Origin: a virus
Taxonomy: Duplodnaviria > Caudoviricetes
IMG/VR virus record: IMGVR_UViG_3300048895_000211
Coordinates: 1-29,981 of that record
Strand: one strand, 5' to 3'
Length of the DNA: 29,981 bases
Within the stretch, counting starts at the first letter, position 1. Each line of letters begins with the position of its first letter. The notes beneath the pieces are model-generated. The model searched no databases. It saw only the letters and a list, made by a program, of their open reading frames with translations, and was not told the DNA's origin. The position numbers and the translations under genes were made by a program. Of this stretch, positions 1 to 29,981 are shown one piece after another.

Positions 1-2
1 GC

Positions 3-413
3 AAGGTCCGGACCACCCGAGCCGGCGACCCGTTCATCAAGGTGCTGGACTTCGAGATCCTCGATCGAGGTTTCAAGGCAACCGTCTCGCTCTACGAGGA
101 TCCAGACCCTCGCCGCCACACCGGACTCAAGACGAAGGTGGCCGCCGGGGCGAACCCACTCGACGGCTTCCACGAGAAGGTCGAGACCGAGCCGGAGAAG
201 ATCGTCACCCCACCGTCTCGCTCTGAACGCGAAGACGCCGAAACCGCCCTGGAAATCGAGCACAAGGCCAGCGTCGACAATGCCGAGATCGCCAGGGCTG
301 CGCGCAAGCTCACCAACGAACGTCGCCGCGGCAGGCGAGGCACACAGGCCGAACGGGCATTGGAGCGGGCGCGCAAACGAGCCGAGCTTGTTTCCGCCGA
401 CGTGGCTGCCTAG
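3..413 (+). CDS. Hypothetical protein, probably 5'-truncated by the window edge
   Basis: Frame is open from position 3 (KVRTTRAGDPFIKVLDF...) to TAG at 411-413; charged helical C-terminus. Confidence 0.65.
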   Translation, partial: KVRTTRAGDPFIKVLDFEILDRGFKATVSLYEDPDPRRHTGLKTKVAAGANPLDGFHEKVETEPEKIVTPPSRSEREDAETALEIEHKASVDNAEIARAARKLTNERRRGRRGTQAERALERARKRAELVSADVAA

Positions 414-416
414 AAT
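388..416 (+). promoter_or_regulatory. Putative sigma-70-type promoter
   Basis: TTGTTT (388-393), 17 nt, TAGAAT (411-416), directly upstream of a long region with no credible ORF. Confidence 0.5.
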
Positions 417-525
417 GAAGCCAGCTCTCGTCAGACCAAGCACCGCCGACTGCCGAACCACCGCAGAGCGGCCGGGCCTCTGACTAGAACCAAGGGCTGG
501 CGTACCTTCGCTGCCCGTCAATTGC

Positions 526-810
526 TCGATGCCGTCGCTCTCCCTGGCCACTGGCATCGAATAGACCCCCTCGCTCCGCTTCACAGTAGAGCGAGATGCG
601 CGTCGGCCAACGCCGACGCTGCGATGCCCGGGCGGCGCCGCCACTGAGCGATCGCGGCTCGGGCGCCCCCGGTGGACGCATCGGGGCTCAACTTCAGGGC
701 CGAGCTGACCTCCGGTCACTCGGTCTCACACTGCGTGGCGAGCTTCGTTGCTACGACCCACGCAAACCCCGGCGGGGCGCGGCGAAGAAATGACCTGCCG
801 ACCCGCCGGG
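526..810 (+). ncRNA. Candidate structured leader or ncRNA: eight back-to-back hairpins
   Basis: Stems at 526-560, 570-595, 600-619, 626-664, 667-686, 698-725, 732-764 and 768-810, each with 7-9 bp arms and short linkers; no convincing CDS here. Confidence 0.5.
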
Positions 811-835
811 ATCCTTCGAAGCAAAGGAGTACCGC

Positions 836-949
836 ATGTCCCATCTCGCAGCCTTCGGCCTCGGGGCCGCCTTCGTCATCGCAGTAGAGGCCGGAGTCAT
901 CGGCATCTGGTACCTGATCACCAAGAGCGGCGAAGGACTCGGGGACTGA
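836..949 (+). CDS. 37-aa single-pass membrane protein (not in ORF track)
   Basis: AAGGAG RBS, then MSHLAAFGLGAAFVIAVEAGVIGIWYLITKSGEGLGD*. The stop abuts the GAGGAG RBS of the next gene. Confidence 0.7.
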   Translation: MSHLAAFGLGAAFVIAVEAGVIGIWYLITKSGEGLGD

Positions 950-958
950 GGAGTTGCC

Positions 959-1174
959 ATGCCCTCCGTCAAGACAGCCAAGCGCCACGAACGTCGGCCA
1001 GGGCCCTACGCGCCTGATCGCCGCTGCTCTTCCTGCGGCTGTTACCTCAGTCGGCTGAATCCCCTTGATCTCTGCGCTCCATGCCAAGGAGGAGACTGGC
1101 ACTCACCGGATGAGCTGAGTGCGAGGCGGGAGCTCAGCCTGGGCACGCGGGCGATTGAAGGGCTGGCGGCGTGA
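959..1174 (+). CDS. Small Zn-finger-like hypothetical protein
   Basis: GAGGAG RBS; CSSC...CAPC; GTGA overlap with the next gene. Confidence 0.7.
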   Translation: MPSVKTAKRHERRPGPYAPDRRCSSCGCYLSRLNPLDLCAPCQGGDWHSPDELSARRELSLGTRAIEGLAA

Positions 1175-1497
1175 GCGAAACGCTCCGCTACGGCAAGGAC
1201 GATCGCTTCAGCGTCGAGGTGCACGACGAGTCCGAATGTGAGGGCAACTGCCCGATCCACAATCCCTCCGATCACCCGCTCAAGGATCGACCACTTCACT
1301 GGCGAGCAGACCGAGGGCTGATGGAGCGCACCTGTCGCCACGGGATCGGCCACCCCGATCCGGACCACGTAGCTCGAACTGCCCGGCACGACGGCGAGGA
1401 TGCGGCCCAAGCAGAGAGCATCCATGGCTGTGACGGATGCTGTGCGATAGCCATAGGGAGCCTTGCTGGGCTGGTGGCGCTGAGGTGGTTGGGGTGA
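1171..1497 (+). CDS. Cys/His-rich phage hypothetical protein (putative metal-binding)
   Basis: CPIHNPSDH...ERTCRHGIGHPDPD...HGCDGCC; translationally coupled on both sides. Confidence 0.75.
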   Translation: MSETLRYGKDDRFSVEVHDESECEGNCPIHNPSDHPLKDRPLHWRADRGLMERTCRHGIGHPDPDHVARTARHDGEDAAQAESIHGCDGCCAIAIGSLAGLVALRWLG

Positions 1498-1655
1498 GGC
1501 CTCCTCGAGGCATACCGCCCCTGAGGCCGAGGCCGGTGGGAAGCAAGGCCGAGCGCCAAGCCCGGGTCCGCCGCGCCACCTCAAGCCTACCTGCCGATCT
1601 GTCCGCCATCGATATGGAGGCTTGGCGGCGCAGTGAACGAGGCGAGCGAGGGTGA
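1494..1655 (+). CDS. Basic 53-aa hypothetical protein
   Basis: GTGA overlaps at both ends fill the gap exactly (C-terminal part of track ORF 1437..1655). Confidence 0.55.
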   Translation: MRPPRGIPPLRPRPVGSKAERQARVRRATSSLPADLSAIDMEAWRRSERGERG

Positions 1656-2080
1656 CGCGCAGGCAGCTCGCAAAGCTTGTAGAGGCATGGCGCAAAGTGC
1701 TGACGCCCGAGTGGCGAATCACGCTCATGGACGAGCCGCCGCCCGATGAGGACATGGCGAACACTTGGGCCTGCTGCCAGACGAATGACGATTACCTCCA
1801 CATCAACGTCCACTTCACGGACGAGCTGCTCAAAGAGAACCATCGCAAGATCGAGATCACCGTTGTCCACGAGCTGCTTCACGCCATAACCCGCCCGTGG
1901 CGCCGCCTGGTCGATGCCGTAGAGGACGATCTGCCCGCTCGCGCTCACCGCGTCCTTACAAGCGAGCAAGAGCATCAGGAGGAGGCGTTCGTTGATCGTC
2001 TCTCATGCGTCATCGTCGCCCAAACTCACGGATCCGAAGCGTTCGGGACGATCGAGCGATCCAAGGACGACGAGGACTGA
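1652..2080 (+). CDS. Zincin-like (HExxH) metallopeptidase-domain protein
   Basis: VVHELLHA motif with a downstream EEAFVD as possible third ligand. Confidence 0.75.
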   Translation: MTRRQLAKLVEAWRKVLTPEWRITLMDEPPPDEDMANTWACCQTNDDYLHINVHFTDELLKENHRKIEITVVHELLHAITRPWRRLVDAVEDDLPARAHRVLTSEQEHQEEAFVDRLSCVIVAQTHGSEAFGTIERSKDDED

Positions 2081-2103
2081 GCGATGGCGCGAGGCCGGCG
2101 CTC
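2079..2103 (+). promoter_or_regulatory. C-GCGAG-G pentaloop hairpin covering the HNH-1 start codon
   Basis: GAGCGATGGC-GCGAG-GCCGGCGCTC; 9 of 10 pairs form, and ATG 2084 lies in the 5' arm. Confidence 0.55.
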
Positions 2104-2407
2104 GATCGGCGTCTGTGCAGAACCAGGCTGCCCAGAGGACGCCACAGACAACGGCAGGTGCGCGAAGCACCGCAAGCTCGTAGTCGGGACCGGCAGCCGA
2201 GGCTCCACTCGCCAGTGGCGCAAGACTCGAGAGCGAATCCTCGAGCGAGACGGCCACCAGTGCACCGAGCGATTGGACAACGGCGAACGCTGCCCGGTCA
2301 AAACGAATCTTCACGTCGACCACATCGAGCGCGTCACGGATGGCGGCTCAGACGAGGACGACAACCTACGGACGCTCTGTGCTTTTCACAACCTGAAGAA
2401 GGGCTGA
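2084..2407 (+). CDS. HNH endonuclease 1 (packaging-associated type)
   Basis: N-terminal CAEPGC..RCAKH, RQWRKTR..ILERD, and HVDHI...GGSD...NLRTLCAFHN. Confidence 0.92.
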   Translation: MARGRRSIGVCAEPGCPEDATDNGRCAKHRKLVVGTGSRGSTRQWRKTRERILERDGHQCTERLDNGERCPVKTNLHVDHIERVTDGGSDEDDNLRTLCAFHNLKKG

Positions 2408-2438
2408 GCAGCCGTCTTGGCCGGTAGAGTGTCGCTCC

Positions 2439-2621
2439 ATGGCGAACGCAGAATCGGGCGGAGTGATCGAGATCCAGGGCGAGGCCAGCAACACTTCGGC
2501 AGCCGCGGTGACATTGCTTCGCATTCCCGCTCTTGAGCTAGGCGACTACGTTCTGACACCGTTGCTTGGGTCTATTTCCCCGGATGGGTTGATGGACTTC
2601 GAGATCAAGCCGAAGGGCTGA
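2439..2621 (+). CDS. Hypothetical protein
   Basis: ATG 8 nt after TAGAGT (possible -10, near-leaderless); fills the gap. Confidence 0.5.
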   Translation: MANAESGGVIEIQGEASNTSAAAVTLLRIPALELGDYVLTPLLGSISPDGLMDFEIKPKG

Positions 2622-2646
2622 AAGGACGGCCGTTTCGGCGGGTAGA

Positions 2647-3093
2647 ATGCTGGTCGTGGCCGCTCCTACCGTCGATGAGATTCAAGAGGCCATCAACGTT
2701 GTCGCACGAGAGTGGACATGGCAGCCAATGTCCGACGCGATGCTTGCTCAGGTCGAGGGCGAGGTTCGTCACTGGCTCTTCGCCGAGCACGGCGACGTAG
2801 ATGTCAAAGCGCGCCGGGGCTACATCTGCAACCACCAAGGCCCGGAGGGCGACTGCGAGTGGACGCTATACGAGCCAGATGAGCGTTGCCCGTTCCACGG
2901 GTCAACCACGCGAGGCACAAAGATCAACTTGCAATGCACGACACGCATATCCCATGAATGTAGAAACGCAATCCCAGGCACGTTCTCCAGCACGAATCCG
3001 CAGACGAGAAGCGCTGGCAGGGCGGTCCCCCTGTCAGCGCATAGATCGGGGATCGAGGCCCAAGGCACCGATTGGTGGATCGAAGTCCACTAG
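2647..3093 (+). CDS. Hypothetical protein with Cys/His cluster
   Basis: CNH...C...CPFHG; the C-terminal third looks less protein-like. Confidence 0.5.
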   Translation: MLVVAAPTVDEIQEAINVVAREWTWQPMSDAMLAQVEGEVRHWLFAEHGDVDVKARRGYICNHQGPEGDCEWTLYEPDERCPFHGSTTRGTKINLQCTTRISHECRNAIPGTFSSTNPQTRSAGRAVPLSAHRSGIEAQGTDWWIEVH

Positions 3094-3275
3094 TGGAACT
3101 TCGTCCTGCTTTCCGTCCGGTGCGACCGGGAGGGTTCCTGTCGCGATGTTGCAAACGCAGCAACGCGGAGTTGGCCGAGGGAGACCGGCCATGCCCAAAA
3201 GTAGACAAGAGATTTCGAGTCGTGCCAAACTCGTTGAGTCCCTGGCATTTGCTGACGACCATGCAAGAGACTTCT

Positions 3276-3341
3276 AGAAAAGAAGACCGGGCCGCCGCAG
3301 CCTCGCTTGCTAGGCGGGTTCCAATGGCTGCGACGACCCGG
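3276..3341 (-). terminator. Long hairpin plus U-rich tract on the minus strand
   Basis: 16-bp arms at 3287-3302 and 3326-3341; the two mismatches become G-U pairs on the minus strand, followed by TCTTCTTTTC. Confidence 0.65.
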
Positions 3342-3369
3342 GGTCCGGCCGAGCGGCCGAAGGATCATG

Positions 3370-3401
3370 CCCGCGCTCCCAGACAGAACTGGGAGCGCGG
3401 G
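3370..3401. terminator. Perfect 13-bp inverted repeat just downstream of the minus-strand ORF
   Basis: CCCGCGCTCCCAG-acagaa-CTGGGAGCGCGGG, 6 nt past the stop at 3408. Confidence 0.6.
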
Positions 3402-3407
3402 AGGGTC

Positions 3408-3611
3408 CTATTTCGTTTCCGCGGTGGTTTCGATTTCGCCGACTCGGATGTAGCCAGCGGGGCTGTAGCCAGCGACCGCCAGTTCCGGCAGTCGCTCTCC
3501 CTCTTCGCACCTGACCGCCACGTCAAGGACGACTCCGGAGCGATCGACCAAAACGTAGGTGTCTTCTGCCGGAGCTTCTTGATGAGCCCGGTATTCAGGC
3601 GTCGCGATCAT
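3408..3611 (-). CDS. 67-aa hypothetical protein
   Basis: AAAGGAG RBS before ATG 3611 (MIATPEYRAH...); TAGCCT -10-like box upstream; hairpins downstream. Confidence 0.7.
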   Translation of the reverse strand: MIATPEYRAHQEAPAEDTYVLVDRSGVVLDVAVRCEEGERLPELAVAGYSPAGYIRVGEIETTAETK

Positions 3612-3817
3612 GCGACTCCTTTCGCATCGCGCCCCAGCGCTGCCGCTGTCACGGCTCGCTGAGGCTAGTTGTTCTGAACAGTGGGAGATTGCCGTCCACA
3701 CCGGACGCGATCTCCCACCCTTCAATTCCGCAAAAGCCGCGAGTTGTGCCGCTCGAAGTTGCCTGAGCGCCTATAGGGTACCCCCGGATTCCTTTAACGA
3801 GACGGGGGAGGATAGGA

Positions 3818-4753
3818 GTGCCGCAGCCGAGACGAGGCTCGAAACGGAACGAACTCGAGCGAAAGATCCATTTCTACAGGGCCGACTGCGGCCAGGACAA
3901 AGCCGGGAAGCCCTACGCCTACAAACACGGCCCGGCTCTCGGTCACATCAACGAACTGTCGTTCACCGATTTCAAAGCGAGCGGTGGCCGCTATTTCGAA
4001 GATGTCGACAACGTCTACTGCTGTTGGGTCGAAAAAGACCCGAATAAGATCCGCTTCGCCGTCATCAGGCGCGACGCTTTTCCGCAGATCGAGGAAATGG
4101 GGAACGTCAGTCCTTTGACTGTTCCCGCAAACGCCGGCTTGGTCGAGATCATCCACGTCCGTTTCTTCCCGAAGAACATCGTCGGCTTCGACGCCAACTT
4201 CTACGGCCCGCGCCTGCCCCGCCTTGGCCGCTACATCAATCAGGTAGCTGCGGGCGTAGGCCAGCAGGTCAACTTCAATCCGCTAATGCGACAGGACGCG
4301 CTGAACGAATTGACCGGCAAGGATCTGCGCGTGTTCTCGATGCGGATCAAGCGATCCGAGATCGACACCGTCAAGCAGATCAGCGAATCCCTCGGAGCCG
4401 CCTTCGAAGCGACCGACAAGATCGGCCAGGCGGATGAGGTTCAGATCATCCTGCGCCCTAAGCCGTATTCGCGCGATTCCCTTGGCAAGAAACTGATGGA
4501 CGCGACCAAGAAGCTGGCGAAGCGCAAAGACATCGGTCAGTTGGCCAGCGAGTTCAAGGTTGACGTGATCGAGCCGGGCAAGGCTTCCCAGACCATCGAC
4601 CTTCTGGGCGACGCCTTCATCGCCGAGACGCGAATTCTGCGGCAATCCGCCAAAGGGCGCGCCTTGGAACCAAATGACGCATTTGCCAAGATCGAAGGAG
4701 CCTATGAAGACCGCAGACAGGAGCTTGAGAAAGCAGCCGCCCTGGATCTCTAA
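3818..4753 (+). CDS. 311-aa soluble protein, RexA/DUF6731/DUF4747-like; putative phage-defence sensor
   Basis: GGAGGA RBS; RKIHFY...IRRDAFPQIE...GLVEIIHVRFF...NFYGPRLPRLGRYI pattern recalled from DUF6731-like proteins; abuts a 4-TM gene. The ORF is clear, the family is inferred. Confidence 0.65.
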   Translation: MPQPRRGSKRNELERKIHFYRADCGQDKAGKPYAYKHGPALGHINELSFTDFKASGGRYFEDVDNVYCCWVEKDPNKIRFAVIRRDAFPQIEEMGNVSPLTVPANAGLVEIIHVRFFPKNIVGFDANFYGPRLPRLGRYINQVAAGVGQQVNFNPLMRQDALNELTGKDLRVFSMRIKRSEIDTVKQISESLGAAFEATDKIGQADEVQIILRPKPYSRDSLGKKLMDATKKLAKRKDIGQLASEFKVDVIEPGKASQTIDLLGDAFIAETRILRQSAKGRALEPNDAFAKIEGAYEDRRQELEKAAALDL

Positions 4754-5263
4754 GTGAGCCCACGCAAGGCGTGGGCCGCCAATTTCTTGTGGTGCGAGTT
4801 TGCGCTCGGCGTCGTGGTTGTGGTCGCTCTGATCGTCTGGTCCGAACTTCTTGGTGGCTCATCTCGTCTGGATGACTTTCTTGATGAGCACAGCGAAACG
4901 CTCTACATCGTTCTCGCGCCCATTACCGCTGCGATGCTGGGCTTCATCCTGGCGGCGGCGGCCATTGTCGTCACGTCGGCTCCGGCCGACCGCATGACGA
5001 TCTTGCGTGAAAGCCCGCACTACCCTCAGCTCTGGGCGACGTTCCGGTCGGCCCTCCGTTTCCTCGGATTCGCGACGCTCGCGGCGCTTGTTGGCCTCGT
5101 CGTTTCAGGGGAGATCGCGAGCCGGATCATCTTCTATGTGGCGGCAGGATTGGCTGGACTTGCCGCCCTTCGCACGGCCCGCTGCATCTGGGCAATGAAC
5201 TGGATGATCCACATCTTCACCGGTCCCTCCCCCGAGAAAAAGATCGAAGAAGATCTCGTGTAA
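4754..5263 (+). CDS. 169-aa four-TM membrane protein, RexB-like putative effector
   Basis: Four hydrophobic segments including AMLGFILAAAAIVV; the start directly follows the upstream stop. Confidence 0.7.
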   Translation: MSPRKAWAANFLWCEFALGVVVVVALIVWSELLGGSSRLDDFLDEHSETLYIVLAPITAAMLGFILAAAAIVVTSAPADRMTILRESPHYPQLWATFRSALRFLGFATLAALVGLVVSGEIASRIIFYVAAGLAGLAALRTARCIWAMNWMIHIFTGPSPEKKIEEDLV

Positions 5264-5269
5264 AGCCGC

Positions 5270-5304
5270 TTGACAAATGTCGGAATGTCAAGTAACTTGA
5301 CACC
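5270..5304 (+). promoter_or_regulatory. Near-consensus leaderless promoter of the transposase with overlapping palindromic operator
   Basis: TTGACA (5270-5275), 17 nt, TAACTT (5293-5298), 6 nt, ATG. TGTCAAGT-A-ACTTGACA at 5286-5302; a third CTTGACA half-site at 5269-5275. Confidence 0.8.
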
Positions 5305-6246
5305 ATGCCACCGGCCAACCGCCACGAACCGCGTCGGGCCAAGTCCTCTCACTCGGACTACTCGGTCACTGAGTTCCTACGGGACTTCCCCGACGATACC
5401 GCTTGCCTGGAGCATCTCTGGCGGTCGCGCCACTCGCCGGATGGCGAACACGCCCACTGTCCGCGCTGCGAGGCTGAGAAGGTCTTCAAGCGCTACGAGA
5501 CCAAGCAGCAGCGCCAGTCTTGGACCTGCACGGCTTGCGGCCTGCACGTCCATCCCACGGCCGGGACGATCTTCCATCGCTCATCGACCTCGCTGCGGCT
5601 CTGGTTCCATGCCATGTACCTGATGACGAGCACTCGGTGCGGCATATCTGCCAAGCAGCTAGAGCGGGAGCTTGGGGTGCACTACAAGACCGCCTGGCGC
5701 ATGTTCAACAAGATTCGCAACGAGCTGATGAAGGACGACGCGAAGCCGCTCAAGGGCAACGTCGAGGTTGACGAGACGGGAGTTCACGGTCGTCCGCGAG
5801 GCCCGAGGATGAATCTCAAAGAAGCAGCCCAGTGGCGTCAGCGCCAGATCTCGGTGCTGGGCATGGTCGAGCGCGGTGGGCGGGTCAAGCTGCGCGTCAT
5901 CACGTCGCGTCGCGGTGAGCCGCTTAGTGGAGCCGTGAGGGCCAACATCAACCCGGACTCGATCATCTTCACCGACGACTGGCGCCCCTATCGGCCAGTC
6001 GGCCGCGAATTCGCTGGCCACCGGATCATCAATCACTCGGCGGGCGTCTACGTCTTGGGCGACACCCATACGAACACAATCGAGGGCTTCTTCGGCAACC
6101 TCAAGACCGGGATGCGCGGCGCCTACAAGAAGGTCTCCCGCAAGTGGCTCCAGTCCTACCTGGACGAGTACGCCTGGCGCTACAACCACCGCACGTACGG
6201 GCACCGCTCGATGTTTCACTCGCTGCTCGACGAGGCGGCGCGATGA
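5305..6246 (+). CDS. IS1595-family (ISXO2-like) DDE transposase
   Basis: Zn ribbon CPRC...CTAC, AGTIFH, GISAKQLERELGVHYKTAW HTH, VEVDET, IFTDDW, HTNTIEGFF, YLDEYAWRYN. Confidence 0.96.
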   Translation: MPPANRHEPRRAKSSHSDYSVTEFLRDFPDDTACLEHLWRSRHSPDGEHAHCPRCEAEKVFKRYETKQQRQSWTCTACGLHVHPTAGTIFHRSSTSLRLWFHAMYLMTSTRCGISAKQLERELGVHYKTAWRMFNKIRNELMKDDAKPLKGNVEVDETGVHGRPRGPRMNLKEAAQWRQRQISVLGMVERGGRVKLRVITSRRGEPLSGAVRANINPDSIIFTDDWRPYRPVGREFAGHRIINHSAGVYVLGDTHTNTIEGFFGNLKTGMRGAYKKVSRKWLQSYLDEYAWRYNHRTYGHRSMFHSLLDEAAR

Positions 6247-6446
6247 GCGAGGCGACCATCCTGCGGAGCATCAGGGGCGCGGCCAAACGCCGCGCCAGCG
6301 CTGACGCTGCCAAACGACAGGCGACCGAAGACCTACGGGGCTTCTGCCAACAAGCTCAGAAGGCGGGCGTCCCGATCACGAAGATCGCTTCTGAGGCCGG
6401 CCTTTCCCGCCAGGGCGTTTACGACCTGCTGGCGGAGCGACCTTAG
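6243..6446 (+). CDS. 67-aa HTH protein
   Basis: ATGA overlap with the transposase stop; GVPITKIASEAGLSRQGVYDLL. Confidence 0.8.
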   Translation: MSEATILRSIRGAAKRRASADAAKRQATEDLRGFCQQAQKAGVPITKIASEAGLSRQGVYDLLAERP

Positions 6447-6531
6447 CCAGGTTCGCGTCGAACTCGCCTTTGCTCGGGACTGGAATCTCCAGCCCCTTCT
6501 CGGTCTTCTGCTTGCGCCGTTTGTCGGCCAT
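6376..6531 (-). CDS. 51-aa basic protein convergent on the transposase operon (not in ORF track)
   Basis: TAGCCT, 6 nt, ATG (leaderless layout); MADKRRKQKTEKGLEIPVPSKGEFDANLAKVAPPAGRKRPGGKGRPQKRSS*. Confidence 0.65.
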   Translation of the reverse strand: MADKRRKQKTEKGLEIPVPSKGEFDANLAKVAPPAGRKRPGGKGRPQKRSS

Positions 6532-6540
6532 ATCCCAAGG

Positions 6541-6798
6541 CTAGCCGCTAGTGAAGCTGCCTCGCTGAATCTCAGCCGGGGTCCACTCGATCCCCTCGAA
6601 GAACTCTCCGGGATATGCACCCAAAGTCCCGGCCAGCTTGACGATGGTGTCCGCCTTCGGGCAGCGCATCCCGCGCTCGATCTGACTGATCTCGGTGCGA
6701 TGCAGGTTGGCGCGCATCCCGGCTTCCTCTTGGCTCAGACCGGCCCGCTCACGCAGGCGGGCCGCGTTCCTGCCGAACTGCTCCGCGACCGGGTTCAC
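6541..6798 (-). CDS. XRE-family HTH regulator (85 aa)
   Basis: FGRNAARLRERAGLSQEEAGMRANLHRTEISQIERG; GTG start overlaps the upstream TGA. Confidence 0.9.
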   Translation of the reverse strand: MNPVAEQFGRNAARLRERAGLSQEEAGMRANLHRTEISQIERGMRCPKADTIVKLAGTLGAYPGEFFEGIEWTPAEIQRGSFTSG

Positions 6799-7052
6799 GA
6801 CAACTCCAGCCAGTCGAAATGACGGGCGGCGAGAGTCGGCAGCACAAAATCGCCCTCGCACCACAGAAGACCGACGATGCTCAGGTTGCGGATCGCCCGT
6901 TCCCGCTCGTCGCCTCCGCCGACCGTGTCCTTGAGGTCGGCTTTCGTCAACTGCGCCGGGAATTCATGGAGGACGATGCCGAGCACGGCGCGTTGCGTCG
7001 GCTTGTCCTCGCGCTCTGGTTCAGCAGAGCGCTGGCTAGGGTTGGCCTGCAT
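6795..7052 (-). CDS. Small winged-helix-like protein
   Basis: AVLGIVL...LTKADL...ERAIRNLSIVGLL...FVLPT; coupled to the XRE gene. Confidence 0.75.
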   Translation of the reverse strand: MQANPSQRSAEPEREDKPTQRAVLGIVLHEFPAQLTKADLKDTVGGGDERERAIRNLSIVGLLWCEGDFVLPTLAARHFDWLELS

Positions 7053-7077
7053 CGGAAGGTTCCGCCTTTCGGTGCCA

Positions 7078-7108
7078 GGCCGGGGGCTGTTTGCGCAGCG
7101 CCCCGGCC
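7078..7108 (-). promoter_or_regulatory. 5'-leader hairpin of the wHTH-XRE operon
   Basis: GGCCGGGG-c-GCTG-cgcaaa-CAGC-CCCCGGCC on the minus strand, just upstream of GAAAGG and ATG 7052. Confidence 0.55.
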
Positions 7109-7223
7109 GCTTTGTCTGGATTGAGGCGGAAAAGCTAGGCCGGAGAGCGGCTGGAAATCGCTTCTACAGAGAAGGGACAAGCGTGATGCACGATGCCTGT
7201 CGCTCAGGTTGAAGTGGTGAAGC

Positions 7224-7427
7224 ATGGACGCTGAGGCCAAAGCGCGCTGGGCAAAGGAAGTCGGGCGCGCATACTTCTACGGCAACGAGGACCGGAAGCG
7301 CCAACTCTGCTCTAGCTACGAGGGCACGGTCGATCTGACGGGCAAGGAGCGGAAAGTCGAAATCAAGGCCACGCCCCACCCGTTCGTGCAGGCCGAGTCG
7401 GTGCAGCTCGAAGTCGTCAAGGTATGA
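7224..7427 (+). CDS. Hypothetical protein
   Basis: First of three ORFs linked by ATGA overlaps. Confidence 0.65.
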   Translation: MDAEAKARWAKEVGRAYFYGNEDRKRQLCSSYEGTVDLTGKERKVEIKATPHPFVQAESVQLEVVKV

Positions 7428-7720
7428 GGCGCTTCCTGCTTGCCTTCCGTCAATGGCGTTTCGATCGTCACTGGCGCAAGCATTCCGTACTCCGCTACGA
7501 CTGCGCTCAGCTCGGCCTCACGCCACGGCCACCCGATGACCACTCCCGCGGTGAGTACGCCGCCAACCTGCAGGCCCGATACGAGGCTCTGCTCGACTCC
7601 GTCGCCATTCGCGCTCTTGCAGACGAGCGTGGGGACTGGATGGATAAAGCCGCTGAAGCGAGCGCAGCGGTCTTCGCTGAGTTCGAACGCCGCTTTGGTT
7701 CACCCTCGTCTCGCCTATGA
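7424..7720 (+). CDS. Hypothetical protein
   Basis: ATGA overlaps at both ends. Confidence 0.65.
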   Translation: MRRFLLAFRQWRFDRHWRKHSVLRYDCAQLGLTPRPPDDHSRGEYAANLQARYEALLDSVAIRALADERGDWMDKAAEASAAVFAEFERRFGSPSSRL

Positions 7721-7977
7721 CCGAGCAGACCACCAAACGCTGCGGCTGCGGGGAGGCGGACTGCGAACTCTTCTTCTTCGGCTACCACTACTGCTCAGCC
7801 CCCAACTGCGGCGAGCATCATCGGCCGCCCGTAGCGACTCCCGATGAGCCGTGGTGCCCGGTGGATTTCAACATGGCCTACCTGGAGGAGCTGGATCGAT
7901 TGCCGGCAGATGCGCCCGTTGATCACGACGCCGTCACCGCAAGGGTGCGCGAGCGTTTCGTAGCGGCTACTTCGTAG
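7717..7977 (+). CDS. Cys/His-rich hypothetical protein
   Basis: CGCGEADC...HYCSAPNCGEHH...C; coupled start. Confidence 0.7.
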   Translation: MTEQTTKRCGCGEADCELFFFGYHYCSAPNCGEHHRPPVATPDEPWCPVDFNMAYLEELDRLPADAPVDHDAVTARVRERFVAATS

Positions 7978-8057
7978 CAATCCCTCACTGAGCATCTGAC
8001 CCAAGCGCCCATGGCGGCGCCATTCCGCCGATGCCCGGCTTTCTCTACATGCAAACC

Positions 8058-8099
8058 GCTGAGCGCGATGCTCAGCAGGAAGGACGGGCGCGATGCCTG
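8058..8099 (+). promoter_or_regulatory. Double GCGAN-hairpin element flanking the RBS
   Basis: GCTGAGC-GCGAT-GCTCAGC AGGAAGGA CGGGC-GCGAT-GCCTG; ATG 8093 lies in the second loop. Confidence 0.8.
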
Positions 8100-8296
8100 C
8101 CACTGACTCCATTGAACTCAAGGATGTCCGCCGCCTCAATCTGAAACCCAACGACACGCTGGTCGTTCGACTTGACGATCCCTCCCAAGCGGAGATCGAA
8201 TCGATTGCTCATGGCCTCAAACGGTACTTCCCAGACAACAAGGTTCTGGTTCTGGCCCGGCTCTCCGAGATCGAAGTCGTTGAGGCGGCAGCATGA
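8093..8296 (+). CDS. Hypothetical phage protein
   Basis: AGGAAGGA RBS; VRRLNLKPNDTLVVRL; ATGA overlap with the next gene. Confidence 0.8.
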   Translation: MPATDSIELKDVRRLNLKPNDTLVVRLDDPSQAEIESIAHGLKRYFPDNKVLVLARLSEIEVVEAAA

Positions 8297-8661
8297 CCGC
8301 TTCCCGAGTTCAGACCAAAACCCCAATCACCGACCACCTCTGGGCCATCGGCTTCACCATCAAGCCCAAGGCAGACCGTCTCCCTGTAGAGATCGCGGAC
8401 GGCAACGGCAATACCTTCAAGACCAACTTCGAGATCACCGCCTACCCAGAACGAGGAGAAGCCCGCCGTCTCTTCGCAGCCAAGGGTCCATGCAGGGCAG
8501 AGGTCAAGAGCAACATCCCGCTTGGGAAGTTCGAGCGTGAGCAGCAGCTAGGCAGAACAGACCTCAAGGATCTCTACATCGAGCAGTGCGCCAAGCACCT
8601 GTTCGAGATGCTGAAGGGCGAGGCACCGACGATCAGTAAGCCAGCCGCATTGGCTGCATGA
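8293..8661 (+). CDS. Hypothetical protein
   Basis: Coupled to neighbours at both ends. Confidence 0.75.
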   Translation: MTASRVQTKTPITDHLWAIGFTIKPKADRLPVEIADGNGNTFKTNFEITAYPERGEARRLFAAKGPCRAEVKSNIPLGKFEREQQLGRTDLKDLYIEQCAKHLFEMLKGEAPTISKPAALAA

Positions 8662-8946
8662 ATGCTTCGAGCCTGCATCGACTGTGGTGCTCTTAGTGAT
8701 CGATCGCACTGCCCCAAGCACCGAGGCACTGATCGCAACGGCTCTACTCGTCAATGGCGGAAGACCCGAGCCGCAGTTCTGAAGCGAGACAACCATCGCT
8801 GCTTCTACTGCGGCAAGGGAGCAACGACCGTCGATCACCGTCGTCCCCTTTCAAGGGGCGGGAGCGATCACGAATCAAACCTCGTCGCTTGCTGCAGCGA
8901 ATGCAACGGAGCGAAGGGGGACAAGACACCGGCCGAGTTCGGCTGA
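8662..8946 (+). CDS. HNH endonuclease 2 (terminase-associated)
   Basis: CIDC..HCPKH, CFYC, TVDHRRPLSRGGSD..NLVACCSECN; immediately upstream of the terminase genes. Confidence 0.93.
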   Translation: MLRACIDCGALSDRSHCPKHRGTDRNGSTRQWRKTRAAVLKRDNHRCFYCGKGATTVDHRRPLSRGGSDHESNLVACCSECNGAKGDKTPAEFG

Positions 8947-8950
8947 CGAA

Positions 8951-8988
8951 CTGAGCGCGAGGCTCAGGAAGGACGGGGCGCGATGCCC
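8951..8988 (+). promoter_or_regulatory. Double GCGAN-hairpin element flanking the RBS (near repeat of 8059-8097)
   Basis: CTGAGC-GCGAG-GCTCAG GAAGGACG GGGC-GCGAT-GCCC; ATG 8983 lies in the second loop. Confidence 0.8.
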
Positions 8989-9069
8989 AACGCTGACCAC
9001 CCAGGGGGGGCACCCCCGGCTCGTTGTGTGACGGACACCCCGCAAAATTTCGCGCGCGCCGAGGGCTAG
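8983..9069 (+). CDS. 28-aa upstream ORF in frame with terS
   Basis: AGGAAGGA RBS; MPNADHPGGAPPARCVTDTPQNFARAEG*, then TTC and the terS ATG in the same frame. Confidence 0.45.
   Translation: MPNADHPGGAPPARCVTDTPQNFARAEG
9001..9060. other. Candidate cos / packaging-initiation region
   Basis: Lies between HNH and terS, as in HK97-like cos phages; GGGGGGGCACCCCC dyad and CGCAAAATTTCGCG. Confidence 0.4.
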
Positions 9070-9072
9070 TTC

Positions 9073-9483
9073 ATGGGACATGGGACAGACTTCGACCGCG
9101 CCAGCCCTCTCGTCATCGCGGCGGTCAAGGCTGGAGCGACCTTGGCGGAGGCCGCTCAGCGAGCCGAAATCACTGAACGCACTATCAAGCGCTGGCTCAG
9201 CAAGGGGCGCGCCGACAGCAAGTCCCCTCACGCGACCTTCGCCTTCGCGATCGACTTCATCCGCGAGTCGCGGGAAGCGTCGGCCGAGGGTGATGGCCCG
9301 GTCGATGACGAGGAGGTCCAACTCCACCTCTCCAAAGCAATTCGCAACGGCTCAGTCGCGGCGATGAAGGTGTGGACCGATGTCTACCGCAAGCAGGGTG
9401 ATGGCGACGGTGGCAAGAAACCGGCGGACCCGCTCGCAGGGCTAGACGAGTTGGCGGCCCGACGTGCCGGTGCAGGAGCTTGA
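9073..9483 (+). CDS. terS: Terminase small subunit (HTH-type), putative
   Basis: N-terminal HTH (TLAEAAQRAEITERTIKRW), C-terminal DPLAGLDELAARR, overlaps the terL start. Confidence 0.75.
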   Translation: MGHGTDFDRASPLVIAAVKAGATLAEAAQRAEITERTIKRWLSKGRADSKSPHATFAFAIDFIRESREASAEGDGPVDDEEVQLHLSKAIRNGSVAAMKVWTDVYRKQGDGDGGKKPADPLAGLDELAARRAGAGA

Positions 9484-10879
9484 TCTTTTCGCCAACTTCT
9501 GCGAGGAGGCCCTAACTCGCGAGGATGGCAAGCCGCTTCAGCTTCACGACTTCCAGCGGAAAATGCTGGACGATCTTTTCGCCGGGCGTCGCGAGACGCT
9601 CATCCTGATCTCCAAGAAGAATGGCAAGTCGACGCTGCTCGCAGCGCTTGCCCTCTTTCACCTCTGCACGACGCCGGACGCCGAGTGCGTCATTGCTGCG
9701 GCATCGAGGGATCAGGCATCAATCATGCTTCGCCAGGCCCAGGGCTTCATCCGCCGCTCGCCCTGGCTTCAAGAGCGGTGCCAGGTCAAGCAGCGCGAGA
9801 TCGCCCATAAAACGCTGGGCGGCCGAGTGCGGATCCTTGCCTCGGATGTCGATACGGCCGATGGCGTCATCCCAACGCTGGCTCTAGTCGACGAGCTCCA
9901 TCGCCACAAATCGACGGAGCTCTACGGCATCTTCCTCGACGGTCTCGGCCCTCGCGACGGGAAGATGGTCACGATCTCCACAGCCGGCGATGATGAGAAG
10001 TCGCCGCTGGGCGAACTCAGGGCCGCAGCCCACGCCCTTCCCGGACTCGTGCGAGATGGCGCCTATCGCTACGTCCGCACAGATGACTTCGTCATGCACG
10101 AGTGGGCTCTGGACCCTGACGAGGACCGCGAGGACATGGCGATCGTCAAGCTGGCAAACCCAGCGCCGTGGCACACGATCTCCGCCTTGCGGAAGCGCCG
10201 CCACTCGCCGTCAATGAAGCCGTGGCAGTGGGCGCGTTTTGCCTGCGGGGTTTGGATGGCGGGCGAGGAATCGGCGATCTCCGAGAAGGAGTGGCGAGCT
10301 TGTGCCGAGGCCGCCTGCGAGATCCCCGCGGACGCGGTGGGCGTCTATGTCGGCATCGACCTCGGCTGGAAGTGGGACACGACCGCAATCGTCCCGGTGT
10401 GGCGAGCGGATGGCTCCGACGTAGCGATTGTCGGGAAGCCAGTAATCGTGGTTCCTCCTCGAGACGGGAGCGCGACGGCATTTGAGCGGATATGGGAGCC
10501 GATTGAGGAGATCGCCTCCCGTTACTCCGAAGTGCAATTCGTGCTTGACCCGGAGGCTGGGGGCGAGCAGCTAGCGCAGCACATCGAGTCCGAACTGGGC
10601 ATCGAGCCGGCGATTCATTCCCAGAAGACGACGCCCATGCAGCTCGCGGCGCAACGTCTTTCGGAGGCGATCAGCGAGAAGCGCCTGCAGCACCCCGACG
10701 ACCCCGAGCTGAACGCCCACGTCCTTTCGGCCGCGGCAAAGCAGGAGGGCGAGCGGTGGAAGTTCGTGAAGGCCAAACGCAAGCGCGCACCGATCGATGG
10801 GGTGATTGCGCTTGCCATGGCGCACTCAACGCTCATAGCTGGCACCAAAAAGCGTAAATCGGGCATCAAGTTCTTCTAG
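9464..10879 (+). CDS. terL: Terminase large subunit
   Basis: LHDFQ, Walker A ISKKNGKST, Walker B LVDELH, ISTAG, nuclease GIDLG...D and IDGVIALAMA. Confidence 0.96.
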   Translation: MPVQELDLFANFCEEALTREDGKPLQLHDFQRKMLDDLFAGRRETLILISKKNGKSTLLAALALFHLCTTPDAECVIAAASRDQASIMLRQAQGFIRRSPWLQERCQVKQREIAHKTLGGRVRILASDVDTADGVIPTLALVDELHRHKSTELYGIFLDGLGPRDGKMVTISTAGDDEKSPLGELRAAAHALPGLVRDGAYRYVRTDDFVMHEWALDPDEDREDMAIVKLANPAPWHTISALRKRRHSPSMKPWQWARFACGVWMAGEESAISEKEWRACAEAACEIPADAVGVYVGIDLGWKWDTTAIVPVWRADGSDVAIVGKPVIVVPPRDGSATAFERIWEPIEEIASRYSEVQFVLDPEAGGEQLAQHIESELGIEPAIHSQKTTPMQLAAQRLSEAISEKRLQHPDDPELNAHVLSAAAKQEGERWKFVKAKRKRAPIDGVIALAMAHSTLIAGTKKRKSGIKFF

Positions 10880-10895
10880 CGATGGGAGCCGTTCC

Positions 10896-12341
10896 TTGTC
10901 AGCGAAAACGCCTGCGGCATGGCTCACCTACCTGGAGAAGAAGCTGGCAGCCCAACAGCGTGAAATTGAGATCTACGAGCGCTACTACAACGGGGAACAT
11001 CGGCTTGCCTTCGCCACCCTGAAGTTCCGCCAGTCCTTCGGGTACCTGTTCCGAGCTCTTGCTGATAACTGGTGCGAGATCGTGGTCGACGCGCCGGTTG
11101 AGCGGCTATTCGTTGAGGGTTTCCGGTTTGGCAAGGACAAACCCGCCGACACCAATGCCTGGGACATATGGCAGGCAAACGGTCTGGATTCCGAGTCCGT
11201 TATGGCCCACACAGAGGCTGTAAAAGACGGGCGCGCCTACATCCTGATCGGACCGGATGAATTCGAAACGGGTTTTCCGCAGATCACCGTCGAGCATGCC
11301 TCACAAGTCGTAGTGGAGCACGCCCCCGGCAATCGCCGCATACGCCTGGCGGCGCTTAAGAAGTGGCGCGATGACGATGCCTACGAATACGCGACCCTCT
11401 ACCTCCCAGATCGCATCTGGAAGTGGGAAACGAAGGAGCCGAGTAAGTATCCACCGAGTGACGGAATAGGCAAAAACTGGGTTCCTCGAGCCGGCGAAGA
11501 GTCTGGTCGCAACCCAACCGCGCCCAGCGTGCCAATGATTCCGCTCTACAACAACCCGACGATGCTCGGGGATGGACGCTCGGACCTCATGCCGGCGATC
11601 CCTTTGCAGGACGCGATCAACAAGGAGCTCGCGGACATGCTGGTCGCTTCGGAGTTCGCGGCGTTCCAGCAGCGAGTCATCACGGGCCTTGAAGTCGAGA
11701 GCGATAAAGACCCGGCAACGGGCGAAAACATCCCGGATCGCTCAATGGAACAAAAGGCTGCGGTCAACCGGATCTGGGCCCTTGAGAACGCAGATGCCAA
11801 AGTCTTCAGCCTGCCGGCATCCGATCTCGGCAACTACACGAAGGCGATCGAACTCCTCCTGCAGCACCTCGCCGCCCAGACTCGCACTCCGCCGCACTAC
11901 CTACTCGGGCAGATGGTCAACGTCTCTGGCGACGCCCTGAAGGCGGCCGAGACCGGACTTGTTGCCAAGGTCAAGCGCAAGCAGATCGACTTCTCGGATA
12001 GCTGGGAGGAGGCGATTCGCTTGGCGCTAAGGCTCAAGGGTGGCCGGCAGCCGGAGAAGCCGATGAACGCCGAGACCATTTGGCGGGATCCTGAGTATCG
12101 CTCCGAGGGCGAGCAGGTGGATGCTGCGTTGAAGCTGCGCGCCTTGGCCGTGCCGCTTGAGGCGCTGTGGGAGCGCATCGGCGCCTCGCCCCAGCAAGTC
12201 GAGGACTGGGCGAAGAAGCTCGATCTCCCAGAGCGAGAAGCGAGCGTCGATGCATCTGGCGAAGTCGCCGCCGCGCGCGCCACCGCTCCCGCAGAACCAG
12301 CCTTGCCTGCCGTCTCTGTCACAGAGCGCTCGCAGACCTGA
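10896..12341 (+). CDS. Portal protein, SPP1 Gp6-like
   Basis: YERYYNGEH, NWCEIVVDAPVERL, IWQANGLD, TRTPPHYL, NVSGDALKAAE; follows terL. Confidence 0.94.
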   Translation: MSAKTPAAWLTYLEKKLAAQQREIEIYERYYNGEHRLAFATLKFRQSFGYLFRALADNWCEIVVDAPVERLFVEGFRFGKDKPADTNAWDIWQANGLDSESVMAHTEAVKDGRAYILIGPDEFETGFPQITVEHASQVVVEHAPGNRRIRLAALKKWRDDDAYEYATLYLPDRIWKWETKEPSKYPPSDGIGKNWVPRAGEESGRNPTAPSVPMIPLYNNPTMLGDGRSDLMPAIPLQDAINKELADMLVASEFAAFQQRVITGLEVESDKDPATGENIPDRSMEQKAAVNRIWALENADAKVFSLPASDLGNYTKAIELLLQHLAAQTRTPPHYLLGQMVNVSGDALKAAETGLVAKVKRKQIDFSDSWEEAIRLALRLKGGRQPEKPMNAETIWRDPEYRSEGEQVDAALKLRALAVPLEALWERIGASPQQVEDWAKKLDLPEREASVDASGEVAAARATAPAEPALPAVSVTERSQT

Positions 12342-12358
12342 GGTAACCCCATCCAAAA

Positions 12359-12414
12359 GCCTCTCTCGCGAGGAGAGGGGCGCTAACAGGAAGGAACGAC
12401 AGTCGCGATGACTG
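12359..12414 (+). promoter_or_regulatory. Double GCGAN-hairpin element at the scaffold start
   Basis: GCCTCTCTC-GCGAG-GAGAGGGGC ... AGGAAGGA ... CAGTC-GCGAT-GACTG; ATG 12408 lies in the second loop. Confidence 0.8.
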
Positions 12415-12977
12415 AGGAGAACGCTGAGACGAAAGGCTCCGAGGAGGCCGCTGCGAAAGCTACCGCCGAGAAAGAGGCCGACGACAAAGCTGCTGCGGAA
12501 GCCGCGAAAGCCGACGCAGGAGACGAGATCGACGCCGAGCTTCTGGAAGACGCTCGCAACCCCGATGCGGTCAAAAAGGCCATCCAGACCGAGCGTGAGA
12601 ACGCGAAGGCCGCGAAGAAAGCGGCCGAGGACGCCTCCAAGGAGGCCGAGGCCCTTAGGGCCAAGGTCCAGGAGTTCGAGGACCGCGACAAGTCCGAGCA
12701 GGAGAAAGCCGAACAACGGGCGGCCGATGCTGAGGCGAAAGCCGAGAAAGCGGAGAAAAAGCTGCTCCGACTCACCGTCGCAAGCGAGAAGAAGCTGCCA
12801 GCCGAATTGGCCGATCGCCTCCAAGGCGAGACACAGGCCGAGCTAGAAGCCGACGCCAACAAGCTCTTGAAATGGGCGAAGGCGGAGGACTCCGTAAGTG
12901 TCGATGGTGGCGCTCGGAAATCCACCAAATCGCCCGAAGATATGAACGCTCGAATTCGAGCCGCCGCAGGCCGCTAA
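12408..12977 (+). CDS. Capsid scaffolding protein
   Basis: A/E/K coiled coil, DKSEQEK, LADRLQGETQAELEADA, C-terminal DMNARIRAAAGR; between portal and capsid. Confidence 0.9.
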   Translation: MTEENAETKGSEEAAAKATAEKEADDKAAAEAAKADAGDEIDAELLEDARNPDAVKKAIQTERENAKAAKKAAEDASKEAEALRAKVQEFEDRDKSEQEKAEQRAADAEAKAEKAEKKLLRLTVASEKKLPAELADRLQGETQAELEADANKLLKWAKAEDSVSVDGGARKSTKSPEDMNARIRAAAGR

Positions 12978-13015
12978 GTCTTACCGCGCCTCCGGCGCGC
13001 CTTGATTCACCTTCG

Positions 13016-13060
13016 CCCGCCGGTCGCGACGGCAGCGGGTCACCCCCTCCGCGATGGAGG
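13016..13060 (+). promoter_or_regulatory. Two GCGAN hairpins in the capsid gene leader
   Basis: CCCGCcgGTC-GCGAC-GGCaGCGGG and CCTCC-GCGAT-GGAGG, upstream of the AGGAG RBS and ATG 13098. Confidence 0.7.
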
Positions 13061-13097
13061 TCATCGAATCCATCCCGAATCACAGGAGTGACCCCAC

Positions 13098-14035
13098 ATG
13101 GCGTATGAAAACGCGATCAATCGCACCGATGCCCAGGCACTTGTGCCTGAGGAGGTATCGAATGCGATGCTCAAGAAGCTCAGCGAACAGTCGGCGGTGC
13201 TGTCCCAGTTCACGCGTGTGCCGATCTCGCGCAGTCAGGAGCGCTTCCCGGTGCTCTCTGCCCTGCCGCTCGCCTACTTCGTAACCGGTGACACCGGCCT
13301 CAAGCAGACCACCGAGGCGAGCTGGAAAAACAAGTACCTGAACGTCGAGGAGATCGCGTGCATCGTGCCGATCCCCGAGGCAGTTCTGGATGACCAGACC
13401 TACGACATCTGGGGACAGATTCAGCCCCTCATGGAGCAGGCAATCGGCCGTACGCTCGATGCTGCTGTCTTCTTTGAAGTCAACAAGCCGGAAACGTGGC
13501 CGGAAGGCATAGCCAAAGCGGCTGCGACCGCAAACGCGGCACGAACGAAGCCAAAACCGGCGGGATTGTCGGCGACTTCTCTGACGCCTTCGCTGAGGTG
13601 GAGTCGAGCGGCTATGACGTGGATTGGGTCGTAGCCCTCCGCAAATACAAGGGGTACCTACGTCAGGCACGTGCTACCACGGGCGAGTCGCTGATAGAGC
13701 CGGACGACGGCCAGGTCAATTCCAAGGAAATCTTCGGGGTGGGCGTCCAGTTCCCCATGAAGGGACTCTGGCCGACTGGTTCGGGTGCCGTTGAGGCGAT
13801 CGTGGGCGATCCCTCTGAGCAGGTTGTGGGCGTTCGTCAGGACATCACCTACAAGCTGCTGGACGAAGCGGTGATCCAGGACTCTGAGGGCAAAATCGTC
13901 TACAACCTGGCCCAGCAGGACATGGTCGCGATGCGCGTCGTTTTCCGGGCCGGTTGGGCGACCGCCAACACGATCAACTACGAACAGCAGGACGAATCGA
14001 AACGGTACCCCGCTGCCGTCATCGTCGCCCCGTAG
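13098..14035 (+). pseudogene. Major capsid protein (HK97 fold), split by a -1 frame change near 13530
   Basis: N half (ALVPEEVS...EEIACIVPIPEAVLDD...LDAAVFF) is in ORF 13098..13634. C half (RGTNEAKTGG...VGVRQDITYK...NLAQQDMVAMRVVFRAGW) is in ORF 13496..14035. Confidence 0.88.
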
Positions 14036-14041
14036 TTGTCC

Positions 14042-14079
14042 GCGAGGGGGAGGGGCTGAGTCAGGCCGCTCCCCCTCGC
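14042..14079 (+). terminator. Strong hairpin after the capsid gene (attenuator or mRNA stabiliser)
   Basis: GCGAGGGGGAG...CTCCCCCTCGC, 11 perfect bp; no U-tract. Confidence 0.6.
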
Positions 14080-14098
14080 TCGTGAAAGGAGCCTGGGC

Positions 14099-14260
14099 AT
14101 GACTGCCAGGAAGAAAGCTGAGCCAGAGACGAAGGCTGGGGTTGTCCCCGAGCCGAAGCCGTCCGCCAATTCCACCGATGACATCGGCCTAGCCGCATTG
14201 CAGGCCAAGGCCGACGCCGATGCTGCCAGGGGCTATATCGGTCCCGAGAAGGAGAACTAA
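14099..14260 (+). CDS. 53-aa hypothetical protein (not in ORF track)
   Basis: AAAGGAG RBS; MTARKKAEPETK...GYIGPEKEN*; TAA directly abuts the next ATG. Confidence 0.75.
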   Translation: MTARKKAEPETKAGVVPEPKPSANSTDDIGLAALQAKADADAARGYIGPEKEN

Positions 14261-14662
14261 ATGAGCGATCTCGCTCCACGCACTGAGAAGTTGACCGCCG
14301 ATATCGACGCGACTGCCAAAGGTTCTGACGCCGAGGTTTCTGTTGGTGCCGTGCCTTTTGCGGGGTCGGTAACCAGCGTTACCTACACGGCCGTCTCGAA
14401 AATCACAGGGGCGAACACCAATAGCCGAACCCTGAAGCTCATCAACGTCGGCGCGTCCGGTGAAGGCACCACGGTCGTCGCCGAACTGGCGCTGGTCTCT
14501 GGTGTCAATGCGTTGTCTCTCGACGAGACCGCGCTGACGCTTGGGGAAGCTAAAAAAGTTGCCGTTGCCGCTGGAGATGTCTTGGCGTTCAAGTCCGAAC
14601 ACGTCGGTGAAGGCTTGGCCGACGTTGGCGGTGAGATCACGGTTAAGGTCGCCCGCGCCTGA
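14261..14662 (+). CDS. Beta-rich virion protein, possible head decoration protein
   Basis: AAGGAG RBS; A/V/T/G-rich beta pattern (PFAGSVTSVTY...VAAGDVL); just after the capsid gene. Confidence 0.7.
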   Translation: MSDLAPRTEKLTADIDATAKGSDAEVSVGAVPFAGSVTSVTYTAVSKITGANTNSRTLKLINVGASGEGTTVVAELALVSGVNALSLDETALTLGEAKKVAVAAGDVLAFKSEHVGEGLADVGGEITVKVARA

Positions 14663-14919
14663 TGACCGAAGAGGAACGGGCGGAGCTGCATCGGTCCCAG
14701 ACCGTTGCACGGCGCCAGGCAAGGGCAGCGCGCTACATCGGGCTCGCGGGAGACCGTGATGCTCGGGTTGCGCTGGATCTCGCCTGGCGACCGTCCCTCC
14801 TCGCAGCCCTCGAGGCCCAGGGAATGGGGGACTGCGGTGAATTCCTGGAGGAGATGTACGTGGAAGTGCCTCCGAAAGACGTGTACCTGACCGAGATCCC
14901 CGACGGATTGTTGATCTGA
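14662..14919 (+). CDS. Hypothetical protein
   Basis: TGATG overlap with the upstream gene. Confidence 0.65.
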   Translation: MTEEERAELHRSQTVARRQARAARYIGLAGDRDARVALDLAWRPSLLAALEAQGMGDCGEFLEEMYVEVPPKDVYLTEIPDGLLI

Positions 14920-14922
14920 GCG

Positions 14923-15084
14923 ATGAGCACTTCGTTCCCAGTTCCGGCCGCACCGTACACCCCGCGAGTGATTGCTGAGGGGGAGAGGCTTTTTGTGCCG
15001 GCCGGCACGCAGATGCTCTTTGCCGACGAGCTGATTATCGAAGGAGAAGCCGTGATAGAGGGTGACCTAGTGGAGGTGGACTGA
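14923..15084 (+). CDS. 53-aa hypothetical protein (not in ORF track)
   Basis: MSTSFPVPAAPYTPRVIAEGERLFVPAGTQMLFADELIIEGEAVIEGDLVEVD*; TGATG overlap with the fibre gene. Confidence 0.7.
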   Translation: MSTSFPVPAAPYTPRVIAEGERLFVPAGTQMLFADELIIEGEAVIEGDLVEVD

Positions 15085-16970
15085 TGGCTGGTGGAGTAAT
15101 GCTGGTCAAGCGCACGCCCGATGAAGTGCCCTCTGCCGCATCCGGCAAGGTGAGAATGTTCTTCGACGAGAGCGGCCGCCTTGCGCTAAAGGATGAATCC
15201 GGGAAAGTAGTCACACCCCAGTCGCTCATCGCTGCGTTGGAAGCGCTCGTTGCGACCAAGCAGGACGCTTCGAGCGCGGCGACAGACACCGAGCTGTCCA
15301 ATGCTGTGTCGACGCTGAATGCGGCTATCAGCACCAAGCAGGACGCCTCCACCGCTGCGACGGATGCTGAGTTGGCGTCGGCTGTGTCGACGATCAATGC
15401 CGCGCTGGCTACTAAGCAGGATGCCAGCACCGCCGCTACCTCCAGCGATCTAGATGCTGCTGTGGACGGGCTCGAAGAAGCGATCGGCAAAAAGCAGGAC
15501 TCGTCGACCGCCGCAACCGACGCTGAGCTCGCCAGCGGCCTGGCGACCAAGCAGTCTCTTTCCGAGAAGGGTCAGGCCAACGGCTACCCGACGCTCGACA
15601 ACGCGGGCCATGTACCGGCCAGTCAGATGCCAGTCGGCGCTCTCACCTACAAGGGCACGTGGGACGCCTCGACGAACACTCCGGCCGTTTCGGATGGCAC
15701 GGGCAAAGTGGGAGAGCAGTACTTCGTCTCGGTGGGTGGGGAAAGAGATCTCGGCAGCGGCAAAGTCAAATTCGTCGCCGGCAGCATCATCCTCCACAAC
15801 GGCACCGTTTGGCAGCAACTCGCAAGCCCGAACGCTGTCACCTCCGTCTTCGGGCGCCAGGGCGCCGTGGCGCCGCAAGCAGGCGACTATGTGATCGCCG
15901 ATATCTCCGGGCTTACGGCGGCGCTGGCTGGACTTCAGCCGCTAGACGCCGACCTCACGGCGATCGCGGCGCTCTCGACAACGAAATTCGGTCGTGAACT
16001 GTTGGAACTGGCGAGTGCTGCCGCAGCGCGCTCGACACTGGGCCTCGGCTCTGCCGCCCTCGCAGCCGTCGGCGCGGCGGAAGAAGCGGGCAAGGTTCTC
16101 GCCGCAGACGATGCCACGCTGGCGACGCTAATCGCTGCCGCCGACGAGGTCGGCAAAGGGGCGGCCCCTGAAGGCTATGCCTACGGGAAGATCAAGGCTG
16201 AACTCAACGCTGAAGAAATCGGCGTTGATCGGATCTGGTTCGGCCGTGGCGCCGGCAAAGCGCCGTTGGCAGTCAACACGGATGGCACACCCGCGAGCGG
16301 ATCGATTACCGACGTGGCCCAGTTCGGCGCGGCACTTATCGACGCTGCTGCCGTAAACCCGTCGCTGCGCTCGCTTAACACCGATGGCACGATGGCTGAA
16401 GCGAGCGACACGCAGGTCGCGAGCCGCAAAGCGGTGAAGACGTACGCCGACGCCCAGGTGAAAGCGGAGCGGGAACGGGCGGAAGCGGCAGAGGCTACCG
16501 CCGCTCCAGTGTCGGCGGTAACCACCGAAATCTTCACACTGAAAGAAACCACCGGGCTTAAAGACATCCCTCTTCTCGCGCTGGCGATCAGCAAATCGGT
16601 TACAGAGGTGTGGCGCCTGAGCCTTTGGGTGCTGCTCGAAACCGCGAACAACGCGATGGACTTCAAGCACGGCTTCACGGTTCCCGCGGGGTGCACGATG
16701 CGCTGGGGGTCGCTGCCGGGCAACTCCGGCAATCAGGCCGGCTTTGGGATCGCGCCGACGGCGACTACCCCGCTCGCGATGCTCTCGGCTGCGGAAACCC
16801 TGGCTGGCGGTACGCGGAGTGGGGTAATCGGGGTGCCCCTTGTGGCGATCGTCTATGGCGGGGGGACAGCGGGCAACGTGCAACTGCAGGTCGCCCAGAA
16901 CACTTCCGACGCCGGCAACCTCTCGGTCCTTCCTGGCTCGATCATGGAGGCCCGAAAGGTCCGCGCCTGA
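15084..16970 (+). CDS. 628-aa fibre-like virion protein (putative head fibre)
   Basis: KQD coiled-coil repeats, KGQANGYPTLD, YKGTWDASTNTP, VTSVFGRQGAV, QPLDADLTAIAAL, ARSTLGLGSAA and a C-terminal beta domain; all fibre-type modules. Confidence 0.8.
   Translation: MAGGVMLVKRTPDEVPSAASGKVRMFFDESGRLALKDESGKVVTPQSLIAALEALVATKQDASSAATDTELSNAVSTLNAAISTKQDASTAATDAELASAVSTINAALATKQDASTAATSSDLDAAVDGLEEAIGKKQDSSTAATDAELASGLATKQSLSEKGQANGYPTLDNAGHVPASQMPVGALTYKGTWDASTNTPAVSDGTGKVGEQYFVSVGGERDLGSGKVKFVAGSIILHNGTVWQQLASPNAVTSVFGRQGAVAPQAGDYVIADISGLTAALAGLQPLDADLTAIAALSTTKFGRELLELASAAAARSTLGLGSAALAAVGAAEEAGKVLAADDATLATLIAAADEVGKGAAPEGYAYGKIKAELNAEEIGVDRIWFGRGAGKAPLAVNTDGTPASGSITDVAQFGAALIDAAAVNPSLRSLNTDGTMAEASDTQVASRKAVKTYADAQVKAERERAEAAEATAAPVSAVTTEIFTLKETTGLKDIPLLALAISKSVTEVWRLSLWVLLETANNAMDFKHGFTVPAGCTMRWGSLPGNSGNQAGFGIAPTATTPLAMLSAAETLAGGTRSGVIGVPLVAIVYGGGTAGNVQLQVAQNTSDAGNLSVLPGSIMEARKVRA
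15252..15554 (+). repeat. 78-bp (26-aa) intragenic tandem repeat: three full units, one 57-bp unit and a partial
   Basis: (T/K)KQ codons begin at 15255, 15333, 15411, 15489 and 15546. Confidence 0.9.
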
Positions 16971-18010
16971 TGCTTCCCCCGACGAGCGTCTGGACGCAAC
17001 CACTGCCGGACGACGTGCCGCTCGACCCAAGCAGCAGCACCTACATCGCCAGCATCGCCGGCGGGATCAAAAACCTCAACTTCCTCTATGAAAAAAGCGC
17101 CCACCGGATCTTCTGGGCAAACGAATCGACGCCTCGCCAGAAAGTCTGGCTAGACGCCAAAGACAGCAACTTCCCCAAGCTGCGAGCCGCCCTTGCGTCT
17201 GTGCCGATCCCTGCTGGCCTCCGCCCGCCCACAGGGACGGACAAGGAGGTGATGATCTGCCTTCGCAAGGCAGACGGCTCGGTCGAATACTTCGGCTTCC
17301 ATGGGATGCAGAACTCGGCGGTGGACGGTGTACGGACCGCAGAAGAAATCCCCGGCTGCACAACGCTGGCCGAACCGGGCTGGCACTGCACTTCGGCAGA
17401 GGCGGTCAAGGATCTCAATCGCAGCCCTGGGTACGTCACTGAAGGGGACTGGCCGGGTGGCGTCGACATCGGCGCGAAAGGCAACCTGATCTGGGGCATC
17501 AGCGCCTCGAGAACGACCTCCTACCCCCATTCGATCAAGGTGCCCGAGGCACTGGCGACGATCAAATCGGGTCGCCCGCGCATTGACCACGCCCTTCGAC
17601 TCGCAATCCCGCGGTCGCTGCATCGCCCTGAATTCCGCTGGCCTGTGCTGGCCTCAGACGGGGAAAGCACAAATCCGGCTCACCCGCCGACCGGCTGCCT
17701 CCTCTTCTTCGACCAAGACGAGGACTTCTCCGGCATCGGAAACACCTTCATCCGCCTGCTCTGCGAGAGCCGCAAGCGCCACCCCTTCATTCTCACCGAC
17801 TCTTCGGGGAAAACCGGCAACGGCGCGGCATTGAAGTGCGAGGCGGGAGACGCCTGGAAGCTTGGGCCGGAACCGGTCTTCACCGAACTGAACGAAGCCA
17901 ACCCGGAAAACGAAACGGCGCCGATGGGGAACCAAATCCCGCTCAACAAGCTAAAGGTCATCCATCCCGAATGGCTGCCGAGTTCGATCGGTGAGGGGGT
18001 GTTGCTCTAA
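16970..18010 (+). CDS. 346-aa globular protein, possible carbohydrate-active or receptor-binding domain
   Basis: TGATG start (track ORF 16610 is over-extended); SVWTQPLP..PLDPSS, WGISAS, IDHALRLAIP, FRWPVLASDG. Function uncertain. Confidence 0.6.
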   Translation: MLPPTSVWTQPLPDDVPLDPSSSTYIASIAGGIKNLNFLYEKSAHRIFWANESTPRQKVWLDAKDSNFPKLRAALASVPIPAGLRPPTGTDKEVMICLRKADGSVEYFGFHGMQNSAVDGVRTAEEIPGCTTLAEPGWHCTSAEAVKDLNRSPGYVTEGDWPGGVDIGAKGNLIWGISASRTTSYPHSIKVPEALATIKSGRPRIDHALRLAIPRSLHRPEFRWPVLASDGESTNPAHPPTGCLLFFDQDEDFSGIGNTFIRLLCESRKRHPFILTDSSGKTGNGAALKCEAGDAWKLGPEPVFTELNEANPENETAPMGNQIPLNKLKVIHPEWLPSSIGEGVLL

Positions 18011-18747
18011 TGATCTACGCGAAGCCTGGCGCTGAATTCGAGGCCCTCCTCGTGCAAGCGGGAGAGACGGGGCTGATCGGCACGCTCGGGACCCGAATCG
18101 ACTCTACGGCGGGCGAGGAAGTCCTGGCGCGGCAGACGACTGGCATCACCGAACCTGTCCCCGGCAACTACATCGCCAAAAGGCTTGCGCCGACCGACGA
18201 CGGCAGCTACCTGCTCGTTTGGGATCGGACGCCCGGCGGCAAACCACTCACGCCAGAGAACGTCGCGGTCGAGCAACTCCAGGTCACCAGGATTGCCCCG
18301 TTGGCGTCCACCGTGGAGTTTCTCCCGGATCCGGTCGACGTCGCTGCCCTCTTGCCCGCCCGGACCTACATTGACGACGGAGGAGAGGTCGGTGTTTTTA
18401 ACGCCTTTACCCGTCCGACCGAAGGTCAGGTGCAAACCCTCATCTACTCGGCAGGGAACGAGGTCGCAGCTCGTATAGGGCAGACGATCGACGACGACAC
18501 GCTGCGGGCGTTCGCGCGCGAGCTTGTGGCGATCCGTGCGGCGATGGGTGTGGAGATCGGCTATTTCCCCGAGCAGACCAACACTGAGGACTCGGCTTAC
18601 GACAAGCTGAAGGAGCTCTACGACGAGGGCCTGGCAAGGCTGATCGCGTCGTTGCCCGATTCGAGCTCGACCGGCAAAGGTTTCTACTCGCTCCGCACGC
18701 GCTCTGATGTAGCCGGCGTCTTCTCGACCGCGGAGCTACTCCCGTGA
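18010..18747 (+). CDS. Head-to-tail adaptor with extra N-terminal beta domain
   Basis: C-terminal half TRPTEGQVQTLI...VEIGYFPEQ...YDKLKELY is helical and adaptor-like; synteny. Confidence 0.65.
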   Translation: MIYAKPGAEFEALLVQAGETGLIGTLGTRIDSTAGEEVLARQTTGITEPVPGNYIAKRLAPTDDGSYLLVWDRTPGGKPLTPENVAVEQLQVTRIAPLASTVEFLPDPVDVAALLPARTYIDDGGEVGVFNAFTRPTEGQVQTLIYSAGNEVAARIGQTIDDDTLRAFARELVAIRAAMGVEIGYFPEQTNTEDSAYDKLKELYDEGLARLIASLPDSSSTGKGFYSLRTRSDVAGVFSTAELLP

Positions 18748-19226
18748 GCCGGATGGCACTTGAGCTGGAGGGCGACGACAAGGTCATTCACGATCTCATC
18801 AAGGCCGCCGAGCGCGCCAAAGATGCGCGCCCGGCCATGCGGAAGGTCCGCGAGATCATGGAAGGGGCAGACCGCAAGGCCTTCGAGACGAGCGGTGCTT
18901 ACCTTGGCGAGTCCTGGGCACAGCTTGCCCCTGGAACATTGGCGCGAAAGGCGCGCAAGGGGCAGGACTCGCGCATTCTGCGGGCGACGGGCGCCCTTGA
19001 GGCCAGCCTGAGCGGAGGGAAAGGCAGGCGCGGTGGGGTGACGCGCACGACTGCGCGAGCTGGAACCAGCGTCTGGTACGCAGTCTTCGCTAAGGCTGGG
19101 ACTAAGAACGCCGGCCATGGTGCATCTGCTCCTGCCCGCCCGATCGTCGGCTTCAGCAAATCGGATCGGCGTAAGGCCATCCACGTAGTCGAAAAGTGGC
19201 TCGCCACAGGGGAGGTGTTCCCGTGA
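18744..19226 (+). CDS. Virion morphogenesis / neck protein (Mu gpG-like)
   Basis: FETSG...WAQLAPGTLARK...ILRATGALEASL...GTSVWYA...PARPIVG. Confidence 0.8.
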   Translation: MSRMALELEGDDKVIHDLIKAAERAKDARPAMRKVREIMEGADRKAFETSGAYLGESWAQLAPGTLARKARKGQDSRILRATGALEASLSGGKGRRGGVTRTTARAGTSVWYAVFAKAGTKNAGHGASAPARPIVGFSKSDRRKAIHVVEKWLATGEVFP

Positions 19227-19813
19227 GCAAGTTTGGACCATCTCGCCATCCAGGCGAAATGGAGAAAGCTGTAGAGAAAGCGCTGCGCAAATGGATGCCA
19301 ACGAACGTCAGGCGCATGGAAGAAGTCGGCGGGAAGAAACTCTCCCCGATCAAAAGCTTCTCGATCGTCAGCGACTATTCGAAGTTCCCTGAGATACCGC
19401 TGCCCGCTGTCGTCATCGAGTCTCCTGGCATCGTTGACGGCAGCATTGAAGAGGACGGCGAAGGCAATCTAAGCGCGACGTTCTCAATGGCGGTCTATTC
19501 GCTGGTGCAGGGGCCGCGAGAGGTCGCGACTCGTCAACTCGCCTTTGGCTACTGGTGGCCCATAGCTGCCTCGCTGATGCAGCATCGCAAGATCGGCGAC
19601 AACATCTGGGTGAAGCGGTTCGTCGATAGCGGCTTTGCTGGCGCGAACGTGGAGCAACGCCGCTCCCGCATTGCAGTGGAACACGTCTTCCATGTCGCCT
19701 TCGACAACTTCCTCAACATCGGCGAAGGGCCACCTGAGCCCGATCCTGAAGACACCTCTGGCGACTGGCCGATAGTCGAGTCGACCGAGGTCGAAGTGCA
19801 AAAGGAGAACTGA
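19223..19813 (+). CDS. Tail terminator / completion protein, putative
   Basis: GTGA-coupled start; LPAVVIESPG; position before the sheath gene. Confidence 0.65.
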   Translation: MSKFGPSRHPGEMEKAVEKALRKWMPTNVRRMEEVGGKKLSPIKSFSIVSDYSKFPEIPLPAVVIESPGIVDGSIEEDGEGNLSATFSMAVYSLVQGPREVATRQLAFGYWWPIAASLMQHRKIGDNIWVKRFVDSGFAGANVEQRRSRIAVEHVFHVAFDNFLNIGEGPPEPDPEDTSGDWPIVESTEVEVQKEN

Positions 19814-20121
19814 TGCCGGATCGCTACTTCGTGAGATCTCGCCACTCGGAGGACATGGCCTCGGGCAAGCTCGGCGAGCCAGGGGAATGGGTTGTAGGGG
19901 TCGATCCCACCAACCCGTACGACAAGGCCAAGATCGACGCCGGCGTGTTCGTGCTCGAGCAGCCGAATCCCATCAATGCCACCGATGCCGCCGAGGCAAA
20001 GGCGGCGAAGCTTGAAGTAGACCTCTCGACCGTCCCGGGCACGGGCTCCGGCGGTCGGATCACGGTCGATGACGTTGAATCGGCCGCCAACCCCAAAGCA
20101 AATGAGGAGGAGTCCCCGTGA
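19813..20121 (+). CDS. Small protein with E3-binding (peripheral subunit-binding) domain
   Basis: ATDAAEAKAAKLEVDLSTVPGTGSGGRITVDDVE matches the PSBD pattern. Confidence 0.8.
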   Translation: MPDRYFVRSRHSEDMASGKLGEPGEWVVGVDPTNPYDKAKIDAGVFVLEQPNPINATDAAEAKAAKLEVDLSTVPGTGSGGRITVDDVESAANPKANEEESP

Positions 20122-21539
20122 CCCTACCTGGTCCAGTAGTTACCTCCGGGGGGGACGCTTCTTCCTCCTCGCTTCCGACAGACATCTCAACCGTGTTCGT
20201 TGTCGGCCTGTCCGAGCAGGGCCCGATCGACGCTCCCTCGGTAGCCACCAGCTTCGGCCAGTTCAAGAATGTGGCCGGCGCCCGGGAAGGTAACTCGATC
20301 CTCTGGGATTGGGTTGATACGCACTTCCGGTGCGGCGGGGCGAAGGTTGTTTGGGCGCGGCTCAAGGGAGCGGCTGCAAAAGCCGCAAGCGGGAAACTCG
20401 CCGGCGCTTCGGCCGAAGCGCTCAAAGTCACCGCGACCTCGATCGGTGAATGGGGCAACGACCTCGATGTTGTCGTCACGGTGGTTGAAACGACGAAACG
20501 CAAGATCGTCGTGAAACTCGACGGCGTCGCGGTTCAGGAACTGACCTTCGGTACCAACGAAGAAGCGATTAGCTGGGCGTCGACCTCTCCCTATATCCGC
20601 CTTGCGGATCTCGGCGGTGGCCTCCCCAAAGCGGCGACTCTTGAACTCTCTGGTGGGACCGATGACCGGGGCAGCGTTGGCGAGTCCGACTGGAAAGCCG
20701 CTCTCGACCTCTTCACGGCCGACTACGGGCCAGGGAAGGTCGTCACGCCGGGTCACACCACGGCGACCGCTGCCGAGAACGTCATGGCTCACTGCGAAGC
20801 CAACGGCCGCGTCGGCCGTCTAGATGGCATTGACGGCGCAATCGCGGAATCTGAATCACTGGCGGCCACGCTACGCGCCCAAGGAACTGCTCGCTATGCG
20901 GGTGGTCCGTTCTGGCCCTGGGCGGAAGTCAAGGGACTCGCCCCGGGCACCACCCGCACGGTGCCTTGGTCGGCTGTCGACACCGGGATGGCGGCACGTA
21001 ATGCGAGTCTTGGCCTCTCTCCTAATGACGCAACGGCAGGCGACGACGGTATCGCCCCGGAATTCGTCGTAGGACTGTCGCAGCCCGCTCTGCTCGATGG
21101 CGCTCGGGAGAAAGCGAACGACGCAGGGGTCAATGTTGCCCGCGAAATGCTGGGGAGCGTACGGACCTACGGGTATCGCACGCTCGTCAACCCGCTCGTA
21201 GATGACACCTGGCTGGACCTTGCCAACGCCGACACGGATGCCTTTATCAAGGCGAAGTGCAAGGCGATCGGAGAGCGGTTCACCTTCAAGACGATCGACG
21301 GTCGTGGTCTCTTGGCGGCGCGGTTTGCCTCAGCTATCGCGAGCGAGGTGCTGTCCCCGCTCTACGAGAAGGGCGCGCTTTTCGGAGAAACGCCCGATGA
21401 CGCCTACGAAGTGCGAGTGGGTCCGGAGGTCAATACTCCAGAAACGATCGCCGAAGGAAAGCTGCGGGCCATCGTCGCGGTGAAGATGAGCGAGTTCGCT
21501 GAGATGGTCGAAATCGAAATCGTGAAGGAGGCGATCTAG
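20118..21539 (+). CDS. Contractile tail sheath protein
   Basis: FVVGLSEQGP, LSGGTDD, VRTYGYRTL, AYEVRVGPEVNTPETIAEGKLRAIVAVKMSEFAE. Confidence 0.93.
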   Translation: MTLPGPVVTSGGDASSSSLPTDISTVFVVGLSEQGPIDAPSVATSFGQFKNVAGAREGNSILWDWVDTHFRCGGAKVVWARLKGAAAKAASGKLAGASAEALKVTATSIGEWGNDLDVVVTVVETTKRKIVVKLDGVAVQELTFGTNEEAISWASTSPYIRLADLGGGLPKAATLELSGGTDDRGSVGESDWKAALDLFTADYGPGKVVTPGHTTATAAENVMAHCEANGRVGRLDGIDGAIAESESLAATLRAQGTARYAGGPFWPWAEVKGLAPGTTRTVPWSAVDTGMAARNASLGLSPNDATAGDDGIAPEFVVGLSQPALLDGAREKANDAGVNVAREMLGSVRTYGYRTLVNPLVDDTWLDLANADTDAFIKAKCKAIGERFTFKTIDGRGLLAARFASAIASEVLSPLYEKGALFGETPDDAYEVRVGPEVNTPETIAEGKLRAIVAVKMSEFAEMVEIEIVKEAI

Positions 21540-21541
21540 GA

Positions 21542-21955
21542 ATGCCGTCACGCAAGGACAACTACCGCGTATCCGCCGTTGTGGGCGGGAAAGCAGTCCC
21601 GGACTACTTTGTGACGTGGTCGGGCGGGGACGGCGATTCTGACGATCAGCCGTGGCGCGAAGGCGACGGGAACTTGACGAACCTTGGCGGCAAGCAGAGC
21701 CGCGATCCGATAACGATCAGCCGGGAGGTCAAGCCCGATCGGGACATCCCGATCTACCACGAGCTCGATGCCAAGCGCGGCAAAGTTGAAGCTGTGTTCA
21801 CCAAGCAGTACGTGGACGACGAGGAGAACCCGATCGGCAAACCGATCATCCGCCGCGGCAAGCTGAAGAAGGTTACGGATCCCGAGGCTGACAAGAACAG
21901 CAGCGATCCGTCGACCTTCAGCTTGGAACTGGGCTCTAACTCGGTTCCTGCCTAA
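21542..21955 (+). CDS. Tail tube protein
   Basis: 137 aa directly after the sheath; WSGG...ITISR...PEADKNSSD..FSLEL. Confidence 0.8.
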   Translation: MPSRKDNYRVSAVVGGKAVPDYFVTWSGGDGDSDDQPWREGDGNLTNLGGKQSRDPITISREVKPDRDIPIYHELDAKRGKVEAVFTKQYVDDEENPIGKPIIRRGKLKKVTDPEADKNSSDPSTFSLELGSNSVPA

Positions 21956-21987
21956 TAAGCGCCACTCTCGAATAGGAAGGACTGAAC

Positions 21988-22524
21988 ATGGCGGATACCG
22001 CCGCGATCGAGGACGCCGTAAGCGACGAGCCGACGTCCGTAGGAGAACCCAAAAGCATCGCAGAGGATCTGGTTGCAAAGCGCGAGCAGCTCAGCAAAGA
22101 GCGTGAGCCAAAGATCTTCGACCTGCCTGGCTATGGCTCAGCGCTCCAGGTCAAGTACCGCGTTCCGACACGAACCGAGGCCAAGGAGGCCAAGGGGCTG
22201 GTCTTCAAGCTGGCGAGCGCAGGCGAGGAGGACGCCGACATCGTTGGCATGTGCAAGCTCCTAGCCTTGGCCTGCGTCGGCTTTTACGAGGAGAAAGACG
22301 GCACCAGCGTCTTGCTCAACGAGAGCAGGGGCCTCGGGGACGATCCGATTCGTTGGGGTGATCAGCGCCTTGCTGACCTCTTGGCCATCGAAGTCGAGGG
22401 CAGGCTTCGCGCCCGGTACCTGATCGAACAGGTGTTGGCAACGCCTGAGCGGATCGAAATTCATCACAACCAGGTCACCAACTGGGCCGATCGTGCGTTG
22501 GAGGCTGACGACGCCGATTTCTAG
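21988..22524 (+). CDS. Tail assembly chaperone (short form)
   Basis: AGGAAGGA RBS; acidic; lies between tube and tape measure. Confidence 0.8.
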   Translation: MADTAAIEDAVSDEPTSVGEPKSIAEDLVAKREQLSKEREPKIFDLPGYGSALQVKYRVPTRTEAKEAKGLVFKLASAGEEDADIVGMCKLLALACVGFYEEKDGTSVLLNESRGLGDDPIRWGDQRLADLLAIEVEGRLRARYLIEQVLATPERIEIHHNQVTNWADRALEADDADF

Positions 22525-22733
22525 ATGGGCTCGCCGGCGATAGGGGCATCCGCACTATCGCCTTGGCGGGCCTTTTTGGTCTAGACCCCGATCGGGTCGC
22601 GAATGAGACAGACCCGATTAAGCAGATGGTCAATGCCGCAGTGATCGAAGCAGCGGACGAGTTGCGCAGCGACCACCAGGAAGAGCTGGCCGTGCAGAAC
22701 TCCAATGCGCGCGTGAGGTCGAGGAAGGGATAG
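22518..22733 (+). CDS. Tail assembly chaperone C-terminal extension, reached by -1 frameshift (not in ORF track)
   Basis: The -1 frame after GAT TTC TAG is open for about 70 codons (LDGLAGDRGIRTIALAGLFGLDP...RSRKG*) and ends 3 nt before the TMP start. Confidence 0.8.
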   Translation, partial: FLDGLAGDRGIRTIALAGLFGLDPDRVANETDPIKQMVNAAVIEAADELRSDHQEELAVQNSNARVRSRKG

Positions 22734-22736
22734 GGC

Positions 22737-24467
22737 GTGGGCACAGGCACGAGCAGCGATCTCATCCAGCTCCGAATGAAGTTGCTCGACGGGAAACTGT
22801 TCGTGTCGGGCGTCAACTCCGGCACGAAATCCGTCAAAGGCCTCGGCCGGGCGACAACCGAGACCGCCACGAAGCAGCGCTACGCAGAGCGCACCACATC
22901 GAGGCTCACCGACAGTTACAAGAAACTCGGGAGCGCGGCGAAGTGGGGACTCGGATTCCTTGGCGTGGGCGGTGTGCTGGCGATCGAGTCCTCTATTCAT
23001 GCATCTGAGGAACTCGGAAAGACGACGTCTGCCCTGACTCGGAACTTTGGGCTGCAGAACAACGTTGCATCCCGCTGGGGCGCCATCGCGCAGGCGAGAG
23101 AAATCGACTCTAAAGCGCTGTCGATGACCTTCGGCACCCTGTCAACCAAGATGGTCGAAGCAGGGAGGAGGGGGGGGACTCTTCTCACCCCTTTTCATCA
23201 ACTCGGACTCAGCCAGGAAGAAGTCACCAAAGGCGCCCACGACTTCGAGTGGGGGCTTCTGCGTGTGGCAAAGGCCCTTGGCGAGGAGGAAGGCGGAGCA
23301 AAGCGCTCAGCGGCCGCAAAAGCCGTCCTGGGCAAGGGCTTTTCGACGCTGCTCCCCTTGTTCTCTGAAGGAACGAAGGGACTACAGGAACAGCTCCACT
23401 GGGCGGACAAGTACGGCGTCACGCTCAGCGGGTCGACCACAGATGGGCTCATGGAGATGGTCCAGGCCCAGCGCGAGAACAAAGTCGCGATGCTCGGGCT
23501 GCAGCTCAGCCTCACCAAAGCGCTGATGCCCGCGATTAACGCGGGGGATGACCAGCTCCAGGAGTTCATCGCCACGCTGAACAGCCCGCATCTGACGGCT
23601 GAACAGAAGATCTCGCGGATCAGCCACCAGTTCCTGCTGCTCGAGGACGACCTCGTCCACATCGTCGAACAGGCCCTGCCGCACATTGCGGAACAGGGTG
23701 GACACCTGGGGGTGGCACTCGCCGGCGCGGTGTGGCATGGCTTCATCCACTCCGACACCCTGGGGAAGCTCGTAATCGGTGCATGGCTCTTCAAGTCGAT
23801 GGGCGGATTGAGCCTTGTCGGGACGCTTGGGGCGCGTGTGGGGGGCAAGCTCGCGACTTCGCTGGGGTGGCGATTCCTTACAACGGTCGCCCCCTACTTC
23901 GCGGCAGAGGCAGGGGTGGAGGGGCTGGGTGCTGCACTTGGATCACAGATGGCGGGGCTCAAGACGCTTTTCGCTACGGACGGGACGATTCTCGGCCGCG
24001 CGATGGGCGCTGCCGCGGCTGGCGCGCTGGTAGCGGAGATCGTTTTCGCAGTCGAAGACTCCGAAAACATCGCGGGACTCTCTCTGATCAACACCCCCGA
24101 AGCAGACGCCGCTTCGATCGAAGAAGCGTCGATGAAATACCGCGAACGAGGCTATACGGAAATCGGCTACATCAACGGCCACGAATTCCAAGCCACTGCA
24201 CCTTCAGGCAAGCATGTGATCGTCAGTCAGAAGGGCCACAAATGGGTCCAGCATCCGGCGCACGGGGGAGGTCAGGGCACCCAACGGCATCATCAGCCAA
24301 GGCCAAACAAGCGGACCGCGCAACGGCTCGAAACGGCTCCTCGCCTCCAGCAGAGCGGTGGCCGCACCGGCTCGGGTCGAGCCATTCATGTTCACGTTCA
24401 TCTGAAGAACAAGGAAATCGCGGAAGCCGTGACGACCGAGGCACTTGACGAGGCGGCCCTGCAGTGA
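22737..24467 (+). CDS. Tape measure protein (576 aa)
   Basis: Helical and A/G/L-rich, FHQLGLS...LLRVAKAL...AVLGKG..LLPLF; synteny. Confidence 0.88.
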   Translation: MGTGTSSDLIQLRMKLLDGKLFVSGVNSGTKSVKGLGRATTETATKQRYAERTTSRLTDSYKKLGSAAKWGLGFLGVGGVLAIESSIHASEELGKTTSALTRNFGLQNNVASRWGAIAQAREIDSKALSMTFGTLSTKMVEAGRRGGTLLTPFHQLGLSQEEVTKGAHDFEWGLLRVAKALGEEEGGAKRSAAAKAVLGKGFSTLLPLFSEGTKGLQEQLHWADKYGVTLSGSTTDGLMEMVQAQRENKVAMLGLQLSLTKALMPAINAGDDQLQEFIATLNSPHLTAEQKISRISHQFLLLEDDLVHIVEQALPHIAEQGGHLGVALAGAVWHGFIHSDTLGKLVIGAWLFKSMGGLSLVGTLGARVGGKLATSLGWRFLTTVAPYFAAEAGVEGLGAALGSQMAGLKTLFATDGTILGRAMGAAAAGALVAEIVFAVEDSENIAGLSLINTPEADAASIEEASMKYRERGYTEIGYINGHEFQATAPSGKHVIVSQKGHKWVQHPAHGGGQGTQRHHQPRPNKRTAQRLETAPRLQQSGGRTGSGRAIHVHVHLKNKEIAEAVTTEALDEAALQ

Positions 24468-25114
24468 AGCCCATCAAGATTGTCGCCCCTGACCCCAACA
24501 TCGAAATCGAAGTGCCGGTGGGGAACTTCGGGGCGAAGCTTGTTGCAGGCCTCGGGGGATTCGAGGAGGTCGAACGCCAGGACGACGTCTCCGCGACTGA
24601 CTGGGTCGGCCAGGCAGCCCTGCGGCAAGACATCTCCATTCTCCTCGACGGGTACGCGACCGGCGATTCGGTAGAGCGGGAACTGAACACGATTTTGAAG
24701 CTGGGGCGAGATCCAAATGGTGAGCGCGTCCCACCAGTCTTCCGCGTCTGGGGTCCCGTCTACTACGAGGGCAAGGCCTGGGTTCTACCGGCGGACGGAA
24801 TTGACCTGGATGGGGGCGAGATTGAACCGATTCGTCGGTCCGGCAATGGCGAGCTACTCCGCCAGGAACTCGTCTTGCACCTGCTCGAGTTCAACCCGCC
24901 GGACACGATCAGAGTTCGCGGTAAGCAGCACACCGGAGTAAGCGGGAATGAAGCCATCGGTGGTACCTACACCACCAAAAAAGGCGAAACCCTCCATGAG
25001 ATCGCAGCCCGTCTCTTTGGCGATTGGACTGTCTGGAAAGAGAAACTGGGCGGCAACGGCATCTCCGACCCGAACCGGAAACTGCCGGCAGGCATGGTGC
25101 TGAAGATCCGATGA
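24464..25114 (+). CDS. Tail tube initiator / LysM baseplate protein
   Basis: C-terminal LysM (YTTKKGETLHEIAARLFGD...ISDPNRKLPAGMVLKI); follows the TMP. Confidence 0.85.
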   Translation: MKPIKIVAPDPNIEIEVPVGNFGAKLVAGLGGFEEVERQDDVSATDWVGQAALRQDISILLDGYATGDSVERELNTILKLGRDPNGERVPPVFRVWGPVYYEGKAWVLPADGIDLDGGEIEPIRRSGNGELLRQELVLHLLEFNPPDTIRVRGKQHTGVSGNEAIGGTYTTKKGETLHEIAARLFGDWTVWKEKLGGNGISDPNRKLPAGMVLKIR

Positions 25115-27060
25115 GCCAGAAGAAACGCTCGACGAAGGATCGCGTCCAGGGGATCGACTCGCGGCTTGGCGACCTGGCCCTCCGGGATGGGCGCAAGCTA
25201 GCAGTCGAGATCGGCGGCGGCATCGTCCCTACCCCGACCCTGAAGCGGACCATCGAGGGCTCCAGTTCGATCTCGGTGGAGGTCTACGACCCCGAGCTCA
25301 AGTTCCTCCAAGCCTCGATGCTCGCCGAGAAGTTCGATGCCGAGATCGATGACCTGCACTTCCGTTACGTCGGCACCAGCAAGTCCGGCCGAAATCTGAC
25401 CATCACCCTCGAGGATCGAGCCATTGCGCTCCTGCGTGAAGCGAAGGGCCCGGACAAGGTGCTCGCTCACCGCGGCAGACCGAACGAAGTCACTCGGGCC
25501 GAGTACATCAAGACGCTCGTCAAGAAAGCCGCACCCCACCTCACCTTCGTCTGCCCACAGCTTCACGACAAGCAGCCGATCGCCAAACCGGACAAAGCAA
25601 AAAAGGCGAACGAAGAAGCGAAAGACCGCCGCGAAAAAGGGATCGGTGCCGCGAAGCATCTGACAATCGACGGAGTCCCCGCTTCTCCGGCCCAGAAGGA
25701 GCTCGGCGAAGAAGCCCTCCGCATCGCCGACTCCTACAACGCGCCCCAGGTGGTCGAAGTGGCGGTGATCGCCGCCCTCATGGACGAGTCGACAATGGGC
25801 GAGGCCTCACCCGGCAACGTCCTTCAGGCGCTCGAACCGTACACCAAGATTAGACCGGCGGCCCAGGAGATCAGTGGCTTTATAGCCGGGGAACCAACAT
25901 GGACCGGCGTTACCGCAATCGGCTACGCGAAAAGCCACCCGGAGGCGACCTTCTACGAAATCGCCCAAGCCGTCCAAAAGTCCGGCGCGGGCGAATCGAC
26001 CAATGGCGCAGGCAACTACGGCAAATTCGGGGATGAGGCACGCGCATGGGTCGAAGCGATGGGCGGCGAAGGTGGCGAAGTCGGGTCCGAAACGGTCAAG
26101 GAGCCCCGCACCTTTGAAGTCAAGAAGGGCGAGGACTACTGGACTGCGATCAAGCGGATGGCCAAGGAAGTCAATTGGCGCGCGTTCGTGGTCGGTGAAC
26201 GCTTCTACTTCATCGACGAGCTTGAACTAGCTCATGGCATGGTTCGGCTGGCAATCGATCGCGACACGCCGGGAATCCCGCCGGCCAACGTCGACTTTGA
26301 CTACAACCGCAACAAGCTCGTAACCGAGGTCAAGCTCAACAAGGTCCCGGTGAAGCAGTGGAAGCCACCTCCCGGCTCTGTGGTGACGCTTGAGGGGTAC
26401 GGGCCGGCCAGCCTTGGCTTCGGCGCTCCGCCTGTCAAGGCCAACGCCAAAGGCCAGAAGGCTGGACTGAGCTCGAACCGCAACGCCAAGACCGGCGAAG
26501 GGCGTGGGCGCTACCTCGTAGCTTCGATCGAATCCCCGCTCACTGAAAGCTCGGACTCGCGGCTCGCAACGATCACGCTGAAGAAGCCGACTGCGCCGCT
26601 GCCGGAGCCGGCGGCGAAAACCAAAACCGTGGGAGTCAAGGGCTCAGGGGGAGGTATAGGGCCAACCTCCGGGATGGGTGCGCTCGAAGGCACTCCAGAA
26701 GACATCGTTAACGAGGTCGTCGACTATGCCCATACCCATGGCTTCCCCGACGTCACCCGCCAGAGCGTGCGGGAAGCCAACGCGACCCACGGGCCCACCA
26801 TCGATGGCAACGTCTCAGATCATCAGGGTCCACCGGACGTGCGATGGGCCGCCGACATCTCCAATGGGACTTCAACTCCCGAGGAGGCGGAATTGGCCAA
26901 GGCCATAGCGCAGGCGTTCAACATCCCTTGGCACGGCACTCTCACGACCGGGGAACTTGCCGAAGCGACACATGGCGGCTATCGCTTCCAGCTCATCCAC
27001 AACACGATGGTTGGTGGCGATCATTTCGACCATGTTCATTTCGGCTGCGCGGTGGCCTGA
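25111..27060 (+). CDS. Baseplate hub with inserted lysozyme-like segment and C-terminal Zn-peptidase (M15/LAS-like) domain
   Basis: ATGA-coupled start; hub segments (ITLEDR, GEDYWTAIKRMAKEVNWRAFV); AALMDES...AQAVQKS; SDH...AADIS...HFDHVHFG. Confidence 0.75.
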   Translation: MSQKKRSTKDRVQGIDSRLGDLALRDGRKLAVEIGGGIVPTPTLKRTIEGSSSISVEVYDPELKFLQASMLAEKFDAEIDDLHFRYVGTSKSGRNLTITLEDRAIALLREAKGPDKVLAHRGRPNEVTRAEYIKTLVKKAAPHLTFVCPQLHDKQPIAKPDKAKKANEEAKDRREKGIGAAKHLTIDGVPASPAQKELGEEALRIADSYNAPQVVEVAVIAALMDESTMGEASPGNVLQALEPYTKIRPAAQEISGFIAGEPTWTGVTAIGYAKSHPEATFYEIAQAVQKSGAGESTNGAGNYGKFGDEARAWVEAMGGEGGEVGSETVKEPRTFEVKKGEDYWTAIKRMAKEVNWRAFVVGERFYFIDELELAHGMVRLAIDRDTPGIPPANVDFDYNRNKLVTEVKLNKVPVKQWKPPPGSVVTLEGYGPASLGFGAPPVKANAKGQKAGLSSNRNAKTGEGRGRYLVASIESPLTESSDSRLATITLKKPTAPLPEPAAKTKTVGVKGSGGGIGPTSGMGALEGTPEDIVNEVVDYAHTHGFPDVTRQSVREANATHGPTIDGNVSDHQGPPDVRWAADISNGTSTPEEAELAKAIAQAFNIPWHGTLTTGELAEATHGGYRFQLIHNTMVGGDHFDHVHFGCAVA

Positions 27061-27359
27061 TGCCGAGTCCCGCCGAACTCGGGCCTGACGCCGTTTCGCC
27101 TCTTGAGCCCCAATCCTACGAGGCCAACGTGCTCGATGACGCGGCGGCCCCAGGGCAAGAGATCCGCTGCTCACGTCCGAGCCTCGACGAGCTGCTCGCA
27201 GACGACCCCATGCCATGGACGCCCTATGTGACCGAGGCAGGGGTCTTCTTCCCCAAGCGTGGCAACCGGGCGATCGTCGAGTTCCCAGACGGCGGGACGC
27301 CCGTCATCGCACAGTGGTGGCCCAACGGGGACGCCGTGCCGGACCATCCTTTCAGCTAA
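27060..27359 (+). CDS. Baseplate spike-like protein (short, 99 aa)
   Basis: TGATG start; FPKRGNRAIVEFPDGGTPVIAQWWP resembles the gpV-type OB fold; synteny. Confidence 0.6.
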   Translation: MPSPAELGPDAVSPLEPQSYEANVLDDAAAPGQEIRCSRPSLDELLADDPMPWTPYVTEAGVFFPKRGNRAIVEFPDGGTPVIAQWWPNGDAVPDHPFS

Positions 27360-27373
27360 CGGAGGCACCTTCT

Positions 27374-27685
27374 TTGGCTTCGACTCCCCATTTCGCGTGG
27401 CCCTTCCGCGCAATCGACGGCGTGGTTCAGACGGTTGCGCAGGACTCAAGCGAAGAGATAGAACAGTGTGTTGAAGCAGTCTTGAACACACCCTTGGGTT
27501 CCCGAATCGACGCTCCCGGCTACGGGGTTCCCGACGAGACCTTCTCGACGCTCTCCGCTGACAAGAGCGTGTCCGGCTACCTCGCCGCTGTCGAAGCTGC
27601 TGAGCCGCGAGCGCACGTCCTCGGCGAGGCAACCGTGGGGGAGATGGCCAAGCGTGTCGTCATCCGCAATCAGGAGGCCCGATGA
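27374..27685 (+). CDS. Baseplate wedge protein, gp25/gpW-like
   Basis: GGAGG RBS, TTG start; HFAWPFR...AVLNTPLGSRIDAPGYG...AEPRA. Confidence 0.85.
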   Translation: MASTPHFAWPFRAIDGVVQTVAQDSSEEIEQCVEAVLNTPLGSRIDAPGYGVPDETFSTLSADKSVSGYLAAVEAAEPRAHVLGEATVGEMAKRVVIRNQEAR

Positions 27686-28851
27686 GCGTCTTTGTCACGA
27701 CCAATGAAGAAGTCGACGCGGCGGTGCTCGAGCAGGAAACGAACGAAGCGGTTGAAGCTGCGCTGGAAGGCTGGCAGCCAGCCGAAGGCGATCTCCTGAC
27801 GTGGGCCAACAAGACGTTCTCGCGCATCGGCGCTTCTGTGTTCGGCCAAGCGGCGACGATGGAACGTGGGGCCTTCAAGCGCTTTGGCGAAGCGATCGTC
27901 AGCGTGCCGCCAGTTCAAGCAGCGCCGGCGACGGTCGAAAGCATTTGGGAGCTTGTGGACAACAAAGGCGGCTACGAAATCGAGGATGGCGCCACAGTAA
28001 CCGTGGAAGCTTCTGGGGCGCGGGCTGTGGGTTTCAAGGTTGTTGGGACGGTCGTCGTGCCCATTGGGTCGACCAAAGTGTCAGTCCTGCTGGAGGCGGT
28101 CGAACCCGGAGGGGCCAGCAATGGCCTGACTGGGACGGCGAGCCTCAGTAAGAGCTACTCGTTCGTTGTCGAACCGGGTGGGATCGAACTCATCGGCGAA
28201 AGTGCCAACGGAGTCGACGAAGAGGAAGAAGACGTATATCTCGATCGACTCGTTGAAACGACGCGGCTTCTCTCTCTATCGCTGATCGTCGGCTCGGACT
28301 TCGAGATCGATGCCCGGGCCGTGCCGAGCATCGCACGAGCTAAGTGCATCGAGGCCTACAACGCCGAAGCGGCAGCCGAAGAAGCGCTCCACGTAAGCGT
28401 CTACCCGATAGACGAGGCCGGCTTGGCCCTCGGTTCGCCGGTCAAGGCAGCCTTGAAAGAACGCCAGGAAGGCAAGGTGCCATCCGGCGTCAAAGTCCAC
28501 ATCGTGGATCCGGCCTACACGCAGGTCGACGTCACCGCGACGATCGTGGTCCAGCCCGGATTTGACCCGGCCACCGTCATTGCCGCAGTCGAAGCGCGGC
28601 TAGCCGAATACTTCAGCCCGGCCAAGTGGGGTGTGCCGACGCAGGGGGATTCGGGGAGTGGCTGGGAAAACCGCACCAGCGTCTACCGCTTTGAGCTCAT
28701 CTCGGAGATCGACCGGGTTGGAGGGATGGAACGGGTGGTCACGCTGAAATTGGCCAAACACGGCGATGCACTGAGCACCGCCGAAGAACTTGTCCTGACG
28801 GGCGTCGCGCCGCTGACCAAAGCAGGTACCTTCGCGATCACGGAGGCATAG
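27682..28851 (+). CDS. Baseplate J-like wedge protein
   Basis: EAVEPGGASNG, NGVDEE...YLDRL, DFEIDAR, VHIVDP.Y..VDVTATI. Confidence 0.9.
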   Translation: MSVFVTTNEEVDAAVLEQETNEAVEAALEGWQPAEGDLLTWANKTFSRIGASVFGQAATMERGAFKRFGEAIVSVPPVQAAPATVESIWELVDNKGGYEIEDGATVTVEASGARAVGFKVVGTVVVPIGSTKVSVLLEAVEPGGASNGLTGTASLSKSYSFVVEPGGIELIGESANGVDEEEEDVYLDRLVETTRLLSLSLIVGSDFEIDARAVPSIARAKCIEAYNAEAAAEEALHVSVYPIDEAGLALGSPVKAALKERQEGKVPSGVKVHIVDPAYTQVDVTATIVVQPGFDPATVIAAVEARLAEYFSPAKWGVPTQGDSGSGWENRTSVYRFELISEIDRVGGMERVVTLKLAKHGDALSTAEELVLTGVAPLTKAGTFAITEA

Positions 28852-29981
28852 GTGGACCGTCCAGTAGTCAGCGACCTCACCGAGGAGTTCTACGCGGCCC
28901 TAGGGTGGTGGGCGAAGGAAGACGAGAACCTCGGCCAGGTCGTCCCACCCTACACAAATATGAGCACAAACCCGAGCCTTGAGGTCGACCTCACTGGCTA
29001 TAACACCACGCTTTCCTACTGGATCAACGACACTGCGGTTTTGACGCGCGACACCTCGCTGCCCGCCGTTGCCGGCGAAGCGATGGGCAAGGTCGTGGCC
29101 CCCGGCACGAAAACGCTCGAGGGCATGAAGTCCCGGGCGATCGCTGGCGGGTTGGAACTGACCGCCGGCCAGGCAGTGACCGTGTCAGTAGCGGTTCGGG
29201 GCGCGGTTGGCGGGGAGCTGGTGAAGCTCGGGGTAGGGGATGCCACGAATGGTCACGCCGAAAGCGCCTATGTGGCGCTGACCACCAAACCCCAGCGGCT
29301 TGCGGTGACCCTCACCCCGACTGGCTCGGGACTCTCCAACTGGGCGCTGGTCGGCCCTAATGCCTTGGTCGCGCAGACCTTCTACTGGGACGCGGCGCAG
29401 ATCGTGGATGGGACCGAAGCCCTCGGCTACATCGACGGCGACATGCCGGGGTGCGAATGGCTAGGAACGCCTGGAGCGTCTGCCTCCGGCTATCTCGGCA
29501 AAGACACAACCTGGCCGCTCCTCCGAACCGCGGCTGCTTGGGTCGAAACGCTGCTCGATCCCGTCTATGAGGTAGTCCGCGAACGCGACGGCCAGCGCGG
29601 CTGGGCGGTCCTGCTTGACCCTGCCAACTGCCCGGCCAAAGGACTGCCCTACTTGGCCCAGTACGTAGGCGCCGAGCTAACACCCGAGATGGATGAGGCC
29701 CAACAGAGGGCTGAGATCGAAGAACCGACGAGCTGGAAGCGCGGGCAGCTGCCCGCGATCAAGCTTGTAGGTGCTAGGGGACTGACCGGGACAAAACGAG
29801 TGATCGTGCGCTCAAGGACTCCCAGTGTCGGCCACCACTATATCCGCACCCTTGCTTCGGAGACGCCGAGCCCAGAGCGAACTGAATTCACGCTGCGCAA
29901 AAAAGGAGTTCCAGCCTGGGAGATGCTCGACTACGAGGCGATCGACGGCGTGACCGTCGAGGACGTAGCGGCTGGGTGGAA
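28852..29981 (+). CDS. Baseplate wedge protein (P2 gpI-like) with inserted carbohydrate-binding-like domain; 3'-truncated (not in ORF track)
   Basis: GTG right after the J-like stop; I translated it open to the window end; LLDPANCPAKGLPYLAQYVG...WKRG is gpI-like. Confidence 0.8.
   Translation, partial: MDRPVVSDLTEEFYAALGWWAKEDENLGQVVPPYTNMSTNPSLEVDLTGYNTTLSYWINDTAVLTRDTSLPAVAGEAMGKVVAPGTKTLEGMKSRAIAGGLELTAGQAVTVSVAVRGAVGGELVKLGVGDATNGHAESAYVALTTKPQRLAVTLTPTGSGLSNWALVGPNALVAQTFYWDAAQIVDGTEALGYIDGDMPGCEWLGTPGASASGYLGKDTTWPLLRTAAAWVETLLDPVYEVVRERDGQRGWAVLLDPANCPAKGLPYLAQYVGAELTPEMDEAQQRAEIEEPTSWKRGQLPAIKLVGARGLTGTKRVIVRSRTPSVGHHYIRTLASETPSPERTEFTLRKKGVPAWEMLDYEAIDGVTVEDVAAGW

Follow-up and report, generated by a model that had tools for sequence, protein, structure and literature searches.

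Gene organization and hairpins of the window

The window, i.e., the whole stretch of 29,981 nucleotides analysed, carries terminase, portal, scaffold and capsid genes together with hairpins that show the tip C-GCGAN-G (Table 1). A preliminary description had listed nine such hairpins, and all nine stretches were found to read as described and to fold with this tip; the layout of hairpin, AGGAAGGA and hairpin with an AUG was recovered at all three sites (8058, 8951 and 12359). The heptamer C-GCGAN-G alone occurs at chance level (56 copies compared to a mean of 58.07 in 100 shuffles). With G-U pairs allowed and a pattern picked post hoc, seven hairpins with stems of at least 5 bp were counted on the plus strand compared to a mean of 0.60 and a maximum of 3 in 300 dinucleotide shuffles (minus strand: one), and ten with stems of at least 4 compared to a mean of 1.64 and a maximum of 5. 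Stem-bearing hairpins thus exceed shuffled sequence, the comparison by which equal frequency was to be detected; since the pattern was chosen post hoc, however, the comparative data and not the shuffles bear the main weight. Rfam searches gave no match at the hairpin sites.

Table 1: Features of the analysed window
Feature	Position	Strand	Remarks
Hairpin over HNH-1 start	2079..2103	+	AUG 2084 in 5′ arm; lost in L103
Tenth hairpin, C-GCGAA-G	2157..2171	+	5 Watson-Crick pairs; inside HNH-1 coding sequence; absent from preliminary description
Operator pair A	8058..8099	+	Hairpin, SD, hairpin; AUG 8093 in loop; same pair in L103
Coupled ORFs under pair A	8093..8946	+	67 aa, 122 aa, HNH endonuclease (94 aa)
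Operator pair B	8951..8988	+	AUG 8983 in loop
uORF, 28 codons	8983..9069	+	Stop 3 nt before terS AUG; equal length and gap in L013
terS, terL, portal	9073..12341	+	HTH, phrog_4102; phrog_9; phrog_104
Scaffold operator	12359..12414	+	9-bp hairpin 12359-12381, SD, 5-bp hairpin 12400-12414; AUG 12408 in loop
Head scaffolding protein	12408..12977	+	189 aa; phrog_1793, E 5e-16
Scaffold residues 48-75, candidate RNA-reading element	12549..12632	+	NPDAV..A..ER segment, start of predicted helix 52-127
Two-state capsid leader	13016..13097	+	GCGAN hairpins 13016-13039 and 13046-13060 versus alternative helices
Major capsid gene	13098..14035	+	phrog_10; split in window by 13-nt gap near 13531

A limit of 3 bp for the stems of matches inside coding sequences did not hold throughout, as the match at 2161 in HNH-1 has five Watson-Crick pairs, and those at 4070 and 22411 (minus strand) have four and five, respectively, with G-U pairs. 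In L103, which encodes a 95% identical protein here, the letters of the tenth hairpin are unchanged. The match at 14041 was rejected as an operator because it belongs to a terminator-like hairpin. Placement at gene starts or leaders was confirmed for the scaffold, terS-side and capsid leaders but not throughout: the tenth copy lies inside a coding sequence, and the 2079 site is absent in L103, which has an HNH-1 region of 91.5% identity. The 2079 hairpin is probably incidental and HNH-1 outside the target set; HNH genes were dropped as regulon members because the site is not conserved.

Putative operators of the terminase, scaffold and capsid genes

Equivalents of pair B were found in L106, L108 and L004 and, in degenerate form, in L013. 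Positions 8058-8097 and 8951-8987 represent one duplicated 40-nt leader (87.5% identical), and among the nine sites pairs A and B are consequently not independent. The uORF covers a region of G/C runs resembling cos, which we take to be cos-like. The cos-side pairs A and B would act on the short ORFs coupled to terS.

The putative scaffold operator is conserved in relatives with altered stems. In computed folds, the scaffold-leader hairpins are already formed without ligand, so that any repression would need to be steric. The structure model of the scaffold (pTM 0.37) consists mostly of one helix, and a fold search with it gave no match at E ≤ 0.001. Residues 48-75 are arginine-poor (one R, five K), which counts against RNA reading.

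The capsid gene starts at 13098 and not at the AUG in the loop at 13050, which is ACG in L003. The stretch 13016-13039 has only three contiguous pairs, and both it and 13046-13060 are mostly unformed under default folding of this leader. Helices 13037-13043/13088-13094, adjoining the capsid SD (13084-13088), and 13053-13058/13069-13074 compete with the two hairpins. These findings support a two-state leader and not an AUG-burying hairpin. With a simulated ligand bonus of 4 kcal/mol, capsid SD-AUG accessibility rose slightly in 7 or, with another context, 11 of the 13 leaders, and in longer context it lowered SD accessibility in the window's own leader. Our tentative suggestion, which we hold for somewhat doubtful, is that scaffold binding might flip the capsid leader, in that case probably toward more capsid translation. 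Scanning with the capsid-leader pattern yielded 45 loci, eight in the close clade and the others unrelated; L242 and L272 were rejected, being located before a non-head gene. In contig L105, otherwise identical to the window, the capsid gene is one 316-aa ORF, and a programmed frameshift was dismissed, as each of the nine related copies examined forms one ORF of 316-317 aa.

Conservation of the hairpins in related phages

Hairpins were counted in related loci, with L579 excluded from every count. Scaffold leaders selected by homology contained at least one hairpin in 50 of 88 cases and at least two in 32, compared to 93 and 7 of 2139 background windows; on the opposite strand the respective numbers were 3 and 0. 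Stems were evaluated in 62 scaffold leaders chosen by loop sequence alone. Among the 310 pairs at stem positions 2-6, 256 were Watson-Crick, 27 G-U, 8 A-C and 19 other; at position 2 all four Watson-Crick types occur, and pairing is Watson-Crick in 62/62. The fifth loop base was G in 30 leaders, C in 16, U in 14 and A in 2, and the tandem hairpins were spaced 24-39 nt apart in 61 of the 62. The AUG lies within the loop in 64/87 type-A loci. A stem-free pattern scan returned 120 loci, eight of them with both stems of at least 4; all eight are at scaffold starts from several PHROG families, three repeating leaders already in the set, and the other 112 matches of this first loose tandem pattern were discarded as noise. 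Arrays of two to four copies also occur, some inside the 5′ coding region. Using a fixed window, terS-side pairs were detected in 6/36 motif-positive loci versus 0/15; no terS-side hairpins were found in Dubu, xhp1 and ZoeJ, and the terS site is therefore dispensable for carriage of the motif. The cluster K phages ZoeJ and Fionnbharth contain GCGA hairpins. The expected positional conservation was thus observed at scaffold starts of many actinobacterial phages, with covarying stems, and the hairpins over scaffold, packaging and capsid starts are real and conserved mRNA elements.

Loop classes follow a scaffold helix

Related phages carry other loops in the same slots, namely C(A/U)GG, GCAA, GACA and GUGA. 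Loop class was predicted by nearest neighbour in 106 loci, excluding C-terminal kin (≥0.45), with a 28-residue scaffold segment as the predictor helix; 70 of 188 loci gave no loop call. The helix predicted the class in 98/106 loci, compared to 71 for the middle part, 64 for the C-terminal part and a base rate of 74. It also surpassed capsid (88 vs 48 of 96), portal (61 vs 42 of 66) and terL (46 vs 34 of 51); when terL kin were left out at 0.4, it recovered just 1/7 CWGG loci. Capsid, portal, terL and terS were rejected as reader, as none predicts the loop class.

In held-out loci, a GCGA hairpin was present with 15/15 type-A "..ER" helices and 1/32 other helices. The "..WK/MK" variants of the type-A helix had a GCAA loop in 7/7 cases, as did 3/3 cultured phages added later (Kromp, Dubu and AGM1). 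The two-residue change from ER to WK/MK goes along with the replacement of one loop base in each of the two hairpins, also between the sister loci L563/L566. Exceptions comprise 6/67 GCGA loci with a helix outside the type-A rule and 8/42 non-A discovery loci with one GCGA hairpin. A prospective scan for C(A/U)GG pairs yielded 123 loci, 30 with both stems of at least 4 (18 scaffold starts and 5 terS), and the type-A helix in 0/21 scaffolds. The SD of the CWGG class sits in the loop and 3′ arm; no cultured phage match was found for one CWGG-type query. Loops differ even among Streptomyces phages (Kromp and Dubu GCAA, phiScoe10 C-CAGGA-G). On the post-helix tree, 18 label changes were counted, only 3 of them forced by starred branches, and there were three independent switch pairs (sign test p 0.25). 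The helix codons lie 100-250 nt from the leader; part of the loop-helix co-variation could therefore be linkage.

The terS-leader and scaffold-leader loops, 4-5 kb apart, match within a phage. GCGA occurs at both leaders in L284, L309, L351, L280 and L300; CWGG in L430/L431, G402, G403 and G404 (pairs), G405 (single) and GMA4; and GCAA in Kromp and AGM1. The terS families phrog_226 (= PF25673) and phrog_1496 each occur with both loops.

The scaffold as putative reader

Judging from sequence comparison, we consider it likely, at roughly three in four, that the hairpins are mRNA operators whose loops co-vary with one N-terminal scaffold helix and that free scaffold binds them, blocking ribosome loading at its own start and at the ORF chain leading into the terminase. 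The translational regulon read by free scaffold that had been proposed would thus be retained, favoured by the loop-helix co-variation and the matching terS and scaffold loops, and trimmed of HNH-1 and the capsid details. The loop presumably adopts a GNRA-type tetraloop fold from which the fifth base is extruded, and a scaffold dimer or oligomer may grip the tandem hairpins. Uptake of scaffold into proheads would lift repression, so that scaffold and packaging motor would be made in proportion to the assembling heads.

Leader and helix codons are closely linked, which would also suit real operators with a different phage product as reader (a small ORF or MuF/protease, or scaffold acting only as co-factor), the leader and scaffold 5′ end being inherited as one block. 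Independent switches are weakly supported by the tree, and the predictors compared were scaffold segments, capsid, portal, terL and terS. Nevertheless, such a reader appears unlikely: adjacent scaffold segments predict the loop far worse than the helix, ER to WK/MK tracks a one-base change in both hairpins simultaneously, and the capsid, portal, terL and terS family fail as predictors. The multicopy arrays reaching into 5′ coding regions, the unburied capsid AUG and hairpins formed without ligand might instead indicate assembly sites that tether nascent scaffold to head-gene mRNA and nucleate the prohead co-translationally, which we regard as quite improbable given how strongly the hairpins concentrate at ribosome-binding sites (type-A loops mostly hold the AUG, and the CWGG loop and 3′ arm the SD) and the terS-leader copies far from capsid synthesis.

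Slightly less probable still are host or purely structural effects, with GNRA-like hairpins damping translation, a host RNA-binding protein or nuclease reading them, or boxB-like antitermination. GCGA is compatible with GNRA, and N peptides read boxB pentaloops (PMC12550061, in part); however, one host genus harbours phages with different loops, non-GNRA loops fill the same slots, and the loop class tracks a phage protein segment at sites on start codons. That the palindromes serve as double-stranded DNA operators or packaging signals is hardly conceivable: pairs A and B do adjoin the cos-like region, but arms vary while pairing stays, G-U exceeds A-C (27 vs 8), and the hairpins occupy one strand only.

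Operators bound by free scaffold thus remain our preferred explanation. A wider proposal, to which we give somewhat less than even chances, is that an exchangeable N-terminal helix of tailed-phage scaffolds reads RNA and makes up a natural protein-RNA recognition code with its cognate pentaloop. This code would pair ..ER with GCGA, ..WK/MK with GCAA, WKAL.R.HE with GACA, WKALSR.NE with GAAA, VK.AL.KAN with G(U/C)GA, and K..LR.E / K.N.EA with C(A/U)GG; free scaffold would repress scaffold and terminase and switch on capsid translation as a general head-assembly checkpoint, and satellites with capsid genes would have copied the helper's operator.

Comparison with known systems

Autogenous control of the P22 scaffolding protein (gp8), whose own synthesis is lowered when capsid is missing, is described in the part consulted of PMC5529062 (citing Casjens & Adams 1985, Wyckoff & Casjens 1985). 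Here, too, the putatively controlled gene encodes a head scaffolding protein, and a conserved cis site lies in the initiation region of its mRNA. In contrast to P22, this site is a defined tandem pentaloop, present also before terS and the capsid gene and varying with a putatively swappable helix, and post-transcriptional repression by unassembled scaffold is predicted from co-variation; homology to P22 gp8 is not implied.

The boxB elements of lambda, P22 and phi21 are short hairpins with GNRA-like pentaloop variants and cognate helical N peptides (PMC12550061, in part). The present sequence, GCGA plus a free fifth base on a short stem, is compatible with a GNRA-like pentaloop; unlike in boxB, it overlaps SD/AUG, and the variable base is the fifth (predicted to be of the n5-n6 insertion type if GNRA-folded). 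The proposed reader is a structural protein and the output translation, not antitermination. In the boxB/N system, a nut site with boxA lies away from start codons and is served by a separate N protein, whereas the present hairpins coincide with SD/AUG.

Fremin et al. 2023 described structured RNAs located immediately before genes of the scaffold type, i.e., GP20-a (RF02991), GP20-b (RF03003) and candidates before GP20/DUF4355 genes, DNAVirus_416 being from Enterococcus phages (PMC10690425, in part), and in their supplement six candidates have DUF4355 downstream. Unlike GP20-a and GP20-b, our loci gave no match to either family (window E ≤ 5; 16 related loci E ≤ 1). The part of that report available proposes no reader for its candidates, and with comparison made by description, overlap with another candidate is possible. 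The cluster K SAS/ESAS repeats also lie at translation starts, SAS being a 13-nt asymmetric motif and ESAS, in the part consulted, repeats without RNA pairing support (PMC3203893); the word scaffold is absent from the main text of that paper. GCGAN hairpins differ from these in sequence, and their stems covary.

MS2 coat protein and RegA are structural or abundant phage proteins that repress translation at a hairpin with the start codon. T4 gp32 autoregulates its translation (PMC10690425, in part). Unlike these, the proposed control concerns head assembly of a dsDNA phage, several genes and helix-encoded specificity. CsrA/RsmA targets present GGA in a hairpin loop; GCGAN loops lack GGA, and the CWGG class, in which GGA is present, follows the scaffold helix. 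In ANTAR dual stem-loops, both loops have six bases with G as the first and fourth, whereas ours are five-base GCGAN loops with Watson-Crick pairing at position 2 in 62/62.

No description of the GCGAN motif or a loop-helix code was found in the literature covered, most subscription papers, including the 1985 P22 papers, being outside its scope. The sequence data are best read as P22-like repression widened to a regulon whose recognition code is exchangeable. If this is true, the operator and the binding element of scaffold autoregulation, known from P22 since 1985, would both be defined and the control would extend to the packaging motor; the matched helix/loop pairs, orthogonal by evolution, would also provide actinobacteria with new peptide-RNA tags and switches of translation.

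Genome Setting and Hairpins in the Window

The late operon of the 30-kb virus record is ordered HNH, terS, terL, portal, scaffold, capsid, and contractile tail; upstream of it are a two-gene cassette and a transposase of the IS1595 family. The closest genome match, L103, comes from a prophage carried by a Solirubrobacterales MAG. All nine C-GCGAN-G hairpins of the preliminary description were found in the sequence. Those at 8058 and 8951 represent two copies of a single leader and are not independent sites. The CGCGANG heptamer was not enriched (56 versus 58.07 in shuffles); in stems of at least 5 bp it occurred seven times on the + strand compared to 0.60 times in 300 shuffles (maximum 3). 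The statement that the matches checked within coding sequences have stems of at most 3 bp had to be corrected, as a 5-bp copy lies within HNH-1, and the HNH-1 start site is missing from L103. Comparison of the hairpin sites with Rfam yielded no match.

Coordinates of hairpins and other features (window positions unless a locus is named)
Feature	Position	Remark
Strong hairpin cluster	596-720	-68.7 kcal/mol over 131 nt; apparently non-coding, upstream of late genes
HNH-1 start hairpin	2079	
Copy within HNH-1	2161	5-bp stem
Two-gene cassette	3818-5263, 5305-6446	low similarity; weak RexA-like match and hydrophobic 169-aa ORF; candidate defence moron
cos-side pairs	8058-8099, 8951-8988	
Scaffold-leader hairpins	12359, 12400	
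Capsid-leader hairpins	13016, 13046	
13 nt missing relative to L105	13531	capsid gene
~78 nt extra relative to L105	14310-14387	133-aa gene
L068, duplicated operator	6889-6930, 7094-7141	precedes an inserted 58-aa ORF that lies ahead of the scaffold gene
L146, one GCGA hairpin	1500-1532 (-)	with SD and CGCGATG start, before head maturation protease gene
L540 (G406), tandem C-CUGGA-G	2847-2879, 11936-11968	two satellite-like modules on one contig, ~85 nt before capsid gene

The cassette adjoins the transposase, which is accompanied by a small HTH gene; locus L013 carries a related transposase in opposite orientation. The differences from the otherwise identical contig L105 are either assembly differences or variants.

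Conservation at Scaffold Leaders

Conservation was surveyed in 380-nt leader windows of 88 distinct scaffold loci picked by protein homology, requiring stems of at least 4 bp and leaving out loci whose upstream sequence was shorter than 260 nt. At least one hairpin was present in 50/88 leaders and at least two in 32/88, compared to 93/2139 and 7/2139 background windows; on the opposite strand, three leaders had at least one and none had two. A reverse scan of IMG/VR without stem letters returned at least 120 loci, and all eight with both stems of at least 4 bp lay at a scaffold gene start (three repeat leaders already in the set). With a second, partly stem-specified pattern (119 loci), 31/45 submitted ORFs following a first stem of at least 4 bp fell into scaffold families versus 4/32 for weaker stems.

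Among 87 loci with the type-A helix (scaffold residues 48-75 in the window), 64 distinct leaders place an in-frame AUG inside the loop, 62 of them with an upstream copy 24-48 nt away. Stem positions 2-6 of the upstream copies comprise 256 Watson-Crick, 27 G-U, 8 A-C, and 19 other pairs; the base at the fifth loop position varies freely. The motif also occurs in the cultured phages ZoeJ, Fionnbharth, and Hum25. The hairpin operators are real and conserved, and GCGAN hairpins form an RNA operator class. The duplication in L068 resembles that of 8058/8951.

Terminase-Side and Capsid-Leader Sites

The cos-side pairs belong to the terminase. They lead chains of abutting ORFs running into terS in the window, L103, L106, L004, and L013; the window chain includes a 28-codon uORF with a 3-nt gap to terS, and the hairpins of L013 are degenerate. 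No clear chain was seen in L108. The distant phages L280, L284, L300, L309, and L351 carry the pair directly in the terS leader, and the phrog_226 proteins of L309 and L431 match Pfam Terminase_7. Using a fixed window, terS-side pairs were detected in 6/36 motif-positive loci versus 0/15; the site is optional. In L103, L106, and L004 compared to the window and L013, the same pair stands ahead of terS/terL genes of differing type and of short, mutually unrelated ORFs, mostly starting Met-Pro, which indicates that the operator persists through module swaps.

Both capsid-leader hairpins are present in the sequence but largely fail to form in the default fold. Among 13 close relatives, pairing in the two hairpins is kept in all 104 cells (100%); covariation occurs at one pair, and the second hairpin is invariant. 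The 5' flank forms a 7-9 bp helix with the SD-AUG region in 13/13 leaders; in L099 and L102 this helix is changed on both sides and occupies the SD together with the 5' arm of the hairpin. In 11/13 leaders, a stretch complementary at 6 of 6 positions to the loop and 3' arm is also present. By default the second hairpin is hidden in 11/13 (probability <0.35); a bonus of 4 kcal/mol usually restored it, but the gain in SD-AUG accessibility was small and was seen in 7 or 11 leaders out of 13, depending on context. The capsid leader likely acts as a switch.

The tandem C-CUGGA-G arrangement of L540 also occurs in L471 and L472, and a scaffold match is absent from the L540 record (14% complete). Such modules are possibly satellites copying a helper's operator.

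Loop Classes and Scaffold Helix Types

Where a scaffold leader lacks GCGA, it has a different repeated C-XXXXN-G loop. The loop letters correspond to the sequence with which the long helix of the scaffold begins.

Loop letters and accompanying scaffold helix
Loop	Helix	Loci
GCGA	LG..G.KAL..ER, or NPDAV..A..ER (window)	
C(A/U)GG (CWGG)	K..LR.E / K.N.EA types	
GACA	WKAL.R.HE	5/5
GAAA	variant ..RQNE	L078
GUGA or GCGA	VK.AL.KAN	

Within type A, '..ER' accompanies GCGA in 88/89 loci (29 motif-selected) and '..WK/MK' accompanies GCAA in 7/7 (post hoc); between the sister loci L563 and L566, this helix difference is matched by a loop difference in both hairpins. Seven cultured phages were fetched after the rule: Kromp, Dubu, and AGM1 (MK helix) carry GCAA, GMA4 and Poushou C-CAGGA-G (in Poushou one 3-bp copy), xhp1 (WKALSRQNE) GAAA alongside GCAA and GUAA, and P318 (WKALSRKNE) two CCGAAATGG under the stem threshold. 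In the AlphaFold model, residues 48-75 make up the N-cap and first turns of a helix (52-127) predicted with confidence; the scaffold model matched no solved fold. Scaffolds with an 'I..RL.RE' helix (L394, L397, L399, L403, L406, L407, L411) showed no C-XXXXN-G pentaloop arrays; another cognate motif may be present in their leaders.

The Scaffold Helix as Candidate Reader

Nearest-neighbour loop prediction was performed on the 106 labelled members of a set of 188 loci; 70 loci lacked a loop call, and rare classes were left out. With kin excluded, the helix predicted 98/106 loops correctly, compared to 71 for the middle part, 64 for the C-terminal part, 51-65 for seven 28-residue C-terminal windows, and a base rate of 74. 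The capsid reached 48-60/96 (helix 87-88/96), the portal 42-49/66 (61/66), and terL 34/51 (46/51); with stricter terL cuts, the helix recovered only 1/7 CWGG. GCGA is spread over many unrelated capsid clusters, several of which hold both loops. In a held-out set of 53 loci, drawn from bacterial genomes and from cultured phages (classes noted before fetching, regular expression finalised after seeing them), GCGA accompanied 15/15 '..ER' and 1/32 other helices, and CWGG pairs 0/15 and 10/32, respectively. A prospective CWGG pair scan gave 123 loci, 30 with both stems of at least 4 bp (scaffold starts 18, terS 5, capsid genes 2), and 0/21 of its scaffolds had a type-A helix.

The terS and scaffold loops of a given phage agree, as seen with GCGA, CWGG, and GCAA; in G404, the terS pair and the scaffold pair account for all four CWGG hairpins present in 10 kb. 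Both loops are found with the same terS families, which requires a trans-acting phage factor that changes along with the scaffold helix. Against the scaffold as this reader, leader and helix codons are linked, the post-helix tree shows 18 label changes of which strong branches force only 3, the three independent pairs give p = 0.25, and six GCGA loci break the helix rule. The scaffold helix, proposed from sequence comparison, would be a specific and cheaply testable reader.

Proposed Mechanism and Known Systems

Structure, position, and co-variation of the operators are established. Unassembled scaffold would bind the tandem loops through its helix and block 30S loading at the scaffold and terS-side starts, until prohead assembly titrates it away. 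For scaffold genes of the GP20 and DUF4355 types, candidate RNAs located upstream have been published, in the accessible part of PMC10690425 without a reader. Our literature search turned up neither this motif nor a helix-loop code, and nothing specific to the motif came from the available portion of PMC3185693 or from a term search of the main text of PMC5737381. The SAS/ESAS elements, as presented in the sections consulted of PMC3203893, differ from GCGAN hairpins. The proposed scaffold mechanism would follow the precedent of P22 (PMC5529062, in part), and its cognate peptide-loop logic would resemble that of boxB/N (PMC12550061, likewise in part).
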